From an uncultured Candidatus Saccharibacteria bacterium (GTDB taxonomy: Bacteria > Patescibacteriota > Saccharimonadia > Saccharimonadales > JACDBH01), in assembly GCA_964644965.1 (NCBI GenBank), contig CAZXYN010000002.1, positions 67,075 through 131,074 on the forward strand: a DNA stretch of 64,000 bases, written 5' to 3'. Both the position numbers and the translations under genes were made by a program. The notes under the pieces are model-generated. The model was not told the DNA's origin and did not search any database. It was given only the letters and a program-made list of their open reading frames with translations. Positions 1-64,000 of the stretch are shown here, piece after piece. Positions within the stretch are counted from its first letter, which is position 1; the number at the start of each line of letters is the position of its first letter.

Positions 1-730
1 CTTGTTCGTGGAGCTTTACGATTTGAGCTAGCGAAATACCATCAACGTAATCTTGCACGATGACATTATCGGTGCATAAATCGGTATAAGTTTTCGGTAC
101 ATGAATAATTGGGTGGTCCTTGTAACGTTCGTACATCTGGGTGGCGAATTCTGCCTCTTGTTTGTAATCAGTTTCTTTCAATGTTGCGGCGGTAAAATCT
201 TTGAGCGCGTCATTTAGATCTACATTCATGTTCTTGTAGAGCTTGGCAAAAAAAGTTTTCGAAAATCGCACCAATAGCTTTATGTCATGTCGCAGCATTT
301 CGCGAACCAACGGGCGCAACACCTTTACTATTACCGTCTCGCCAGTCTTGAGCTGGGCGTAGTAGACCTGGCCAAAACTACCAGCTGCAAACGGCTCTGG
401 CTGAATAAGGGCAATTTGCTGGAGTTTGTCCTGTGGCAATTCTTGTTGCAGTAGTGCACCAATGTTTACCGGCTCGTGTTCTAGATTTTCGAATATTTTA
501 AGCTTTTCTGGATTATGCCATTTGCGCATTACTTGTGAGCGTAGCAAAACACCCTGTAGGAACTTTACATAGACGCCACCAAGCGACATAAACTCTTCGC
601 AAATCAAGTTGTACATCTGTTCCTCTTGTTTTCGACGGTAGAGCAGATACGATTTGGTGATTAGCGCCGCTAGACGCTTAGTGCGAGCACGCTTCATGCT
701 CGCTATTGTTTTCTGCCTTGCTTTGTTCAC
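1..730 (-). CDS. ABC1/UbiB-family atypical protein kinase, N-terminal portion (C-terminus lies beyond the window start)
   Basis: Minus-strand frame is open to position 1. It is absent from the ORF track because the window edge truncates it. My translation from GTG 728-730 (AAGGA about 11 nt upstream; alternative ATG 695-697) reads ...EPFAAGSFGQVYYAQLKTGETVIVKVLRP...ETDYKQEAEF..., matching the ABC1 glycine loop, VKVxRP and DYxxEA motifs. Confidence 0.75.
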   Translation of the reverse strand, partial: MNKARQKTIASMKRARTKRLAALITKSYLLYRRKQEEQMYNLICEEFMSLGGVYVKFLQGVLLRSQVMRKWHNPEKLKIFENLEHEPVNIGALLQQELPQDKLQQIALIQPEPFAAGSFGQVYYAQLKTGETVIVKVLRPLVREMLRHDIKLLVRFSKTFFAKLYKNMNVDLNDALKDFTAATLKETDYKQEAEFATQMYERYKDHPIIHVPKTYTDLCTDNVIVQDYVDGISLAQIVKLHEQ

Positions 731-747
731 CTAGGAAATCCTTTGGC

Positions 748-906
748 CTATTTCTTCGCAAATCCTATCAAAAACAAGACAACGGTACTGACCATTACTG
801 CAAGATAGAGTTGAAAGATCTCGTTAGTGTCATCGCGGGTCAGTGCCATGAGCAGCACTGCAACCCAGATGAATAATATAGTGAAGAAGATTGACATATA
901 CTTCAT
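748..906 (-). CDS. small hydrophobic protein (52 aa), function unknown
   Basis: My translation is MKYMSIFFTILFIWVAVLLMALTRDDTNEIFQLYLAVMVSTVVLFLIGFAKK, with two hydrophobic stretches. It is below the ORF-track size cut-off and sits directly upstream of the ABC1 gene on the same strand. Confidence 0.3.
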   Translation of the reverse strand: MKYMSIFFTILFIWVAVLLMALTRDDTNEIFQLYLAVMVSTVVLFLIGFAKK

Positions 907-981
907 AATTAGTTAATTTTATCATATTTTGCTAAAATACGCCATAGCTAGCACCAAAAAACGTCGTTCTGTCAAATTGCG

Positions 982-1167
982 TTGCCGTATCTGTTATTTT
1001 TCGGTATAATAGCCTAGCATTGGTTTATTTTTTGCCAAAAGACCAAACCAAGTCGCCGAGGCGACTGTTTGGGATTTTGAGAGGAGACGGCTGGATGCGT
1101 TTGCTTCTGTTAGTCAGCAAACTTGTTTTGTGACTAACTTGGCAAACGAATCCTTACACGTCGACGA
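982..1167 (+). promoter_or_regulatory. sigma70-like promoter plus conserved structured leader of the tRNA-Pro unit
   Basis: TTGCCG (982-987), 17 nt, TATAAT (1005-1010). The leader has three parts: ACCAAACCAAG-hairpin-TGTTTGGGATTTTGAGAGGAGA (about 1041-1090), a hairpin with loop GCAAACTTGTTTTG (about 1109-1139), and CACGTCGACGAC abutting the tRNA. The same modules occur upstream of tRNA-His and tRNA-Arg(TCT). Confidence 0.55.
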
Positions 1168-1244
1168 CGGGGTGTGGCGCAGTTGGCTAGCGCGCGCGGT
1201 TTGGGACCGTGAGGTCGAAGGTTCGAGTCCTTTCACCCCGACCA
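1168..1244 (+). tRNA. tRNA-Pro (anticodon TGG)
   Basis: Cloverleaf by eye: acceptor CGGGGTG/CACCCCG, D-arm GCGC-AGTTGGCTA-GCGC, anticodon loop TTTGGGA, T-arm GAAGG-TTCGAGT-CCTTT, encoded ACCA. Coordinates cross-checked against ORF 1209..1445, which reads through it. Confidence 0.9.
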
Positions 1245-1252
1245 ATCAAAGA

Positions 1253-1277
1253 GTCCGGCTTTATGCCGGGCTTTTTG
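1253..1277 (+). terminator. intrinsic terminator after tRNA-Pro
   Basis: CCGGC-TTTAT-GCCGG hairpin followed by GCTTTTT. Confidence 0.6.
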
Positions 1278-1404
1278 ATTGGATATGGTAGAGGGCTCGA
1301 ACCGATAGGCATAAATGTCCAGTGGACATTTATGTTTTCCTTGCTTGGCCGAGAAAATGATTTATCACTTTTCGAGCAACTAGTTCGAGTCCTTTCACCC
1401 CGAC
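1278..1404 (+). repeat. tRNA-flanking element P, ending in a 22-nt copy of the tRNA-Pro T-loop-to-acceptor end
   Basis: 1383-1404 (GTTCGAGTCCTTTCACCCCGAC) is identical to 1221-1242 inside tRNA-Pro. The body holds an inverted T-loop box (GGTTCGAGCC on the minus strand). It also holds the core TCGAACCGATAGGC-hairpin-GTTTTCCTTGCTTGGCCG (1297-1351), which is shared with the element at 23448-23502. Confidence 0.7.
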
Positions 1405-1422
1405 ATAAAATAAGTCAAATAA

Positions 1423-1587
1423 CACTTCTTAAGGCAAGACCTTGAGATTTCGAAGTGCTGCAGATGTTACGGGTACACCCTACGCAACTGGGACAAGGAC
1501 GGTACACTTAAGCTTATACGCATAGGTAAGCGTAAGATACGGCGTTGGAAGAAGCCTGACGTGATTAAGCTTCTTGAAGGCAATTAG
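1423..1587 (+). pseudogene. excisionase/AlpA-like (HTH_17-type) DNA-binding protein remnant without a canonical start codon
   Basis: The frame opens after TAA 1420-1422. My translation is HFLRQDLEISKCCRCYGYTLRNWDKDGTLKLIRIGKRKIRRWKKPDVIKLLEGN*. The TLRNW..G.L..IRIG.R.IR......V..LL pattern resembles Xis/AlpA HTH proteins. No ATG, GTG or TTG is present in frame. It sits immediately after the tRNA-Pro end repeat. Confidence 0.35.
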
Positions 1588-1821
1588 TAACACTTGAAGT
1601 ATAGAAAAATTACGGTGTAAATAGTACAATCGTGATAAGCGTTTAACGCCTAGACCTAAACCAAGCAATTGGCATGGTTGATAAATCCATAGAGAAATAA
1701 AAGCTCGTCATGAGTCGCTATTTCTCTATGGTCGGTACTGGAAACGGTATCGGGTAGCTTCGGCTATCGCTCGTGGCGGGCTTTTTATATAGCATCACAA
1801 CTACCTGAAAGGAGATAAGGC

Positions 1822-2376
1822 GTGCAAGCATTAAGGTCAATCGGGAGCACTCTACTGGGTATTGTTATTTTCGTCGGAATTATTATTGCAACAGTTTTGC
1901 TGTTTACTCTAGGTGCTAGATTAGCATTTACTATTCAGCCATTTATCAACTGGCTTGCTGGCGTTCTGTTTATCATAAATATTGTAGCGTTGATTGTGGC
2001 AATAGCGCCAAAAGCAAGGGGCTGGTCTGGTCTGATAATCTACATTTCATCTTATGTATATGGACTAGGAACATGGATTTTCGGTTTAGCGGTTACTCTG
2101 GCGCTCTGGGGCTGGATAGCAGTTATCATTGGTCTTCTTTTGGGTGGTGTCGGTGTTGTACCTATCGGCATGTTGGCCGCAATACTCAACGGAGAGTGGG
2201 GGATATTCTGGACGTTGTTCATAAGTCTAGCTCTGACTTATGGGGCACGTCTAATAGGCACGCTACTAGTGTCCAGTGCTGAAAACCAGCCACATTATGA
2301 TGGAGACGATGTTAGTGATGATGTTATTGACATAGAACCAGGAACACATAAACGAACATGGAAGGACATTGAGTAA
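1822..2376 (+). CDS. multi-pass membrane protein, unknown function; C-terminus ends KRTWKDIE
   Basis: ORF track, 184 aa. GTG start with GGAGA about 9 nt upstream. About 5 hydrophobic helices and an acidic tail. Confidence 0.65.
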   Translation: MQALRSIGSTLLGIVIFVGIIIATVLLFTLGARLAFTIQPFINWLAGVLFIINIVALIVAIAPKARGWSGLIIYISSYVYGLGTWIFGLAVTLALWGWIAVIIGLLLGGVGVVPIGMLAAILNGEWGIFWTLFISLALTYGARLIGTLLVSSAENQPHYDGDDVSDDVIDIEPGTHKRTWKDIE

Positions 2377-2675
2377 TGACCAAAGAAGCTGACGAGAAAC
2401 ATACGCATAACCAAAACAATGCAGAGTCGCCTAAATCAAGCGTTAGTTCTTTTATTCATGTAGCTGGCTTTGCGGGTGGTTTTTTAATTGGTTTTAGGCT
2501 ATTAAATAACTTAATCATTGGGATAGTTCTTGGAATAATTGGAGGAATTATTACCTCCGGAATTTGGGCATTGTTTACTGATAAAGCAGAGAATGGTACG
2601 AAAAAGCATGACGCCGAAAAAGAAACAATAAGCGAGGGTGAAAGTCAAAGACGAACGTGGAAGGACGTTGAATAA
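2376..2675 (+). CDS. small membrane protein, unknown function; C-terminus ends RRTWKDVE
   Basis: ORF track, 99 aa. Its ATG overlaps the upstream stop (TAATG). Glycine-rich TM pair. Confidence 0.6.
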   Translation: MTKEADEKHTHNQNNAESPKSSVSSFIHVAGFAGGFLIGFRLLNNLIIGIVLGIIGGIITSGIWALFTDKAENGTKKHDAEKETISEGESQRRTWKDVE

Positions 2676-2676
2676 T

Positions 2677-3894
2677 ATGGACATGCCACATACAAAGTTA
2701 CGCCAAAAGTATATTGACGAAATCAAGGTTATTGAGGCGAATATCAAAGATATAGCTAGTGGTGAAGCACCGCAAGCATTGTATGAACACTCACAAAATA
2801 AGCTGGATAAGTTAGCAGAGCATTTTCAGTACGATGAACAGCTCGGAACCGCTAGGTACAAGCTCTATGAACTGCAAGCACTCTTGTATTACTTCCAGAA
2901 CAGAGATGATGACGCATTGGCATTTATACTGCAAGCCGTTGAAATCAAAGGCTCCTCATATAAACGGGCCGAACAACTCATAGCACAGATAGATTCAGCT
3001 CCGGCGGAGAGCCATAACTGGGATAATTATCTGGACCACAATGAAACACCGGCAATAACTAGAGCGAATAGTAACCAGAGGGTCGTATTTTTTCATAAAT
3101 CACCATTAACGGTGGCGTTACTATCATTCATTTCACTCGGGTTATATTCCATATATTGGTCGTATAAACACTGGAAGATTATTCAAGACAGCAAGGGCAA
3201 TAAGCCAGCCTATACAGGTTGGTGGCATTGGGGAGGTAAGTTTAGTGAAAACAAAAGAACATACCCAGTTTGGGCTGCTATTTTCCAGTTATTCTCAATC
3301 TACCCCCTCTTTAAATTGATAAAAATTACGGCTCAAGAGAGTGGCTATGAAAAATTTCGTAAGACGAAGTTTACTGCAACTGGCTACATTATTTTATCCG
3401 CTGCCGTCAACGCTACATGGAGAGCAGAACCAAAGACTACCACTGATTTTGTAACATTTATAATATTCATGGTTCTAATGGGAGCATGTATAGCAGTAAT
3501 ACTGGCTATTGTACAACGTGCAGCGAATGCGCAAAACATATCTGTGCTTGGTAAGCGGCACAAGTTCAAGAGTGTGTTTGTGGGTGAAGTAATCTTTACC
3601 ATTATTGCAGTTGGTTTCAGTGTGTTGGCCATTATTGGTACATACAGCTCAGTCGGCACGGTAGGTTACGAAGGTTTAAGTAACGAAGCAATGGGTGCAT
3701 ATCAGAGAATGGAATCGTTGCGAAGCCAGTATAACGCATGTAGTAGCGACTTGGACGCAAGGCGTGATAACGTTAATATTTATAGCGATTATGAGGTTGA
3801 TTCCTTTAATAGCGACCTGGAAGATTGTGAGAACACAAGACTTAGATTGAACAGCACAGTAGATGAATACAACAGACTTGCGGGGTATGAGTAA
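2677..3894 (+). CDS. membrane protein with helical N-terminal domain and DUF4234-like GLYSIYW transmembrane region
   Basis: ORF track 2638..3894. I prefer the internal ATG at 2677 (MDMPHTK...), just after the upstream stop. Motif LSFISLGLYSIYWSYKHWKII plus further TM helices and an acidic C-terminal domain. Confidence 0.6.
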   Translation: MDMPHTKLRQKYIDEIKVIEANIKDIASGEAPQALYEHSQNKLDKLAEHFQYDEQLGTARYKLYELQALLYYFQNRDDDALAFILQAVEIKGSSYKRAEQLIAQIDSAPAESHNWDNYLDHNETPAITRANSNQRVVFFHKSPLTVALLSFISLGLYSIYWSYKHWKIIQDSKGNKPAYTGWWHWGGKFSENKRTYPVWAAIFQLFSIYPLFKLIKITAQESGYEKFRKTKFTATGYIILSAAVNATWRAEPKTTTDFVTFIIFMVLMGACIAVILAIVQRAANAQNISVLGKRHKFKSVFVGEVIFTIIAVGFSVLAIIGTYSSVGTVGYEGLSNEAMGAYQRMESLRSQYNACSSDLDARRDNVNIYSDYEVDSFNSDLEDCENTRLRLNSTVDEYNRLAGYE

Positions 3895-3910
3895 AGTAAA
3901 GGACTTTTAG

Positions 3911-4417
3911 ATGGAACGACCAAAACAATTTAGAGACCCACAACTTGAGACTTCAGGAGAGATTATTGGATTCTATCCGAGGGAGTTCTATACATTTGAT
4001 AATTTTGCTGCTTTCCAAGTAGATTACATGGATTTTCGGTGGCCTACTTCTGAGCACGCTTATCATGCAGCGAAGTTTATTGATACTGCTCCTGAAGTTG
4101 TTGAGATGTTAAAAGAAGCACGATCCCCTCACGATGCACTAGCTATTGCGACTGAACACAAACCTAGACGTGCAGAAGATTGGGACGAACGCAAAGTCGC
4201 AGTAATGTATGAGATATGTCGTCTAAAGCTAGTTCAGAATGTTTATGTGCTTCAGAAGCTAGAGTTAAGCGGAGACCTAGATATAGTTGAAGACTCGCCT
4301 AAAGATGATTTTTGGGGTTGGGGACCAAACCGTGATGGCAGAAATGAACTAGGGAAAATCTGGATGCGACTTCGGGAAGAACTTAGGTCTGGCTTAATAG
4401 AGACAAATACGGAATAG
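3911..4417 (+). CDS. NADAR (DUF1768/YbiA-like) family protein
   Basis: ORF track, 168 aa. FYTFDNFAAFQVDYMDFRWPTSEHAYHAAKF and DDFWGWG...G.N.LG..LM match the NADAR signature. Confidence 0.8.
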   Translation: MERPKQFRDPQLETSGEIIGFYPREFYTFDNFAAFQVDYMDFRWPTSEHAYHAAKFIDTAPEVVEMLKEARSPHDALAIATEHKPRRAEDWDERKVAVMYEICRLKLVQNVYVLQKLELSGDLDIVEDSPKDDFWGWGPNRDGRNELGKIWMRLREELRSGLIETNTE

Positions 4418-4575
4418 TTTACTCATAGCACAAGGTTTTCGACTTGAGCCTCTCTGCGTTTTGAGTTACAAGCATTCCTGAGTTCATTAAGTACACTAAC
4501 AGCTTGAGAGTAGTCTTCAAATAGACTATTAAGCAGTTCGTGTAGGGTATGTTCGATCCGACCAAACTTAGCCAC

Positions 4576-5217
4576 CTATTTCTTACGAGTTGCGAAGAAT
4601 ATAGCTACAAAGCTTATGATTAACGCAGCACCTGCAACATAGATTGCGATATCTGCCATTTGACTATCGTCTTCTGCTGCCATCTCCTCGTTACCATCGT
4701 GACTATCGGTTGACGCACCTTCAACAACATTTGTAACGGAGAGAGGTCCCGTATTCTCGCCTGCTCCATGGCTATCACCGCTAGATGCCTGATCCCAGGC
4801 AACAACTGTGCCATCAGAGTATGTTTGATAGGCTTTCCATTCTATCTCGCCAGGAACGTCTGGAGCCTTTGCACTGAACGTAAAGTCATCACGCAGCCCA
4901 TCTGCTATCTCACCATCGCTCCATGTAATTGACGTGACCTGTGCTGTCTCGCCTTCGCCAGATTTTTCGGTTGCGATTGTCCAGCCTGGTTTAACGGTTG
5001 GCTTAACACTCGTTACCGCTTCGGGAATCAGTAGCTTGATGGCCGTAGTCGGTACTTCCTTTTCGTTCGGTACACTCACTATAAAAGTCTGGTAGCTGGC
5101 TGTTGCTACCTCTGCTGGCTTCACGGTTACGTGTGCAGCAACGGTTGCGCTGAACAGAGAAACAAATACCCCAGTTATTGCTAATATTGATAGAAATTGC
5201 TTTAAAACTCTCATCAA
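4576..5217 (-). CDS. YcnI-family (DUF1775) copper-binding protein, membrane anchored
   Basis: ORF track, 213 aa. Signal peptide ends ...VAAH, giving mature N-terminus HVTVKPAEV.... Contains ..PGWT... and a C-terminal TM helix plus KK, typical of YcnI. Confidence 0.8.
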   Translation of the reverse strand: MMRVLKQFLSILAITGVFVSLFSATVAAHVTVKPAEVATASYQTFIVSVPNEKEVPTTAIKLLIPEAVTSVKPTVKPGWTIATEKSGEGETAQVTSITWSDGEIADGLRDDFTFSAKAPDVPGEIEWKAYQTYSDGTVVAWDQASSGDSHGAGENTGPLSVTNVVEGASTDSHDGNEEMAAEDDSQMADIAIYVAGAALIISFVAIFFATRKK

Positions 5218-5247
5218 ATCCCCTTATTTTTTACCAGTCTAACATAC

Positions 5248-5775
5248 TTATTGCCGGCTGTAGGTGGCTATCTTGTGACGGTAATTAAAGCCGACAATTG
5301 CTACCATCACAAGCCCGCTCAATGCCGCAACTAGCCCTAATTCAGCCCATGCATAGCGATTTGAAGCTTGCGAAGCTACAGCAGTAACGCCACGAGATAC
5401 ACGTTGACTAGATTCGAAATTGTATGATGCAGAGGATGTCTTAATTTGTAGCTTCAGTCGATAGACGCCTTGGGTAGGGAAAGCATAGTTGGTACTCATA
5501 TAGCTGTCGTTTGTTTCTAGATTTACTATAGTTAGCTCGTCGCTGCTGTTTGTAATAGTGAGTATCGCCTCATAATCAGAATCATCAAGCGAATCTATCT
5601 GCACATCGTAGAACAAGTTACTCTCTTCGCCGGCTATAGGATCATCATCTGGCATGACGTGTAGGATTGCTCCGTACTGGCCAGTCGTGTCGGTGACGAG
5701 AATATGGGCTGATACCTTGGTCGGTAGGGCTACCCAGCCGAGTAGCAACAGAATTCCTAAAATCAACTTATTCAT
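5248..5775 (-). CDS. secreted, C-terminally anchored protein with predicted mature N-terminal His (CopC-like candidate)
   Basis: ORF track, 175 aa. Signal peptide ...KVSAH then ILVTDTTG. Beta-rich body and a C-terminal TM helix. Operonic between the ferric-reductase-like gene and ycnI. The CopC-like reading is inference. Confidence 0.55.
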   Translation of the reverse strand: MNKLILGILLLLGWVALPTKVSAHILVTDTTGQYGAILHVMPDDDPIAGEESNLFYDVQIDSLDDSDYEAILTITNSSDELTIVNLETNDSYMSTNYAFPTQGVYRLKLQIKTSSASYNFESSQRVSRGVTAVASQASNRYAWAELGLVAALSGLVMVAIVGFNYRHKIATYSRQ

Positions 5776-6559
5776 TAGTCACCTCACTGACATAATCGGC
5801 GTCATGTAGATGAACAGAATGATAATTTACAAACAGTAGAGGGATTGCCAGCACAGCCAGTGTCCAAACAATCCACATACTCATAATGATGGTCACTGCT
5901 TCTGGCTTAGAGAATAGCTGCTTTTTGTCATTGATAATTCTTATGACGCGGTGAGACTCTAACCCTGCAAGTAGTGATAGAGCAAACAACCCAACTAGCT
6001 GAATATTTGTATAGGCTACGTGGGTACCAATAGTCCAGATGTGAAGTATTACCAGAATAAACCCGATGTAGCCTAGCCTATGCAGCCACTTCCACTTGCG
6101 GAATGTCATGAACGAAATTACCTTGTTAAACGAAGTAGCCGCCATCATTAGCAGTATGATAATTCCCACCAGCCCACCTGCCAGCGACCATTTGAACAAA
6201 TCTGGTAACCTACCGAGCTCACCAGGGCCACCCAACTGACCCCAAAGTGAAATGATTAGGTGTAGCACTGCAAAATAGGCCGCCGACACTCCAATTGCCC
6301 GGCGTGCAAAAGTTATATGGGTAAGCTTTTCTTTACCAACAATGTAGCCCAGTGGTGAGATTAGTAGTGCTACATACCAGTAGCTCAGGGCTAATATGCC
6401 CATTATCTGCTGAGAACGAATATAAAACAGCTGGTCAGCTGGGATTATCAGCCGCATACCTGAGACAACGAGCAGACTCACCAGAACCGAAACGCACAAG
6501 ATATAAAAGCGCGAATTATTCAGCAAATTCGATATAGTTTCGTGTTTATGCTTAACCAT
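5768..6559 (-). CDS. ferric-reductase-like transmembrane (YedZ/MsrQ-type heme b) protein
   Basis: ORF track, 263 aa. Six TM helices with conserved His positions (RRAIGVSAAYFAVLHLI; WKWLHRLGYIGFILVILHIW). Overlaps the downstream gene by 8 nt. Confidence 0.55.
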   Translation of the reverse strand: MVKHKHETISNLLNNSRFYILCVSVLVSLLVVSGMRLIIPADQLFYIRSQQIMGILALSYWYVALLISPLGYIVGKEKLTHITFARRAIGVSAAYFAVLHLIISLWGQLGGPGELGRLPDLFKWSLAGGLVGIIILLMMAATSFNKVISFMTFRKWKWLHRLGYIGFILVILHIWTIGTHVAYTNIQLVGLFALSLLAGLESHRVIRIINDKKQLFSKPEAVTIIMSMWIVWTLAVLAIPLLFVNYHSVHLHDADYVSEVTNE

Positions 6560-6585
6560 TTCAACTCATTATATAGGACATAGCT

Positions 6586-7266
6586 TTGTTTGGGGTTTAC
6601 GACTCGTCTATAATACTGTTTATGGTTCAAGCACTCTTGGCGGCAATCGTCATCGCCGCAATCCTCGGTCTTTCTGAGGTTGCCTGGAAAAAGGCGCATA
6701 TTCAAGGCGAGCTAGCTCGAAAGTTCGTACATATTACTACTGGTGTTTTCATCGCTTTCCTGCCATTTTGGGTAGATTACAACTGGATTATGGCGCTAGC
6801 GGTGGGCTTTGTTGTAGCTAATCTAGTCAACAGATATGTCGACTTTTTTCATGCCATTCATGCCGTACGCCGCAAGAGCTGGGGTGATGTTTTGTTCGGA
6901 GTCGGCGTGTTCGCGGTCGCTTGGTTTCAGCCCAACCCGTGGGTGTTCGCGGTCGCTATTCTACAAGTTAGCCTAGCCGATGGTCTTGCGGCTATAGCTG
7001 GTGTGACATATGGCAAAGAACACGGCAAATATTATCTATTCACTCAGCCAAAGTCTATTATCGGTAGTAGCGTATTTCTGGTCGTATCAGCATTAATACT
7101 AATATTCGGAATGGTTGCCAGTAGCTATTTTGTCGATCCCGCGCAGATGTGGCCAGTAATAGTTATGTTGCCATTGATGCTTGTATGCGTAGAAAACCTG
7201 GCTGTATTTGGATTTGATAATTTGGCTTTGCCGCTGGCGACATTGGCGGTACTCAGTCTGTTATAA
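6586..7266 (+). CDS. polyprenol/dolichol-kinase or CdsA-like cytidylyltransferase-family membrane protein
   Basis: ORF track, 226 aa (alternative start ATG 6622). RKFVHITTG...LADGLAAIAGVTYGK motif in a polytopic membrane protein. Confidence 0.5.
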   Translation: MFGVYDSSIILFMVQALLAAIVIAAILGLSEVAWKKAHIQGELARKFVHITTGVFIAFLPFWVDYNWIMALAVGFVVANLVNRYVDFFHAIHAVRRKSWGDVLFGVGVFAVAWFQPNPWVFAVAILQVSLADGLAAIAGVTYGKEHGKYYLFTQPKSIIGSSVFLVVSALILIFGMVASSYFVDPAQMWPVIVMLPLMLVCVENLAVFGFDNLALPLATLAVLSLL

Positions 7267-7293
7267 CCCCTGAAAATAGGCTATAATAACACT

Positions 7294-7830
7294 ATGCTCA
7301 AAAAAATAGAAAACAACCTGCGCGAGTTCGTGTATGGCGGTATGGACGGTGCAGTCACTACTTTTGCCGTTGTAACTGGCGCCGCCGGTGCCAACCTAGA
7401 TGTTAGCGTTATTCTAATACTTGGCTATGCCAACGTTCTGGCAGATGGTTTTTCTATGGCGGTCGGTTCGTACTTAAGCGAAAAGAGTGATCAAGACCTG
7501 CAGATTCACAGAGGCGAAGGCAAAAAGGGTGATTATGAATCACCTATGAAGGCATCAATTGCGACCTTTATATCATTCTTGCTAATAGGTTTCGTGCCGC
7601 TGCTTGTTTATACGTTTGATTTCATTTTTGAACTTGGCATGAGCAATGACACCATGCTGATGTATGCAGTTACGCTGACTCTAATCACCTTTGGTCTAAT
7701 CGGTCTATTGCGTGCTAGAATCACCAAGATCAAGAAGCGCACTGCTATTCTTGAGTCCTTTGGGCTCGGTGTTGCTGCTGCGGTTATTTCCTACGGCGCC
7801 GGCAGTATACTCGAACAAATTATTAACTAG
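7294..7830 (+). CDS. VIT1/CCC1-family iron/manganese transporter
   Basis: ORF track, 178 aa. EFVYGGMDGAVTTFAVVTGAAGA and ANVLADGFSMAVGSYLS motifs. Confidence 0.75.
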   Translation: MLKKIENNLREFVYGGMDGAVTTFAVVTGAAGANLDVSVILILGYANVLADGFSMAVGSYLSEKSDQDLQIHRGEGKKGDYESPMKASIATFISFLLIGFVPLLVYTFDFIFELGMSNDTMLMYAVTLTLITFGLIGLLRARITKIKKRTAILESFGLGVAAAVISYGAGSILEQIIN

Positions 7831-7839
7831 GCTCTCAAG

Positions 7840-8082
7840 TTAATTAGAAATCTTGGCAGTATTTTTGACTTTTTTGCGGGTATTTTGTGTGACAACGGGT
7901 TCAATCGGAACAATCAAAGCCACAATCAAGTAGACGATAATGGCAAGTCCAGTAGTCATAAAAGCAAGAATAATCAGCACTGCCCGTACGATGGTAGGGT
8001 CTATGCCTATGAATTTGGCGATGCCACCAGAAAGTCCAGTGAATATGCGGTTGCTACGGCTGCGGTATAGTTTTTTGACCAT
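7840..8082 (-). CDS. PspC-domain membrane protein
   Basis: ORF track 7840..8103; I prefer the internal start MVKKLYRS. LYRSRSNRIFTGLSGGIAKFIGIDPTIVRAVLIIL is a PspC domain. TTGACA-17-TATAAT promoter upstream on the minus strand. Confidence 0.75.
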   Translation of the reverse strand: MVKKLYRSRSNRIFTGLSGGIAKFIGIDPTIVRAVLIILAFMTTGLAIIVYLIVALIVPIEPVVTQNTRKKVKNTAKISN

Positions 8083-8251
8083 GCAATCAGTATACAATAT
8101 CAATTTGGGGTGAGTAGCATAACAGTGGTCAAGTAGTAGAATTTTGCCCCATAGGGAACAGCAGTTGTCTTTATTATAGCAAAAAGCTTATGTTTTGTCA
8201 ACGTATGAAAAATCTGAAATAAAAATGACCTCCGAAATAGGCCATTCATTG

Positions 8252-8406
8252 TATGGGGCGAGTGATGGGAATCGCCCACATTCTGCGGGCCCGAAACTTC
8301 ACGGTGTGAAACAAGTTTCACCCGGAAGGTTTCCTTGCGAAATGCCACAGGCATTTCTCACCCACGACCTTAGGCGTGGGTTCAAGTTCCATTGACCAGC
8401 CCATAA
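8252..8406 (-). repeat. tRNA-flanking element H, ending in a 23-nt copy of the tRNA-His 3' end
   Basis: 8252-8274 is identical to 8439-8461 (T-loop CGATT through CCA plus 2 nt). 8361-8371 repeats the tRNA-His variable/T-stem segment at 8464-8474. An ~86 nt hairpin-rich insert lies between these two pieces. An inverted, well-formed T-arm/acceptor/CCA-like end (GTGGG-TTCAAGT-TCCAT-TGACCAG-C-CCA) lies on the plus strand at about 8374-8403. Confidence 0.7.
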
Positions 8407-8429
8407 ACAAAAAACGACCCTTTGGGTCA
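8407..8429 (-). terminator. intrinsic terminator after tRNA-His
   Basis: Read on the minus strand: GACCC-AAA-GGGTC followed by TTTTTTG. Confidence 0.65.
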
Positions 8430-8440
8430 TTTCTTATTTA

Positions 8441-8518
8441 TGGGGCGAGTGATGGGAATCGAACCCACGACCTTCGGAACCACAACCCGACGCTCTAACC
8501 AACTGAGCTACACCCGCC
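8441..8518 (-). tRNA. tRNA-His (anticodon GTG) with encoded G-1 and CCA
   Basis: Reverse complement is G-GCGGGTG TA GCTC AGTTGGTTA GAGC G TCGGG TTGTGGT TCCGA AGGTC GTGGG TTCGATT CCCAT CACTCGC C CCA. Coordinates cross-checked against ORF 8434..8718. Confidence 0.9.
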
Positions 8519-8708
8519 TCGTCGGAACGTAATATTGTGGTTCCTGTATTGCCGACAAAACAAGTTTGCTCGGACAATACTAGAAACCTCAATAAGTTTC
8601 CTCCTCTTAAGTTTTCCAAACAGAACAAGTTCTTGGTTTGAAAAACTTGAAAAGCCCAAAAAGGGCAAGAACAGGGGTAATTATATCTGTTTGCGGTTGT
8701 TTTTGCAA
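8519..8708 (-). promoter_or_regulatory. promoter plus conserved structured leader of the tRNA-His unit
   Basis: On the minus strand: TTGCAA (8703-8708), 17 nt, TATAAT (8680-8685), then TACCCCTGTT. Leader modules are CAAACCAAG-hairpin-TGTTTGG..AAGAGGAGG (about 8598-8645), a hairpin with loop GCAAACTTGTTTTG (about 8545-8580), and TCCGACGA abutting the tRNA. Confidence 0.55.
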
Positions 8709-8822
8709 TGGGTGGCAAGGTAAACAGCTCATGGTAAACTTGTCAATGAAGGTGGTCACAGGCAATGATATTGCCGTTGTGTATACTGGAAGTAATCAGG
8801 CAATAAAGGAAAGTAGATACAA

Positions 8823-9374
8823 ATGGCAAAAAGATCAAATTCATCAGATAAATCAGTCCAAAAAATCTTCATGGTGCTGGCGGCAATTGTAGCTGCAGCA
8901 CTATTTGTGATTGGCGGGTTGGCACTGTGGGCGCATAACTTTACAACCAACATGGTGCGTACTGAGCTGGCGGCGCAAAAGATTTATTTTCCACAAGCCG
9001 GGGCGCCGAACTTTTTGCCAGAAGATTATCCAGAATTGCAGAAGTATGCTGGCCAGCTGGTAGACAACGGCGAAAAGGCAAAAGCCTATGCCAATGGCTA
9101 TATCGGTCGCCATCTGCATAACACGGCCGATGGCAAAACTTATGCGGAGGTCAGTACTCTGGCCAGGCAAAACCCGAATGACGAAACGCTGCAACAACAG
9201 AGAGAAAGCTTACTACAAGGAGAGACTTTGCGGGGTATTCTTCTTGGCACGGGGTATGCCTTTGGTACGATAGGCATGCTGGCGGGTATCGCGGCCTGGG
9301 TGTTGTTTGGTCTTGGTGCTGTGCTGGTGCTAGTAAGCATATTTTATGCCAAGCGTTACTACGGACGAGGCTAG
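8823..9374 (+). CDS. membrane protein, unknown function (N- and C-terminal TM helices)
   Basis: ORF track, 183 aa. AAGGAAAG upstream of the ATG. Confidence 0.55.
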   Translation: MAKRSNSSDKSVQKIFMVLAAIVAAALFVIGGLALWAHNFTTNMVRTELAAQKIYFPQAGAPNFLPEDYPELQKYAGQLVDNGEKAKAYANGYIGRHLHNTADGKTYAEVSTLARQNPNDETLQQQRESLLQGETLRGILLGTGYAFGTIGMLAGIAAWVLFGLGAVLVLVSIFYAKRYYGRG

Positions 9375-9975
9375 AGTAGTGACACTCAAAGGAATCACAT
9401 TAAAGCAGTCGCTGCCATACATCATGATTGCGGCTGGTGTGGTGGGCCTGTTAGCCTCGCTGATGCTGACGCATGACAAAATCCAGGTGCTGCAAAACCC
9501 AGATTATGATCCGTTCTGTAACATTAACCCGATATTTAGCTGTCGTTCGGTAATGGTAACCGAACAGGCAAGTCTGTTGGGGCTGCCTAACACGGTGTTT
9601 GGTGTCATAGGGTTTACAGCGCTGGTGACATTGGGGTTTTTGCTGGCTGCTGGCGCCCAAATAAAACGTTGGTTGTGGCTGGTTGTGCAACTGTCGGCTA
9701 CGGTTGGCGTAATATTTATGCACTATTTATTCTTCCAGGCAGTGTATAGAATCAATGCAATTTGCCTGTGGTGTTTTGCTACTTGGATAGTGGTGATCCC
9801 GGTGTTCTGGTACATCACACTTTATAACCTGCGCGAAGGGCATATCAGGCTAAAGAATGATAAAATTGCAACTTTTTTGCAAAAACACCACGGCAATATG
9901 TTGCTTGCCTGGTACGGTGTTATTTTTATGATTTTGCTGGTTGAGTTCTGGTATTACTGGGAGACTTTGATTTGA
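9346..9975 (+). CDS. vitamin K epoxide reductase (VKOR)-family protein
   Basis: ORF track, 209 aa (alternative starts GTG 9379 or ATG 9424). Loop cysteines CNINPIFSC and the CLWC redox motif in a 4-5 TM protein. Confidence 0.7.
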   Translation: MPSVTTDEARVVTLKGITLKQSLPYIMIAAGVVGLLASLMLTHDKIQVLQNPDYDPFCNINPIFSCRSVMVTEQASLLGLPNTVFGVIGFTALVTLGFLLAAGAQIKRWLWLVVQLSATVGVIFMHYLFFQAVYRINAICLWCFATWIVVIPVFWYITLYNLREGHIRLKNDKIATFLQKHHGNMLLAWYGVIFMILLVEFWYYWETLI

Positions 9976-10010
9976 AAATAAATATACCTGCTTTGTAAGC
10001 AGGTATATTT

Positions 10011-10169
10011 ATTGGTACCCCGGGAGGGAATTTGACTCACAAGTCAAAATGCTCTGCATTTTTGCTCGCGAGCCCGGCGCGGCGTGCATCGGGTGCCGAT
10101 GCACAGGCCTTACGCCTGTTCGATTCCCCGCAGGCCAAGCAGTTGGCCTGCTGTCTCTGGGTACCAATT
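10011..10169 (-). repeat. tRNA-flanking element R, ending in a 21-nt copy of the tRNA-Arg(TCT) 3' end
   Basis: 10011-10031 is identical to 10199-10219 (ATTCCCTCCCGGGGTACCA plus 2 nt, read on the minus strand). The GC-richer body has several hairpins (TGCATCG-GGTGC-CGATGCA; ACAGGC-CTTA-GCCTGT; CAGGCCAA-GCAG-TTGGCCTG). It also has an inverted T-loop box TGTTCGATTCC and a plus-strand ...GGGTACCA end. Confidence 0.7.
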
Positions 10170-10193
10170 CAAAAGCCCCACTTTCGTGAGGCT
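10170..10193 (-). terminator. intrinsic terminator after tRNA-Arg(TCT)
   Basis: Read on the minus strand: AGCCTCAC-GAAA-GTGGGGCT followed by TTTTG. Confidence 0.6.
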
Positions 10194-10200
10194 CATGAAT

Positions 10201-10277
10201 TGGTACCCCGGGAGGGAATCGAACCCCCGACCTGTGGGATAGAAGCCCATTGCTCTAATCCGCTGAGCTACCGGGGC
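10201..10277 (-). tRNA. tRNA-Arg (anticodon TCT)
   Basis: Reverse complement is GCCCCGG TA GCTC AGCGGATTA GAGC A ATGGG CTTCTAT CCCAC AGGTC GGGGG TTCGATT CCCTC CCGGGGT A CCA. Coordinates cross-checked against ORF 10032..10292. Confidence 0.9.
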
Positions 10278-10461
10278 GTCGTCGAAGTGTGATGGTGAGA
10301 TAATCCTAGTAGCGACAAAAAATTTGCTCACTACTAGTAATTATCTCACTAAGCCTTCTCCTCTCAAAACCCCAAACAGCAGCCAGCTGCTTGGTTTGGT
10401 GTTTTGTGCAAGAACATTCCTTAACAGGGGTGATTATACCATGTTATAACTGTTATTGTAA
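10278..10461 (-). promoter_or_regulatory. promoter plus conserved structured leader of the tRNA-Arg(TCT) unit
   Basis: On the minus strand: TTACAA (10456-10461), 17 nt, TGGTATAAT (-10 at 10433-10438), then CACCCCTGTT. Leader modules are ACCAAACCAAG-hairpin-TGTTTGGGGTTTTGAGAGGAGA (about 10353-10402), a long hairpin with loop GCAAATTTTTTG (about 10295-10349), and CACTTCGACGAC abutting the tRNA. Confidence 0.55.
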
Positions 10462-10500
10462 GCACAAACGTGATACGCTGGGGTAACAAGAGGGAATTTT

Positions 10501-11802
10501 ATGGAAGAAAATCAGCCAACGCCACCACAATTTGTGAAGCCAGAGACAAAGCAAGTAGAGGTAGAAAAGGTACCTGATGCGCCTCTGCCATCAGAGCCAG
10601 ACACACCGCCTAAGAAACCAAAATCTAAGAAAAAGCTACTAATCATCATTGGAATAGTAGTGGCAGTGCTACTAACTGCAGGCGCACTTTGGTACTTTTT
10701 GATCCGTGACAGCGGGCAGACCGCAGAAACCAGCCAGGAACAACAAGTAGCAGAAGTCACTGAGCGAGAGTACGAAGGGCTACCAGATACCGTTGCCTAT
10801 GCTTACCGCGACATCGACTCTGAGCCGTACAAAATCTACACTCGTCCTGCCGTATCGGGCGAAAGAGCAGAAGCAATGACGCTTCCAGCAGGTGTGTATA
10901 TATCTCACAGTGCTGTACATGGCAACCAAGTAGTGTTCGTGACTGAGCCTGAAGCTGCTACTGATGAAGTACTAACAATCTGGTACAGTGACGATGCTGG
11001 TGCTTCGTACAGAGAGATTTACAAGGATGAAGCGATCACAGCAGAAGACAGTATTGGCACACAAGTAACTAGCATTATATTTTCGACAGACGGTAGTGTA
11101 GTTTTGGCGGGAATATTACCTGCTGACGGTGGCAATCAAGTTACCGAACTATCTTTAGATGGTTTAAATCAACAGAAGGTTATATTTACGACTGACGACA
11201 GGGGTGTTGCCTTAGAAGGTTACGACCGTGCCAACCAAAAGACCCTGTACTTTTCTGGTTGCTACAACTGTGACGGAATTATTCACAAAACCCTGAATCT
11301 TTATGATGAATCATCAGACTCCACAGTTACTGTCTATGATTCGCCAGTCGTTCAGCTAAATGTGGCGGTAAAGGACGATTTTTCCAAAGTACTGATATCA
11401 GAGGGTACAAGTGATGAATCAACAGCAGATGAGCTCGGTGGTGGTTTAGCTGCGCCATATACCATCAAGACCATCGCAGTAGAGGAGGGTGCAGTGGCAG
11501 AGACCTTAACCCAAGTCGATGAGCTGGTGACTGAGGTTGGCTATACCTATGCTGATACAGGTTATTACGTAACTCAGCAGGAGATTATACGACTCAATGA
11601 CGCTACGCCGTCACTTGCTTATGAGACGGCTGGGATTATCATAAACAGCGGTGCGTACTTTGTTGGTGAAGATAGCGTTGTCGTAGCGGTTGGTGAGTTC
11701 TTTGACTTTGCACTAGACTATTTCAAGTCGGGTTCTGAAGCACCGGTAAATGTACTGCAAGGCGACGCCAATACTATAGTTTTCGGTGTTCCGATAAAGT
11801 AG
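10501..11802 (+). CDS. membrane-anchored extracytoplasmic protein, unknown function
   Basis: ORF track, 433 aa. Pro/Lys-rich N-terminus, one TM helix (LLIIIGIVVAVLLTAGALWYFLI), then a large beta-rich ectodomain. Confidence 0.6.
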   Translation: MEENQPTPPQFVKPETKQVEVEKVPDAPLPSEPDTPPKKPKSKKKLLIIIGIVVAVLLTAGALWYFLIRDSGQTAETSQEQQVAEVTEREYEGLPDTVAYAYRDIDSEPYKIYTRPAVSGERAEAMTLPAGVYISHSAVHGNQVVFVTEPEAATDEVLTIWYSDDAGASYREIYKDEAITAEDSIGTQVTSIIFSTDGSVVLAGILPADGGNQVTELSLDGLNQQKVIFTTDDRGVALEGYDRANQKTLYFSGCYNCDGIIHKTLNLYDESSDSTVTVYDSPVVQLNVAVKDDFSKVLISEGTSDESTADELGGGLAAPYTIKTIAVEEGAVAETLTQVDELVTEVGYTYADTGYYVTQQEIIRLNDATPSLAYETAGIIINSGAYFVGEDSVVVAVGEFFDFALDYFKSGSEAPVNVLQGDANTIVFGVPIK

Positions 11803-11885
11803 GCAAGATTACTAAACAGCCAAAAAACCGAGGCAAGCTCGGTTCTCTGGTTGGTGCGGCATAGTATTGCAGGTTAGAACTTTAT

Positions 11886-12290
11886 TTATTGCTCACGTTC
11901 CAAGTATTTAATTTCAACTAATGGCATGGTCGTATAAATTGAATCAGGATCAAAATCAATACCTTTACGAGGTAGCCCATATATATTGACGCAACGTCCG
12001 GTCATAATTTCCTTATCAGGATTACCCTGTCTCCGAACAATGACTTCCGTGGATGGTAGGCGATATTCCCCGTAGTAGGGCTGTGTTTCCGATAGTCTTG
12101 TCACCAAACTAGGTCCTTCTTTAGAGGGTTCGACAACGTAACAAGCGCCGCTTTCAGTTCTAAGCATGAGCGCCAACAAATTACGATTACCTCGCCAATC
12201 GGATAATCGTTCAGTGCTAGCACCGTCAATCTGCAAGCGGTGTATTAAACTAGTCAGTTCTTGTTCGACCATATTCTCAAATCCAAGCAT
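11886..12290 (-). CDS. hypothetical protein
   Basis: ORF track, 134 aa. It starts 9 nt downstream of tRNA-Gly on the same strand. I recognise no family. Confidence 0.5.
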   Translation of the reverse strand: MLGFENMVEQELTSLIHRLQIDGASTERLSDWRGNRNLLALMLRTESGACYVVEPSKEGPSLVTRLSETQPYYGEYRLPSTEVIVRRQGNPDKEIMTGRCVNIYGLPRKGIDFDPDSIYTTMPLVEIKYLEREQ

Positions 12291-12299
12291 TAATCTATT

Positions 12300-12374
12300 T
12301 GGTGCGGGTGGGGGGAATCGAACCCCCGTCTCAAGTTTGGAAAACTTGCATACTAACCGTTGTACTACACCCGC
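12300..12374 (-). tRNA. tRNA-Gly (anticodon TCC)
   Basis: Reverse complement is GCGGGTG TA GTAC AACGGTTA GTAT G CAAGT TTTCCAA ACTTG AGAC GGGGG TTCGATT CCCCC CACCCGC A CCA. Coordinates cross-checked against ORF 12166..12378. Confidence 0.9.
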
Positions 12375-12500
12375 ATAAAGTCTGAATTGTTAAAGGGTTC
12401 GATTCCGAATCGACTCACCTTCGGCGAGCCCCGAACTTCTGCTTTACAAGCATAGCTTGCAAGTGAAGATTCGTTTCCGACTGCTTTTGAGCAGTTCTCA
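12375..12500 (-). repeat. tRNA-flanking element G (body), between a tRNA-Gly 5' pseudo-copy and the intact tRNA-Gly
   Basis: Read on the minus strand it starts TGAGAAC directly after the pseudo T-stem. It contains GAAGTTCGGGGCTCGCCGAAGG and the palindrome TCGATTC-G-GAATCGA. The T-loop box GGTTCGATTCC is on the plus strand. Confidence 0.6.
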
Positions 12501-12552
12501 CCCCGTCTCAAGTCTCCGAAAACTTGCATACTAACCGTTGTGCTACACCCGC
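12501..12552 (-). pseudogene. tRNA-Gly-like 5' fragment (acceptor to T-stem 5' strand) with an 8-nt anticodon loop
   Basis: Reverse complement is GCGGGTGTAGCACAACGGTTAGTATGCAAGTTTTCGGAGACTTGAGACGGGG. It differs from tRNA-Gly only by one D-stem change (GTAC to GCAC, which breaks a pair) and the loop TTTCCAA to TTTCGGAG. Homology stops exactly at the T-loop. An extended -10 (TGATATAAT, 12577-12582) lies upstream. Confidence 0.65.
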
Positions 12553-12650
12553 GATAAATCCTTGGCAACAGGGGTAATTATATCACTTTAAGGTAATAAG
12601 TAAAACAGCCCCGCTAAAGTTTGCCGAGGCTGTTGCGACCAGTTTTTTAT

Positions 12651-15600
12651 TTAGGCTTCGCGCTTTTTGATGACTACAAAGCTGGTTGCTACGATGAACA
12701 GAGCAAAAGCTGTTGCCAGCAGGACGGGTGTACCGGTATCGGCCAGTGTGCTGGCTCCAAGTACCTGCGGATTGCTTGGATCACAGCCTTCAGTTTCTGG
12801 TGGGTAAGCAACTGAAGTATCAGCAGTTGGGTTGACTTGCATGACAGTGCTCGCAGATGGGCGTAAGTTGCCACCAAAGTCAGATGGATCTTCTACCCAT
12901 TCACCACCTACTAGCTTCCAGCCTGGCCAATCAGGAAGGATTGTGTCAGTGCCTGGCCATAGGGTTTCGGATGAGTAGGTATTAGTCACAGGGTCGTAGT
13001 CAACATCGGCTAGTGCAAATACTTGAGTGTCGACAAGTATGCCAGCTGGATCACCCGCAGCATTACCAGCTTCTGTTAGCCAATCGAGCGTGAACTGCGT
13101 TGGTGTAAACATCGCTTGTGGAACAGACGGGGTGACTGTCCACTGAAGGTAAGGGAAGCTGTTTCGGCAGACTGGCGTTGCAGCATACTCGATTGTCAAC
13201 TGATGATTACCAAAGTTTTTGTTCTCGAAGCTGCGACCAAGTCGACTAACCCATACAAAGTAACAGCCATCGAATACATCTGGATTTGGCTTGGTTTGTA
13301 GCCAGCCAGCTTGCGGCACTTCACACACTTTGTATTTGCCGTAATCCAGTTGACCGAAGTTGTAGGCACCATTCTCATTAGTAGGGGTAGTTGTAGGCTC
13401 GCCGTTAAAACCACAGTCTTTTTCTAGTTCTATGTATCTTTCACTATTTTCGTTTTGGTAGACATAGCTGCTAACCTCTTGCTCATCAAAGGCAGGTTGC
13501 TCTACTCTACATCCCCATTTCTGAATGGTTATTTCCCAGCCAGCAAGTGCTGGCTCTTCTTCGTCCCACTTGCCGTTGGCATTAACATCGCTAAATTTGT
13601 AGCCACTGATGTCACCCTTTTTGTCGTTCACAAATACACATAGGTATTCTTCGCCAATTTCGGCATTGAACTCAGTACCTTGTCCAACAGTTTTCCAGCC
13701 ATACCAGGTCTTTTCTTTACAGTACGAATCGGTGAGTACCCAGTTGTCTGGAAGATTCTTTTCTTCTACTGTTACGTCTCCCGCCTTTATATCAAAGCTT
13801 TCGGTTTGCCAGTTTTTCAGCCCAAAGTATTCTGTGTTGTTGTGTCCTGCTGGATTTAGTTTGAATTGGAACTCGTCGGTTTGGTTTGCGCCGTAGGCAA
13901 CTTTTTTAACAGTTACTTTTGGAGCAATATCTTCGTTCGTGTAGATACATAGAACATCCTGATCAAGGTCAAGATTAACAGTTGCGAACCATCCATTGAA
14001 ATCAGAGACTTTATGAAGGCCACTGTAGCAAGAAATGTCAGTCAGCTTATAGCCAGGTGTAGGGACTTCCCAAAGTTTGTGTTTTCCTGCGTTTACTTCG
14101 ATAGTTTCCCAGTGATCAAGTTTTGTTTGATTAGCAATAAGCTTGTCGTCGAAATCATGCGAATCAAGTGTTCCGCCGTGGTTGTTCTTGACAATCTTCT
14201 TTACGGTAATTGTTGCAGGCTGGTCGTCATTAGTAAGCGTACATTTGTAATCGACGCCTACTTCATCTGCCTTAACATATATAAGCCCAAAGAAGTACTC
14301 GCAGTCGCCAGCCACATTTGTAAGTTTGTAGCCGTTCTGCTGCACTTCCCATACGTAGTAAGTCCCAGTGCTCGCAAGTGGGTGAGGAACCTCAGAAGTG
14401 ACTTCCACAGCACCAAGTGGAAGAGGGATGGATGTTACGTAGAGTGGGAAGTTGTTGTCTTGCAATGTCCCGCCATTATCATTAACAACTACTTTAGTAA
14501 CGGTCAGGGTTGGTGCTGTAGCAGTGTTTACGATCGTACAGACAACATCCTCGTCTAGAGCTAACGTGACTTTGTTACCACTTACCCAGCTAGAGCTGCC
14601 GGTACATTGCCAGTCGCCTGCTGCATACCCTGCTACGCCACCAGTTTCTGACAGGGTGTATTCAAGGTTTGCTTTTGCGTCTGTAGCAGCGAATCCGCCA
14701 ACACCACTTAGCTCAGTGCCGTTTGTAGGTGTTGCTTTAAGTGTCCAAGCAGTTTTGTTTGCTGGTTGACCATATTGATTTACGACTTCTTTTACAAGAG
14801 TTAATGTAGGAGCGATGTCTTGATTCTTAACCTTGCAGGTCACATCCTTATTAGCTTCAAGTTGAACAGGATGTTGTACATCAATCCAAGTGTAGTCAGT
14901 TTTGTAACACTTAATATATTTGAGCTCGTAACCTGGTGTAACCAGTTCACTTACCACATATGTACCGACGGCAAGTTCGTGAGTACCCCAGGTAGAATTT
15001 TGTCCGTTTAGGGTTGGGGTAAATGCTTCATACCCTGCGGTTCCCCCATGGTTATTCTCTACTTCTTTTATGAGTCGCAGCGTACCAGTAGGGAGCTTTT
15101 CGTTCTCGTATTCACAGGTAACATTAGGTTTCTGAGCTGTGAGAGTGATTTCCGTCACGCCGCTTGTTTTATTGATGCTCGTGTTATTGCTTGGATCGCA
15201 ATCAATATCCTTTACTTTCCAGCCTGCAGGTACAAGCTCCGTAACAGTATATTTTGTGTCAAGCGGGACATTAGAGATTGTTTTCTCGCGTGGAGTGTTT
15301 TGCACATCATCATCGTACAAAGTAAATGATTCGCTATTTGGAATTGTGCTTGTGAACGGGAACCCAATGTTGCTTTTTCCGTTATCAACATCTTTTTTTA
15401 TAGTTATACTGCCATATCGTGGAACAGATTTATTTCCAAAATATAGCTCTTCTCTCTGGTTACTGTGCTTAAGTTCAAAGCTCCAACAGCGTGATTCCTC
15501 TGAAGCGCTATTTGGCGATGTATTACCCACGCTGCCGCTCGTATTAGCGTTCGGGTATGTTTGAGTCCAGCCTGCCAACTTCTCTTCACATACGTAGTAG

Positions 15601-15920
15601 TCGTCATAATCGAGATTACTCCAATATACCCAGTCTGAGTCATGTGATGTTCGGTAACTTTGATATACCCATTGGCCTTGTTGGCGTTGATATAGCTTTA
15701 GCATGAACCCAGCTAGATCATCGTTCTCACCGTTGTCTAATTGACCATTACCGTTTGTATCTTCAAATTTCTTGACCTTTATAGATCCATCGTCTTGGGT
15801 TGCGCCTACCGTATCACTCAGTACGAGGGGCACCAGACTACCGGCCAAAACCTGAACCAATATCAATATACCCGCCGATACAAAACCAGTTCGTTTTAAG
15901 ATTTGTGAAACACCATTCAT
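12651..15920 (-). CDS. very large cell-surface repeat protein (SdrD/Cna-B-like and prealbumin-fold repeats) with an LPXTG-like LADTG sorting signal
   Basis: ORF track 12651..15959; I prefer the ATG at 15920 (MNGVSQILK..., GGAGG 7 nt upstream). Signal peptide. DTNGNGQLDNGENDDLAGF and DVNANGKWDEEEPALAGW calcium-type B-repeat motifs. Many ~90 aa repeats. The C-terminus is LADTG, a hydrophobic helix, then KKREA. Confidence 0.8.
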   Translation of the reverse strand: MNGVSQILKRTGFVSAGILILVQVLAGSLVPLVLSDTVGATQDDGSIKVKKFEDTNGNGQLDNGENDDLAGFMLKLYQRQQGQWVYQSYRTSHDSDWVYWSNLDYDDYYVCEEKLAGWTQTYPNANTSGSVGNTSPNSASEESRCWSFELKHSNQREELYFGNKSVPRYGSITIKKDVDNGKSNIGFPFTSTIPNSESFTLYDDDVQNTPREKTISNVPLDTKYTVTELVPAGWKVKDIDCDPSNNTSINKTSGVTEITLTAQKPNVTCEYENEKLPTGTLRLIKEVENNHGGTAGYEAFTPTLNGQNSTWGTHELAVGTYVVSELVTPGYELKYIKCYKTDYTWIDVQHPVQLEANKDVTCKVKNQDIAPTLTLVKEVVNQYGQPANKTAWTLKATPTNGTELSGVGGFAATDAKANLEYTLSETGGVAGYAAGDWQCTGSSSWVSGNKVTLALDEDVVCTIVNTATAPTLTVTKVVVNDNGGTLQDNNFPLYVTSIPLPLGAVEVTSEVPHPLASTGTYYVWEVQQNGYKLTNVAGDCEYFFGLIYVKADEVGVDYKCTLTNDDQPATITVKKIVKNNHGGTLDSHDFDDKLIANQTKLDHWETIEVNAGKHKLWEVPTPGYKLTDISCYSGLHKVSDFNGWFATVNLDLDQDVLCIYTNEDIAPKVTVKKVAYGANQTDEFQFKLNPAGHNNTEYFGLKNWQTESFDIKAGDVTVEEKNLPDNWVLTDSYCKEKTWYGWKTVGQGTEFNAEIGEEYLCVFVNDKKGDISGYKFSDVNANGKWDEEEPALAGWEITIQKWGCRVEQPAFDEQEVSSYVYQNENSERYIELEKDCGFNGEPTTTPTNENGAYNFGQLDYGKYKVCEVPQAGWLQTKPNPDVFDGCYFVWVSRLGRSFENKNFGNHQLTIEYAATPVCRNSFPYLQWTVTPSVPQAMFTPTQFTLDWLTEAGNAAGDPAGILVDTQVFALADVDYDPVTNTYSSETLWPGTDTILPDWPGWKLVGGEWVEDPSDFGGNLRPSASTVMQVNPTADTSVAYPPETEGCDPSNPQVLGASTLADTGTPVLLATAFALFIVATSFVVIKKREA

Positions 15921-16056
15921 AATTGCCTCCTCACATCTATGAATTACTCCACTTTGCAACTAGTGATTATGCACCGATAATACAAATATGCAAGCACGAG
16001 CGGAAATAGCAGTATATTTATCTATAAAATAGAAGCAACAAGTTCTAAATAATTAA

Positions 16057-17580
16057 CTATAAATCGTGAGTTACGGTGATGTGCGCACCGAGCGAATTCA
16101 GTCGGTCGGCGAGGTCTTCGTAGCCGCGATTAATAGTGTAGACATTGCGGAGCATTGACGTGCCAGGAGCAGCTAGCATACCGATGAGCAGCATGACGGC
16201 TGGGCGAATACCGCTTGGTGCAACCAGGTCGGTTGCTCGCCATTTGGTCGGTCCATCTACGTAGACACGGTGTGGGTCAGCAAGTTCCAGGGTGACACCA
16301 ATTTTCTTCATCTCTGTATACATAAGACTTCGGTCTTCATACACCCAGTCGTGGATAAGTGTGCGGCCCTTTGCGACGGCAGCGATTGGCACAAAGTACG
16401 GCAAATGATCCATATTGAGGCCAGGGAAGACATTCGGGTGGATTTTGTCGACAGGTGCTATTAATTTGCCACCGTGCTTCTTGATCGATATGTCTACCAG
16501 CTCTGTCTGGCCGTTTTCGGCTTTGTAGCTTTTGCTAACGGTGAACTGTAGCCCCATTTTCTCAAGCTTCAGTAGTTCTAGCTCTAAGAACTCTAACGGC
16601 GCTCTGCGAACAGTGATAGCTGAGTCGGTAGTAACGGCAGCGGCGATGAAGGTCATGCCTTCTACCGGATCTTCACTAACAGCGTAGGAAACATTTTTCT
16701 TGATATGACTACGTCCGTGAACGCGCAGGGTGCTGGTGCCAATGCCCTCAATTTTTATGCCAAGTTTTTCTAGATAGAAGCACAAATCTTGCACCATGTA
16801 GTTGGCGCTGGCCATTTTGATTACTGTAATTCCTTCGGTGCCAGCTGCCGCCATCAGAATATTCTCTGTAGTGGTGTCACCAGATTCGTAGAGGACTACG
16901 TTTCGCTTGGGCAAGTGTTTCTTGACGTTGACATGATAGTTGCCAACACGAGTAGATATATTGATACCAAATTCTTCTAAGCCGTAGAGATGAGGCAATA
17001 CTGTTCGGCGACCGAGTTCGCAACCACCAGCATACGGGATCTTGAACTGCTTTTCATGGTGCATTAACGAGCCGATGAACATAATCACACTACGGGTTTT
17101 GCGGGCGGCTTCTTTGTCCATACTATCGATATCAAACTTGGTTGGTGGTTTGATCTCTAGATCGTTACCGGGCAACCAGCGAGTTTTGACGCCAATACTT
17201 TCTAGCACCTCGATGAGTCGATTAACCTCCTCGATGCGGGCAACCGAGCGAAGTACAGTAGTCCCTTTGTTGAGCAGACTGGCGCAAATCAGTGCAACCG
17301 CTGCGTTCTTACTTGTCTTGAGTGTAATCTCACCCTTGAGCTCATGTCCACCCTCGATGCGGAGGTTTACGGCACCAGTGCCCAGAGAAACTATCTGTTT
17401 ATTCAGTACATCGCTAATTCGACCCAGCATGTCCATGCTGAGGTTTTGACCACCTTTTTCGATACGGTTTACAGCAGACTGAGATGTCTTGAGCTGTTTG
17501 GCAAACTCGGCTTGGGTTAGACCCTTTTCCTGTCGGATCTGATAAATTAACTGGCCAATTTTCTCGGAAGTGTTATTCAT
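16057..17580 (-). CDS. murA: UDP-N-acetylglucosamine 1-carboxyvinyltransferase fused to an N-terminal XRE-type HTH domain
   Basis: ORF track 16057..17652; I prefer the start MNNTSEKIGQLIY at 17580. HTH: GLTQAEFAKQLKTSQSAVNRIEKG. MurA body: LKTSKNAAVALICASLL, active-site loop YAGGCELGRRTV with Cys retained, and C-terminal RGYEDLADRLNSLGA. Confidence 0.85.
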   Translation of the reverse strand: MNNTSEKIGQLIYQIRQEKGLTQAEFAKQLKTSQSAVNRIEKGGQNLSMDMLGRISDVLNKQIVSLGTGAVNLRIEGGHELKGEITLKTSKNAAVALICASLLNKGTTVLRSVARIEEVNRLIEVLESIGVKTRWLPGNDLEIKPPTKFDIDSMDKEAARKTRSVIMFIGSLMHHEKQFKIPYAGGCELGRRTVLPHLYGLEEFGINISTRVGNYHVNVKKHLPKRNVVLYESGDTTTENILMAAAGTEGITVIKMASANYMVQDLCFYLEKLGIKIEGIGTSTLRVHGRSHIKKNVSYAVSEDPVEGMTFIAAAVTTDSAITVRRAPLEFLELELLKLEKMGLQFTVSKSYKAENGQTELVDISIKKHGGKLIAPVDKIHPNVFPGLNMDHLPYFVPIAAVAKGRTLIHDWVYEDRSLMYTEMKKIGVTLELADPHRVYVDGPTKWRATDLVAPSGIRPAVMLLIGMLAAPGTSMLRNVYTINRGYEDLADRLNSLGAHITVTHDL

Positions 17581-17722
17581 AGGCTGATTTAATATACCAT
17601 TTATGATATAAAATGTCGATATTGTTTTTGTTTTTGCTGTTCCTGTATACAATACTCCTATGATATAACCTCGCGCAAGCAGAAACTCCGCTATACTATA
17701 TAAACCAGAGAGGGTTGAAATT

Positions 17723-18988
17723 ATGTCTGATGTGAATGACCAAATAAAGAAATTGATAGCTGCCGAAACAAAGCGGCAAGCCGACGGGCTAGAAATGATC
17801 CCGAGCGAGAATCACACTTCGGCCGCGGTATTAAATGCACTTGGCTCAAGACTTAATGATAAATATTCAGAAGGTTACCCAGGTCAGCGATATTACGGTG
17901 GCTGCGAGGTTGTAGACAAAGTAGAAAACCTAGCCCGTGACCTGGCTAAGGATTTATTTGGTGTAGACCACGCTAATGTTCAGGCACACTCGGGCAGTCC
18001 AGCCAACCAGGCGATTTATTTTGCATTAGTTGACCCAGGCGACAAAGTCATGGGGATGTCACTGTATTTTGGTGGTCATATGACACACGGACTTAAGGTG
18101 AACTTTTCTGGAACGTATTATGACTCGGTGCAGTATACTACCGACAAAGACGGTTTTATAGATTACGAAGCCGTCGCAGCGCTGGCAGAAAAACACAAAC
18201 CAAAGCTTATTATGAGCGGCACCACTGCTTACCCGCGTCAGATTGACTGGAAAAAACTTCGTACTATTGCTGATTCGGTCGGTGCTTGGCTGGTATCTGA
18301 TATTTCGCACATTAGTGGGTTGATTGTTGCCGACGAGCATCCAAGCCCGGCTGGTATCGCTGATGTCATCATGACGACTACCCACAAGACACTTCGTGGC
18401 CCTCGTGGTGCGCTAATACTCTGTAATGGCAACCCGTCTAATCCACTCAAGAAACCAGAGCGAACCCCAGACAATCTACCTTCGCTTATTGATCGCGCCA
18501 TTATACCGGGGCTCCAAGGTGGGCCTCACAACCATCAGACGGCTGCAATTGCAGTTGCACTCAGTGAAGCTTCTACTCCAGAATTCAAAGATTACGGTAA
18601 ACAAGTTGTAGCAAACGCTAAGAAGCTCTCAGGTGAGCTTATGAGCAGAGGCTTTGAGCTTGTGACTGGCGGTACTGACAATCACTTGATGGTGGTAGAC
18701 CTAAATAACAAGGGAATTAGCGGCAAAGAAGGCGAGCGGGCACTCGGACTAGCCGGCATCACCGTCAACAAAAACACTGTGCCATTTGATCCGCGAAAAC
18801 CATATGACCCGAGCGGCATCCGGCTCGGTACACCAGCACTAACAACTCGCGGATTAAAAGAATCCGACATGGTGCAGGTTGCCGATTGGATTGACCAAGC
18901 AGTCAAGAATCACAAAAATGAATCAGCGCTAGCAAAACTACACACAGAAATTACGACATTCGCCAAAGACTTCCCGCTGCCTAGCTAG
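17723..18988 (+). CDS. glyA: serine hydroxymethyltransferase
   Basis: ORF track, 421 aa. SENHTS, YPGQRYYGGC, and the PLP-lysine motif TTTHKTLRGPRG. Confidence 0.95.
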   Translation: MSDVNDQIKKLIAAETKRQADGLEMIPSENHTSAAVLNALGSRLNDKYSEGYPGQRYYGGCEVVDKVENLARDLAKDLFGVDHANVQAHSGSPANQAIYFALVDPGDKVMGMSLYFGGHMTHGLKVNFSGTYYDSVQYTTDKDGFIDYEAVAALAEKHKPKLIMSGTTAYPRQIDWKKLRTIADSVGAWLVSDISHISGLIVADEHPSPAGIADVIMTTTHKTLRGPRGALILCNGNPSNPLKKPERTPDNLPSLIDRAIIPGLQGGPHNHQTAAIAVALSEASTPEFKDYGKQVVANAKKLSGELMSRGFELVTGGTDNHLMVVDLNNKGISGKEGERALGLAGITVNKNTVPFDPRKPYDPSGIRLGTPALTTRGLKESDMVQVADWIDQAVKNHKNESALAKLHTEITTFAKDFPLPS

Positions 18989-19659
18989 AGTGGTATGGGT
19001 TCGCCGTAGATGGTTGGCTCGCCCTTGATATGGACATTGTAGACTGCCTTAATATTGGCCGTCATCTCTCTGAGTGATTGCGACAATCTATGATGGCTGA
19101 TGGCTGATGGATAGCCATAGGTTTCTATACCAAACGATCTACACAGGTATATCGCCCGTGGCACGTGTGATTGCTGAGATATGACAATTAACTGATCAAG
19201 CTGGAACACGTTTTTTGCTCGGTCACAGCTTTCATAAGTACTTCTACCGGCGTTGTCTTGCTGTATAGAGGTCAGGGGGATGTCATAGTTGTCTTGCAGG
19301 TAATTCTGCATGACTTGCGGTTCGTTGTAGTTTGTAAATCGGTTATCACCAGATACCAGGATTAGATTTATAGCATCCTCGAAATACAGCTGGGCGGCAG
19401 CGTCCAGGCGTGATTTGACCACATCGGTTGGCTGTTGGTCTACACCAATACCACCACCTAATACTAGCCCAACCCTTGTATCACCTGTCAGTAGATCAGT
19501 TAAGTCCTCGGGCGAGTCATACATGTACTGGCGCGCATTGTTGACAATCAGTGCTGATACAAATGTCGTAATCGCAAAAAGTACGATGACGATAGGAATT
19601 ACATAGACAATATATTTTCCGTTTGTTCGTACGGATTTTTTTAGACTAGTAAGACTCAT
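18985..19659 (-). CDS. SanA/ElyC/YdcF-family (DUF218) membrane protein
   Basis: ORF track, 224 aa. N-terminal TM helix, GLVLGGGI, LILVSGDNRFTNYNEPQVM and SQQSHVPRA motifs. Confidence 0.7.
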   Translation of the reverse strand: MSLTSLKKSVRTNGKYIVYVIPIVIVLFAITTFVSALIVNNARQYMYDSPEDLTDLLTGDTRVGLVLGGGIGVDQQPTDVVKSRLDAAAQLYFEDAINLILVSGDNRFTNYNEPQVMQNYLQDNYDIPLTSIQQDNAGRSTYESCDRAKNVFQLDQLIVISQQSHVPRAIYLCRSFGIETYGYPSAISHHRLSQSLREMTANIKAVYNVHIKGEPTIYGEPIPL

Positions 19660-20684
19660 GGGAGTAGTTCTGGCTCACGCTCCAGCGATACTTGGAACAT
19701 CTGGTGGACTTTCTCAGTGATTTTGTCCTGGAATTTTAGCAGATCAGCTGTGCGCTTGGCTCGTTCGTTAACTAGCACAAGCGACTGGTTCTTCCAGGTG
19801 GTCATGCCTGTTTCGGGATCAATCTTTGCCTTGAAGCCGGCTTTTTCTACCAGCCAGGCAGCAGATAGTTTATAGGCATCTTTGCTAATTTCCCAAGACT
19901 TGACATCTTTATAGGCAGACTTGATATGTTGGTAATGATTTTTGTCGACAATTGGATTGGCAAAGAAAGATCCGTTGTTGGCTACTTTGTTAGGATCTGG
20001 TAATTTTTGCGAACGAATCGCAATTACTGCCTTTCGTATCTGGAAAAGAGTAGGGTCTTTGTGATCTTTTTCGTCTAGATACTTTTGTAGACTTTCGTAG
20101 AAAGGACCGGTTGGTTTAGCCTTATTTAGCCGCAAAGTTATCGAACAGATCAAGAATCGTCCATTGTCGATAGTCTTGAACCTAGAAGAACGGTAGCCAA
20201 AAGAGCAGGCATCATTAGATAGAACTACAAAATCTTTTTCCATTCGGTCGTAAGCCTCTACTTCTACCAGAGTCTGAGAGATATCTTGGCCATAGGCGCC
20301 AACGTTTTGTACGGGAGTAGCCCCAGCGGTACCAGGAATTAGTGACAGACATTCTACGCCCTGTAGCCTGAGCCCGACTAGCTGATCTACGATTGTATCC
20401 CAGTGTTCACCCGCGCCTATCTGATAGGTAGCGGACTGCGCATCTTCGCTAATTTGCTTGAATCCACGGATTTTATTGACTATTACTAGCCCCTTGAATC
20501 CCTCGTCACGCCAAATGATATTGCTGCCCTCGCCAATTATTCTGACAGGTAAGTCTTGTTTCTCTGCCCACAGCTCAGCCTTTACCAGATCATCGCGCGA
20601 GCGTACATTTACAAGAAAATCAGCGCTACCGCCAAGTCTCATTGTAGAATGGAGTTTCAGAGATACACCTTTTAGAATATTCAT
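19656..20684 (-). CDS. murB: UDP-N-acetylenolpyruvoylglucosamine reductase
   Basis: ORF track, 342 aa. FAD-binding N-terminal domain (HSTMRLGGSADF, GEGSNI), GYRSSRF, and the MurB C-terminal domain GSFFANP...SAAWLVEKAGFK. Confidence 0.9.
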   Translation of the reverse strand: MNILKGVSLKLHSTMRLGGSADFLVNVRSRDDLVKAELWAEKQDLPVRIIGEGSNIIWRDEGFKGLVIVNKIRGFKQISEDAQSATYQIGAGEHWDTIVDQLVGLRLQGVECLSLIPGTAGATPVQNVGAYGQDISQTLVEVEAYDRMEKDFVVLSNDACSFGYRSSRFKTIDNGRFLICSITLRLNKAKPTGPFYESLQKYLDEKDHKDPTLFQIRKAVIAIRSQKLPDPNKVANNGSFFANPIVDKNHYQHIKSAYKDVKSWEISKDAYKLSAAWLVEKAGFKAKIDPETGMTTWKNQSLVLVNERAKRTADLLKFQDKITEKVHQMFQVSLEREPELLP

Positions 20685-20850
20685 CCCGTTAGTTTACCTC
20701 GTTCATTAATATTAATAAGGCATATGTATCTACCCTATCTGTTGTTGTGCACATATTCATGTTACTTAAAAAACTTACGGGATTCATGCTTACGTTTAAG
20801 TATACCAGTAATACTTGAAGGATTTGACCAAACGGCGTAGCATAGGATGT

Positions 20851-21384
20851 ATGCAAAGAGGCAAAACCCCGTACAAGAAGTTGGGCCACCGTTTACAAGA
20901 GATTAGAAAGAATTTACAAGAGTCGCTACCAGAGGTATCTGGGGCAGTAGAATTAGAATCAGATATCATCGCCAGCTATGAGCGCGGCGAGACACGTCCT
21001 AGCGAGGACGTACTCGGGTTGCTTATCAGTCATTTTGACATCCAGGATGACGAAGCAGATGAGCTTTATGAGTTAGCTGGCTACATGCAAGATTCCAGCA
21101 CCGATATCAGTAGTGATCTTACACAGGCGCCATCACTCGTTATGATACCTATGGACAACCGTATTATTTACACCGACAGCGCTAACGTTAGCGTCAATAA
21201 TTACGGTGTTGTTATGAACTTTACCCAGAACGGAACAAACAATCAGCCATTAGGTGTTGCCCGAGTTGGCATGAGTATAGAACACGCCAAAAGCGTGCTA
21301 AATGTACTAGCCAAGACTATTGAACAAGCCGAGAAGCAACAGGCCAAAAAACAACTGCCTAAATCCTCAGACGACAAAAACTAG
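20851..21384 (+). CDS. XRE-family helix-turn-helix protein with unknown C-terminal domain
   Basis: ORF track 20815..21384; I prefer the ATG at 20851. LGHRLQEIRKNLQESLPEVSGAVELESDIIASYERGETRPS is an HTH_3/XRE pattern. Confidence 0.65.
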   Translation: MQRGKTPYKKLGHRLQEIRKNLQESLPEVSGAVELESDIIASYERGETRPSEDVLGLLISHFDIQDDEADELYELAGYMQDSSTDISSDLTQAPSLVMIPMDNRIIYTDSANVSVNNYGVVMNFTQNGTNNQPLGVARVGMSIEHAKSVLNVLAKTIEQAEKQQAKKQLPKSSDDKN

Positions 21385-21938
21385 TCTTGGCTAGATCCAA
21401 TAAATTTGGCGATAGCAGCTTGTGCTACCTCGTCATCGACAAGCGATAAAACTGACAATCTCTCCCGTATATCTACGGTGAATGTCTTGTTGGCTAGCAT
21501 TTTGTTGGTGCACATACGTAGTAGAATAGAGTCAAGACTTCGCTGCTTCTCATCTTCGTTATCAAAAAATTCCGATAATCCCTCGCAAAGATCATTAAAC
21601 GTTGCATCACCGCTAAGCACCAAAGATTCCGAAGATGTGATTTTAGATCGTTGTGTAAGCTTGAAATCTTCAGTCTTGAGCTTAATCTGAATTCCCTTTA
21701 GTAGATCATAACGGTCGACAGACTGCTCTAATATCTGATCTCTCAAGTCATGTCTGTGGTCTTCATCTGCTTCTAATGATTTTAGTGTATGGACAAGATC
21801 ATCTGCGCTGGCTCCTGAATCAATAAAAATATCAGCTATACCCATCTCAGGATCGCTAATAGTTGCGAGCATCCGCGGCTCGTTAGAAACAGGGAAAGAT
21901 TCTGGGCTAACTTGCAAAATCATCTCCTTCAAGCACAA
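21381..21938 (-). CDS. hypothetical acidic protein
   Basis: ORF track, 185 aa. Convergent with the XRE gene; their 3' ends overlap by 4 nt. Confidence 0.5.
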   Translation of the reverse strand: MCLKEMILQVSPESFPVSNEPRMLATISDPEMGIADIFIDSGASADDLVHTLKSLEADEDHRHDLRDQILEQSVDRYDLLKGIQIKLKTEDFKLTQRSKITSSESLVLSGDATFNDLCEGLSEFFDNEDEKQRSLDSILLRMCTNKMLANKTFTVDIRERLSVLSLVDDEVAQAAIAKFIGSSQD

Positions 21939-22122
21939 AGTTTAAGAGGCGAGGATGTATGTCTAGTAGATTTTGCTCAGGAGGGATATCAAAAGAATTC
22001 ATATACTTCATTATATCACACTTGTCAATAAAAGTCAATATATCAGAGAAGTGTATGGTTTTATGTTTAAGCTTTCTCATAATCGAAGTATACTATTTAT
22101 ATAAATTAGGAGGGTTCCAAAA

Positions 22123-22527
22123 ATGTTAAATTTTTTATTAGCACAGACGACCACGACAACCACTAGTGGTTCTGGAGATTACGGTATCTTTTTCATGCTC
22201 TATCTGCTGTTTGTTCTTGCTGCAGTAGTCATTTCTATAATGGGTCTGTGGAAAATGTTCGAGAAGGCTGGTCAACCTGGTTGGGCATCGATCATACCTA
22301 TCTACAATGTCTACGTAATCCTAAAGGTTGCCGCCCGCCCGGGTTGGTGGCTACTGTTGTTCCTTATTCCATTTGTTAACTTTGTTATATCGCTAATCAT
22401 TGGCCTAGATCTAGCAAAGAAGTTTGGCAAGAGCGAGGTGTTTGGGATTATCTTACTTGGTCTATTCTCCGGTATTGGCTATATCATCGTAGGATTTGAC
22501 GACTCTACTTACAGCGCCGACGCTTAG
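22123..22527 (+). CDS. DUF5684-like small membrane protein
   Basis: ORF track, 134 aa. GQPGWASIIPIYNVYVILKVAARPGWW motif. Hairpin plus T-run terminator at about 22548-22578. Confidence 0.6.
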   Translation: MLNFLLAQTTTTTTSGSGDYGIFFMLYLLFVLAAVVISIMGLWKMFEKAGQPGWASIIPIYNVYVILKVAARPGWWLLLFLIPFVNFVISLIIGLDLAKKFGKSEVFGIILLGLFSGIGYIIVGFDDSTYSADA

Positions 22528-22602
22528 ATCCGTCTAAGCATTCAAAAAACCGGTCGCAATGACCGGTTTTTTGTTTTCATAGAGTAAAACTCTAGAGTCT
22601 AG

Positions 22603-22881
22603 CTATAATCCTAGAATTTGTTTCTTTTTAGCGTCGAACTCTTCTTGAGTTAGGATTCCCTGATCCTTTAGCTGACCGAGCTTAGTAAGCTGATCAAAAG
22701 TATCGTCCTGTGCGGCTTCTGCTGGTGCAGCAGATTCTGGTGCAGCTTGGGCCTCTTCGGCTCCCCAGCGTCGTGCCTGACGGCGACTTACGTTGTTTGA
22801 TACATGTGTGGCCGTACCAGCTATTACGGCTGTTCGGGCCATTCCTCGCATTAAACCTGGCATACTAGTTTTCCTCCCCAC
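22603..22881 (-). CDS. SHOCT-domain protein
   Basis: ORF track, 92 aa. C-terminal LTKLGQLKDQGILTQEEFDAKKKQIL is a SHOCT motif. Confidence 0.7.
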   Translation of the reverse strand: MGRKTSMPGLMRGMARTAVIAGTATHVSNNVSRRQARRWGAEEAQAAPESAAPAEAAQDDTFDQLTKLGQLKDQGILTQEEFDAKKKQILGL

Positions 22882-23269
22882 TTAATTCTTTGCTCGCATC
22901 TGGGTGAATTCGGCCATCGGCTATTAGGAACCCACCGGCATTTACTATCGACTGCTTGAGGCCCTTTGCCCATAGCTGCTCGACAATAAGTAGTCCGGCG
23001 GCTGTATTGTTCTCTAGCAAATCGCCGACTTCGTCAATATCTTCATCCGTAATCAAATCATTTTGCAGTGCAAATGATTTAGTAATCTCGAGCACATCTT
23101 CGGTCAGGGTAACAGATGTTACTGCACCTTCACCATCTTTGGCAACTACTGCTAGCGCAAGTACTGATATAACCCCACTATCAATAGATTTTCCTAATTC
23201 ACTCAGGATTTCTCCAGTGAAATTATTGCCATCAAAACCTACCACCAAGAAATCTATTGGACCTCTCAT
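22865..23269 (-). CDS. DUF6325/DUF1269-like protein (commonly paired with SHOCT)
   Basis: ORF track, 134 aa. MRGPIDFLVVGFDGNNFTGEILSEL start. Overlaps the SHOCT gene by 17 nt. Confidence 0.55.
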   Translation of the reverse strand: MRGPIDFLVVGFDGNNFTGEILSELGKSIDSGVISVLALAVVAKDGEGAVTSVTLTEDVLEITKSFALQNDLITDEDIDEVGDLLENNTAAGLLIVEQLWAKGLKQSIVNAGGFLIADGRIHPDASKELSGEEN

Positions 23270-23385
23270 GCAACACTCCTTTTACATTACTTATCTAGTA
23301 TATACCCAGTGCTGAGAATACGCATAACAAATTAGCTAACAATACTACCAATGAAAAAACCGGTCACAAGGACCGGCGCTTTCAT

Positions 23386-23508
23386 TGGTACACCCGGCAG
23401 GATTCGAGTTATTCTGCGCCTGGCTAAAATGCAAGCATTAGCCGAGGCGGCCAAGCAAGGAAAACTCGGATACCCACTGGGTATCCTCGCCTATCGGTTC
23501 GAATCAAT
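23386..23508 (-). repeat. tRNA-flanking element A2 behind tRNA-Arg(TCG), ending in a non-identical tRNA-like 3' end
   Basis: Read on the minus strand it ends ...CTCGAAT CCTGC CGGGTGT A CCA (23386-23408). 23448-23502 is the reverse-strand equivalent of the tRNA-Pro element core 1297-1351: the 14-nt and 18-nt flanks are identical and the hairpin differs by paired changes on both strands of the stem. Confidence 0.65.
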
Positions 23509-23554
23509 CAAAATAAAAGTGGCGGTATAACGACAAAAGTCATTAGACCGCCAC
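23509..23554 (-). terminator. intrinsic terminator abutting tRNA-Arg(TCG)
   Basis: Read on the minus strand: GTGGCGGT...ACCGCCAC followed by TTTTATTTT. Confidence 0.6.
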
Positions 23555-23630
23555 TGGTACCCGCGGAGAGATTCGAACTCCCGACTTTCTGGTCCGAAGC
23601 CAGACGCTCTATCCACTGAGCTACGCGGGC
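23555..23630 (-). tRNA. tRNA-Arg (anticodon TCG)
   Basis: Reverse complement is GCCCGCG TA GCTC AGTGGATA GAGC G TCTGG CTTCGGA CCAGA AAGTC GGGAG TTCGAAT CTCTC CGCGGGT A CCA. Confidence 0.9.
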
Positions 23631-23640
23631 ATATGAATGA

Positions 23641-23988
23641 TTATATGCTATTTAACTGATTTTTCCTTTTGTGCGTCCTGAACCTATGGCAGTTAGCGCA
23701 AACAAGCTCGCATTTCTTGATCTCTTCTTGTACCTGCCTAAAACTACCATTATTTATGAGTCGACTTATGGTGTTTATCTTCTCACCGGTACCTGTGTGG
23801 TCAAAATCTGTAACATACGAAGGGTACTGTACACCACAATCCGTACAAGCAGTAGAGTTTTTTAGCTCATAAACCCATTCCCGAACTGACTCACGTTTTT
23901 TGTAGGCTTTATTTATGTAATATTCTCGGTTTGCGTAATAGTGCTTGCGTATAGCCTCTCGCTGTTTTTCCTTATCTTTCCATGCCAT
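23641..23988 (-). CDS. HNH endonuclease-family protein
   Basis: ORF track, 115 aa. CTDCG...DFDH...CANCHRFRTH is an HNH/zinc-finger pattern. Its stop lies 10 nt from tRNA-Arg(TCG). Confidence 0.7.
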   Translation of the reverse strand: MAWKDKEKQREAIRKHYYANREYYINKAYKKRESVREWVYELKNSTACTDCGVQYPSYVTDFDHTGTGEKINTISRLINNGSFRQVQEEIKKCELVCANCHRFRTHKRKNQLNSI

Positions 23989-24098
23989 AATATAATTATA
24001 ACACGCAAAGTGTTCCGAATACTGTTAATTGTTTGTTCTTAAGCTTTGGGATTTTAATACCACAATTCTTTAACATTTTATCTGTACAATGAGTAGGT

Positions 24099-25385
24099 AT
24101 GACACGAGTTTCTAATTTTGCCGAGGCTGTAGAAGCGCTAGCTGCCTTTATTCCTCTTACCAAAGAAATCACCGGCAAGGACATAACGCTTGAGCGCATG
24201 CAGCCGCTTATGGAGGCAACTGGCAATCCGGAAAAACGTCTCAAGATTGTGCATGTGGCTGGTACTTCGGGCAAGACGTCCACATCTTATTATCTGGCAT
24301 CATTACTGATGGCAACCGGCCGCAAAGTAGGTCTGACGGTATCGCCGCACATAGATAGTGTGACTGAGAGAGCGCAAATAAACATGCAGCCACTATCGGA
24401 GACGGAGTTTACGGCTGCACTCGATGAATATTTGTCACTCATAGAATCGGCTGGAATCAAGCCAACCTATTTTGAAGTGCTAGTTAGCTTCGCTTATTGG
24501 TATTTTGACAAAGTCAGAGTGGATTATGCTGTCATAGAAACAGGCCTAGGTGGTTTGCACGATGCTACCAACGTTGCCCAAGATCCTAATAAGATCTGCG
24601 TGATAACAGACATCGGGTTAGATCACATGCATGTACTCGGCAAAACAGTTCCAGAGATTGCTGCCCAAAAGGCCGGAATTATACATCCTAAAAATGAAGT
24701 TTTTATCTATGATCAAGCAGAAGAAATCATGAATGTGATTGAACAAACTTGTCAGTCAAAAGCTGCAAAACTCCACGTCTTGAACGAGCTGAGCTTACTT
24801 GCCGAACAGAATATAGAAGGTCTACCGCCATTTCAGACAAGAAACTGGTTGCTAGCTCATCATGTCTATGAACACCTGAGAGCACGTGATAATCTACACG
24901 AAATTAGTCAGGAGAAGCTTATACAGACTACCAGAATATGTGTTCCAGCAAGAATGGATGAAGCCACGGTGCAGGGAAAGAAAGTCATCATGGACGGTGC
25001 TCACAACGAACAAAAGATGCAGGCTTTTGTGGCTGGTTTTCGAGCCAAGTACGGTGACAAAAAAGTGCCAATACTGTTGAGCCTCAAGTTAGGTAAGGAG
25101 TTTCTTGCAGTATTACCGCTGCTAAGGCCAATCACAAGCGAATTGATCATTACGGCTTATCAGTTCAGCCAAGACTTACCGATTCCATCAATCAACCCGG
25201 ACGAGTTAGCTGCAGCCGCCCAAAAAATGAACTTCGATAAAGTCAGCGTAGAACCTAAACCGGACCTTGCGTATAAGCAGCTATTAGAAAAAACGACAGA
25301 TGTAGGTGTCATAACTGGATCGTTTTATCTGATAGCACAGCTGCGTCTAACTAGAGAGGAGCTAAAGAGTGAGCAGACAAATTAA
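24099..25385 (+). CDS. folC: folylpolyglutamate synthase/dihydrofolate synthase
   Basis: ORF track, 428 aa. Mur-ligase P-loop HVAGTSGKTST, EVLVSFAYWYF, ETGLGG. Confidence 0.85.
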   Translation: MTRVSNFAEAVEALAAFIPLTKEITGKDITLERMQPLMEATGNPEKRLKIVHVAGTSGKTSTSYYLASLLMATGRKVGLTVSPHIDSVTERAQINMQPLSETEFTAALDEYLSLIESAGIKPTYFEVLVSFAYWYFDKVRVDYAVIETGLGGLHDATNVAQDPNKICVITDIGLDHMHVLGKTVPEIAAQKAGIIHPKNEVFIYDQAEEIMNVIEQTCQSKAAKLHVLNELSLLAEQNIEGLPPFQTRNWLLAHHVYEHLRARDNLHEISQEKLIQTTRICVPARMDEATVQGKKVIMDGAHNEQKMQAFVAGFRAKYGDKKVPILLSLKLGKEFLAVLPLLRPITSELIITAYQFSQDLPIPSINPDELAAAAQKMNFDKVSVEPKPDLAYKQLLEKTTDVGVITGSFYLIAQLRLTREELKSEQTN

Positions 25386-25854
25386 ATTCATAGCAGCAAT
25401 AGACGAAAAAAATGGGCTAGCAAAAAACGGCGTTATTCCATGGGATTTACCGACTGACAAGCAGTTTTTTCGCGACTCAATATCTAGCGGTATTGGGCTG
25501 ATGGGCTGGGGTACATTTGTGAGCAACGGTAAACGTCCATTCCCGACAAGTCCGCGAAATGTTGTGATCACTAGTAGAGACGTGTCTTTTGATGGCGTGG
25601 AGATAATCCATAATCTAGATGAATTTATAAATAATACCGACGAGGATATTTGGGTGATTGGTGGTGGTAATGTTTTTGAACAGTTATTACCCAAGGCAAC
25701 TCAGCTATACATCACTAGAGTCTCTGTAGACTACGGCTGCGATGTTTTTTTTCCAGAGTTTGAGACAGGTTTTGAGCTAGTAAGTTCTAGTGAAACCAAT
25801 CAAGAAAACGGTATAGAGTTTTGCTTTCAAATCTGGGAGCCTACTCCAAAATAA
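25369..25854 (+). CDS. folA: dihydrofolate reductase
   Basis: ORF track, 161 aa. IAAIDEKNGLAKNGVIPWDLPTDKQFFRD and VIGGGNVF motifs. Overlaps folC by 17 nt. Confidence 0.8.
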   Translation: MSRQIKFIAAIDEKNGLAKNGVIPWDLPTDKQFFRDSISSGIGLMGWGTFVSNGKRPFPTSPRNVVITSRDVSFDGVEIIHNLDEFINNTDEDIWVIGGGNVFEQLLPKATQLYITRVSVDYGCDVFFPEFETGFELVSSSETNQENGIEFCFQIWEPTPK

Positions 25855-27154
25855 CTGTTGCTAGGCCTAGGAAAACTAGGAAACCAAGTACGTCGGTAGC
25901 GGTTGTTATAAATATCGTTGCCGAGGCTGCTGGATCTTTGCCGAGCTTCGACATAATTAGCGGCACAAGTGTACCAAAGAATCCAGCTACAATCATGTTG
26001 ATAACCATGGCAGTACCTAATATGAACGCAATCTTAGCATCCTTGTTAACGATCAATACAACACTCGCCACTAATACACCATTGATAAGTCCATTGACCA
26101 TACCAGCAAAGACTTCATTTCGTAGGGCTCGCCAAGCTGTTTTGAGTTCTATTTGTTTGAGAGATATACCCCTTACCAGCACAGCCAGTGTTTGGGTAGC
26201 TGCGTTACCACCCATGCCAGCAACAATTGGCATATATACAGCTAGCAGGACATAAGCAGACAGAGTGTCTTCGAACTGGCTGACCACAAATGACGCTAGG
26301 AACGCTGTACCGAGGTTTATAATCAGCCAGCGGTAGCGGTTTTTTACTTTGGCTCTTGCCGGATCGGTGACAGTTTCTTCTTCTCGGATACCGGCGAAGT
26401 CGTAGAGCGATGATGCTTCGGTTTCTTGCATTAGACGAAGAATATCATCTGAATAAATAATACCCATGACTGTGCCGCTATCATTTAACACTGCAACCTT
26501 TGCATGCGGGTGAGTCATGAACATGTCGGTCACCTCGTCGTGGCTGGCAGCATAGGAAATCGATGGGATTCGCTTGATGTACTTATTGATTACATCTGTC
26601 TTTCGGGCAAAGCCAAGTTCATGTCCGGGCAGAAAACCAGCAAGCTTGCCTTGGTCATTCATAGCCAGTACTACTGGCGGTCTACCAGTACGCTTCTCGT
26701 GTTGTTTGAACTTCTTTGCGACCGTCATGATGTTGTCGTGTGTAGTGACCTGAATATAGTCTAGGGTCATAAGTCCAGCGGCTGTTTCGGCATCAAATTC
26801 TAGAAGGGTAGAGATAGATTCTTTTAGTTCTGCGCTAACTAGTAACAAGACTTTCTCACGCTTTTTGCGGGTTAGAATCTGCAGAATGTCGGTTGATTCA
26901 TCGGGATCAACAGTCTCAATAATGCCAGCCAAATCCTCTTCAGGTACATGCATCAATATATCCCGACGTACAGTTTTGGTTAGCGAACGCAGTAGCTCAA
27001 TGCGCTTATCAATGGGTAATTCCAAAAATGTCTGTATGCGGGTATCTTTGTGAAACAGAATATCGCTCACAAGCTTTGGGCTGATAGAAACGCTCAGCCG
27101 CTTGGGAAGTTTTATGTCTGTAATTTTTATATCTTTGATTTCGCGTATGTTCAT
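25841..27154 (-). CDS. mgtE: magnesium transporter MgtE
   Basis: ORF track, 437 aa. MgtE N-domain, CBS pair, and the TM domain with GMGGNAATQT and ATDVLGFLVFLG. Confidence 0.9.
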   Translation of the reverse strand: MNIREIKDIKITDIKLPKRLSVSISPKLVSDILFHKDTRIQTFLELPIDKRIELLRSLTKTVRRDILMHVPEEDLAGIIETVDPDESTDILQILTRKKREKVLLLVSAELKESISTLLEFDAETAAGLMTLDYIQVTTHDNIMTVAKKFKQHEKRTGRPPVVLAMNDQGKLAGFLPGHELGFARKTDVINKYIKRIPSISYAASHDEVTDMFMTHPHAKVAVLNDSGTVMGIIYSDDILRLMQETEASSLYDFAGIREEETVTDPARAKVKNRYRWLIINLGTAFLASFVVSQFEDTLSAYVLLAVYMPIVAGMGGNAATQTLAVLVRGISLKQIELKTAWRALRNEVFAGMVNGLINGVLVASVVLIVNKDAKIAFILGTAMVINMIVAGFFGTLVPLIMSKLGKDPAASATIFITTATDVLGFLVFLGLATVILE

Positions 27155-27259
27155 GACGCTCTAGCCCACTTAAGCGTTAGTTCTTTACACGAATTATAGC
27201 AGTAAAACCCCAGACTACGTAATCTAGTAGCCTGGGGTTATATCAGATGGAGCCCTTAT

Positions 27260-27739
27260 TTATTCAGACGATTCGCCGACGGCATCAGTGTTGAAGTCTA
27301 CAAACTGTACGTAGTATTCCCAGTTTGCTTCTGCTTCGTCGTCTAGAGCCTGAGCCTTCTCGACAGCAGCTTTTACAGCTTCTTCGGTGATAGATACCTC
27401 TTGACCTTCATTGATAGCAGGGAAGCCAGCATCGCTTGTCAAAAATGTTTCGGCGGCTACAATTTCCGCTAAGCTTAGATCTACCTCTTCGTAGTAGCCA
27501 TAAGTCTGGATGCTCTTTCGAGCGATTTTTGTGAATGAATCACCGCGTTGAGCCGTGTAGGTGAAGCGTGAAGTTTCCTCATCTGATTCTTCTTCTGGCT
27601 GTTCGTCTGTCTGAGCGATTTCCTCACCGTGATCTTCGCCTTCATGAGCAGTTGTAACCGATGGATTTACGGATACCAGCACAAATGCACCTGCAATGGC
27701 TAGGACTGATAGCGCGGAGATTCTTAATAGATATTTCAT
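27260..27739 (-). CDS. secreted acidic protein with a LysM-like segment
   Basis: ORF track, 159 aa. Signal peptide. YTAQRGDSFTKIARKS resembles a LysM core. Terminator hairpin at about 27215-27250. Confidence 0.5.
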   Translation of the reverse strand: MKYLLRISALSVLAIAGAFVLVSVNPSVTTAHEGEDHGEEIAQTDEQPEEESDEETSRFTYTAQRGDSFTKIARKSIQTYGYYEEVDLSLAEIVAAETFLTSDAGFPAINEGQEVSITEEAVKAAVEKAQALDDEAEANWEYYVQFVDFNTDAVGESSE

Positions 27740-27877
27740 TTATTACCCTCTTGTCCCCACCGCTTACGTTTTTAGTATGGAACAATTGTAACAATGCTTA
27801 CGCATAAAGAATAGTGTAAATTTTGCAATTATATTTTAGATAACTGTATTCCAAGAGTAGAGCCGATAGTAGCCAAA

Positions 27878-28282
27878 TTAAAACCATTCCATCTCTCGTA
27901 TATGAGTTATACCTTGAACTGCAACAACTGCTGGATGGGCATAAAATACCGATTGCCTTGCCTCATGTGGGTTTACAACGATTATTTGTTTTTCTATATT
28001 CGTTTTACGACTTGCGATAGCAGCGCCAAATTCAATAGCCGCTCCTAAGATACTGTCACCAGGAAAAAGAATCATTACGTCGCTGCCGTATGCGGCATCT
28101 ATCATGGCTTGTGCAGCTGGTGATGAGGTATCGAGGTGGCTCATGTATGGTATGGGCAATTTGTCCGACTGCCACCACTTTTCTATTACTGCATGCCCGC
28201 GTTGCTCTAGCTCGCTGGCAAACTCTCCAATTGATAATTCGTCCGCATTTAACTTTCCTGCCAAATATATATCTTTTGCCAT
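27878..28282 (-). CDS. nucleoside 2-deoxyribosyltransferase-like protein
   Basis: ORF track, 134 aa. KDIYLAGK...SDVMILFPGDSILGAAIEFGAAIA follows the NDT-like pattern. Confidence 0.5.
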   Translation of the reverse strand: MAKDIYLAGKLNADELSIGEFASELEQRGHAVIEKWWQSDKLPIPYMSHLDTSSPAAQAMIDAAYGSDVMILFPGDSILGAAIEFGAAIASRKTNIEKQIIVVNPHEARQSVFYAHPAVVAVQGITHIREMEWF

Positions 28283-28345
28283 ACCTTAATTTAACCATGA
28301 ATGAAAAAAGACCATAAAATGGTCTTTTTAAGCATAACTAGTATG

Positions 28346-28525
28346 GGAGGGCCAGGAGGGACTCGCCTTGCGACAATTCAAAAATATAATTGTTAACGCA
28401 ACCCTTTGATATGCCATTGGCATATCACGGGCAGGGTGCGGGGAATGCTCCAAGCATTCCCGTTCAAGTCCCTTCCTATCCACGTACCATATAAAAAATG
28501 CCACCACTTGGTGACATTCTTTATA
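28346..28525 (-). repeat. tRNA-flanking element K (includes the proximal terminator), ending in a 20-nt copy of the tRNA-Lys 3' end
   Basis: 28346-28365 is identical to 28527-28546 (CGAGTCCCTCCTGGCCCTCC on the minus strand); one extra C then precedes the final CA. The body has hairpins GATATGCCA/TGGCATATC and GGGAATGCT-CCA-AGCATTCCC, an inverted T-loop box CGTTCAAGTCC, and a plus-strand ...CACGTACCA end. The proximal terminator (28493-28516) pairs with a G-U only when read in tRNA sense. A second terminator lies at about 28300-28330. Confidence 0.7.
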
Positions 28526-28602
28526 TGGAGGGCCAGGAGGGACTCGAACCCTCGACATTCTGCTTAAGAGGCAGACGCTCTAACCAGCTGAGCTACTGGC
28601 CC
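28526..28602 (-). tRNA. tRNA-Lys (anticodon CTT)
   Basis: Reverse complement is GGGCCAG TA GCTC AGCTGGTTA GAGC G TCTGC CTCTTAA GCAGA ATGTC GAGGG TTCGAGT CCCTC CTGGCCC T CCA. Coordinates cross-checked against ORF 28328..28558. Confidence 0.9.
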
Positions 28603-28687
28603 GTGCTGCATTTTATGCTACAGGACAAAGAAGATTTTATCACTTTACCTCTGTTTTTTCAAGCCATAAACAGGTAAAATAGTACCA

Positions 28688-29497
28688 ATGAAGTTACTGA
28701 ACGGCCGTGAACTTGCCGAATTTATCAAAGAGCGTCAGGCAAAATCTGTACGAGCACTACGTCAGGCACATGGGGTCGCCCCTAGGTTGGCTATTGTAGT
28801 TACTATTGATCACCCTGTGATTGATGTTTATATGCGTCTCAAGAAAAGTTACGGCACCGATATATTGGTTGATGTAGATATTCACCGTGTTGAGCAACCA
28901 GAAGTACCGGAACTCATCAAGCAACTTAATGCCGACCCGGGTATTCATGGGATTATTACGCAGCTACCACTGGCAGATACATCCAAAACAGACGAAATTG
29001 TAAATCTTGTCGCCCCAGAAAAAGATGTCGATGCACTAGGTGCAGAGCCAAAATATGACCCAGCAACACCTATGGCAATCTTGTGGCTACTAGCTGGCTA
29101 CAATGTTGATTTGGCTAACAAGCAGATTCTTCTGATTGGCAGAGGTAAGTTAGTCGGTGCACCACTAGAGAAAATGCTAAAAAGCTCTGGTCATGACGTG
29201 ATTGTCGCAGATAGAAGCACCCCAGACCTTAAGGCAGAGACACTCAAGGCCGATATTATAATCACAGCAGCCGGAAGTCCGGCAATAATCTTCCCCGATA
29301 TGGTGAAAGACGGTGCTGTGGTGGTTGACGCTGGTGTTGCTTCTGAGGATGGCAAGACCGTTGGTGATGTGGCCCCAGAGTTATACGAGCGTGATGATTT
29401 GACGATTACACCAGCAAAGGGTGGCGTCGGACCATTAACCGTATGCGCACTGTTCGAGAACGTCATCCGAGCCGCAAGAGGAGGGCTAAGTGAGTAG
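28688..29497 (+). CDS. folD: bifunctional methylenetetrahydrofolate dehydrogenase/methenyl-THF cyclohydrolase
   Basis: ORF track, 269 aa. GIITQLPL, DVDALG, GRGKLVGAPL, GGVGPLTVCAL motifs. Confidence 0.9.
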   Translation: MKLLNGRELAEFIKERQAKSVRALRQAHGVAPRLAIVVTIDHPVIDVYMRLKKSYGTDILVDVDIHRVEQPEVPELIKQLNADPGIHGIITQLPLADTSKTDEIVNLVAPEKDVDALGAEPKYDPATPMAILWLLAGYNVDLANKQILLIGRGKLVGAPLEKMLKSSGHDVIVADRSTPDLKAETLKADIIITAAGSPAIIFPDMVKDGAVVVDAGVASEDGKTVGDVAPELYERDDLTITPAKGGVGPLTVCALFENVIRAARGGLSE

Positions 29498-30083
29498 AAA
29501 TCACAGTAGAAACTGGACACAAAAACAAAGAGAGACTTGGATAAGAGGCGAGCTCATCAGAGAAGGCGCTATTGAATCAATTGATTTTACTAGTGCAGCT
29601 GGTCGTCCAGCCAACAGAAAGATAAACATGGATGTCATGCATAACAGTAAGCCGCTCGAAAGATTTATTGCTGCAGAGCTTGCTCGACGAGCAGATAGAT
29701 ATAATCCTGAGCTCATTATTCCCGTACCAACTGGCTCGAATAAAATTGGCGAACTGGTTGCTAGGAAACTTGGAATAGAAGTAGCCTTCATGAGGTGGCT
29801 TGATAAAACTCCGGGGCAAAAGTCAGTAGACTTTAGACATACTGAAGACGAGAAAGCAGTTCAAGATGTCAGTAGTGTTCTTGTTCTGGAAGATGTATAT
29901 ACCACTGGTGAATCGAGCCATGCCGTTGCTAGTCATCCGTTAATCGCAGAAAAATTACTTGGTGTATTAAGTATCTGGTCTAGATTGGATCCTAATAATC
30001 GTCTCGAAGTCGACTACCCAACACCTACGATAATCGACTATCCTGTTCCTCTTCTAGTTCGGGAGCCAACTTCAAATGGTTAA
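29490..30083 (+). CDS. phosphoribosyltransferase-family protein
   Basis: ORF track, 197 aa. PRPP-binding motif VLVLEDVYTTGES. Overlaps folD by 8 nt. Confidence 0.6.
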   Translation: MSRNHSRNWTQKQRETWIRGELIREGAIESIDFTSAAGRPANRKINMDVMHNSKPLERFIAAELARRADRYNPELIIPVPTGSNKIGELVARKLGIEVAFMRWLDKTPGQKSVDFRHTEDEKAVQDVSSVLVLEDVYTTGESSHAVASHPLIAEKLLGVLSIWSRLDPNNRLEVDYPTPTIIDYPVPLLVREPTSNG

Positions 30084-30735
30084 GATAGGGGTTTTTGATT
30101 CCGGGGTAGGTGGTCTGTCGGTTGCTAATGCAATTCGCGCAGCGATTCCGGATGCCGAAGTACTATTAAGAGAGGACAAACAGCACCTGCCTTATGGTAC
30201 AAAGACACCAGAGCAACTCGTAACATTTGTACTACCAATACTAGAGAGACTAGTTCAGGAAGGCTGTGATGCGATTGTCATCGCCTGTAACAGCGTAACA
30301 ACAACAGTTATCAGTGATTTGCGGGCTCAGATTGCAATACCACTGGTTGGCATGGAGCCAATGGTAAAGCCAGCAGCAGAAATCACTAAAACTAACTGCA
30401 TAGCAGTGTTGGCCACACCTACAACACTGGGCAGTAACAGATACCAGTGGTTAAAATCAGAATATTGCAAAAATGTCGCAATTTTAGAGCCTGACTGCTC
30501 TGACTGGGCTCGCATGATAGAAGAAAACGATATAAATCACGAGACCATTGAGCAGACTATTAGCGAAGTGATCAATTCTGGCGCTGATGTAATCGTGCTT
30601 GGTTGTACCCACTACCACTGGATTAGACAGCTAATCATAAATATTGCTCGGGAAAGGGCGGTTGTAATTCAGCCTGAGCAGCCAGTAATCCAGCAGCTCA
30701 AACGGGTAATTGGGATTGATTCAGGCCTAAGCTAG
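30076..30735 (+). CDS. murI: glutamate racemase
   Basis: ORF track, 219 aa. IGVFDSGVGGLSV, catalytic IACNS and LGCTHY motifs. Confidence 0.85.
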   Translation: MVKIGVFDSGVGGLSVANAIRAAIPDAEVLLREDKQHLPYGTKTPEQLVTFVLPILERLVQEGCDAIVIACNSVTTTVISDLRAQIAIPLVGMEPMVKPAAEITKTNCIAVLATPTTLGSNRYQWLKSEYCKNVAILEPDCSDWARMIEENDINHETIEQTISEVINSGADVIVLGCTHYHWIRQLIINIARERAVVIQPEQPVIQQLKRVIGIDSGLS

Positions 30736-32052
30736 TTTGTTTACCGAATCGTTGTACTGGTCGCCTCTGTCTTTGTAGTCCCTAAACATACCAAAACTAG
30801 CTGCTCCTGTTGATAGTAGCACTATATCACCGGGTTCTGCGCGCCGCTCGGCAGTAGTGACAATATCATCCATTGTCTCTAGTCCCTCGGTAGTAATATT
30901 ACTAAAACCTTCATTTTGCAACAAAGTCGCAATAACTCTTCCAGTTTCACCTATAGCAAGCACTTGCTTGACGTTGTTTTTCACTATTTCCTTTGCGAGT
31001 TCATTAAACACAACGCCTTTATCTGACCCACCGAGTATGGCAACGATAGGTTGTTCAAAAGACTGTAGGGCTGCAATAGCAGTCTCAGGAGTAGTAGAGA
31101 ACGAATCATTGTAGTATTTGACACCATTTAATTCACGAACGAGCTCGAGTCTGTACGGAAGTCCCGAAAAAGAGCTTACGGCCTGCTGAATCGCCTCGAT
31201 GTTGCCGTCTATCAGATTCCAAGTCGCAGTGATTGCGGCGCAGACATTTTCTAAATTGTGCTTACCTAGTAGTTTTACATCTGATACACTCATGATCTCT
31301 TGTCCGTTGTAGTAAACACGATCGTTTTTTACATAGGTTGTGCAACCGTAAGTGTCTTCGTTGTTACTCGGTACTGCATACTTGAGCTTTGTTTCTGCCG
31401 GTGAAGTATTGGCTACTCCTGCACTTGATTTGTTCAGTGCATTAAAAATTGCGACATCGTCGCCTTTTTGGAATCTAAACATATTTGATTTGGATCTAAT
31501 ATAGTCATCAAAATCTCTGTGCCAGTTTAGATGCTCTGGCACGACCATCAGGCAAACGGCATATTTAGGGCTATGTTTTAGGTCATAAAGTTGGAAGCTA
31601 GATAGCTCCAAAACGACGTATTCTGATTGATTTGCCTCTGTTAACACATCTAGTGCAGGTATACCAATATTACCGGCTAGCACTGACTTTCTGCTAGCAC
31701 TTACTAGAATTTCCTGAATCAAACTACTGGTAGTACCTTTGCCCTTGGTGCCCGTCACCCCAATTATCGGAGTGTTGCACTCCTCAAAAAATATATTGAT
31801 AGCAGTCGTTATCTTGCTGGCTACAGAAGGATTCCTATCTAGAATAACAGAGGGGTGCATACCACTGGTACGGACAATCACATCAAATTTATCGAGGTTT
31901 TCTAGGTAGTTATCACCCAAATTGCTTGCTACGCCCTCAGGGAGCTCTAGAGAGGGGTTTTGGTCACATACAGTCAGTGATACGCCTCTTTTTGCAAAAT
32001 AGCGCTGTGCTGCCTGGTTTTCGACCCCAAATCCGATAAGTGCAACATTCAT
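30727..32052 (-). CDS. murD: UDP-N-acetylmuramoylalanine--D-glutamate ligase
   Basis: ORF track, 441 aa. GVTGTKGKGTT P-loop, HLNWH, Mur-ligase C-domain. Confidence 0.9.
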   Translation of the reverse strand: MNVALIGFGVENQAAQRYFAKRGVSLTVCDQNPSLELPEGVASNLGDNYLENLDKFDVIVRTSGMHPSVILDRNPSVASKITTAINIFFEECNTPIIGVTGTKGKGTTSSLIQEILVSASRKSVLAGNIGIPALDVLTEANQSEYVVLELSSFQLYDLKHSPKYAVCLMVVPEHLNWHRDFDDYIRSKSNMFRFQKGDDVAIFNALNKSSAGVANTSPAETKLKYAVPSNNEDTYGCTTYVKNDRVYYNGQEIMSVSDVKLLGKHNLENVCAAITATWNLIDGNIEAIQQAVSSFSGLPYRLELVRELNGVKYYNDSFSTTPETAIAALQSFEQPIVAILGGSDKGVVFNELAKEIVKNNVKQVLAIGETGRVIATLLQNEGFSNITTEGLETMDDIVTTAERRAEPGDIVLLSTGAASFGMFRDYKDRGDQYNDSVNKLA

Positions 32053-32060
32053 CGGCTTAT

Positions 32061-32426
32061 TTATGAGAGCTGTTTCTTTACGAGTTCGGCAACTTGGCGA
32101 GGTGTCATGTCGGCTTTTAGGATTACGTCACTGACACCGAGCTTCTCGATTGCTTCTGGTAGCTCTTGCTCACCCATGTTGGTCAGGACTATGACTTTCA
32201 CAGTTTTGCCCCACTCTGTATCTCGCAGTGCGGTTAGCATTTCTTCGCCGGTCATCTCTGGCATCATCAAGTCGAGTAGGATTATGTCAGGTTGAAATGC
32301 CAAGCACAGATCTAGGCCCAACTTGCCGTTCTCAGCTGTTTCTACCTTATAACCTTCAGACTCGAACTTGATTCGATACATTTGTGAAATAGCTTGGTCA
32401 TCTTCGATAATTGCAATTTTTGGCAT
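32061..32426 (-). CDS. stand-alone response-regulator receiver domain (CheY-like)
   Basis: ORF track, 121 aa. IAIIEDD, phospho-acceptor context IILLDLMMPEMTG, VIVLTN...K. No output domain. Confidence 0.85.
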   Translation of the reverse strand: MPKIAIIEDDQAISQMYRIKFESEGYKVETAENGKLGLDLCLAFQPDIILLDLMMPEMTGEEMLTALRDTEWGKTVKVIVLTNMGEQELPEAIEKLGVSDVILKADMTPRQVAELVKKQLS

Positions 32427-32569
32427 ATAAGCAGTTTACGAAAATTTCAAGTAGGTTACAATTGGTATTAAGAGTTTACAGTAGTCAAGCGAAATGTATT
32501 GACAAAAACATGAAAAGCACATATAATATACAAATAATTAACCTATCATAACCTAAACAAGAACCAAAT

Positions 32570-33700
32570 ATGTCAATTGAAGCATTATCTCAGCACGCAG
32601 ACGAACAACAACTAGTCGTACTAAACGAAGTCCGACACGATAGTGGCGCCACTATTCGTGAAGTAGAAGTCCTCGATAAATATCTGAAAAGCCCAGAGGA
32701 CTTTGCAGCAACTACAGAATATATCGCTATGCTTGAAAAGCACGCTGCCACACAGGATGAAAAAGAAGACCTGAAACCGTTGTTTTATAACCAAGAACGT
32801 CCAGCAATGTGCGAATGGTATAACTTTATGGGCAAGGCCATTGCACTTTATAATCTTCAGCGACCAGATACGACTACTCTTGGTGATGGGCTGGTTAACC
32901 CCTATCATACAATGGCGCAAAGAGGCTCCAGCAGTGAACAAAGACGTGCCGAACGTTATATCCCAAAGTTTGACGAATATGCAGCAACACCAGTAGATAG
33001 GGAATCAGAAAACTTATTCCGATACAGCGCAGACGGCCGTGGTATTCGTAGCCGAGCATTGGTATTCAAGGACGCAGTGGTTAAGAAGGCCGAACGTAAT
33101 GGCATGAATCTCGATATGCTCAGTGTTGCCTGTGGAGCTGCACTGCCTATTTATGATGCGGCAAACGGAGTAAGAGAGTATGGCGGTGATCCTAGCCTAG
33201 CACTTATTGATATTGATCTGTCCGCCCTAGACTATGCAAGCCAGCTTGCCGAGCGTGAAGGCCTATCTGATAGCGTAGATATTAAACAAGTTGACTTAAA
33301 AAAGGTGTTACTAAACGAGATTGATCTTACCAAGCAATTAGGTCATGACGGTGAGACTCGTACGTTTGATACGGTTGATCTACTTGGTATTTTCGAATAT
33401 TTCCCAGGCGAATATGCAGCAGAACTTCTCAAGAAGGTAAAAGAGCTTACTAGTGAAAACGGCTCAATTATATTCGGTAACATGCTTAACAATAGGCAAC
33501 AAATGACTTTTTTTGATCGTTATGTTGGCTGGCGACCTCAAGTTAAGCCACGAAGTGTGGATGAACTGCTTGGAATTGTCAGTGAAGCTGGTTTCGAATT
33601 AGAAGATGTAACTGTTTCTATTCCAGAAGACGGTGTCTATGCGGTTATAGAGATAGCCAATGTTAATTCCACGAACATGAATACAAACGCTGCATCCTAG
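32570..33700 (+). CDS. putative class I SAM-dependent methyltransferase-like protein
   Basis: ORF track, 376 aa. LDMLSVACGAALPIYD resembles motif I, and DTVDLLGIFEYF and GSIIFGNM resemble later motifs. The assignment is weak. Confidence 0.4.
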   Translation: MSIEALSQHADEQQLVVLNEVRHDSGATIREVEVLDKYLKSPEDFAATTEYIAMLEKHAATQDEKEDLKPLFYNQERPAMCEWYNFMGKAIALYNLQRPDTTTLGDGLVNPYHTMAQRGSSSEQRRAERYIPKFDEYAATPVDRESENLFRYSADGRGIRSRALVFKDAVVKKAERNGMNLDMLSVACGAALPIYDAANGVREYGGDPSLALIDIDLSALDYASQLAEREGLSDSVDIKQVDLKKVLLNEIDLTKQLGHDGETRTFDTVDLLGIFEYFPGEYAAELLKKVKELTSENGSIIFGNMLNNRQQMTFFDRYVGWRPQVKPRSVDELLGIVSEAGFELEDVTVSIPEDGVYAVIEIANVNSTNMNTNAAS

Positions 33701-33766
33701 AACCTCTGTAAATCCTCTTAAACATTAGCATAATAGTGTGTACAATAGCCCGTAAGGGAACTGTAC

Positions 33767-35965
33767 ATGAACCTAGAAGGATTTCTTTTACTCTGTATAT
33801 CTGTGCCGAACATTGCGCTTGGTGCGTTAATTTTGTTGCGGAACACATCCGATAAATCAAATGTGTTTTTTGCACTATTTGCCTTTGCTGCCGGTCTATG
33901 GACACTTGGGCTCGCTGGCTTTGAGTTCGCAGATAGTGATACGACTGCCCTACGCTGGGCGCAGCTTTATTACCTGGCAGCAGCAATTATTCCACTGGCT
34001 TTTGCAGGTTTTAGCTTGTTTTTTACTGGGGTGGTCAAAAAAATAAAACCAGTTCACATTTGGCTTGCTATGCCGACACTGTTGATATCTACAATGATAC
34101 TGTTTTTCCCCGAGTTACTCGGTGATCAAATTGTCTACAGAGATTGGGGCAAGGAAGTAATTCTGAACTGGGTCGGCTATAGCCTTTATACGATTTACTT
34201 TGTGGTTCTTACTCTATTTGCCTTCATTGTACTAGTGCGTGGTTATATTGGCTCGTCTGGTCTAAAACGCTACTACTACCAATATTTGTTCTCTGGGTTT
34301 GTCCTAGCTTTTGGTGTTGGTATGCTGTTTAACCTAATTTTGCCTGCATTTGGAAATTATCAATACATTTGGGTTGGACCACTGTCTACATTGTTTTATA
34401 CAAGCTTTGTCACTTATGCAATTGTCAAACACCGGTTATTTGATATCAAGCTAGTTATAGCCCGTTCCGTGGCTTATGCCTTATCTATTGCCTCCTTAAT
34501 CATTACCTATTCTTTGCTCTCGTTTTTTGTGCTCAGTAGGTTTACAGAAATAGATATCAACAGATCATCTGAAAGCTATTGGCTCAATATTGGATTACTA
34601 GTGCTCGTGGCGGCAACTTTCCCCTATATCAAGCACTTTTTTGATCGAATAACCAACAAAATATTCTACCGGGACACTTATGAAACGTCAGCTTTTCTAG
34701 ATAAGTTGAACCAGGTGCTTATATCAGAGGTCAGCCTGAACACCCTGCTAGTTCATAGCGCAACCACTATAGCTGAAAACTTAAAATCAGAGTTTGGTCA
34801 GTTTGCTGTAGGTGTCAGTGATAAGCAAGAATGGCGGTATGCCGGTACCCATCACTCGAAAAAACTAGAAGCACTCACGACAGAGTCGAAACAAGCAAAA
34901 CTGCAAGAATTGCCGTGGAAAGTAGTCATCACTGATCAGTTAGATGATAGGTACCAGTCGCTAAAGAAAATTCTACAGAACAACAATGTAGCAATTTTAA
35001 TCCAACTTGCAGTGCATCCAGACGATAAATCAAAAAATACCAGTATGCTTGCCCTGGGGCCACGCAAAAGTGGCAATCCCTACAGCAAACAAGATATTCG
35101 GTTGCTAGAGATTATTACAAGTGAGCTAGTGATTGCAATCGAGAACTCGCTTAGATATGAGGAAATCGCAAAATTCAACGAAACGCTAAAAGGCGAAGTT
35201 GATGATGCGACAAAACAGCTCAGGCGGACAAACGAGAAACTCAAGGCGATGGATGAGACCAAGGATGAGTTCATCAGCATGGCCAGTCATCAGCTGCGTA
35301 CGCCGTTGACTAGTGTTAAGGGCTATCTGAGTATGGTGATAGAGGGCGATGCAGGGGAACTGAACGAGCAGCAGGAAAAGCTGCTCAAACAAGCGTTTTT
35401 TAGCTCGCAGCGGATGGTATATCTTATTTCTGACCTGCTCAACGTATCGCGGCTGCGGACAGGCAAATTCCTGATAGAGCCTTCAGAGACAAGTCTTCCC
35501 GACATTATCGAGGGCGAGCTGGATCAGCTACGCGAGACGGCCGAGGTACGTGGTCTGACACTCAAGTTTGATCGGCCAGACAACTTCCCGGTTGTTATGC
35601 TGGACGAGACCAAGATTCGCCAGGTCATCATGAACTTCCTAGACAACGCGATTTACTATTCGACAGCTGGCGGTGATGTGGTCGTAGAGCTTGAGAACAG
35701 ACCAAAGACAATCGAGCTGCGCATAATAGACAGCGGAATCGGTGTGCCAAGGTCTCAGCAACATCAGCTATTCAGCAAATTCTACCGGGCAGAGAACGCT
35801 AGGCGGGCTCGACCAGACGGTACCGGGCTAGGGCTATTCATGGCCAAGAAGGTTGTGATCGCTCACGGCGGAGCAATTATATTCAAGAGCGTAGAGGGCA
35901 GTGGAAGCACCTTTGGCTTCGTGTTCCCACGAAGCAAGGTCGAAGTACGAAGGACAAAGGACTAA
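33767..35965 (+). CDS. sensor histidine kinase with a polytopic (about 7-8 TM) N-terminal domain
   Basis: ORF track, 732 aa. H-box FISMASHQLRTPLTS, N-box NFLDNAIYYS, G-boxes DSGIGV and GTGLGL. Confidence 0.85.
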   Translation: MNLEGFLLLCISVPNIALGALILLRNTSDKSNVFFALFAFAAGLWTLGLAGFEFADSDTTALRWAQLYYLAAAIIPLAFAGFSLFFTGVVKKIKPVHIWLAMPTLLISTMILFFPELLGDQIVYRDWGKEVILNWVGYSLYTIYFVVLTLFAFIVLVRGYIGSSGLKRYYYQYLFSGFVLAFGVGMLFNLILPAFGNYQYIWVGPLSTLFYTSFVTYAIVKHRLFDIKLVIARSVAYALSIASLIITYSLLSFFVLSRFTEIDINRSSESYWLNIGLLVLVAATFPYIKHFFDRITNKIFYRDTYETSAFLDKLNQVLISEVSLNTLLVHSATTIAENLKSEFGQFAVGVSDKQEWRYAGTHHSKKLEALTTESKQAKLQELPWKVVITDQLDDRYQSLKKILQNNNVAILIQLAVHPDDKSKNTSMLALGPRKSGNPYSKQDIRLLEIITSELVIAIENSLRYEEIAKFNETLKGEVDDATKQLRRTNEKLKAMDETKDEFISMASHQLRTPLTSVKGYLSMVIEGDAGELNEQQEKLLKQAFFSSQRMVYLISDLLNVSRLRTGKFLIEPSETSLPDIIEGELDQLRETAEVRGLTLKFDRPDNFPVVMLDETKIRQVIMNFLDNAIYYSTAGGDVVVELENRPKTIELRIIDSGIGVPRSQQHQLFSKFYRAENARRARPDGTGLGLFMAKKVVIAHGGAIIFKSVEGSGSTFGFVFPRSKVEVRRTKD

Positions 35966-36306
35966 GTGCCAGGCGGTTTGGTTTTATTTGTGATTGTCTG
36001 GAGTATCGCAAGTAACTCGCCGCACTCTTTCTGTAGCACAGCCAACCGTTTTGTTGCCTTTAACGCACTTAACAGTCGCAACCAGTATGCAGTCTCAGCG
36101 CATTCTTTTTTTGCGATGAATACCTTAGCGCGGAAATCATTCTTGGATATTGCCATTTGAGCTTCCGTGTAGTTGGCGCCGATGCTGGTAGCAGACCGGA
36201 TTAACTGGCCAACCATTGGTCTGGCAACCACATCAAGTTTTATAGACTTGCAATACATCAGCACGTCTATTGCAAAGGATTCACAACGTCCGCTCAGCTC
36301 ATTCAT
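35962..36306 (-). CDS. four-helix-bundle protein (23S rRNA intervening-sequence protein family)
   Basis: ORF track, 114 aa. RSATSIGANYTEAQ...SKNDFRAKVFIAKKECAETAYWLRLL is the family signature. Confidence 0.75.
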   Translation of the reverse strand: MNELSGRCESFAIDVLMYCKSIKLDVVARPMVGQLIRSATSIGANYTEAQMAISKNDFRAKVFIAKKECAETAYWLRLLSALKATKRLAVLQKECGELLAILQTITNKTKPPGT

Positions 36307-36437
36307 ATACAGAATCTAGCACTTAATCTCCCATAAAACAAAAGCGGCATATCGGGACTTATCTCGTCCTTAGAACTTCGAACTTAGTCCTTGCTACATC
36401 TTGTTTGTAAAGCATAAACAAAATGTGGCATAAAGTA

Positions 36438-36466
36438 TTGACTTTTATGCACTCATGTGGTAGTAT
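36438..36466 (+). promoter_or_regulatory. strong sigma70-like promoter
   Basis: TTGACT, 17 nt, TGGTAGTAT (extended -10). AT-rich context like the rest of the genome. Coordinates corrected against ORFs 35962..36306 and 36888..37829. Confidence 0.55.
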
Positions 36467-36472
36467 ATATAC

Positions 36473-36567
36473 ATCATCTCACGTGGGTGGAAAATCCTTC
36501 GGTGGTAGGTGAGAACAGGGAGACAATCAAAACAGTTTCAGGAGCACTTAGTTTAAGTGCTTTTCTT
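36473..36567 (+). ncRNA. candidate ~95 nt small RNA or terminator-type leader (attenuator/riboswitch-like)
   Basis: It follows the promoter directly. CTCAC...GTGAG closing helix around GGTGGAAAATCCTTCGGTGG, then AGCACTTA-GTT-TAAGTGCT plus TTTTCTT (an intrinsic terminator). I recognise no known riboswitch consensus. Confidence 0.35.
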
Positions 36568-37040
36568 GCTGTTTGTTACCCCTGAAAGCAGCCGTATTAG
36601 ATTATGGCTACAACCTTAACAAGTCGGATCATTACAGTTCATTTCTTAATCTTGGGCTGTGAGAGTGCAGATTTTTACCCCTGTTATCAGTAACTAGTAT
36701 TAGATGGCTAGTGACTTAAGATATGACTAGCGTGTGGCGCTAGCGTACAGAGGTAGTAATCTGCGCTTGAGCAGTGTTGAGCTAGTACGGGTTGAGACCA
36801 TCAGGTCTTCCCAGTTTGCTCCACGTACCAAGAGCAGAAATGACTACATTTAGAGTCTTTAACTAGACTCCACACTTTTTAGGTTAATCACCTTAGTTGT
36901 ACAGAACACATGACTACTTCTTTTCCCGCGGGAGCAGCACATTGCAGACAGACCTGTCTGTAGCGTGTTGTTCCCAACAGGGGGAGCAGCTTTGGCTTCG
37001 GCCAAATCAATTTCCCCTTTGAGGGAAAGGAGTGGTAGAA

Positions 37041-37868
37041 ATGTCGGAGATGGACGCGTTCAAGCGAATGCTCGACAACCATGTCGAGCAGACCGCTCAG
37101 CAGTTCAATACGAAGCTCGATGAGCTTCGTATCAAGATCGACGAGCTCACCGAGCTCAAGGCGCGACTCGAGGACCACACCAAGGGTCTCGGCCGTGCCA
37201 CCATCGAGCGTCGTGCGATCGTCGATCGCATCGACAAGCTCGAGGAGCGAATCGGTGTCCTCGTGGATCGCCAGGGACGACTCAAGTCCCGCGTGACCAA
37301 CCTCGGCGAGTTCATCACCGACACCCAGATGTCGGCGATCAACACCGAGCTCGGTCGCCTCAACCGCCAGGCCGAGGTCTACGCGTCGGACGCGCAGGCA
37401 GAGATCAGCCGTCTCGACGGTCGGATCGACATCCTGTCCTCGGCTCACGAGTCGACCGCTTCGCGTGTCGATGAAGTGCAGTACCGCATGGACAGCGATG
37501 ACACCGCAGTCGAGGTCCAGGGCTTCGTCAACAACACCGCCAGGTGGGGCATCGCTCTCATCTGTGGCGTGCTGATGGCGATCATCGCCGGCCTCGCGAC
37601 CGATGCCATGTTCGATGACTGGACGACCTTCAGGTCGGTCGGTTTCGGGCTTCTCATCGGTCTGGCCGTGATGTTCCTCATCGCATCCTTCGAGACCAGC
37701 ACGGTCGAGGGCAAGGGCAAGATCAAGTGGGCGACGCGCAAGCAGACCCCCGAGCTCGAGTCTCCCAAGGCAGAGCCGATCGATGTTCCCGCCGACGACA
37801 CGGCCGCCATCGTTGTGGACCCGATCCACGTCGAGCCGGTCACGGTCGTACCAGTGCAGGTCAAGTAG
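37041..37868 (+). CDS. coiled-coil protein with two C-terminal TM helices, GC-rich (foreign-looking) gene
   Basis: ORF track 37032..37868; I prefer the ATG at 37041 (GGAAAGGAG about 8 nt upstream). Long heptad-like N-terminus (LDELRIKIDELTELKARLEDH...) and TM pair WGIALICGVLMAIIAGL / VGFGLLIGLAVMFLIASF. I counted 17 of the first 20 codons ending in G/C. Confidence 0.7.
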   Translation: MSEMDAFKRMLDNHVEQTAQQFNTKLDELRIKIDELTELKARLEDHTKGLGRATIERRAIVDRIDKLEERIGVLVDRQGRLKSRVTNLGEFITDTQMSAINTELGRLNRQAEVYASDAQAEISRLDGRIDILSSAHESTASRVDEVQYRMDSDDTAVEVQGFVNNTARWGIALICGVLMAIIAGLATDAMFDDWTTFRSVGFGLLIGLAVMFLIASFETSTVEGKGKIKWATRKQTPELESPKAEPIDVPADDTAAIVVDPIHVEPVTVVPVQVK

Positions 37869-38000
37869 GGCAGTACGAACAAGTCTGGGTGACTTCTAAC
37901 CCCCCGCTTAAGGTGCGGTGCGAGTAGAAACTTAGGCTCGAAAAGCCACGGTTCCTACATCCTTTCACAACCTTCGACTCACCTTGAAAGGGGTGATCCA

Positions 38001-39074
38001 ATGAAGACCAAGCTTAACAAGCGTCGTGCTGGAGCTTCGGCTCTCATCGTCGCAGCGCTCTTGCTCTTCACCCCTGTGGGTGAGGAGATTCTCGGCAGCA
38101 GGGCTGTCGTGGAGGCGTCCGGTGAAGGCAGTGGATGTACCGAGCAGGTGCACTTCTACACGGAGGACATCGATCAGAACTTCTTCGGCCCAGCCGTCGA
38201 AGCCAGTGTCGATCCCGCCGTGGAGGAGCTCAACGTTCGGTGGTGCGCGGATCCGGCCCTCGTGGTCGCCCACGCACACGTCATGGGTCTCAGCGGCTTC
38301 GCTGAGCTCAACGGTGACGATCAGCTCAGGGCCAAGGTCCGCGAGCTCATCGACAACAGGGACCTCTGGCTCGACACCATCGAGCAGCTGAAGTCCCTGG
38401 TGGAGGCCGACGACACCAACCTGTCCATCGCGACCATGAGCGGCTCGTACGAGACGCTCTACATGATCGCGCGGGATGGCGAAGTGCCGCTCGTCCGCAA
38501 GGCCGCTCCGGATCGTCCGGAGTTCCAGGTCCTGCGGGTGACGTTGGTGGACGGTAGGGTGTTCGATCTCAAGCTCGACTGTGGCTTCCAGCCTGTCGCG
38601 CAGGAGTTCCCGAACATCCCGCCCATGCCACCTGTGGTTCCGCCCACCACGCCGCCGACGACGGTGCCGCCGACGACCACGACGACCACGCAGGTGTGTC
38701 CTCCGGACATGCCGCATGGCACCTGGCCGATCTGTAAGGACGACCCGAGCGAGGACGTGCTCCTCAACCCGGATGTTCCTGATCAGGTCAAGGGCCCTGG
38801 CACCACCCCCCCGGGTGGCGATCCTGGTCCTGCAAGGCCACCGGTGGATTCCCCGACGGGATGCAATGGACCGTGTGACGAGGACGATGGCTTCCCGCCG
38901 ACGACCACGACCACGCGTCCGCCCAGCACCACGCCGCCGACGGTTCCGAGCTGCGGTCAGCAGGGTCAGCCCTCTTGTGGCAACACAGGAGTCACGCCCC
39001 CGACGACCATCCAGCCCCCGGCTCCGCCGCCGCCGAACAACCCGCCCAACAGCGGAACCATCCCCTCGCCGTAG
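38001..39074 (+). CDS. secreted protein with a Pro/Thr-rich, Cys-containing C-terminal tail, GC-rich (foreign-looking) gene
   Basis: ORF track, 357 aa. Signal-like KRRAGASALIVAALLLF and a globular middle. The tail has PPTTPPTTVPPTTTTTT, PPTTTTTRPPSTTPPTVP and PPAPPPPNNPPN runs. Confidence 0.7.
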   Translation: MKTKLNKRRAGASALIVAALLLFTPVGEEILGSRAVVEASGEGSGCTEQVHFYTEDIDQNFFGPAVEASVDPAVEELNVRWCADPALVVAHAHVMGLSGFAELNGDDQLRAKVRELIDNRDLWLDTIEQLKSLVEADDTNLSIATMSGSYETLYMIARDGEVPLVRKAAPDRPEFQVLRVTLVDGRVFDLKLDCGFQPVAQEFPNIPPMPPVVPPTTPPTTVPPTTTTTTQVCPPDMPHGTWPICKDDPSEDVLLNPDVPDQVKGPGTTPPGGDPGPARPPVDSPTGCNGPCDEDDGFPPTTTTTRPPSTTPPTVPSCGQQGQPSCGNTGVTPPTTIQPPAPPPPNNPPNSGTIPSP

Positions 39075-39403
39075 GGCTAGCTTCTTACTCCGTGTTCGCC
39101 TAGGCGAATGTGCTCATAACGGAGACGTTTCTGTTAAAGGTGATTGGTCGAAAGATCAAGTGTGTTTTCCGAAAGGAGAAATGTAGTCACACAGAGTGTG
39201 TGGTCTAGGAATTGGTTGATGATTGCTAACGCGATCGTCTTTATGCCCTACAGGCAACCAAATCCTAGATCACACCTCTTCACACCACACCAAAATGGAA
39301 AGTTAAAAGTTTTAAAGTACAAAGTTTGTGACCTGTAATGATCTGATTTGAAGAGGTAGAAGTGAAAAGAACCTTAACAATTATAATAAGCAAAAGCATA
39401 ATA

Positions 39404-39432
39404 TTGACAAAAGATAACCGTTGTGCTATAAT
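39404..39432 (+). promoter_or_regulatory. consensus sigma70 promoter ahead of a ~200 nt leader
   Basis: TTGACA (39404-39409), 17 nt, TGCTATAAT (-10 at 39427-39432). Confidence 0.6.
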
Positions 39433-39637
39433 TCAAAGTACAAGAGTATTTCCGTTAGGAAATGGTCTGGTGGAGACGAAGTCTACACAAGGGATTTCTT
39501 TAGAAATACCTCTTTGAATTTCCAATCCCATGAGGATTGATAATGAAATTATAGAGATATTTCTCTCTGACTTTACAATTTAGCGTACAGTTTTAGATAT
39601 TTTTTAAGTTTCTTTTCACTAATTTTAGGAGGTGAAT

Positions 39638-41176
39638 ATGAAGAAGTTATTTTCACGTTTGCCGAAGAAGATGATCGTTTCTGTTGCTACTGTTTCAGCA
39701 ATTGTTGGAATCGCTAGTATTGCAGGAGCTTGGTCACCTGAACGGCCTACATACACGATTGAGAATCCTGCTGACCATGTCACATTTAACTCAATCACAA
39801 ACAACCCGAACTACGGTGACGAGCGTACTTTCTTTGATGTAAAGGACGCTACTAACACCGCCCAAGGCGGTTTCGTAGATCGACAGAACGTATCAACTAG
39901 CAGCGACGAACTGTTGCTACGAGTTTACGTTCACAACAACGCTGCAAGTAGCCTTAACGCTTCGGGCGAAGGTATTGCACGTAACACACAGGTTCGCATC
40001 CACTTGCCAACCGCAACAGATGACGCACTTCGTGCAAACGCTTACATCAGTGCAGATAATGCAACTCCTGCAGTTGTATCTGACACAGTTGATTTCGTAG
40101 GTAGCTCAGACTTTAGTCTCGAATACGTTCCTGGCTCTGCAGTTGCTTACACCAACGCTGTTCCAAGTGGTATGCCACTAAATGACAGCATTGTCACTAC
40201 CGGTGCACACATCGGTTACGACCAAGCTAATGGTAACTACCCTGGCTGTTTCGAATATACATCTATCGTTACAATCAAGGTTAAAGTTGTTAAGCCAAGC
40301 TACAAAGTTGAAAAAAGCGTTCGTTTGGAAGGTCAAACTTCTAACGACTGGAAAGAAAATGTAACTGTTGATCCTGGTACAAACGTTGAATGGCGTGTTG
40401 CCTTCACGAACACAGGTACTACTCAACTCAAAGATGTTGTAGTACTTGATCAGGTTCCAGCGGGCCTTACTGTTGTTCCTGGTAGCGTTAAGCTCTACAA
40501 CAGCAATAACCCAAATGGTTACACCTACCCAGATAGCGCAGTTCAGAACAACGGACGCCAAGTGAATGTAAACATTGGTACCTACAACCCAGGTTCAAAC
40601 GCTTTTGTTCTCTTCAAGACGAAGACTCCATCAGCCGAAGAACTTGAGTGTGGTAAGAAGTCTTACATGAACATTGCTTACGCAACACCTAAGGATTCTG
40701 GCACAGTTAACGATGGTGCATCTGTAAAAGTTGACACCAAAGAAGACTGTGAAGAGCCAGAAGAACCAGCTTACGCATGTGACTTAGTTACTGTTACAAA
40801 GCTTGGTGACCGCAAGGTTCGTGTCACGACTGAAGCTACCGGTACTAACGGTGCAAGTGTCAAGCAATATCACTACAACTTTGGTGATGGCTCAGACGTA
40901 CTTGTTACAGACCAGAGCACAGTTGAGCACACATACGCAGCTGATGGTACATACGCTATTCGCGTAGACGTAACCTTCACTGTTAACGGCGTAGACAAGA
41001 CTGTTTCTAGCGAAAACTGTGAAGCGGTTGTTACATTCACTACTGATGTACCTCCAACTCCAGAAACACCAGAACTTCCAAAGACTGGTGCAGCAAGTCT
41101 AATCGGCTTGTTCACGATAGTTACATCTGCAGCAGCTATTGCACATAACGTGTTTAGCCGCCGCGCTGTACGCTAA
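39638..41176 (+). CDS. LPXTG-anchored surface protein with DUF11-like and PKD-like domains
   Basis: ORF track 39632..41176; I prefer the ATG at 39638 (AGGAGG 6 nt upstream). Signal peptide. VEWRVAFTNTGTTQLKDVVVLDQVPAGLTVVPGSVKL is DUF11-type. YNFGDGSDV...HTYAADGTYAIRVDV is PKD-like. The C-terminus is LPKTG, a hydrophobic helix, then RRAVR. Confidence 0.8.
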   Translation: MKKLFSRLPKKMIVSVATVSAIVGIASIAGAWSPERPTYTIENPADHVTFNSITNNPNYGDERTFFDVKDATNTAQGGFVDRQNVSTSSDELLLRVYVHNNAASSLNASGEGIARNTQVRIHLPTATDDALRANAYISADNATPAVVSDTVDFVGSSDFSLEYVPGSAVAYTNAVPSGMPLNDSIVTTGAHIGYDQANGNYPGCFEYTSIVTIKVKVVKPSYKVEKSVRLEGQTSNDWKENVTVDPGTNVEWRVAFTNTGTTQLKDVVVLDQVPAGLTVVPGSVKLYNSNNPNGYTYPDSAVQNNGRQVNVNIGTYNPGSNAFVLFKTKTPSAEELECGKKSYMNIAYATPKDSGTVNDGASVKVDTKEDCEEPEEPAYACDLVTVTKLGDRKVRVTTEATGTNGASVKQYHYNFGDGSDVLVTDQSTVEHTYAADGTYAIRVDVTFTVNGVDKTVSSENCEAVVTFTTDVPPTPETPELPKTGAASLIGLFTIVTSAAAIAHNVFSRRAVR

Positions 41177-41235
41177 AGCTAGGTTAGATCATAGAGATCA
41201 AGACTGACCGCTTTGACTCCTAGCCCGAGGTCACG

Positions 41236-41278
41236 AAAAACTCCCCGAAACTTGTTTCGACAAGTCAGGGGAGTTTTT
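41236..41278 (+). terminator. intrinsic terminator
   Basis: AAAAACTCCCC...GGGGAGTTTTT hairpin with a T-run. Confidence 0.65.
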
Positions 41279-41490
41279 CTATGCCTGCAAAGCTGTGGAT
41301 AAGCAGTAGCAAAATCAGGCGATTTATGCTATGGTGAAGACGTTCAAGGGCATCGTGACTGACCGCTCCAAAAACAAAAACTCATGCATCATCAATATCA
41401 ATCTGGACTGATTGTATCTGTTATGGTACAATTTTTTAGTTATTTTGGAGTGTTTTCACGCAAGTCTGTTTAGCTGCTTTCCTCGCTCAT

Positions 41491-41565
41491 GGTCCCGTCG
41501 TCTAACGGTTAGGACACCAGGTTTTCATCCTGGCAATCGGAGTTCGATTCTCCGCGGGATCACCA
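41491..41565 (+). tRNA. tRNA-Glu (anticodon TTC)
   Basis: GGTCCCG TC GTCT AACGGTTA GGAC A CCAGG TTTTCAT CCTGG CAATC GGAGT TCGATTC TCCGC? parsed by eye, with acceptor GGTCCCG/CGGGATC, A, CCA. Coordinates cross-checked against ORF 41412..41627. Terminator AGCGCCATC.../...GATGGCGCTTTTT follows. No flanking repeat element is present. Confidence 0.85.
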
Positions 41566-41755
41566 AAGAAAAAGCGTCATCAAAAGATGGCGCTTTTTCT
41601 ATTACCATCTTCCCAATCAAACCATAAGCGTATAAACTAAGAAGTAATGAATCCCGTCAGGCCTCACTTAATTTCCGTTTCTTGGTTAACGATTGAACAT
41701 GTATGCATGGTTCAGCCGTGCATTGGTAATAAAAAGTCTTTTGAGGTCTAACGGG

Positions 41756-43198
41756 ATGAATACGACGCACAAGGTGCCGGTTGTGCCACTCGAGCGGTTC
41801 AAGCGCACAAAAATCATCGCAACAGTTGGTCCTGCAACTAGTAGCTACGAGGCGATACTCGACCTCATAAAATCCGGAGCAAACGGCATACGGCTTAATT
41901 TTAGCCACGGCGACCACGAAGAGCACGGTCAACGAATCAAGTGGATTAGAAAAGCCTCCAAAGAATACGGCAAGCCAGTTGCCATTATTCAAGATTTGCA
42001 AGGTCCAAAGATTAGGCTGGGCGATTTCGAAGGAATTATCAATGTCCTAGAGGGCCAAGAAATTCGCCTTGGCTATAGAGCTGATTACGAAGCAACAGGT
42101 ATTATTCCAGTGCAATACGACCTGAGCAAGCGTGTTAAACGTGGTGAACGAATGTATATCTATGATGGCAAGGTCCGAACTAATATCACATCTGTTAGAG
42201 ACGGTATTTTGTATGCCCGTGTCGAAAACGACGGAATACTAATTAAACGAAAAGGGCTCAATCTACCCGATACCGATTTCGAAGGTGATGTTATTACCAA
42301 AAAGGACCGTAGGGATCTGGCTTTTGCATCGACTCAAGACATTGATTATGTCGCCCAAAGCTTTGTACAGACGGCAAATGATGTGCGTTCCATGCGCAAA
42401 ATCATCAAGGGTCTAGGTATGGATGCACGAATTATCGCAAAGTTTGAGACCAGATCCGCAACCGAAAACATTGATGATATTGTCAAAGAAGCCGATGCGA
42501 TTATGATTGCCCGTGGTGATCTAGCCGTGGAGACTCCGCCTGAGAGTGTGCCAATTATTCAGCGAAAACTAATTGGTCTTGGTATCAAATACGCCAAGCC
42601 AACTATTGTTGCAACTCAGATGTTATTCAGTATGACCGAGATGCCAGAACCAACTCGCGCAGAGGTATCAGATGTTGCTACTGCAGTGCTAGTGGGCGCT
42701 GATTGCGTGATGCTAAGCGACGAGACCGCCAACGGGCGCTACCCAATCAAGGCTGTAGAGGTTATGAAGCGAGTGGTGCTGTATACAGAGCAGAACTCGC
42801 CGCTGACAGTATCTTTTAGGGGTGCCGAGGTGGTCGAGAAACTTACTCGCCAGGCGGCAATATCAGATGCGGTTATAAGTCTTGCCGAAAGTGTTCGGGC
42901 AAATGCTGTTGTAGCCGAAACAAAATCTGGCTCTACCGCATTGCAAATTGCCTCCAAACGCTCTGGTCTGCCGCTAATAGCTGTGACATCGGATGAGCGT
43001 GTGGCACAGCAGCTGGCAATTGTTTATAGCTGCAAGAGCTATGTTCGCCCAGACGACAAGTTTGCAGCCAGAAAGCTAACCAACTGGCTGCAATCCAACA
43101 AGGTTCTAAACAAAGGCAACGTAATTGTCAGCTGTTCCGGACAGTACCCGGGTGTAGTAGGTACAACCGATACCATAAAAGTTCGTGTCCTGGAATAA
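41756..43198 (+). CDS. pyk: pyruvate kinase
   Basis: ORF track 41693..43198; I prefer the ATG at 41756 (MNTTHKV...). KIIATVGPAT, GANGIRLNFSHG, IAKFETRSA, MIARGDLAVE, MLSDETANGRYP motifs. Confidence 0.9.
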   Translation: MNTTHKVPVVPLERFKRTKIIATVGPATSSYEAILDLIKSGANGIRLNFSHGDHEEHGQRIKWIRKASKEYGKPVAIIQDLQGPKIRLGDFEGIINVLEGQEIRLGYRADYEATGIIPVQYDLSKRVKRGERMYIYDGKVRTNITSVRDGILYARVENDGILIKRKGLNLPDTDFEGDVITKKDRRDLAFASTQDIDYVAQSFVQTANDVRSMRKIIKGLGMDARIIAKFETRSATENIDDIVKEADAIMIARGDLAVETPPESVPIIQRKLIGLGIKYAKPTIVATQMLFSMTEMPEPTRAEVSDVATAVLVGADCVMLSDETANGRYPIKAVEVMKRVVLYTEQNSPLTVSFRGAEVVEKLTRQAAISDAVISLAESVRANAVVAETKSGSTALQIASKRSGLPLIAVTSDERVAQQLAIVYSCKSYVRPDDKFAARKLTNWLQSNKVLNKGNVIVSCSGQYPGVVGTTDTIKVRVLE

Positions 43199-43318
43199 TT
43201 TTCAATTCTCAATTTCTAATTTTCATTCAATTTTCAAATCCCAATGATTCAAGCGGTTTGAAAATTAAAACATTGCGGCATTGATTGAAAATTGCAAAAT
43301 TGTAAATTGAAAATTTCG
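43199..43318. repeat. AT-rich palindromic intergenic element, copy 1 (pyk-pgk spacer)
   Basis: 43271-43315 (CATTGCGGCATTGATTGAAAATTGCAAAATTGTAAATTGAAAATT) matches 44722-44766 at 43 of 45 positions. The left arm (about 43199-43250) is an imperfect inverted copy of the right arm. Confidence 0.7.
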
Positions 43319-43354
43319 TCACAGTGCTTATACTTAGTGTAAAAGGCGGGAGCA

Positions 43355-44647
43355 ATGAGTTTTAACAAAAAAACAGTTCGCGATATTGATTTACAGGACA
43401 AACGTGTACTGGTGCGTGTTGACTACAATGTGCCGATGAAAAACGGCAAAATCTTGAGCGATTTTCGCATCCAGGAATCACTGCCAACACTAAAATATTT
43501 GCTCGAAAAGAACTGTCGGATTGTAATTTCGTCGCATCTTGGCCGCCCAGATGGCAAGCCAAACAAAGAGTTTACCCTAAAACCAACTGCCGAAAGACTA
43601 GCTGAATTATTAGATCATGATGTTGCGTTCGCAGAAGATTGTATTGGCAATGAAGCAACCGAAGCCGTCGAAAAGTTACAGCCAGGTCAGATACTAATGT
43701 TAGAAAACGTGCGTTTTTATGCAGAGGAAGAAGACAACGACGACAAATTTGCAGCTAAGCTCGCCAAGCACGGTGAAGTCTTTGTCCAGGATTGTTTTGG
43801 TGTGGCACATAGAGCTCATGCATCTGTTGTTGGTGTCACCAAGCATCTGCCGAGTGTGGCCGGTTTATTACTAGAAAAAGAAGTAGATACAATCCAGGCA
43901 GCCATGGAGAATCCCAAGCGACCACTGATGGCAATCATTGGCGGTGCAAAAATATCCGACAAAATCACTGTGCTAAAACGGTTTATAGAAATTGCAGATT
44001 TTGTGGCAGTTGGCGGTGCTATGGCAAATACTTTTCTGCTTGCAGAAGGCATTGAGACCGGAAAAAGCCTGGCCGAGCCCGATGATGTGCCACTAGCCAA
44101 AGAAATAATCGAGCTAGCCAAGGAAAAGGCCAAAAACAGCCAGTTTGTGTTCTATCTGCCACAAGACGGTGTGGTGGCAACAGATATCGAACACCCTAAG
44201 ACAACTCGAATTGTCGACTGGGACGCTCATGTTATTGCAGACATCGAAGCCTATCCTAAACGTCCAGGACGTGAGGCAATGCACGTCAGAGCTGACGAGA
44301 AGATTCTAGATATCGGACCTTTCTCGGCGTCGTTTATTGCTGGTGGCATTCAGATGGTACAAACAGTGGTTTGGAACGGAACTCTTGGTGTTGCCGAAGC
44401 AACTGGTGATAGCAATGATCCTGTTGGACCGTTTGCGCATGGCACAGAACTCGTCATGGAAGCACTGCTTGGGCACTTTGGTCACAGGCCGTTTGTTATT
44501 GTTGGTGGCGGTGACACGGCTGGCTACGTCGAGGACCGCAAGCTCACCAAAGCTTTCAACCATGTTTCGACAGGCGGAGGCGCATCGCTAGAGCTAATGG
44601 AAGGAAAAGAGCTACCAGGAGTTGCAGCGCTGCCAGACAGGGATTAA
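43355..44647 (+). CDS. pgk: phosphoglycerate kinase
   Basis: ORF track, 430 aa. RVDYNVP, SHLGRP, GGAKISDKI, STGGGASLE motifs. Confidence 0.95.
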   Translation: MSFNKKTVRDIDLQDKRVLVRVDYNVPMKNGKILSDFRIQESLPTLKYLLEKNCRIVISSHLGRPDGKPNKEFTLKPTAERLAELLDHDVAFAEDCIGNEATEAVEKLQPGQILMLENVRFYAEEEDNDDKFAAKLAKHGEVFVQDCFGVAHRAHASVVGVTKHLPSVAGLLLEKEVDTIQAAMENPKRPLMAIIGGAKISDKITVLKRFIEIADFVAVGGAMANTFLLAEGIETGKSLAEPDDVPLAKEIIELAKEKAKNSQFVFYLPQDGVVATDIEHPKTTRIVDWDAHVIADIEAYPKRPGREAMHVRADEKILDIGPFSASFIAGGIQMVQTVVWNGTLGVAEATGDSNDPVGPFAHGTELVMEALLGHFGHRPFVIVGGGDTAGYVEDRKLTKAFNHVSTGGGASLELMEGKELPGVAALPDRD

Positions 44648-44768
44648 TTTTCGAACGTTCCAATTTACAATTTTCTTTTAATTACCAAATTTCAATGGTT
44701 CAAATGGTTTGCAAATTGGAGCATTGCGACATTGATTAAAAATTGCAAAATTGTAAATTGAAAATTCC
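44648..44768. repeat. AT-rich palindromic intergenic element, copy 2 (pgk-tpiA spacer)
   Basis: See copy 1. The right arm is 44722-44766. The left arm CCAATTTACAATTTTC... is complementary to it. Confidence 0.7.
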
Positions 44769-44791
44769 CTGATAAACTAAGCATAAGAATT

Positions 44792-45583
44792 ATGAGTAAA
44801 AATTCAAAGACACTGATAGCCGGAAACTGGAAAATGAATCTTAACGCCATGCAGGCAAGTATTTTGCTGCATCGTTTGCAAGAACGTATTAGGATTTATC
44901 GTGATGTAGAGGTAGTTTTATCACCTAGCATGCTAGTGCTGCAGCCGCTTAGTTTACAGATTGACCGTCGCAAATTCCGACTAGCTTCCCAGAATGCCTA
45001 CGCTAAGGATCACGGTGCGTTCACTGGTGAAGTTAGCTTTACGATGCTACGAGAACTTGTTCATTACGGCATTATTGGCCACTCCGAGAGGCGGCATATT
45101 TTTAACGAATCACTCAAGGATGTATCAGAGAAGGTCGAAGCCGCTGTGCGTAATGGTATCACGCCAATATTGTGCGTAGGCGAGACCAAGACAGAGCGTC
45201 TAGCGGGACACACCAAGCGTGTTATTCATGATCAAGTCATCACCGCACTCAAAGGCCTAACCTCAGAGGACATTAATGACCTAGTTATAGCTTACGAACC
45301 AGTCTGGGCTATCGGCACCGGTATAGTTGCCAAGCCAGATGAGGCCGACCAAGCTATGAAATTTATCAGGCACAATATATCTGAGCTGTATGGCAAAAAA
45401 GCTTCCGAGAACGTTCGTGTGCTCTATGGGGGCAGCGTAGTACCAGATGTCGCTCGTGGATTTCTAGATATTGATGGCATTGATGGCCTACTTGTCGGAG
45501 GTGCTAGTATAAATTATCACCAATTCTCATCTATTGTTGACTCGGCATATCGACTTCGCAAAGAACTAGGCAGCGAGGACTGA
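44792..45583 (+). CDS. tpiA: triose-phosphate isomerase
   Basis: ORF track, 263 aa. IAGNWKMN, GHSERR, AYEPVWAIGTG, YGGSV motifs. Confidence 0.95.
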   Translation: MSKNSKTLIAGNWKMNLNAMQASILLHRLQERIRIYRDVEVVLSPSMLVLQPLSLQIDRRKFRLASQNAYAKDHGAFTGEVSFTMLRELVHYGIIGHSERRHIFNESLKDVSEKVEAAVRNGITPILCVGETKTERLAGHTKRVIHDQVITALKGLTSEDINDLVIAYEPVWAIGTGIVAKPDEADQAMKFIRHNISELYGKKASENVRVLYGGSVVPDVARGFLDIDGIDGLLVGGASINYHQFSSIVDSAYRLRKELGSED

Positions 45584-45584
45584 C

Positions 45585-46277
45585 ATGGCAGCAAACAGCG
45601 TGTCTGATGACGATAAAGTTATGGATGTTAGTAAACCAGGCAAAGGAAAAGTCTCTACAACGTCGCGTCCGATTGTGGCGCCGATTGTTTCTGATGACAA
45701 AAATTCAGGTAGCTCAGATGCAGTCGTAGAAGAAACCAAGGTTGCCACAGAGGAGCAAAAAGCACCATCTGCGGCACACAAGGTTATCCAGCCGCTTAGT
45801 GATTTAGAGCCAAGTAAGGATTCGGGCGAGCCAATATCAGTTGAAGTTGGCGATACGATATCTGCAGAAGATACCTCTGCAGAGAAACCTGCAGATGAAA
45901 CAGCCGAGAAGACCGAAGAGCCAAAAAAGGACGACGAATCAGGCGAAAGGCCAGGCGATGTTCCGCCGGCACCAGATGGTGGTGATAGCGACTCGGCCAA
46001 TGTAGATGCACTTGTAGCCTCTGCGGAGACCAAAAAACAGGCTGCTAAACGAGCCGAAGAGGATGCCAAGAAAAACGCTGCGTTGCAAGAACTTATTGAT
46101 AGCAAGAAATACTTTGTACACACTAGCCACGGTATTGCCACCAAGCGCGGTGCGCGAACGGCCTGGGTTGTTGCATTTGCGATTATTCTTATCGCAGTCA
46201 TAGTATCGCTCTACATCTTGGCTGATGCCGAGGTAGTCGATGTTCCATTTGCTCTACCAATCGATCTTATAAAGTAA
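45585..46277 (+). CDS. acidic, low-complexity protein with a C-terminal TM anchor
   Basis: ORF track, 230 aa. It starts 2 nt after the tpiA stop. The C-terminal helix is WVVAFAIILIAVIVSLYILA. Confidence 0.55.
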   Translation: MAANSVSDDDKVMDVSKPGKGKVSTTSRPIVAPIVSDDKNSGSSDAVVEETKVATEEQKAPSAAHKVIQPLSDLEPSKDSGEPISVEVGDTISAEDTSAEKPADETAEKTEEPKKDDESGERPGDVPPAPDGGDSDSANVDALVASAETKKQAAKRAEEDAKKNAALQELIDSKKYFVHTSHGIATKRGARTAWVVAFAIILIAVIVSLYILADAEVVDVPFALPIDLIK

Positions 46278-46315
46278 CAACAGATTTTAACTCTCGTTTT
46301 TGTTAGAATAAACAG

Positions 46316-48505
46316 ATGTCAGAGGCGAATATTGTGAATCCCATTGTCGATCCGTGGGCAGACGAAGTGTCCGAAACAGTTGATGTCAGCAAACTGCTAG
46401 TGGGTCTAAACCCAGAGCAAGAGCGGGCTGTTGTCACGACAGAAGGCCCACTGCTTATCCAGGCTGGTGCTGGTAGCGGCAAGACGAAGACGTTGACCCA
46501 TAGAATTGCTTATCTAATTGCCACCAATCGTGCGACACCGTACAACATTTTGGCAGTAACTTTCACGAACAAAGCAGCCAAAGAAATGCGTACCCGTATT
46601 GCCCAGCTATTGCATGAAGATCCAGACAATCGCAGTTTCATGCCGTTCATGGGCACATTCCACGGTATTTGCGTGCGTTTGCTTCGTCAGGACGGCGAAT
46701 ATATTGGTGTGCCAAAAAACTTCGTGATTTTTGACGAGAGCGACAGAGTTAGTGCTGTAAAACAAGCCAGTCGTCAGCTGATGATTGACGAAAAATCATT
46801 TCCGCCTAAGAGCATCGGCAATCTAATTAGTAGTGCCAAGAACGACCTAGTAGAACCAAGCGAATACGCCCAGCTGGCGGACTCTCCCAATCAGAGCACC
46901 GCTGCCAAGATATTTCCGTTGTATGAAAAAGCCCTTAAAAACGCTGGTGCGCTTGATTTCGACGACCTAATTAGCAAGACCGTTAAGCTACTTCAATCAA
47001 AACCAGAGATTCGAAAAAAATGGCAACAGCAGTTTAAGTACGTCATGATTGATGAGTATCAAGACACCAATACCGCTCAGTACAAGCTAGTCAAGCTACT
47101 GACAAATGACCAGAAAAATATCGCTGTTGTTGGTGATGATTGGCAGTCGATTTACTCATGGCGTGGCGCTGATTTCAAAAATATCCTAAATTTTGAGAAG
47201 GATTACAATTCGACAACTGTCATCAAGTTGGAGCGCAACTACCGAAGTACAAAGGCGATTCTAGAAGCCGCACATGCCGTAATTACCAAAAACGAACAGC
47301 GCTCAGACAAGAAACTCTGGACAGAAGAGGGTGCAGGTTTGCCGGTGCAGATTCTACAAGTCCAGAATCAAAATGCCGAGGGGGATGCCGTAATTCGTCG
47401 AATCGAAACCATGGTCAAGGCGGGCAGGCGCAAATACCGTGACTATGCAGTCTTGTACCGTACCAACGCCCAGAGTCGTGCAATCGAAGAAATGTTTGTT
47501 CGCTATGGTATTCCGTACAAAGTTGTCGGTGGGGTCAGGTTCTATGACCGCAAAGAAATCAAAGACATCATTGCTTACCTAAGACTAATTTTTCAGCCAG
47601 AGGATGCTGTTAGTTTTGAGCGAGTAGTCAACGTGCCGACTCGTGGCATCGGGCCTAAATCCATCGAAGCATTTCGTGCTCATGCCAATCAGGCTGGCAG
47701 TATTCTGCGCGGCCTGGAAACCGTTGCCGACTGCGCGGCATTGACGCCAAAGGCTCGCACCGGACTACGCGAACTAGCTGACATTATCATCACTTACCGT
47801 GAGCTTATGAACGATACAGCTGTATCTGGTGTGATAGATAGTTTACTGCGTAGAATTGAGTACAACGCCTATCTAGATGATGGCACGCTGCAGGGCGAGT
47901 CCAGACAAGAAAATGTTAGAGAATTAATATCAGTCGCCAAAGCTTATCAAGATGTCGGCCTAGAAGGATTCCTAGAAGAAGTTAGTCTCATTAGTGATAT
48001 AGATAATACTGATGCAGCTGCAAACTCAGTCACGCTCATGACACTTCATGCCGCCAAGGGTCTGGAGTTCCCAGCGGTGTTTATTGTTGGCTTAGAGGAG
48101 ACAGTCCTGCCGCATAGCCGTGCGCTATATGATCAGCGTGAAATGGAAGAAGAGCGTCGGTTGATGTATGTCGGTATGACTCGGGCGCGTCAAGAATTGT
48201 ATTTGTTATACGCAACATCACGCGTTCTATACGGTGGCGTTCAGTATAATCCACCATCAAGATTCTTGAGCGAGATTGACGGTCAGTCAGAGGCAGCTTC
48301 TGAGCCACTTTATTCTCAGCCAGCTCGCCCCGAATCCGCCGAGCCGCGATATGTACTAGAGCTTAACGAGGGTGACCGCGTAAATCACCAAGCCTTTGGA
48401 GACGGTGTTGTGATAGAGGTAGAAGGCGACAACGTAGCTGTTCATTTTAAGACAAAAGGTGTCAAAAAACTCAACACTGCTTTCGCGCCACTGGAGAAGC
48501 TATGA
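46316..48505 (+). CDS. pcrA: ATP-dependent DNA helicase, UvrD/PcrA family
   Basis: ORF track, 729 aa. Walker A AGAGSGKTKTLTHR, DEYQDTN, VGDDWQSIYSWRGA, TLHAAKGLEF, VGMTRAR. Confidence 0.9.
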   Translation: MSEANIVNPIVDPWADEVSETVDVSKLLVGLNPEQERAVVTTEGPLLIQAGAGSGKTKTLTHRIAYLIATNRATPYNILAVTFTNKAAKEMRTRIAQLLHEDPDNRSFMPFMGTFHGICVRLLRQDGEYIGVPKNFVIFDESDRVSAVKQASRQLMIDEKSFPPKSIGNLISSAKNDLVEPSEYAQLADSPNQSTAAKIFPLYEKALKNAGALDFDDLISKTVKLLQSKPEIRKKWQQQFKYVMIDEYQDTNTAQYKLVKLLTNDQKNIAVVGDDWQSIYSWRGADFKNILNFEKDYNSTTVIKLERNYRSTKAILEAAHAVITKNEQRSDKKLWTEEGAGLPVQILQVQNQNAEGDAVIRRIETMVKAGRRKYRDYAVLYRTNAQSRAIEEMFVRYGIPYKVVGGVRFYDRKEIKDIIAYLRLIFQPEDAVSFERVVNVPTRGIGPKSIEAFRAHANQAGSILRGLETVADCAALTPKARTGLRELADIIITYRELMNDTAVSGVIDSLLRRIEYNAYLDDGTLQGESRQENVRELISVAKAYQDVGLEGFLEEVSLISDIDNTDAAANSVTLMTLHAAKGLEFPAVFIVGLEETVLPHSRALYDQREMEEERRLMYVGMTRARQELYLLYATSRVLYGGVQYNPPSRFLSEIDGQSEAASEPLYSQPARPESAEPRYVLELNEGDRVNHQAFGDGVVIEVEGDNVAVHFKTKGVKKLNTAFAPLEKL

Positions 48506-48680
48506 CACGACCCTTGCACCACAGCTTGTCATACTTCAGGCGTAGCCTGAACTCGCCAAGTTGTTTTTGGCGCCCAGCACAATTTTCCCCTGCAAATGCT
48601 CCTTCACCGTATCATATATACGTTTCAGTCCGCTTCACAGGCAAGAAATTGCACTGGGCATCCAAATGCAAGGGTCGTGT

Positions 48681-49148
48681 ATGAGCAGGCTTCTGCAGTC
48701 AATGGGTAGGGTTGTTTTCTGGTTGGCCTGGCCTTTCTGGTTCGTTTACTTTAGGGTTGTATCTAACCGCACACGGGTTGTTATTGTCGTTGACGGAGAA
48801 TTATTACTGGTACGGACTTGGCTTGGCGCAAATAGCTGGGGGCTTCCTGGTGGTGGTGCGCACAGAGGTGAATCATTAGAACAGGCAGCTTGCCGGGAGC
48901 TAGCAGAAGAAGTAGGTGTAGTAGCTGACCCGACCCGACTTAGTTTTGTCGCCAGTAATGAGCACAAAGAACGCGGACTTCGCTACACAGCGCAGTATTT
49001 TGTGCTAAAACTTGATTCCAAACCTAGTCTCCAGCTGCAAAAGCAAGAAATTGCCGAAGCCGGTTGGTTCGACAAAACTGAGCTGTCAGACTTAGATCTG
49101 AACAAAGACACTATGTTCGTAGTCGATAAGCATATGGAATTACTTTGA
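48681..49148 (+). CDS. NUDIX hydrolase
   Basis: ORF track 48561..49148; I prefer the ATG at 48681 (MSRLLQS...). Nudix box GGGAHRGESLEQAACRELAEEVG. Confidence 0.8.
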   Translation: MSRLLQSMGRVVFWLAWPFWFVYFRVVSNRTRVVIVVDGELLLVRTWLGANSWGLPGGGAHRGESLEQAACRELAEEVGVVADPTRLSFVASNEHKERGLRYTAQYFVLKLDSKPSLQLQKQEIAEAGWFDKTELSDLDLNKDTMFVVDKHMELL

Positions 49149-49183
49149 TATAATGGTAAGTCGTGTAAGAGCGAAGGGTATAA

Positions 49184-50521
49184 GTGCATTATAGATTAAA
49201 GCACCACAGACTAAGACTGAGGCGGTCCGCACGAAGATTCGAGCGCCGCTACCGTAGTCACAAGCTTGCTTTGCCAGTCATTTCGGTGCTGGTACTAGTG
49301 TTAATTGGCCTGACGGTCACGGTTGCTTTGCGCGGCAAAAATGTCACTGCCAATAGTCGCTTGGACGACGTTAATATCGTAATACTACATAGTGACAAAA
49401 TCACTCAAACTTTGCCCACCAGAGAGAAAACAGTCGAAGGATTATTAGAAAATGCTGGTGTGACCGTAAACGACGGTGATGTAGTTGAGCCAGCGCTCGA
49501 TACGCCAATACAAGAAGACGATTTTCGAATTAATGTATACCGGGCGGCGCCTGTAGTTATTCAGGACAAAGAAACCCGGGTGTTAACTATGAGCGCCGCT
49601 CAGACATCGCGTAGCATTGCCGACCAAGCGGGCATAAAGGTACACCCAGAGGATGAAATCATCACCGAGCCAAGCCGTGATTTTATACGCGATGGCATCG
49701 GCAGCAAGGTCACGATTAATAGATCTACCCCTGTCACCCTTAACCTCTACGGCACCTCGCTGCCAGTACGAACTCAGGCCAAAACCGTTGGTGATTTACT
49801 GGCAGAAAAACAAGTAGTACTAGAGGATGACGACACACTCAAACCGGCTGCCGACACAGCACTGACAGAAAATTTGCAGGTGTTTGTGACGCGTTCCGGT
49901 GTGGAGGTCGTGACAGCAGAAGAGCTAATAGAAATGCCGATTGAGACGATAGATGACAATACTCTGTCTTATGGAACTACCGCTGTTCGTCAGGCAGGTG
50001 CACCGGGTGTCAGGTCGGTGACTTATCAGTTACAGCTAGAAAATGGTATAGAAGTAGGACGTACGGTCATTCAGGAAGTTATTGTCCGCGAGCCGGTCAA
50101 GCAAATAGTCGCGCGTGGTACTAGTGGTAAGTTCGAGAACTTCAATTCTGACGGAATCCCTGCTCGTGTTTACTGCGGAAGTCATCAGAAAAACTGGAAA
50201 AACATCAACACCTACAACGCTGGACTTGGTCGAGCAATGGCCGCTAGTAAAGGCTGGACAGGTTCTCAGTTCAACGCGCTACTAGAACTCTGGGCCTGCG
50301 AATCCAGCTGGACACATACGGCTGGCAATCCGTACTCCGGCGCTTACGGTATACCGCAAGCTTTGCCCGCCAGCAAGATGGGTGATACCTCGGCTTGTGG
50401 TGGTGCTGGTTACCTGACAGATGCTCAGATACAAATAGCTTGGGGAATGTGTTACATAGAGCGCCGCTATGGTACACCAATAGACGCGCTAAACAAACAC
50501 TACCGCAGCAACTGGTATTAA
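49184..50521 (+). CDS. YabE-like cell-wall protein: TM anchor, DUF348 repeats, G5 domain and a C-terminal lysozyme/transglycosylase-like domain
   Basis: ORF track, 445 aa. G5-type YGTTAVRQAGAPGVRSVTYQL...IVARGT. C-terminal LWACESSWTHTAGNPYSGAYGIPQALP. Confidence 0.7.
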   Translation: MHYRLKHHRLRLRRSARRFERRYRSHKLALPVISVLVLVLIGLTVTVALRGKNVTANSRLDDVNIVILHSDKITQTLPTREKTVEGLLENAGVTVNDGDVVEPALDTPIQEDDFRINVYRAAPVVIQDKETRVLTMSAAQTSRSIADQAGIKVHPEDEIITEPSRDFIRDGIGSKVTINRSTPVTLNLYGTSLPVRTQAKTVGDLLAEKQVVLEDDDTLKPAADTALTENLQVFVTRSGVEVVTAEELIEMPIETIDDNTLSYGTTAVRQAGAPGVRSVTYQLQLENGIEVGRTVIQEVIVREPVKQIVARGTSGKFENFNSDGIPARVYCGSHQKNWKNINTYNAGLGRAMAASKGWTGSQFNALLELWACESSWTHTAGNPYSGAYGIPQALPASKMGDTSACGGAGYLTDAQIQIAWGMCYIERRYGTPIDALNKHYRSNWY

Positions 50522-50560
50522 TTTGCTTACAGCGACTTTTGTTGTATAATCTCGTTTAAT

Positions 50561-50851
50561 ATGATCGATCAATATCCGACGCCAGAAGCTGAACCACAGA
50601 GCGTAGAAGCTGTCGTGGACCCAGGTACTTTGCGACTTGCCGAATGGTCAGGAAGGCTAGCGTTCGCGGGATATAGCCAGGAGCAAATTGACGAACTACT
50701 TATGAAGACTTTGCCTGATTGGCGGACAGAAACACAGCGAACGATTGTTGACATTGCTCATAGCGCAGGCGAGAAGCCGGGTCTGAATGAACAGCCGCTC
50801 ATTTTTATGGCTAGTGATTTTATAGATCGCAAATGCCGTAACTTACGATAA
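50561..50851 (+). CDS. hypothetical protein
   Basis: ORF track, 96 aa. I recognise no family. Confidence 0.45.
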   Translation: MIDQYPTPEAEPQSVEAVVDPGTLRLAEWSGRLAFAGYSQEQIDELLMKTLPDWRTETQRTIVDIAHSAGEKPGLNEQPLIFMASDFIDRKCRNLR

Positions 50852-50868
50852 ATTGTTACACTAGACGC

Positions 50869-51294
50869 ATGACATATACATTTGATGAATATAACTACAC
50901 GCTCAAGTTCGAAAAGGGCGAGGAGTTTGTCGGCTTGCTGGAAGATTTCGTTAAGGAACACAGCATAAAAGGCGGCTGGGTTGTTGGTCTTGGCGGGTTG
51001 TCATCCGCGACTCTAGGGTTTTATGATTTAAACGCGCAAGAATATGCGTGGACCAAATTTGACGAACCACTGGAGCTTGCAAACCTCACTGGCAATATCG
51101 CTTGGTCAGACAGCAAACCCGCACTTCATCTTCATGCAACAATCTCTGACGCCAGCCTGCACGCATCTGCAGGGCACTTAAAAGAAGCGGCGGTAGCCGG
51201 TACGGTAGAGGTATTTATTCACCGCTGGCTAGATAACAAAGGGCTAGTACGCGCAAAAGATTCAGAAACCGGTTTAAACCTTTTTGATTTATGA
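50869..51294 (+). CDS. PPC/DUF296-domain protein
   Basis: ORF track, 141 aa. GGWVVGLGGLSSATLGFYD...LHLHATISD follows the DUF296 pattern. Confidence 0.6.
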   Translation: MTYTFDEYNYTLKFEKGEEFVGLLEDFVKEHSIKGGWVVGLGGLSSATLGFYDLNAQEYAWTKFDEPLELANLTGNIAWSDSKPALHLHATISDASLHASAGHLKEAAVAGTVEVFIHRWLDNKGLVRAKDSETGLNLFDL

Positions 51295-52076
51295 GTTACC
51301 CGCAAACCAAAAAACAACTAGGGCAGCATTGGTTGCATGATGAATCGGCACTTCATGCCATGTGCGACTCGGCAGAGGTTAGCGAAAAAGATCTTGTGAT
51401 CGAGGTAGGTCCAGGACTCGGTACGTTAACCGAGAAGCTGCTAGAGACGGGGGCAGAAGTATGGGCACTAGAGTACGATCAGAGCCTAATACCGGGCTTA
51501 GAAAAAAAGTTCCTAAGCTACGGCAGCGACCGACTAACTATTCAAAATGCTGATATCTTGCAGTATGATTTTTCGGTTCCAGAACCCGGCTACAAAGTTG
51601 TTGCCAACATCCCGTACTATCTGACCAGCAATCTGCTGCGTCGGATGTGCGAATCACCCAATCATTTTTCTATGGCGGCACTGCTAATCCAAAAAGAAGT
51701 TGCCGAACGCGTTTGCGCTGGCTCTGGTGATATGAGTCTGCTCAGCGTCAGCGTGCAGTTTTATTGTCATGTATCGCGGGGGCTAATTGTGCCAGCAGAG
51801 CTATTTACGCCACCACCAAAAGTAGACTCGCAGATACTTATTCTCAAACACCGTGGTCAGCCATTATTTCCAGATGTCGACACTAAGTTATTTTTCCGAT
51901 TAGTAAAGGCCGGTTTCAGCGAACGCCGCAAAAAACTGCGTAGTTCCTTAAGTGGTGGATTAGGCATATCAAAACCAGATGCCGAGGCGTTGCTAGACAA
52001 GGCTGGTATCGACTCGAATCTGCGAGCCCAAGCTTTGTCGTTGAATGATTGGTACAATCTGTACAAATCGCTGTAG
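51291..52076 (+). CDS. rsmA: 16S rRNA (adenine1518/1519-N6)-dimethyltransferase
   Basis: ORF track, 261 aa. LGQHWL, VIEVGPGLGTLT, NIPYYLTS, FTPPPKVDS motifs. Confidence 0.9.
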   Translation: MSYPQTKKQLGQHWLHDESALHAMCDSAEVSEKDLVIEVGPGLGTLTEKLLETGAEVWALEYDQSLIPGLEKKFLSYGSDRLTIQNADILQYDFSVPEPGYKVVANIPYYLTSNLLRRMCESPNHFSMAALLIQKEVAERVCAGSGDMSLLSVSVQFYCHVSRGLIVPAELFTPPPKVDSQILILKHRGQPLFPDVDTKLFFRLVKAGFSERRKKLRSSLSGGLGISKPDAEALLDKAGIDSNLRAQALSLNDWYNLYKSL

Positions 52077-52156
52077 AAAAAACTTGCATTATAAAATTAG
52101 AGGCGTATAACGGAGTGTAGAGGTAATTTAATTAGCATCTCGCTAAAGGATGTAAA

Positions 52157-52375
52157 ATGAGTGCATTTTACGAACAAGGGATGCCCGCTGTAGATTTCAG
52201 CGCTCCCCTAGAAGTTTTCCCTGGTGATTTACCAGGCGAAATACAAAAGTCAATGCAGGGTATAATCCAGGATCATCCTGATCTTGAGCCTGTAGATGCG
52301 TTTCGGCTTGCCCTGTCTGATTTCGTTGCATCGGTTGCAACTAAAGATCAACGACCTGAAAAAATACTTGCATAA
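52157..52375 (+). CDS. hypothetical small protein
   Basis: ORF track, 72 aa. GGATG-type RBS context. Its stop overlaps the tmRNA promoter -35. Confidence 0.45.
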   Translation: MSAFYEQGMPAVDFSAPLEVFPGDLPGEIQKSMQGIIQDHPDLEPVDAFRLALSDFVASVATKDQRPEKILA

Positions 52376-52430
52376 TACTTATGTTTATGCTACAATAGAT
52401 ATATCCCTTGCAAAAGGGAGGATTATAAAT

Positions 52431-52832
52431 GGGGCTGTTTAGCTCGACATTTGGACATTTACAAGTTGGTATAAGCAGGCCGGTAGTCTGAACGTTATCC
52501 GGACAAACCTTCTAACTGCAAACGCATTAGATCGCGTACAAGCTATGTTCAATGACGCCTTTGGTATCAAAGAACGTGCTTTCGCAACAGCTGCCTAATT
52601 TTAGTGTAGCGACTGTTAGTTCGACATCAGATAGAACAAATCAGTCTCATATTTTTCTGATTGCTTAAATATTACGACCCGTAATGTTTACTAAGACTTA
52701 TAGGGTTGCAGCGATGGAATTTTTTGTTGATTTCTATCTTTCATAGCTAAAGAAACCAAGCAAATCAAATAAGCCTGTAGAAACCCAGCAAGTAACCGAA
52801 TGGACGCGGCTTCATCGCCGCCAGCTCCACCA
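52431..52832 (+). ncRNA. ssrA: tmRNA (SsrA)
   Basis: 5' GGGGCTG... pairs with 3' CAGCTCC-A-CCA. T-arm GCGGC-TTCATC-GCCGC. The tag reading frame 52518-52598 encodes ANALDRVQAMFNDAFGIKERAFATAA*. Promoter TTGCAT (52368-52373), 17 nt, TACAAT (52391-52396). Coordinates cross-checked against ORF 52800..53519. Confidence 0.85.
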
Positions 52833-52994
52833 AGTCACAATGTACAAAAGAGGTCACGTGTAGTTTTGCATCTAAATAGCAAAACTTCTAGTGACCTCTT
52901 TTTGCTTGCTCCTTTACCCCAAGCTGAATCCTCTCAGCTTGGGGACCCCATCACCCTAAGCAAAGCTTGGGGCTTTTTTCTTTTATTGTTTGTT

Positions 52995-53774
52995 TTACTG
53001 CTGGGTTTGCTTGATCTGTCCCTTGGCAACTTCTTTGAGCGAAATTGCTTCCTGGATTTCTTCAATAAAAGCTTCCGGATTGCGTTCGTTTATAAGACTT
53101 TGGCCAAGGTAAATTGCCCTGACGCCGCGGCCAAACAGCTGGGCTGCGGTAAGAAATATAGGTTGGTCTTCACTTCCGTTCTCTGTGAGTTTAGAGGCGA
53201 TAATCAACGGTTCTGCAACATCATTCTGCACGAGCCGTTCGCGCGCCTCCAGGAAGTGGGAACCTTCGGTTGTCGTGGCATGGACTTCGGCGGCGTCAAA
53301 CATCGCACAGGCAGCGCGTTCGTAGCGCATCGATTCTCTTTCCTGAAAATGATCGTCCTTATGATCAAGATCATCATTGTGATCAGTAAACCCAATTACG
53401 TCCACGTTTTGTTCTGCTGCGAGCGGAACAATGTACTCTACGAGCGCTTCGCGGCCTTTCTCGGTAATTTCACTCACTGGATTTACAGTGATAGCCGAGG
53501 GGAGGATCTTTCTGCTTAAGTAGGCGTCTGCGGCAGTCTTCATTTTTTCTACGGTATCGCCGATTCGGGTATCCAGTACCACATAGCGTCCCTGTTCGAG
53601 TAGGAAGTCCAGTAGCTTCTGGTCTTGGTTGTGCCATTCCGGGATCTTGGCACCTAGCGTACTGGTTGGAACGTCCTGAAGCTTGGACATAAGCCTGACG
53701 GATTGTTCTGCCTCAACAAAGTCGAGAGCCGCGACAATAGGTGGTATTCCGTTTGCTCGTTCACTCATGTGCAA
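52995..53774 (-). CDS. orotidine-5'-phosphate-decarboxylase-fold (OMPdecase-like) protein, divergent
   Basis: ORF track, 259 aa. PIVAALDF start, VVLDTRIGDTV where DxKxxD is expected (Arg in place of Lys), C-terminal RAIYLGQSLINERNP resembling the GRxI phosphate-binding end. The assignment is tentative. Confidence 0.45.
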   Translation of the reverse strand: MHMSERANGIPPIVAALDFVEAEQSVRLMSKLQDVPTSTLGAKIPEWHNQDQKLLDFLLEQGRYVVLDTRIGDTVEKMKTAADAYLSRKILPSAITVNPVSEITEKGREALVEYIVPLAAEQNVDVIGFTDHNDDLDHKDDHFQERESMRYERAACAMFDAAEVHATTTEGSHFLEARERLVQNDVAEPLIIASKLTENGSEDQPIFLTAAQLFGRGVRAIYLGQSLINERNPEAFIEEIQEAISLKEVAKGQIKQTQQ

Positions 53775-53855
53775 AATAGTATGACACAGTTCGCTAATTT
53801 AACAAAAGTGCCGGTTGTGCCTAAAAGCAATTGACACGCCAAGTACAATTAAGTT

Positions 53856-54032
53856 ATGGCAGATTCAGATTATGAAGAAATTCTACCTTGTGCCGAAAAA
53901 CTGACGTTTGATACTAAAAAAGCCGCCCAAGCTAGTGCCACAACAGCTGGTTTTCATTATGCCGGCAAGGTCAAGCCGTACAAATGCAGCTACTGCAATC
54001 TGTGGCACCTTGCGACTGACTACGATGATTAG
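53856..54032 (+). CDS. small Cys-containing (zinc-ribbon-like) protein, 58 aa
   Basis: My translation is MADSDYEEILPCAEKLTFDTKKAAQASATTAGFHYAGKVKPYKCSYCNLWHLATDYDD. It is below the ORF-track cut-off. The frame length checks out at 177 nt. Confidence 0.4.
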   Translation: MADSDYEEILPCAEKLTFDTKKAAQASATTAGFHYAGKVKPYKCSYCNLWHLATDYDD

Positions 54033-54235
54033 TGGCTACGGTATTTAGACCGTTTTCGTTTGCGAAGCAGGAGCCCAGAACAGCCAACTAGCAATACCAC
54101 GGCGGCGATGCCGACGAATGGTAGATAGGCTGCAGTGTTTTGAGTTTCTGAGGTCGTAGCTGGTACGGCCGACGGATCGAATGGTTTGACGATTTGCGCC
54201 GTAGTCTGTAACGTTTGGGTTTGATTTAGTGACAA
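54029..54235 (-). CDS. mini-ORF consisting of little more than a sorting-signal-like tail (LPFVG + TM + RKRKR)
   Basis: ORF track, 68 aa. TTG start with GAGG 7 nt upstream. No signal peptide. It may be the remnant of a surface protein. Confidence 0.35.
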   Translation of the reverse strand: MSLNQTQTLQTTAQIVKPFDPSAVPATTSETQNTAAYLPFVGIAAVVLLVGCSGLLLRKRKRSKYRSH

Positions 54236-54408
54236 CTAAACCTCGCTTCCGGTGTGTTACCTTTACCCGTATTATCATAAGCGATTCACGCTTTGTCAAC
54301 CCCATAGTTGACTTTCGTGCGGATCTCTATAGGGGAAATCCAAATGTGCGCCAGAGGTGGCATTCACGAAAGCTCACTACGGGGTCAAATTATGCTAAAG
54401 TTTTACTT

Positions 54409-55674
54409 ATGGTTATCTCTAAAATTAAGCGAACGCTCATCAGAGATTCGGTACGCATAAATCAGACAAATCTGCGCGAAACGCTCGACTACATCGATGG
54501 CTACTGGAAGCAGCTAGAGCGTACCCATAAAGAAGATGACGCTACGCTAGTCGGCCTACCGTATCCTTACATTGTGCCGGCTGGTAACGCCGGGGCAACC
54601 TTTCATTTTGAAGAGCAGTACTATTGGGACAGCTACTTCACAGCGCTTGGTCTAACAGATAAGAAACACCAAATTTTAGTAGAGGGCATGCTAGAAAATC
54701 TGCTGGTTATGTTTCGGCGGTTTGGGCTGATTCCAAACGCATCGCGGATGTATTTTACTGGTCGATCACAGCCTCCTGTGCTGACAAGCTTTATTTTTCA
54801 TGTCTACGAAACTTATGACAAGAGTGACGAATGGCTGACTCAGAAAATGGCCGTCGCCAAGGATGAATATAGCCAAGTTTGGATGTATGACAAGCACCCA
54901 AAATGGCACAATGTTCATAAGGGTCTAAGCCGTTATTATGATATAAATGTGCTGCACGACCTTGCCGAAGCAGAGAGTGGCTGGGATATGACGCCTCGGT
55001 TCGAACGTAAATGTTTGGATTTTTTGCCGGTAGATTTGAACGCATTACTGTACAAATACGAAACAGACTTTGCCAGAGCTGCCAAAATAGTTGGCAATAA
55101 ATCATCAGAAAAGGCTTGGCTCAAGGCAGCAGAACACCGTAGGGAAGCCATGAACAAGCTGATGTGGGGACGACTGCGTGGGTTCTATTTTGACTATAAT
55201 TTCCAACGAAAAGTATTGGGCGACATTTGGTCACTGGCGGGCTATTACCCAATGTGGGCCGGTATGGTGACTGATGAGCAGGCCAAGCGGCTGGTAGACA
55301 ATCTCAGCAAGTTTGATAAAAAAGGCGGTCTCAGTACCACCATGCGTCCACTTATCGATACGACGGCGGTATTTGGCTCGCTCAAGGCTCAGTGGGCCAA
55401 TCCTAACGGCTGGGCGCCGCTGCATTACATCGTGGTAGAAGGTTTAGAACGCTATGGCTACCACGAAGAAGCTCGCAAAATAGCCAGGGCTTGGGTCAAG
55501 ACAAATGTTGAGTGGTTCTCTAGACATGGCGTCTTGCAGGAGAAATACAATGTTGCTAACCCTCGCAAGAAGCCGGTCGAGGGTGTCTACCCATCGCAAA
55601 CAGGCTTTGGTTGGACCAATGCGATTTTACTAAAATTTGTAAAAGATTATGATTTGCTAGAAGAAGCAGACTAG
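54409..55674 (+). CDS. treA: trehalase (glycoside hydrolase family 37)
   Basis: ORF track 54229..55674; I prefer the ATG at 54409 (MVISKIK...). FHFEEQYYWDSYF and AQWANPNGWAPLH match the two GH37 signatures. Confidence 0.8.
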   Translation: MVISKIKRTLIRDSVRINQTNLRETLDYIDGYWKQLERTHKEDDATLVGLPYPYIVPAGNAGATFHFEEQYYWDSYFTALGLTDKKHQILVEGMLENLLVMFRRFGLIPNASRMYFTGRSQPPVLTSFIFHVYETYDKSDEWLTQKMAVAKDEYSQVWMYDKHPKWHNVHKGLSRYYDINVLHDLAEAESGWDMTPRFERKCLDFLPVDLNALLYKYETDFARAAKIVGNKSSEKAWLKAAEHRREAMNKLMWGRLRGFYFDYNFQRKVLGDIWSLAGYYPMWAGMVTDEQAKRLVDNLSKFDKKGGLSTTMRPLIDTTAVFGSLKAQWANPNGWAPLHYIVVEGLERYGYHEEARKIARAWVKTNVEWFSRHGVLQEKYNVANPRKKPVEGVYPSQTGFGWTNAILLKFVKDYDLLEEAD

Positions 55675-55718
55675 CACCCCTGGTAACAGACTAGAAACGG
55701 TGGTATAATCACTATAGT

Positions 55719-55769
55719 ATGACCACTGTAATGACAATGTCTAGCATGGTAATGCCCTCGCGGGCTTAA
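55719..55769 (+). CDS. candidate Met-rich leader peptide upstream of metG (16 codons)
   Basis: Extended -10 TGGTATAAT (55701-55709) lies about 10 nt before the ATG. My translation is MTTVMTMSSMVMPSRA*, with 5 of 16 codons ATG. A small GCCC-TCGC-GGGC hairpin plus a T-rich tract (55754-55777) overlaps the ORF end. Confidence 0.35.
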   Translation: MTTVMTMSSMVMPSRA

Positions 55770-55824
55770 TTCTCTTTGACCACAAACTTTTATTACTAAC
55801 CGAGAAACAGGTACACTACATACA

Positions 55825-57285
55825 ATGTCCAACAAATTTTACGTCACTACTTCGATCCCCTACATAAACGGTGAGCCGCATCTGGGACATGCTATGGAAT
55901 TCCTGACAGCTGACGTGCTGGCTCGCTACGCGCGCTCTCAGAAACAAGACGTGATTTTTGCAACTGGTACCGACGAGCATGGGCTAAAAGTCGCCGAAGC
56001 TGCCGAGAAGCTCAAAATCACACCACAAGCCTTAGCCGATCAGAACGCTGGCAAATTCCGAGAGCTGCTAACCCAACTCAACATTAGCAATGACCGATTT
56101 GTACGCACTAGTGACAAGGCTCACGAGCAGCGCGCTCAAATCATCTGGAAAAACCTAGAAAAAGACATCTACAAGGGCAAATACATCGGCTGGTACGATG
56201 TCCGTCAGGAAGAGTTTGTATCTGAAAGTCAGCTAGATCCAGCTCGTACTGACCCAAAACATCCGCAGGCTTACCGCCGCGTAGAGGAAGAAAACTACTT
56301 TTTCAAACTTAGTAAATACACCGCCCAAATCCTGGAGGTAATCGAATCCGACAGCTTGTTAGTCGTGCCAAAAGGCCGCCGTAACGAAATTATTTCGTTA
56401 CTCAAAGAAGGCCTAGAAGACATCAGTATCTCGCGGCCAAAAGAAAAAATCGCCTGGGGTGTGCCGGTGCCTGGTGATACCAATCAAGTCATGTACGTGT
56501 GGTTCGAGGCGCTGATGAACTACATAACGGTGCTTGGCTACCCAGAACATGATGATTTCAAACATTTTTGGCCAGCAAATTATCAGATTATTGGTAAAGA
56601 CATCTTGCGTTTTCATGCGGCCATTTGGCCAGGTATGTTGCTGGCGCTTGATTTGCCGCTGCAAAAAACCCTGTACGTTCACGGATTTGTGAATATCAAC
56701 GGTGCCAAAATGAGCAAAAGTGACGGAAATGTCGTGGCGCCATCGGAAATCGTTGATATCTACGGTGTTGAAGCCTTCCGTTATTATTTCCTGCGCAAAA
56801 TCCCTAGCTACAACGACGGTGACTTTTCGTGGGATCTATTCGACCGAGCTTATCATGGTGAGCTAGCTAACGAGCTAGGGAACGCAGTCCAGCGCACAGT
56901 GGTCATGATAGAAAAATATCAGCAAGGTTTGATAGGCGATATTCCGCAGGCAGCTCATGATACAGCTAGTTACTACCAGGCAATTCAGGAGTGTCGTTTT
57001 GACAAGGCTATGGACGAAGTTTGGGAGCAGGTCAAGGGACTCAATCAGTACATCGAAGAGCAAAAACCCTGGGAAATCGCCAAGCGTGACGAAGCTGATC
57101 ATCTGTCAGAGGTACTGACCTATATGACAGGCTGCCTAGTAGAGATTGCCGACATGCTCAAACCATTCCTGCCAGACACAGCTCAAGCGATCAACAATAT
57201 CTTTGTCGAAGGCGTGCTGCGCAAGCCAAAGACCGTACTATTCCCACGGGTTGAGAACCCACACCTAAAAACCAACGAGGCCTAG
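55825..57285 (+). CDS. metG: methionine--tRNA ligase
   Basis: ORF track, 486 aa. HIGH-type PHLGHAMEF and the KMSKS motif. Confidence 0.95.
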   Translation: MSNKFYVTTSIPYINGEPHLGHAMEFLTADVLARYARSQKQDVIFATGTDEHGLKVAEAAEKLKITPQALADQNAGKFRELLTQLNISNDRFVRTSDKAHEQRAQIIWKNLEKDIYKGKYIGWYDVRQEEFVSESQLDPARTDPKHPQAYRRVEEENYFFKLSKYTAQILEVIESDSLLVVPKGRRNEIISLLKEGLEDISISRPKEKIAWGVPVPGDTNQVMYVWFEALMNYITVLGYPEHDDFKHFWPANYQIIGKDILRFHAAIWPGMLLALDLPLQKTLYVHGFVNINGAKMSKSDGNVVAPSEIVDIYGVEAFRYYFLRKIPSYNDGDFSWDLFDRAYHGELANELGNAVQRTVVMIEKYQQGLIGDIPQAAHDTASYYQAIQECRFDKAMDEVWEQVKGLNQYIEEQKPWEIAKRDEADHLSEVLTYMTGCLVEIADMLKPFLPDTAQAINNIFVEGVLRKPKTVLFPRVENPHLKTNEA

Positions 57286-57287
57286 TC

Positions 57288-58097
57288 GTGGCCGAAAAAA
57301 TTCGTCTCGTTGATACCCATTGTCACATTCAGTTTGCTGATTATCAGCTCGAGACACCAAATGTCTTAGAGAATGCTAGAGCTGCTGGCGTAACAGAGAT
57401 GATTGTTGTTGGTTGTGGTTTGCCAGATAGCCAAGCAGCGCCGGAATTTGCCGCTCAGCACAAAGGTGTTTGGGCAAGCATTGGTCTGCACCCACACGAG
57501 GCAGAGCGCTATGTTCACGATCATCATGCGCTGCAGCAGTTTCGTGACTTAGCAGCCAAGTCCAAAGTGGTTGCGGTAGGCGAAATTGGGCTGGACTATT
57601 ACTACGAGCACTCATCTCGCGAGGCACAGCAGAAATTATTGCGTTTTCAGCTCGATATTGCTGCAGAACATCGATTACCGGTGATTTTTCATGTTCGGGA
57701 CGCCCTAGCACCATCAGGAGGTGCTGGACAGGCTTTTGACGACTTTTGGTCTATCTTCGATGAGTACAAGGGTCTACAAGGGGTAATTCATAGTTTTAGC
57801 TCTGATACACGCATTTTGGAGCAAATCCTGTCCAGAGGCCTGTACGTGGGTCTAAATGGCATCATGACGTTCACTAAACGTTCGGATCAAATCGAGGCAG
57901 CAAAGGCTGTGCCGCTTGATAGATTACTTCTTGAAACCGATGCTCCGTTCTTGACTCCAGCTCCCTTTCGTGGTAAAATCTGTGAGCCTAAGTACGTGAG
58001 GACAACCGCAGAGTTTTTAGCCAATCTGAGAAGCGAATCGCTGACAGAACTGGCTGGGGCTACTACGGCCAACGCACATAAGCTATTTAGATTATGA
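57288..58097 (+). CDS. tatD: TatD-family metal-dependent hydrolase/DNase
   Basis: ORF track, 269 aa. VDTHCH, GEIGLDYYY, IFHVRDA, HSFS, ETDAPFL motifs. Confidence 0.85.
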   Translation: MAEKIRLVDTHCHIQFADYQLETPNVLENARAAGVTEMIVVGCGLPDSQAAPEFAAQHKGVWASIGLHPHEAERYVHDHHALQQFRDLAAKSKVVAVGEIGLDYYYEHSSREAQQKLLRFQLDIAAEHRLPVIFHVRDALAPSGGAGQAFDDFWSIFDEYKGLQGVIHSFSSDTRILEQILSRGLYVGLNGIMTFTKRSDQIEAAKAVPLDRLLLETDAPFLTPAPFRGKICEPKYVRTTAEFLANLRSESLTELAGATTANAHKLFRL

Positions 58098-58369
58098 ATA
58101 CAACCCACCAATCACCAGAACACAGTCCAGCAATTCCGCCAGCAGTAGGCAGCAGATTAGACGTGACCACAAAAGCTGGCTGGTTCATCGAAGCCGCAAC
58201 TCGTCATATCGAGGAAACTACACCATCTGTAGCTGTGACTTCTGCCAAGCACGTGGCGCTTGATCAGACTGTTGACTTTACCCCACCTGCCGAAGTTACT
58301 TCTAGTCCAACTGACCAGATAACCATGGCCGATGATGCCCGGGAGAAGCTCAATGCCCTCTATTCTTAA
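58094..58369 (+). CDS. hypothetical protein
   Basis: ORF track, 91 aa. Overlaps tatD by 4 nt. Confidence 0.4.
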   Translation: MNTTHQSPEHSPAIPPAVGSRLDVTTKAGWFIEAATRHIEETTPSVAVTSAKHVALDQTVDFTPPAEVTSSPTDQITMADDAREKLNALYS

Positions 58370-58733
58370 GAAAATTATCACTGGCAAATCCGAAGTGCGT
58401 CAGCAAGAGCGCGAAGCAGAGCTGTACCGTGCACTGATTCGCCGCGAAGCAAAAATCGGTGGTGAACTATTTGGCCCTGTACCTACCGGCACTCGCCGTG
58501 AATTCTTCTGCCTAGACGAACGTACTTGGGTCTGGCACGAGGAATGGACTGCCGAGAATGGCAAACGTCAGATACGGACTACTCGCTACGATATTCGTCC
58601 AAACGGTATCTTGAAGGCTCAAGATGGCCAAAACTATCAGCAGGTCAATCAGCAAGAAGCCCAGCGTTTGCGAGCCGCGGTTCGCACTTACAACCAGCGC
58701 ATTAGAAGCGAACTTTACGCTCAATACGTGTAA
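58353..58733 (+). CDS. hypothetical protein
   Basis: ORF track 58332..58733; I prefer the ATG at 58353 (MPSILKK...). Basic, Trp-containing core CLDERTWVWHEEW. Confidence 0.45.
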   Translation: MPSILKKIITGKSEVRQQEREAELYRALIRREAKIGGELFGPVPTGTRREFFCLDERTWVWHEEWTAENGKRQIRTTRYDIRPNGILKAQDGQNYQQVNQQEAQRLRAAVRTYNQRIRSELYAQYV

Positions 58734-58753
58734 AATTAGCCCTAGGTAAGCCA

Positions 58754-59905
58754 ATGAGAAAGCATTATCTTGACTATGCGGCAGCGACACCGCTTGACCC
58801 CGATGTATTTGCGGCCATGAAGCCGTATTTTTCAGAAGCTTTTTTTAATCCGTCAGCCCTATATCTGGACGCCCAACGCGTAAAACAAGCTGTTACGACT
58901 GCTCGAGCCGATGTGGCCAGTGTACTTGGCTGCAAGCCATCAGAGGTAATATTTACGGCTGGTGGTACCGAGTCCGACAATCTGGCAGTGCAGGGAGTCA
59001 TGCAGCAATTCCCAGGTAAAAACTGTGTTATTAGCGAGATTGAGCACGAAGCAGTCAGAAAACCGGCCGAACAGTATGATTCTAAAACAGTTGGTGTTCT
59101 GCCTGATGGACGGGTAGATATTGATCAGCTAGAGAAACTTATAGATGAAAACACGGTGCTAATTAGCATCATGTACGTCAATAACGAAATCGGCACAATC
59201 CAGCCGCTTCAAGAAATCTCCAAAATTCTAGACAGAATTCGCTCCAAGCGCCGTAATGATGGTAATCAGTTGCCGCTTTATTTCCATACCGATGCTTGTC
59301 AGGCGGCAAATTATCTAACCCTGCTGCCGCACAGCCTAGGCGTAGACCTGATGACGCTAAACGGTGGTAAGATCTATGGACCAAAACAATCAGGTATCTT
59401 GTATATAAAAACAGGGGTCAAATTGCAACCACAAATTCTTGGCGGCGGCCAGGAGCGATCGTTCCGTAGCGGCACCGAAAACGTGGTGAATATAGTTGGC
59501 TTTGCACATGCCTTGCAGTCTGCACAATCAATTCGTGAAGACGAGCACAAACGGCTTCAGGAGCTGCAGCAATATGCCTTTGAACAGATAGCCAAGCAGA
59601 TACCCCAAACGGTTATAAATGGTTCTCAGAAGCACCGAATTGCCAACAATGTTCATATCACAATCCCAGGTACCGACAACGAACGGCTGATGATGGAGCT
59701 AGACGAGCAAGGCATCATGGTGGCAACTGGCTCAGCTTGTAGTGCTAGCAGCGACGAACCGTCGTATGTCCTCGGGGCAATTGGCATTAGCGATAGTGAT
59801 GCACGTAGTAGTCTGCGAGTTACTTTTGGTAGACAGACAACCAAGCTTGACGTCACCACGTTTGTGACCACACTGGCTGCCCTAGTTGCACCAGATGCCA
59901 ACTAG
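58754..59905 (+). CDS. cysteine desulfurase (class V aminotransferase, NifS/IscS-like)
   Basis: ORF track, 383 aa. FTAGGTESDN, HTDACQA, PLP-lysine context NGGKIYGPKQSG, catalytic ATGSACSA. Confidence 0.85.
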   Translation: MRKHYLDYAAATPLDPDVFAAMKPYFSEAFFNPSALYLDAQRVKQAVTTARADVASVLGCKPSEVIFTAGGTESDNLAVQGVMQQFPGKNCVISEIEHEAVRKPAEQYDSKTVGVLPDGRVDIDQLEKLIDENTVLISIMYVNNEIGTIQPLQEISKILDRIRSKRRNDGNQLPLYFHTDACQAANYLTLLPHSLGVDLMTLNGGKIYGPKQSGILYIKTGVKLQPQILGGGQERSFRSGTENVVNIVGFAHALQSAQSIREDEHKRLQELQQYAFEQIAKQIPQTVINGSQKHRIANNVHITIPGTDNERLMMELDEQGIMVATGSACSASSDEPSYVLGAIGISDSDARSSLRVTFGRQTTKLDVTTFVTTLAALVAPDAN

Positions 59906-59924
59906 CGGTAGAATTACCGTAAGC

Positions 59925-60770
59925 ATGTTCATGACCAAAATAAAACAACATTTTACATTCAAACGCTTTCTGTCAGGCCTAGCACTACTAGCCTTGATTC
60001 TGATGAACCTAACAGGGTTACTTCAGGCTCAGAGCGTGACCCAGGGTTACGGTGCAGACGAAGTTTTGCAGCGTGGTATGATAGTTGGTTTTGATACTGA
60101 TGATCCGGAGAAGGTTGAGCCAATTAACGTTGAGCAACTCGATCAGATTCTAGGGGTTGTAGTTGATGCAAATGATTCGCCGATTACGATTTCTGCCGAA
60201 CAAGAAAAGGTCTTTGTGGCTACGGTTGGCCGCTATGACGTACTGGTCAGCAGCCAAAACGGCAGTATCAGCCCCAATGATTATGTGACGGTATCTTCAC
60301 TCAATGGCATAGGAATGCTAGCGACTTACGAAGAAAGTGACATCTTAGGTCGTGCGGTTAGCGGTTTTGACACCGAAACAGGCATTGTCGGCACCAGCCA
60401 ACTAACAGATTCTAGCGGCAACACCCGTGAGGTAAATATTGGCCGGATTCAGGTAGATGTCGGAATTGCCAAAAATCCACTGGCCAAGAGCGCGGCAGTG
60501 ACGCCGGAATGGCTCGGCAAAATTGGCCAGGCAATCGCTGGCAAATCAATCAGCCCGGCCCGTATTTACATCAGTGCAGGCATATTTCTCATCGGTGCAT
60601 TCATCGCCGGTGCAATTCTCTATGCCGGTATTCGTAGCAGTATTATTGCCATCGGACGTAACCCACTTTCCAAAAAGAGCATTCTGCGTGGCCTGCTGCA
60701 GGTGATTTTTACCAGTTTAATTGTTTTTATTATCAGCGTAATTGGGGTATATTTACTACTAAGAGTATAA
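59925..60770 (+). CDS. secreted-domain protein ending in a two-helix hairpin reminiscent of ATP synthase subunit c
   Basis: ORF track 59886..60770; I prefer the ATG at 59925. Signal/anchor LALLALILMNLTGLLQA. C-terminal GIFLIGAFIAGAILYAGIRSSIIAIGRNPLSKKSILRGLLQVIFTSLIVFIISVIGVYLLL (a G-rich helix, an RNP loop, then a second helix with no Asp/Glu). Confidence 0.5.
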   Translation: MFMTKIKQHFTFKRFLSGLALLALILMNLTGLLQAQSVTQGYGADEVLQRGMIVGFDTDDPEKVEPINVEQLDQILGVVVDANDSPITISAEQEKVFVATVGRYDVLVSSQNGSISPNDYVTVSSLNGIGMLATYEESDILGRAVSGFDTETGIVGTSQLTDSSGNTREVNIGRIQVDVGIAKNPLAKSAAVTPEWLGKIGQAIAGKSISPARIYISAGIFLIGAFIAGAILYAGIRSSIIAIGRNPLSKKSILRGLLQVIFTSLIVFIISVIGVYLLLRV

Positions 60771-60801
60771 GCAGTTTAGAAAAGGGTGGTGTGAACATAG
60801 T

Positions 60802-61434
60802 ATGAATACTTGGGGGTTGGGACTAGTCATAGGTGCACTGGCGGCAACCGCTTTTGCGTTTATCTGGGTAGCGGTACGGCTTGGTTCAAACGGACCAGCT
60901 ACAAAAAAATCAGCAAAAGACGGTCGTGAAGCCATCGGTGATGCGGTCGAAGAAGACGTCGAACATATCTTCAACGATGAGTTTCGTGAGGAGCTGAGAA
61001 ATCGTGGCCGACTGCATTTCGAAAAAATTATTGGTGAAAACGCCATGTTCTTGCAGCAAGATCTGAGGCTGACGACATCGCAGATTAACGAGTTCATGAA
61101 GCAAGAAATCACCAAGACCTTGCAGGAAGAGTTTGCAAAATACGAACAATCTATCGATGACGCCAAGAAAATGGCCATGGATTCACTGCAAAAAACTCAG
61201 GTGGCTATCGAAGAGGAGCGCCAAGTACTGCATGAAAAGCTAGAAAAAGAAGTCGATGGTCAGCGCGATCGGCTGATTAAGCGATTCGAAGAAAACATGG
61301 GTGAGATTGTTAATCATTACGTGCTCGATGCAATTGGTAACGAGATTGACCTGAGTGACCAGCTGGAATACATACTGGGCGAATTACAAAACAACAAAGA
61401 TGTATTGGTGGAGGATATCAGGAGTGGCGCCTAA
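60802..61434 (+). CDS. atpF: ATP synthase subunit b-like protein (N-terminal TM helix plus long charged helix)
   Basis: ORF track, 210 aa. The architecture and its position directly upstream of the delta-like gene and atpA support the call. Sequence similarity is not verifiable by eye. Confidence 0.45.
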   Translation: MNTWGLGLVIGALAATAFAFIWVAVRLGSNGPATKKSAKDGREAIGDAVEEDVEHIFNDEFREELRNRGRLHFEKIIGENAMFLQQDLRLTTSQINEFMKQEITKTLQEEFAKYEQSIDDAKKMAMDSLQKTQVAIEEERQVLHEKLEKEVDGQRDRLIKRFEENMGEIVNHYVLDAIGNEIDLSDQLEYILGELQNNKDVLVEDIRSGA

Positions 61435-62140
61435 GGATTCTTCGTCGGAAGCAAAGTCTCGAACTCCCCAGCATGCTGGGGATACGCATGTTTCGCGGCC
61501 TCATACTGTGCCGCGGGCTGAAAAGGCTGCTGTAGCAGCTGAGTCAGCTCCTGTGGCACCTAAACCATCTGGTGAGCTGGTGCTACCGCTGAGTGTTGTG
61601 TCGCGTAGCGATATCTCGCGTTCACTACGTGAAGTTGTTGCGCTTGATGATTATTTTCATCAAGCATCTGTTCGCGGCAGCAAGGACCAAGCGCTGCCGA
61701 CTGTCAGCCGAGTGCTAGACAGTATGGCGACCGCCAATGGCTTGAATCTGTTACAACCGCAGGACAGAACTCGTATCAAAGAGTTCTTAACTAGACTCAA
61801 AGCCAACGCACCAGTGGTGCATATGAGTTTCCCGTCAGAAGCCAGCGGGCCTTTTTTGGCCAAGATTCTCGAATGGTTCCGACGTGAGGCTCATCCGCAC
61901 ACCGTATTGCACATTGGCTTGCAGCCAGAACTGGCAGCCGGCTGCCTTGTCCGTACTACCAACAAAGCCTTTGATTTTAGCTTCCGCAAGCGATTCGAAC
62001 AGAGCAAACAAAAGCTCATCGCTGCACTAGAGCAAGCTGGCAAAGAAGTTGCCGAAGCAGCAACCCCTCCCGCTACAGTTACACCTGCTCAGCCTGTTGA
62101 AGCGGCTATAGCTACGGCGCCAGAAGGAACTGCCTCATGA
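61424..62140 (+). CDS. atpH: ATP synthase delta (OSCP)-like protein with a Pro/Ala-rich N-terminal extension
   Basis: ORF track 61355..62140; I prefer GTG 61424 (GGAGGA about 9 nt upstream, overlapping the upstream stop). C-terminal ...HIGLQPELAAGCLVRTTNKAFDFSFRKRFEQ resembles the delta C-terminus (GG..V..G....D.S). It overlaps atpA by 4 nt. Confidence 0.5.
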   Translation: MAPKDSSSEAKSRTPQHAGDTHVSRPHTVPRAEKAAVAAESAPVAPKPSGELVLPLSVVSRSDISRSLREVVALDDYFHQASVRGSKDQALPTVSRVLDSMATANGLNLLQPQDRTRIKEFLTRLKANAPVVHMSFPSEASGPFLAKILEWFRREAHPHTVLHIGLQPELAAGCLVRTTNKAFDFSFRKRFEQSKQKLIAALEQAGKEVAEAATPPATVTPAQPVEAAIATAPEGTAS

Positions 62141-63750
62141 GTAGCGAAGGCAGCTCACTACACTTCCAAAAGCTTGTCGAACAGGGCAAGCCTGTTGGCG
62201 AAGTGGTCGGTGTTGACCAATTTATCGTCATGGTCAAAGGCTTGCACCCAGCCAATGCTCACGCCCTAGTGATGTTCGAGGACGGTAGCAAGGGCTTCAT
62301 CAATCATGTTCTAGAAGATTATGTGCTTGTACTTCATCTTGGTACAGACCGGCTAAAGGTTGGTATGGTGGCTGTGACACAACACGATAAATTGGTATCA
62401 AAGGTTGGCAAGGATTTTGTTGGCCGAGTTGTGAATGTCATGGGTGAGCCACTTGACGGCAAGGGCCCAATTGCACCAGATGATACCTGGCCGGTATTTA
62501 ATCCTGCACCACCAATCTTTGAGCGAGAATTGCTCGATTTGCAGCTAGAAACAGGCGTTACATCTGTAGATGGACTATTCCCAATCGTGCGCGGGCAGCG
62601 TCTGGCAATCCTGGGCGACAACAAAACCGGCAAAACCGCTCTGACCACCCAGATTACGATTAATCAAAAGAACACCGATATTATCACCGTTTATGTACTG
62701 ATTGGTAAACGCCGGTCTGACATTGATGAACTCCTTACGCGCCTGAACGATACTGACTCGCTCAAGAACACTATTGTGATTGTATCGACACTGTTCGAGT
62801 CGCTGATTATGACTTATCTAGCGCCATACGTTGGCTGTGCTATGGCTGAATATCTGTGGCAGGCTTGTGATCAGGAAACGATGATTATCTATGACGATTT
62901 AACCTCGCACGCCCAGGCCTACCGCGAAGTTGCCTTGCTGTCGAATGTTAGCCCAGGACGTGATTCGTACCCTGGTGATATGTTCTTTGCGCACTCTAGC
63001 CTACTGGAGCGCGCTGGCAAGCTCAAGCGCAACAACAAGACGCTGACCAGCCTGCCAATTGTACTAACGCCAAACAATGACATTACGGCTTACCTGCCGA
63101 CCAACATTATGTCGATTACTGATGGACAGTGGATCATGGATCTTCAGGTGTTTCTATCTGGAAATCGCCCAGCTCTGTCGACTGGTCTTAGTGTGACACG
63201 TGTTGGCGGTGTTGGTCAGAACAAGCGCCAAAAAGGCCATACCGTTGCCGCTATGAAAGCTCTAGCAACCTACCGTCAGGCCGAGGAATACGCTCACTTT
63301 GGTTCTGAACTTGCTCTCAGCGCCCATAAGGATTTGGCGCGTGGCAAGAGCATTCTCGAGCTGTTTAACCAGCCGCCGACTGTAACCTATAGTTTCCTAG
63401 AACAGCAGCTAATGTTCGATATTGTGCTAAATCTAGACGACACAGCGCTGCTGGATGTCAAGAAAATGAAAGCCAGCGTCAAAGAAATGGCAAAGCAAGT
63501 CACTGGTGATGAGAACTTTGACCAAATCCGTGATCAGCTGCAAGCGCAGTGTATGCTAGAACAAACAGCCCCAGCCACCAAGGCGCCTGGTGGTCCATCT
63601 GAGCTATCAGCTGCTGGAGTAGAAGATACCAAGGACAAGTCAGTCGAGGATTCCAAAGAAGAACCAGCCAAAGAAATTGACGTCGACAAAGACGGCAAAA
63701 TGACCGATGTTAAGCAGGACGAAAAAGAAACTGCCGAGGCGAAAAAGTAA
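62137..63750 (+). CDS. atpA: F-type ATP synthase alpha subunit with an acidic/lysine-rich C-terminal tail
   Basis: ORF track, 537 aa. P-loop GDNKTGKT, YDDLTSHAQAYREV, PGDMFFAHSSLLERA, ITDGQ. About 60 extra residues at the C-terminus (…EDTKDKSVEDSKEEPAKEIDVDKDGK…). Confidence 0.9.
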   Translation: MSSEGSSLHFQKLVEQGKPVGEVVGVDQFIVMVKGLHPANAHALVMFEDGSKGFINHVLEDYVLVLHLGTDRLKVGMVAVTQHDKLVSKVGKDFVGRVVNVMGEPLDGKGPIAPDDTWPVFNPAPPIFERELLDLQLETGVTSVDGLFPIVRGQRLAILGDNKTGKTALTTQITINQKNTDIITVYVLIGKRRSDIDELLTRLNDTDSLKNTIVIVSTLFESLIMTYLAPYVGCAMAEYLWQACDQETMIIYDDLTSHAQAYREVALLSNVSPGRDSYPGDMFFAHSSLLERAGKLKRNNKTLTSLPIVLTPNNDITAYLPTNIMSITDGQWIMDLQVFLSGNRPALSTGLSVTRVGGVGQNKRQKGHTVAAMKALATYRQAEEYAHFGSELALSAHKDLARGKSILELFNQPPTVTYSFLEQQLMFDIVLNLDDTALLDVKKMKASVKEMAKQVTGDENFDQIRDQLQAQCMLEQTAPATKAPGGPSELSAAGVEDTKDKSVEDSKEEPAKEIDVDKDGKMTDVKQDEKETAEAKK

Positions 63751-64000
63751 TGCGTAGACCACAAGAAATCCAAAAAGACGTCGACACTATGGCCACCATG
63801 GTCAATCTAACAAGTGTGTTCGAGAGTCTAGCCAGTATGCGCATCTCACAGATCAAGGGCAAAGTGCAGCAGTCCGAGCTGTTCTTTGGCGAACTGTGGA
63901 ATATTTATCGTCAAATTCGGCTTGATTCGACCTTCCGATTCGGCCGTGAAGAACATGCTAAGGCTGACAAGCAAGAGCTGCGTATTTTGATTACCGCTGA
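63750..64000 (+). CDS. atpG: F-type ATP synthase gamma subunit, N-terminal part (runs off the window end)
   Basis: The ATG overlaps the atpA stop (TAATG). My translation is MRRPQEIQKDVDTMATMVNLTSVFESLASMRISQIKGKVQQSELFFGELW..., the usual gamma N-terminal helix pattern. Confidence 0.7.
   Translation, partial: MRRPQEIQKDVDTMATMVNLTSVFESLASMRISQIKGKVQQSELFFGELWNIYRQIRLDSTFRFGREEHAKADKQELRILITA

Follow-up and report, generated by a model that had tools for sequence, protein, structure and literature searches.

A widespread structured module of Saccharibacteria at the T-loop position of tRNA relics

The window analysed here is a 64,000-nucleotide stretch of DNA from an uncultured Candidatus Saccharibacteria bacterium (GCA_964644965.1 CAZXYN010000002.1:67075-131074), and the window features described below lie on its minus strand unless a plus strand is indicated. 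Its tRNA-His unit begins with a promoter-like site (TTGCAA-17-TATAAT, 8680-8708), followed by the intact tRNA-His(GUG) with encoded CCA (8441-8517) and by a terminator hairpin, GACCCAAAGGGTC, with a U-run (8405-8428, hairpin 8428-8416). This hairpin is the apex of a 46-nt imperfect palindrome that links the 3' part of the tRNA with an antisense segment, TGGGCTGGTCAATGGAACTTGAACCCACG (8375-8403), an antisense copy of a diverged tRNA 3' part in which the complement of the T-arm is retained and that of the acceptor has decayed. The nucleotides CCT separate it from the sense AAGGTCGTGGG (8361-8371, repeat D5), which equals the variable region and T-stem 5' strand of tRNA-His (8464-8474) and pairs with 8375-8380 to form helix alpha. 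Immediately after AAGGTCGTGGG comes TGAGAAATGCC, within an 86-nt insert (8360-8275) that opens with TGAGAA and belongs to a module that we call X (8275-8363; GGG, then UGAGAA, P1, GCAAGG, P3/P2, CGGG and P4). Next stands CGATTCCCATCACTCGCCCCA (8254-8274, repeat D1), which reproduces the final 21 nt of tRNA-His (8441-8461) exactly and comprises the T-loop remainder, T-stem 3' strand, acceptor 3' strand and CCA, and a second terminator-like hairpin with a U-run closes the element (8213-8247, hairpin 8247-8223). The 166 nt between the two tRNA-His 3' repeats hold no ORF. An initial annotation had read this element as a tRNA-His 3' fragment split in its T-loop by an insert of about 86 nt, and the strings that it quoted, here and at the tRNA-Gly locus, all lie where it placed them; the fragment is broken at the junction of T-stem and T-loop.

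At the tRNA-Gly locus, the only promoter-like site (12577-12604) lies upstream of a pseudo 5' part of tRNA-Gly (positions 1-53; 12501-12552, repeat D3) with an 8-nt anticodon loop, UUUCGGAG. Directly after its ...GACGGGG comes TGAGAACTGC (12491-12503), and the X copy spans 12414-12503 (insert 12500-12414). The T-loop remainder TCGATTC then folds back on an antisense T-arm, GGAATCGAACCC, through helices beta and alpha (12395-12413, repeat I25); the stretch 12413-12395 reads TCGATTC-G-GAATCGA-ACCC and is succeeded by a 20-nt spacer and the intact tRNA-Gly(UCC) (12300-12374). By the relatives of its VKOR gene, the window belongs to a Saccharibacterium of the Saccharimonadales. A relative with 71% VKOR identity (locus L001) has the same arrangement, the relic's odd anticodon loop included, and its X copy differs from that of the window by compensated changes in P1 and P2. 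The retention of the UUUCGGAG loop in both species (in L001 upstream of 4233-4322) suggests more than free decay. The neighbor of the Gly unit encodes a 1102-aa protein with SpaA-type prealbumin-fold domains, pilin or adhesin-like (12651-15959).

A cassette of some class accompanies six of the seven tRNA genes in the window. Four further genes, tRNA-Pro, tRNA-Arg(tct), tRNA-Arg(tcg), and tRNA-Lys(ctt), lay outside the view of the initial annotation and have a comparable arrangement with other inserts, each being succeeded by a terminator, a segment resembling the reverse complement of a tRNA 3' part, a structured insert of 85-130 nt, and a copy of the last 21-24 nt of its own tRNA. At Arg(tct), Lys, and Pro the displaced 3' copy is of the same kind as at tRNA-His, starting in the T-loop. 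All four inserts belong to classes other than X. Class A follows tRNA-Pro (1282-1405, plus strand, ending in the tRNA-Pro 3'-end copy) and tRNA-Arg(tcg) (23386-23512); the two have exact 14- and 18-mers in common, TCGAACCGATAGGC and GTTTTCCTTGCTTGGCCG, with compensated hairpins in between, and no more copies were found in the loci examined. Other classes follow tRNA-Arg(tct) (10011-10176, with a final 21 nt that match the tRNA 3' end exactly; repeats D10 and I2) and tRNA-Lys(ctt) (28344-28489, ending in a tRNA 3'-end copy). We found no such unit at tRNA-Glu or at the tmRNA of the window, the latter located at 52431-52832 on the plus strand (67.8 bits) with no cassette after it. About 250 nt downstream of the tRNA-Pro cassette lies a LOOT RNA (RF03000, 75.7 bits; 1653-1768, plus strand). 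A third module class, E, with the core GCCACGCACAGGAG-loop-CTCCGAGCATGG between antisense T-arm and tRNA 3' copy, was seen after tRNA-Asp, Met, Trp, and Arg in other loci (L006, after tRNA-Asp 11618-11694; L023, 4440-4582; L029; L068, ~620-800; L092). At least three unrelated module classes besides X occupy the same place. Three of a set of 134-aa ORFs, four in all, lie immediately after tRNA loci; the set was considered as a linked gene family and proved mutually unrelated.

Between promoter and tRNA, several of these genes also carry a structured 5' leader of ∼150 nt that is conserved among tRNA-Pro (1000-1167, plus strand), tRNA-Arg(tct) (10278-10445), tRNA-His (8518-8700), and the tRNA-Gly of L001 (4331-4480, minus strand). 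Its elements run in the order CCAAACCAAG, hairpin, CTGTTTGGG, ATTTTGAGAGGAGAAGGC, long hairpin with apical GCAAACTTGTTTTG, and TTACACTTCGACGA. The leader has no match in Rfam, and its apical hairpin, GCAAACUUGUUUUG, resembles P2 of X. Exact AAACTTGTTT sites are linked to tRNA genes in three of four cases in the window and three of five in relatives.

The initial annotation had taken a string, GAAGTT(T)CGGG.C.CGC, and a junction motif as signs that the His and Gly inserts are related. The string is indeed common to both inserts, but neither it nor the junction motif is rare by itself, with 37 and 46 of 100 shuffles giving as many loose matches. It is the full-length comparison that carries weight: in pairwise alignment, the His and Gly inserts beat dinucleotide shuffles (2/1000 in local and 7/1000 in semi-global mode). 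The two copies are ∼60% identical with all helices kept, and they are homologous members of one family, X. The predicted folds of all the inserts of the window, those of the other classes included, lie far below those of shuffled controls, the long Gly leader excepted.

A search pattern was built from four copies, namely, the two of the window, that of L001, and that of another relative (L003), where 53 nt perfectly matching the 5' part of tRNA-Arg(tct) precede the insert. It gave 95 stretches in the loci examined, 89 of them in metagenome contigs; 27 are chance matches in coding DNA, with odd lengths and without P1, and 68 are X-like, ∼64 of them beyond the starting copies. An intact tRNA of the same identity adjoins X in 46 of the 68 (called by ARAGORN on the same strand, ≤100 nt upstream or ≤140 nt downstream). 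In 33 copies X lies 64-83 nt downstream of the tRNA, as at tRNA-His, and in 13 it lies 39-58 nt upstream, as at tRNA-Gly; the remaining copies are in arrays or mostly at contig ends or behind another cassette. X stands beside at least 15 isoacceptors, including Gln(ttg, ctg), Gly(gcc, tcc), Val, Lys(ttt, ctt), Glu(ctc, ttc), Arg(tct, tcg, ccg), Tyr, Ala, His, and Met. Several of these loci share neighbor genes with the window at 51-70% amino acid identity and therefore come from related Saccharibacteria. X is thus a widespread family of ∼89-nt structured modules of Saccharibacteria, located at the T-loop position of tRNA relics.

A covariance model (R1) scores the window copies at 106.6 (His) and 71.6 bits (Gly), both being in its training set, and finds no other match within the window. 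It also detects untrained copies, among them one at 65 bits (L023) and ∼12 that the pattern had missed. No cassette matched a family of Rfam 15, at gathering score, at E ≤ 10 for the region, or at E ≤ 1 for the whole window; the families covered include hammerhead, twister, hatchet, pistol, HDV-like, tmRNA, and YrlA. BLAST against phage and plasmid collections returned no X match, and two pattern scans of IMG/VR gave only chance matches in coding DNA, with 16 bits in the covariance model and no nearby tRNA. Full-text literature searches found the X family nowhere described.

The consensus of 56 distinct copies (alignment A2) begins at a boundary between RGG and UGARAA, with the UGA followed by P1 (8 bp with an NGU triloop), GCAAGG, P3 enclosing P2, CGGG, and P4. 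P2 has the apical sequence AAACUUGUUU, and P4 is a hairpin with a GAA loop, CYYGCN-GAA-NGURRG. Some of the invariant positions are imposed by the search pattern itself, while GCAAG, GUGA, CGGG, and the P4 frame hold in the 12 copies recovered by the covariance model alone. X contains 33 base pairs, and both sides have changed in 23 of them. Paired cells amount to 95.7%, compared to 30-44% when the partners are slid by 1-3 columns, and double-change cells number 318, against 86 ± 9 in shuffles, with none of 500 shuffles reaching any of the measures. X carries compensatory base-pair changes beyond those of the controls, as would be expected of a structured functional RNA. G·U pairs outnumber A·C pairs by 38 to 20, which favors the tRNA-sense strand. 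Hammerhead, hairpin, and HDV-like cores were compared by eye and do not fit, and the GAGAA is base paired, as shown by covariation of columns 7 and 28.

The position of X relative to the tRNA is constant. Its left flank is always the T-stem 5' strand ending in GGG, and its right flank is the T-loop remainder, (T)CGAATCC, with 1-2 nt (G53/T54) absent at the junction; most junctions are shorter by one G and have no T54 on their right side. A single core dinucleotide of a serine recombinase (GT, TT, or CG) was considered for these junctions and fits those at His, Lys, and Glu but not most others. A continuous antisense T-arm lies near X, its reverse complement reading as an uninterrupted T-arm (e.g., GGTCGGGAATTCGATTCC), and pairs with both flanks, the left one in helix alpha and the right one in helix beta, leaving 1-4 unpaired nucleotides at the junction. 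We also considered the antisense T-arm as a −35 box, for which the match is weak and inconsistent. When X was removed in silico, with six junction variants for each copy, ARAGORN called a tRNA across the junction in 0 of 66 cases, and X is not an intron.

Two layouts of this junction occur. In the His type, alpha is closed by a loop, beta opens into the acceptor and CCA tail, and the unit comes after the tRNA terminator. The Gly type has beta closed (TCGATTC-G-GAATCGA) and alpha open, with the unit in the 5' leader behind the pseudo 5' part. One being closed at alpha and the other at beta, the two layouts are circular permutations of one junction. Among the tRNA-derived parts, constraint is local. 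A profile computed with strict gap penalties shows the antisense segment to be 67-75% complementary to the T-arm of the tRNA, against 42% for the acceptor. The sense tail keeps 89-94% identity to the tRNA in the T-loop and T-stem and 74% in the acceptor, and it is sometimes lost or carries hairpin insertions. Gly-type 5' relics decay starting from the far end. At one locus (L064), it is the relic, and not the neighboring tRNA, that the antisense arm matches.

A T-loop-specific mechanism, as opposed to coincidence, had been proposed from the two loci of the window. The presence of X at this position beside so many isoacceptors bears out that the position is not coincidental, while the evidence does not establish a simple insertion into a T-loop: the junction substitutes 1-2 nt and does not split the loop cleanly, none of 66 cases placed X in a complete tRNA, an antisense T-arm copy always accompanies it, and there are two circularly permuted layouts. 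Nor is the insert a mere scar of recombination, being a conserved structured unit under selection.

Cassettes come and go between relatives. The tRNA-Glu(ttc) gene is empty in the window and has X at two orthologous loci (L058 and L106); tRNA-Lys(ctt) has another class in the window and X in L052, as two tandem copies, and in L114; and tRNA-Arg(tct), with a third class in the window, bears X of the Gly type in L003 and of the His type in L046 and L127. Arrays of two to four X copies occur, and at two loci (L113 and L120) X lies on both sides of one tRNA-Gln. The lineage of the window is enriched in cassettes, which stand at six of its seven tRNA genes, compared to ∼5 of 45 in relatives. At tRNA-Gln(ctg) loci (L051, L056/L071, L059, and L060), the 5' leader (e.g., CACTTCCTGGC) is complementary to the CCA and trailer (GCCAGGAAGTG), and an extra copy from the T-loop to the 3' end lies 11 nt after the tRNA; the intact tRNA thus appears nested in an older interrupted copy.

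Large serine recombinase genes are found at some of the loci of relatives. In L108, such a gene is flanked by two identical 222-nt units in inverted orientation (region 1635-3602), each consisting of X with flanks of 88 and 45 nt and each beginning right after a ...CCA, the two ...CCA ends being different. The right unit is preceded by a promoter-like TTGTTATAAAAT and a 30-nt mini tRNA-like piece, GGGTTCGAGCGGAGTTGTATAGCTCCACCA. A second large serine recombinase gene converges on an X-bearing tRNA-Gln locus (L056/L071; L071, 312-1847), and five relatives have homologues in the same convergent orientation to tRNA-Ser, Trp, and Pro genes, with pieces of antisense T-arm at their 3' ends; the genes convergent on tRNA-Ser, Trp, and Gln include, besides that of L071, those at L004 (~17871-19151), L009 (~17840-19117), L021 (~14345-15625), and L024 (15295-16791). 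In L071 and L024 the recombinase ORF runs antisense into the tRNA, giving a C terminus ...GFEPP.... No homologue of the large serine recombinase was found in the window, and the search for a target-site duplication of X units gave no clean one.

We tentatively explain these observations by accessory cassettes at tRNA loci that would have arisen from recombination inside tRNA genes, with the X core selected as a folded RNA cotranscribed with the tRNA, a reading to which we assign a probability of roughly 0.45. In its favor are the constant position of X beside many isoacceptors, the covariation, the junction nucleotides kept in copies outside the pattern, the compensated changes between the Gly copies of the window and L001, the uneven decay of the flanks, the G·U excess, the placement of promoters and terminators, the turnover and arrays of cassettes, the duplicated L108 unit, and the resemblance of P2 to the leader hairpin. 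X between the T-stem 5' strand and the T-loop remainder, together with the antisense T-arm paired through alpha and beta, would form one closed junction. A single crossover between an intact tRNA gene and an X-interrupted copy would then duplicate the 3' part of the tRNA if it fell 3' of X, or the 5' part if it fell 5' of X, and the outer tRNA-derived parts would decay after the crossover. Recombination within the tRNA gene would be the most economical origin of the cassettes, although the junctions show no clean common crossover core, which counts against a crossover.

X would be transcribed in the tRNA sense along with the tRNA and act as a folded RNA, forming a domain of its own within the leader or trailer of the pre-tRNA and keeping the antisense T-arm off the real tRNA, and its fold probably directs the removal of the cassette from the tRNA precursor. 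With the sole promoter-like site of the Gly unit placed ahead of the relic, tRNA-Gly most likely derives from a precursor with X in its leader. For the His-type unit we found no separate promoter. The His element is closed by a terminator distinct from that of the tRNA, which suggests read-through transcription, and the dependence of His-type transcription on read-through of the tRNA terminator counts against the folded-RNA reading. Orthologous tRNAs can do without the cassettes, so a role for the tRNA itself, if there is one, would not be essential, and the L064 antisense arm, matching the relic and not its neighbor, argues against direct regulation of that tRNA.

Selection that conserves structure could also act on single-stranded DNA recognized by a recombinase or transposase. 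X might then be a miniature mobile DNA element of the MITE, REPIN, or IS200/IS605 kind that targets T-arms, with its hairpins recognized as folded single-stranded DNA, the structure selected in DNA, and any RNA incidental. The presence or absence of cassettes at orthologous tRNAs, the swaps of module class, the arrays, the enrichment in the lineage of the window, and the identical L108 units at two ...CCA ends around a recombinase gene are all consistent with such an element, as are the subterminal hairpins P1 and P4 at the ends of X and the constant left flank ending in GGG. We nevertheless consider it rather unlikely, as the copies within one genome are old and divergent (the ∼60% identity with helices kept is unlike recent MITE bursts), the internal junction nucleotides and P2/P3 are as conserved as the ends, neither a transposase nor a large serine recombinase is present in the window, and X never sits in a complete target or shows a clean target-site duplication. 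X could instead be passive, the remnant arm of a lost island whose integrase crossed over in the T-loop, as tRNA-targeting integrases do, leaving fragments of the tRNA displaced. An intact tRNA with a direct copy of its 3' end starting inside the T-loop is the signature by which such islands are mapped (Islander, PMC4383910), and both the tandem accretions and the large serine recombinase genes convergent to tRNAs, with antisense T-arm pieces at their 3' ends (L004, L009, L021, L024, and L056/L071), would fit. An "island" of 166 nt without genes, strong compensatory evolution, invariant junction bases, conservation of X between species at the same locus, its absence from the phage, plasmid, and IMG/VR collections, and junctions without a common crossover core make an attachment-site scar improbable.

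The two T-arm-derived arms invite a different kind of reading, a new catalytic or guide-type RNA that would recognize the antisense T-arm via two flanking helices; it could be a self-cleaving or processing ribozyme or an RNA steering recombination to tRNA T-loops. Such an RNA would explain the tailoring of X to each tRNA and its tolerance of circular permutation, and we hold it to be doubtful, if a little less so than its ribozyme form taken alone. In the latter, a small ribozyme would sever the cassette from the tRNA precursor, with the cut in the paired antisense strand or at one X border. Two binding arms enclose a conserved core and pair with one continuous strand, leaving 1-4 nucleotides of the junction unpaired; this architecture, the invariance of the junction nucleotides, and the circular permutation, which hammerhead and twister types also tolerate, all point this way, and theta ribozymes that process tRNA ends offer a precedent (PMC10879173). 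The lack of a match to any Rfam ribozyme model, even at E ≤ 10, and the three or more other unrelated module classes in the same place, which are unlikely all to be ribozymes, leave it an improbable explanation. X might alternatively serve an RNA-guided recombinase or nuclease as a guide-RNA scaffold resembling bridge RNA or omega RNA, in which case its T-arm arms or 3' tail would designate the cognate tRNA gene as target. Arms identical to the tRNA gene around a gap of 1-2 nt, the His-type 3' tail of 21-24 nt identical to the tRNA gene directly after the scaffold, and the recombinase gene between two X units in L108 speak for this, but Gly-type copies have no matching tail and yet are conserved, tails often decay, and the window contains no candidate effector. 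Large serine recombinases are also not known to use RNA, and we consider a guide scaffold very unlikely. T-loop introns and split or permuted tRNA genes are known in archaea and a red alga, and the fixed T-loop position of the insert recalls them. For X to be a T-loop intron or split-tRNA half that is removed to give a functional tRNA is hardly credible, with no tRNA restored in any of the 66 removals, a His relic without positions 1-43, a Gly relic without the 3' part, relics that decay, and an intact gene of the same identity adjoining 46 of the 68 copies.

A tRNA gene with a displaced fragment is a kind of object already known. What is new in X is that a conserved module keeps to one T-loop position, that it has an antisense clamp, and that its layouts are permuted. 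REPIN/RAYT, Rickettsia palindromic elements, and Correia elements are short, hairpin-rich, and noncoding and are sometimes tolerated inside RNA genes. Like X, they are intergenic units that come and go, whereas X is ancient and divergent, has compensated helices, and is tied to one structural position of tRNA-derived sequence. Archaeal T-loop introns, split tRNAs, and the permuted tRNA genes of Cyanidioschyzon resemble X in being interrupted at a fixed T-loop position, but the host of X is bacterial, a complete interrupted tRNA was obtained in 0 of 66 cases, and no bulge-helix-bulge logic is apparent. The T-loop-crossover islands mapped by Islander (PMC4383910) share with X the intact tRNA, the 3' direct repeat from inside the T-loop, and tandem accretion. 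The X unit differs from these islands in being only ∼170-190 nt long and geneless and in that a conserved structured module interrupts its fragment. Its antisense T-arm and the existence of a mirror layout with the 5' part duplicated are further differences. Theta ribozymes, minimal HDV-like ribozymes found by phage tRNAs (PMC10879173), are likewise small structured RNAs tied to tRNA genes, with a plausible action on the ends of the tRNA precursor. X does not match them in sequence or structure (Rfam), and it lies 64-83 nt past the tRNA end or in the leader instead of abutting the 3' end. Orphan RNAs of Saccharibacteria in Rfam, such as LOOT (RF03000), are also conserved, covarying, and noncoding and come from the same lineage; unlike LOOT, X is outside Rfam 15, embedded in tRNA relics, and found in circularly permuted contexts.

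Saccharibacteria have tiny genomes with little noncoding DNA. In the window, most tRNA genes bear a structured noncoding cassette, and X is conserved across many lineages with textbook covariation. A preprint on the transcriptome of strain TM7x notes that no small RNAs have been validated in TM7x (10.1101/2022.03.25.485537). If X acts on tRNA precursors, the Candidate Phyla Radiation would possess a so far unrecognized layer of tRNA maturation or quality control. If it is mobile, it would be an element that targets one structural position of tRNA genes and survives by sparing the sole functional copy. Under either reading, X provides a new RNA family to model and a marker of recombination history at tRNA loci.

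Follow-up and report, generated by a model that had tools for sequence, protein, structure and literature searches.

In the window, the 64-kb stretch of Candidatus Saccharibacteria DNA analyzed in this study, the minus strand encodes an intact tRNA-Gly(tcc) gene with its CCA end at positions 12300 to 12374 (called by ARAGORN; Rfam tRNA score of 73.1 bits), which is preceded by a displaced copy of its own 5′ part. This pseudo-copy extends from position 12552 down to 12501 (GCGGGTGTAGCACAACGGTTAGTATGCAAGTTTTCGGAGACTTGAGACGGGG, 52 nt) and corresponds to nucleotides 1 to 51 of tRNA-Gly (canonical positions 1 to 53). A promoter-like site composed of TTTACT-16-TATAAT with a TG extension lies further upstream (positions 12604 to 12577, minus strand); it was the only sigma-70-like site detected by a scan of the region from 11800 to 12800, a number that is not in excess of that in shuffled sequences (mean 1.3). 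The −10 block GATATAATTACCCCTGTT is common to the leaders of tRNA-Gly and tRNA-His (positions 12567-12594 and 8670-8697, respectively; repeat family D9). On the downstream side, an open reading frame (ORF) of 134 amino acids without a Pfam match (11886-12290) starts 10 nt past tRNA-Gly, and a terminator-like hairpin lies beyond it (11820-11850). This segment, from 11820 to 12290 on the minus strand, is probably the end of the tRNA-Gly transcription unit. Three ORFs of 134 amino acids adjoin tRNA genes in the window, and these are mutually unrelated.

A preliminary description of this locus had reported a promoter-headed, near-perfect copy of the tRNA-Gly 5′ part, and our alignment agrees with this: 48 of the 52 columns are identical, and the TATAAT box at 12577 carries the TG extension. 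The differences that were mentioned are also borne out, as the D-stem pair 11-24 is disrupted by a T11>C change and the anticodon loop is TTTCGGAG in the pseudo-copy versus TTTCCAA in tRNA-Gly, which makes it one base longer. Homology indeed stops at the boundary between T-stem and T-loop, the last matching base being G53 at the end of the 5′ T-stem strand, after which the sequence continues with TGAGAAC. The replacement body of about 125 nt that was described is present (126 nt separate the end of the pseudo-copy from the start of the intact gene), but its key object had been missed. The body consists of a core of 87 nt that forms the three hairpins P1, P2 and P3, here named element I (12414-12500, minus strand, TGAGAAC...GGTGAG; found with the covariance models R1 and R2 described below), the T-loop remainder TCGATTC with its inverted copy GGAATCGAACCC (12395-12413, minus strand), which form a small palindrome derived from the T-arm of the resident tRNA-Gly, and an AT-rich spacer of 20 nt (12375-12394, minus strand), which is the new 5′ flank of the intact gene.

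To place this arrangement in context, related loci were retrieved via the neighbouring MurA-like gene, which yielded 80 loci with 70-89% identity, nearly all from Candidatus Saccharibacteria or Patescibacteria genomes. Tandem duplications of tRNA genes are common in bacteria, and the locus could be read as a plain tandem duplication of tRNA-Gly in which the upstream copy has decayed and the 126-nt body is random filler. We give this reading next to no credence, because none of the 59 related loci that carry tRNA-Gly(tcc) contains two full tRNA-Gly(tcc) genes, because the break lies at the same nucleotide as in other loci, and because the body is a conserved element that occurs at 15 kinds of tRNA. 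The earlier preference for an insertion over a simple tandem duplication is thereby upheld, and the proposed comparison of orthologous loci showed that the closest relative, L002, carries the Gly copy with the same loop, while a tandem tRNA-Gly pair was seen in no relative.

A family of structured elements beside tRNA genes

A first set of motif copies was compiled from five loci with a 5′ copy beside a tRNA gene and from the region downstream of tRNA-His in the window. The motif common to this set starts with TGAGAA directly past the T-stem strand. A consensus fold of these six copies (MAFFT, RNAalifold) contains three hairpins with 32 base pairs, 17 of which show compensatory changes. When 21 copies were considered, 96.8% of the cells were paired and double changes were present in 26 of the 32 pairs; none of 500 shuffles reached the observed covariation, and controls with slid positions were paired to only 27-44%. 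The ten column pairs with the highest mutual information among 121 distinct copies all fall within the structure model, and no mutual-information signal for a pseudoknot was found in these copies. Since the G.U pairs are conserved, the structure can be assigned to the tRNA strand. In the consensus fold, P1 begins 3 nt from the 5′ end of element I, and P3 ends about 5 nt from its 3′ end. It should be noted here that hairpins can be created and repaired by template switching during replication (PMC8794818), so that the covariation in element I is no proof of a function at the RNA level.

The covariance model R1 was applied to the window and the 80 Saccharibacteria loci, where it gave 17 strong matches. 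A degenerate pattern of element I was found in at least 120 metagenome contigs, and 126 further matches were located in 100 metagenome loci. A second model, R2, which was built from metagenome copies only and is independent of the window, re-identified both copies in the window with 104 and 69 bits. The Gly copy scores 83.2 bits with R1 and 69.1 bits with R2 (E=2.9e-16), and the second copy, at tRNA-His, scores 104.3 bits with either model. This brings the total to about 140 copies, which belong to Candidatus Saccharibacteria genomes and unassigned metagenome contigs. Element I is nearly always located on the tRNA strand, within a partial tRNA copy that adjoins an intact tRNA gene, either 69-97 nt past or 19-66 nt ahead of it, and the tRNAs concerned have 15 amino-acid identities. 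Rfam 15 scans of positions 12200-12700 with E≤10 gave tRNA-related matches only, with no intron, ribozyme or group I family among them, and scans of the window and 14 other element I loci at the gathering threshold revealed no known family beyond tRNA. A description of the element was not found in the literature. Element I is an abundant, structured and uncatalogued family.

Two layouts can be distinguished. The 5′ layout (33 copies) is that of tRNA-Gly. Here, the tRNA copy usually runs exactly from nucleotide 1 to the element, its end lying mostly at canonical position 53 (for long-arm tRNAs, 62-64) and in fewer cases at position 24-25, and it is 84-100% identical to the tRNA. Past element I follow the rest of the T-loop, an inverted copy of the T-loop and an AT-rich spacer of 17-30 nt, which in other loci often contains TATAAT-like boxes. 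The sequence CC(n)GATTCGAACC(CC) follows element I in most copies of this type and tracks the T-loop variant of the resident tRNA, an example being CTTGAACC at a 5′-type copy of tRNA-Leu. Several of the 5′ copies, for instance those of loci L017, L030, L117 and L142, are 100% identical to their tRNA. The 8-nt anticodon loop, which the preliminary description had singled out as unusual, is therefore not a feature of the class. The odd loop is inherited, as the orthologous pseudo-copy in L002 carries it too. An equally good drawing of it is a UCGG tetraloop on a 7-bp stem, and the single further change in L002 (A>G) preserves this stem as a U.G pair. We regard the 8-nt loop as a local quirk, a change that is specific to the lineage and affects a dead copy.

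The 3′ layout (55 copies) is a direct-inverted-direct triplication. It consists of the tRNA, a terminator, an inverted copy of nucleotides ~42-66, a small loop, a direct copy of nucleotides ~42-54, element I, a copy of nucleotides 56/57-77, and a second terminator. The turnarounds coincide with hairpins: one lies at the terminator loop and the other at a mini-palindrome that precedes the variable region. The 5′ layout has its turnaround at the T-arm. In the window, the 3′ layout is represented downstream of tRNA-His (8254-8440, minus strand), where terminator 1 (8404-8440), the inverted copy of the tRNA-His 3′ part (8375-8403), the loop with the variable-region and T-stem copy (8361-8374), the element I core (8274-8360), the 3′ copy of tRNA-His (8254-8273) and terminator 2 (8217-8253) succeed one another, all on the minus strand. 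The inverted arms of the 3′ layout have decayed and are often unable to pair with the 3′ copy or the acceptor strand, which rules out a role of this layout as a tRNA-like cloverleaf or minihelix. The repeat periods are alike in the two unlike layouts (185.2 ± 7.8 and 188.0 ± 7.2 nt), and circular permutation of a single order of parts converts one layout into the other. No triplication that is free of an insert was present among 266 tRNAs.

The tRNA-Gly locus had been called the mirror image of the other tRNA loci in the window, and this is correct: the genes for tRNA-Pro, tRNA-His, tRNA-Arg(tct), tRNA-Arg(tcg) and tRNA-Lys are all followed, 162-188 nt downstream, by a copy of their own 3′ end from the T-loop onward. 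Altogether, six of the seven tRNA genes in the window have an appendage of about 160-190 nt, and two of these appendages contain element I. The possibility that the appendages of tRNA-Pro, tRNA-Arg(tcg), tRNA-Arg(tct) and tRNA-Lys are diverged copies of element I was rejected, as a full-model scan gave only a weak match of 22 bits, on the opposite strand at tRNA-Lys. They are here treated as families distinct from element I. Elsewhere in the window, an HNH-like motif was seen by eye in the ORF at 23641-23988, and this motif is without Pfam support.

The census also bears on the reading of the Gly locus as an intron-containing, split or permuted tRNA, or as a frameshift-suppressor-like tRNA with an 8-nt loop, in which excision of element I, the spacer and the second 5′ half would fuse the upstream 5′ half with the T-loop and 3′ part further down. 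Archaeal non-canonical introns likewise occupy positions 53/54 and 25/26, and the changed anticodon loop is kept in L002, both of which would suit such a tRNA. All the same, we regard this reading as highly improbable. When element I was removed in silico (134 copies, 10 splice variants each), ARAGORN did not find a single tRNA across the junction, so that no copy lies within a complete tRNA. At the Gly locus there is no second 3′ acceptor strand, and the pseudo-copy, which also lacks the 5′ bases of the T-loop, does not form a complete cloverleaf; ARAGORN, which had been proposed as a check for a second tRNA, and the Rfam tRNA model call only 12300-12374. Moreover, most 5′ copies do not differ from the intact gene, so that a spliced product would offer nothing beyond the existing tRNA, the junctions are adjacent to the T-stem and to P1 or P3 rather than in a bulge-helix-bulge, and no Rfam match to an intron or ribozyme was obtained at E≤10.

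Boundaries, targets and probable movement of element I

Some copies of element I that are 92-95% identical belong to different tRNAs, and both layouts are represented among them (Glu and Met; His and Val; Gln in the 5′ layout and Arg in the 3′ layout). The similarity between near-identical copies ends exactly at TGAGA... on one side and ...GTGAC(C) on the other, whereas the flanks match the respective resident tRNA. These limits, and the derivation of the flanks from the resident gene, indicate that the mobile unit is the core of about 87 nt, and that the tRNA flanks are remade at each site. For a given copy, the nearest relative had the same tRNA together with the same layout in only 5 of 72 cases (mean of 2.25 for shuffled assignments). 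The likeness of copies was 0.60 within the same locus and 0.66 between different loci; copies within a locus are thus no more alike than those of different loci, which gives no sign of recent bursts.

The base directly preceding the element is a G in all 133 copies for which target bases were determined. Position −2 is a G in 111 of these copies, and position −3 is a G in 97 and an A in 30 of them. The junction lacks 0-2 nt of the target and shows no short duplication. The junction G53/TGAGA recurs in 88 tRNA-linked copies elsewhere, which substantiates the earlier suggestion that one T-loop breakpoint is used from both sides. Four independent cases of nested copies were observed, in all of which the inner copy comes after ...CGGG in P3 of the outer copy; this sequence is similar to the T-stem target. 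Dead pseudo-tRNAs with two or three copies of element I exist as well, and at one locus a perfect tandem unit is present.

Integrase-mediated insertions classically leave a direct repeat of the tRNA 3′ end that begins in the T-loop. The repeats at element I could be attL and attR scars of a tRNA-targeting phage, ICE or CIME-like remnant that has mostly been deleted, with element I as the attP-proximal leftover. The 3′-end direct repeats, the tandem units and the occasional duplication of the terminator along with the tRNA 3′ end (loci L017, L147, L149 and L177) would fit this idea, which we nonetheless judge to be very unlikely. The units measure only 185-188 nt, the 5′ layout duplicates nucleotides 1-53, the flanks including the inverted arm match the resident tRNA instead of a carried fragment, and insertions are also found at position 26, in the variable region and inside element I itself. 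In addition, no integrase was found among the scanned window ORFs or in the vicinity of the copies. The scan covered 50 of the 58 ORFs of at least 110 amino acids in the window, ordinary housekeeping genes among them; none of the 50 has a Pfam domain of a transposase, integrase, recombinase or reverse transcriptase. Clustering of 575 ORFs located within 2.5 kb of copies revealed no recurrent protein family, apart from spurious ORFs and the housekeeping genes that had served as bait, and a Y1/HUH transposase (TnpA) or RAYT was found neither in the 64-kb window nor near the copies in 200 loci. A phage origin was also considered and rejected, as a blastn search with positions 11800-16000 against 50,697 phage records matched tRNA only. 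The diagnostic pattern of element I had no match among the 2.9 million viral contigs of IMG/VR.

The comparison with L002 provides a view of the Gly copy over time. The insertion is common to both genomes, odd anticodon loop included, and L002 is without elements or appendages after tRNA-Arg(tct) and tRNA-His. The spacer between positions 12375 and 12394 is poorly kept in L002. For the insertions at tRNA-Arg(tcg) and tRNA-His, no relative among the compared loci is close enough to provide filled and empty orthologous sites. Over its whole length the Gly locus is 91% identical to that of L002, whereas the neighbouring genes are about 75% identical, and since the split from L002 the Gly copy has undergone two compensatory double changes, from C-G to U-A in P1 and from A-U to G-C in P2. 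These changes hint that the Gly copy is under constraint, unlike a dead selfish insert, a constraint that may be owed to its position inside the tRNA-Gly transcript. Changes of this kind can also result from template switching (PMC8794818).

Such conservation would also be expected if element I were a non-coding RNA module, produced within tRNA transcripts, that benefits the host through the processing, stability or regulation of tRNA precursors, with the tRNA pieces serving as handles for enzymes. A mobile origin would be compatible with this possibility, which has several points in its favor: the structure is strongly kept over the about 140 copies, expression of tRNA-Gly from the single promoter-like site must include transcription of element I, and the 3′ copies (nucleotides 56/57-77) are mostly identical to the tRNA at 21 of 21 positions and end in CCA. 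Weighed against these points are the patchy presence of element I between close relatives, the position of the element behind a strong terminator in the 3′ layout, the nested and multiple copies within dead tRNA copies, the decay of the inverted arms described above, and the fact that there is no fixed partner tRNA. We therefore consider a host-beneficial role as the primary explanation to be possible but unlikely.

Known systems and a model for insertion

Among the known kinds of element, the features of element I would best fit those of miniature derivatives of the IS200/IS605 type. Like the PATEs of IS200/IS605 elements and the REPINs that are mobilized by Y1/HUH enzymes, it is about 100 nt long, non-coding, strand-specific and rich in hairpins, with hairpins close to both ends (P1 and P3). 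Further likenesses are the absence of terminal inverted repeats and of a short target-site duplication, insertion 3′ of a short motif (the invariant G at −1), the non-autonomous nature, the diverged populations in which stems are kept, and, for the tRNA-linked copies, the exclusive presence on the tRNA strand. The differences from PATEs and REPINs are that neither a Y1 transposase nor a RAYT was found in the window or close to the copies, that the long central hairpin and the junction bases of element I are also conserved, that it brings target duplications of 20-65 nt, often with an inverted segment, and that its target lies inside tRNA genes.

Other systems share fewer traits with element I. 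The intact tRNA that adjoins a directly repeated 3′ end of its own starting in the T-loop, and the tandem units, are reminiscent of tRNA-targeting integrative elements and CIMEs, but a unit of about 185 nt without a recombinase, the mirror-image 5′ layout, the pieces derived from the resident tRNA, the use of other tRNA positions and self-insertion are not; no recombinase domain was found in the 50 window ORFs scanned, and the repeats depend on the resident tRNA rather than on a carried attP. Archaeal bulge-helix-bulge tRNA introns, which have been proposed to transpose among tRNA genes, are also short structured inserts at positions 25/26 and 53/54 with related sequences at different tRNAs. 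In contrast to these, element I has a bacterial host, never occurs in a complete tRNA, always has an intact tRNA copy beside it and does not form a bulge-helix-bulge, as no helix joins the two junctions in the consensus fold. Group I introns in bacterial tRNA genes resemble element I in being structured, RNA-like inserts with a patchy distribution, but they exceed 200 nt, compared with 87 nt, and reside in the anticodon loop instead of the T-loop; moreover, the tRNA copy interrupted by element I is incomplete. Rfam 15 covariance models for group I introns and for hammerhead, twister, pistol, hatchet, HDV-like and hairpin ribozymes gave no match in the scans of positions 12200-12700, of the window and of the 14 other loci. 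Element I also differs from MITEs, which derive from DDE transposons, since its ends, TGAGA... and ...GTGAC(C), are not inverted repeats and no fixed short duplication accompanies it. The direct-inverted-direct triplication with turnarounds at hairpins is like that produced by quasipalindrome template-switch mutations (PMC7202029) and tandem inversion duplications, the difference being that the rearrangement at element I is tied to the arrival of a specific element. Template switching at palindromes is a known mechanism in bacteria (PMC7202029). In the case of element I, the absence of insert-free triplications among the 266 tRNAs suggests that the rearrangement is either coupled to the insertion or the only survivable outcome of a hit on an essential gene. 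Work on Salmonella has reportedly dealt with tandem inversion duplications in bacteria.

We think it probable that the tRNA-Gly locus represents an old insertion of element I, a non-coding and strand-specific mobile element, into the T-loop of tRNA-Gly with a coupled partial duplication of the target gene. The best reading of element I is that of a mobile element that is not autonomous and inserts at G-rich stem ends, above all in the T-loop. According to this model, the element lands 3′ of a G-rich stem strand with an invariable G at −1, usually as GG or RGG. Most landings would take place between G53 and the T-loop, and fewer after position 25/26, in the variable region or in the P3 stem of another copy. 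Each insertion would be accompanied by a partial duplication for which the resident tRNA is the source and which often includes a short inverted segment, such that one intact tRNA survives in every case. In the 5′ layout, this would leave the original promoter and the original 5′ part of the gene in front of element I, followed by the T-loop remainder with the inverted T-loop, a new spacer and the intact tRNA; in the 3′ layout, the tRNA and its terminator would be followed by the inverted 3′ part, a short T-stem copy, element I, the 3′ copy and a terminator. The pseudo-copy at the Gly locus would then be the original 5′ part of tRNA-Gly, which remained at its promoter while the T-loop received the element together with a new 5′ part.

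Movement of the element would probably require a factor supplied in trans, and Y1/HUH single-strand transposases would presumably fit its strand specificity and end hairpins. The duplications may have arisen by template switching at the palindromes of the T-arm and the terminator. Alternatively, they may mark the sole survivors, as an uncompensated hit on a single-copy tRNA gene would be lethal. With regard to expression, the promoter is expected to direct the synthesis of one RNA that contains the pseudo-copy, element I, tRNA-Gly and the 134-aa ORF, and RNase P would release the tRNA from it. Such co-transcription is plausible judging from the sequence, in which no other promoter-like site precedes tRNA-Gly.

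A more speculative reading, which we consider quite unlikely, is that the unit of about 185 nt is the footprint of a tiny circular nucleic acid, either a single-stranded DNA circle or a viroid-like RNA, that would combine the three-hairpin element with a tRNA-derived hairpin. The equal unit lengths, the circular permutation, the perfect tandem unit and the one-strand structure with G.U pairs are leads in this direction. Such a circle would attack the T-loop either by ribozyme-like or ligase-dependent RNA insertion and subsequent DNA copying, or by HUH-type nicking of a single-stranded T-arm hairpin. In a related reading, element I and the 21-nt 3′ copy of the tRNA would act as a scaffold-plus-guide RNA for some nuclease.

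Preferring an insertion of a mobile element as the explanation for the Gly locus has several implications. Saccharibacteria and other ultrasmall bacteria have genomes of about 1 Mb that are under strong streamlining, and yet tRNA appendages are abundant in the window. In relatives, the genes for tRNA-Gly, tRNA-Arg(tct) and tRNA-His commonly form one tight operon, with tRNA-Gly and tRNA-Arg at most 40 nt apart in 27 of 59 loci, whereas in the window these genes are about 2 kb apart. Element I could explain the breakup of ancestral tRNA operons such as Gly-Arg-His. The partial tRNA copies can mislead the annotation of tRNA genes as well as searches for att sites of genomic islands, and the covariance model of element I represents a marker with which these lineages can be followed in metagenomes. 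Should the reading as a circular nucleic acid be true, the element would stand for a new class of tRNA-parasitic replicon or mobile RNA. In a broader sense, element I exploits the tRNA T-arm, a hairpin that is conserved more strongly than any other in biology. The element could uncover a new mode of movement for non-coding DNA or RNA, and it could show how essential single-copy tRNA genes tolerate invasion by means of a coupled partial duplication.

Separation of the Gly-Arg(tct)-His tRNAs and their conserved leader

At the related locus L016 (11552-11813), the tRNAs Gly, Arg(tct) and His form a tight operon with spacers of 12 and 21 nt. Compared with this operon, the same three tRNAs in the window (8441-12374) are separated by approximately 2 kb on each side. 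The tight arrangement is the ancestral state, which was broken apart in the window. The genes inserted between the three tRNAs encode a VKOR-family protein, a membrane protein, and two ORFs of 134 and 433 aa without Pfam matches. Each downstream tRNA of the split operon has gained a separate promoter and leader.

A conserved leader of approximately 150 nt reaches from the promoter to the first tRNA. It is built, in this order, of a hairpin, a UUGAGAGGAG motif resembling a Shine-Dalgarno sequence, a long hairpin with CAAACUUGUUUUG at its tip, and a ...CGACGA sequence immediately 5' of the tRNA. We observed it in the window at approximately 1018-1167, 8518-8697 and 10278-10420, in the closest relative (L002), and at L025, L027, L030, L042, L106, L156 and L161; it had no match in Rfam. 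In relatives, Arg(tct) and His have a single common operon leader, and in the window this leader has been duplicated upstream of both tRNAs.

Other RNAs, repeats and protein genes of the window

A LOOT RNA (1653-1768, plus strand) that scores 75.7 bits in Rfam against a gathering score of 46.4, and whose 3' end resembles a terminator of its own, is located about 250 nt past the tRNA-Pro appendage, in a window that was placed in the Saccharibacteria on the basis of its relatives. The tmRNA is found at 52431-52832 on the plus strand (Rfam, 67.8 bits). Two copies of a 106-nt direct repeat (43210-43315 and 44661-44766; 84% identity) are positioned directly upstream of the genes for phosphoglycerate kinase and triosephosphate isomerase. 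On the minus strand, a MurA-like enolpyruvyl transferase (16057-17652) appears, judged by inspection of its sequence, to carry an N-terminal, XRE-like helix-turn-helix segment; alignments with its relatives (70-89% identity) start at about residue 7-25 and run to residue 531. Also on the minus strand lies an ORF of 115 aa (23641-23988) that immediately precedes tRNA-Arg(tcg) and contains CxxC...DFDH...CANCH motifs that look HNH nuclease-like by eye; it had no significant match in Pfam.

Insertions within tRNA copies and element I away from tRNAs

Smaller inserts within partial tRNA copies were found at L027:6150-6300, L040:16660-16780, L045:7020-7220 (where the unit is tandemly repeated) and L064:4420-4520, inserted 3' of the D-loop GG or of the T-stem. 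They have in common a GGCG(N)AGCC mini-hairpin with a GNA-type triloop motif, which is very stable in single-stranded DNA. In the dead 5' copies, differences from the intact tRNAs are clustered rather than scattered (e.g. L056, L084, L097, L120, L159 and L162): they form complex small indels, some around the second insertion site (approximately positions 20-27) and others within the anticodon loop or the variable loop. These clustered indels could be footprints of past insertions and excisions.

A minority of the copies of element I, the three-hairpin insert of partial tRNA copies, have no adjoining tRNA (L131:4998-5090, L132, L152 and L173; L096 and L153; L092 and L100). One group lies within a conserved unit of approximately 180 nt (..TCACGGGTGACGTTTGGTGGG, element I, ...CTAGGGGAAACCAAAGCGGCAGGACCCGC) that had no Rfam match. 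L092 and L100 are short arrays with element I between direct repeats of approximately 40 nt ending in ..AGAGGG.

Appendages of other tRNAs

The tRNAs Pro, Arg(tct), Arg(tcg) and Lys are each followed by an appendage of approximately 160-190 nt (1245-1404, 10011-10200, 23384-23554 and 28346-28525, respectively) that closes with a copy of the tRNA's own 3' end. The bodies of these appendages were not recognised by R2, the covariance model of element I, the Lys body giving a weak match of 22 bits on the opposite strand. A 55-nt block is common to the Pro and Arg(tcg) bodies (78%), and is also present at L017:14166-14180. The T-loop niche seems to be used by several element families, not by element I alone.
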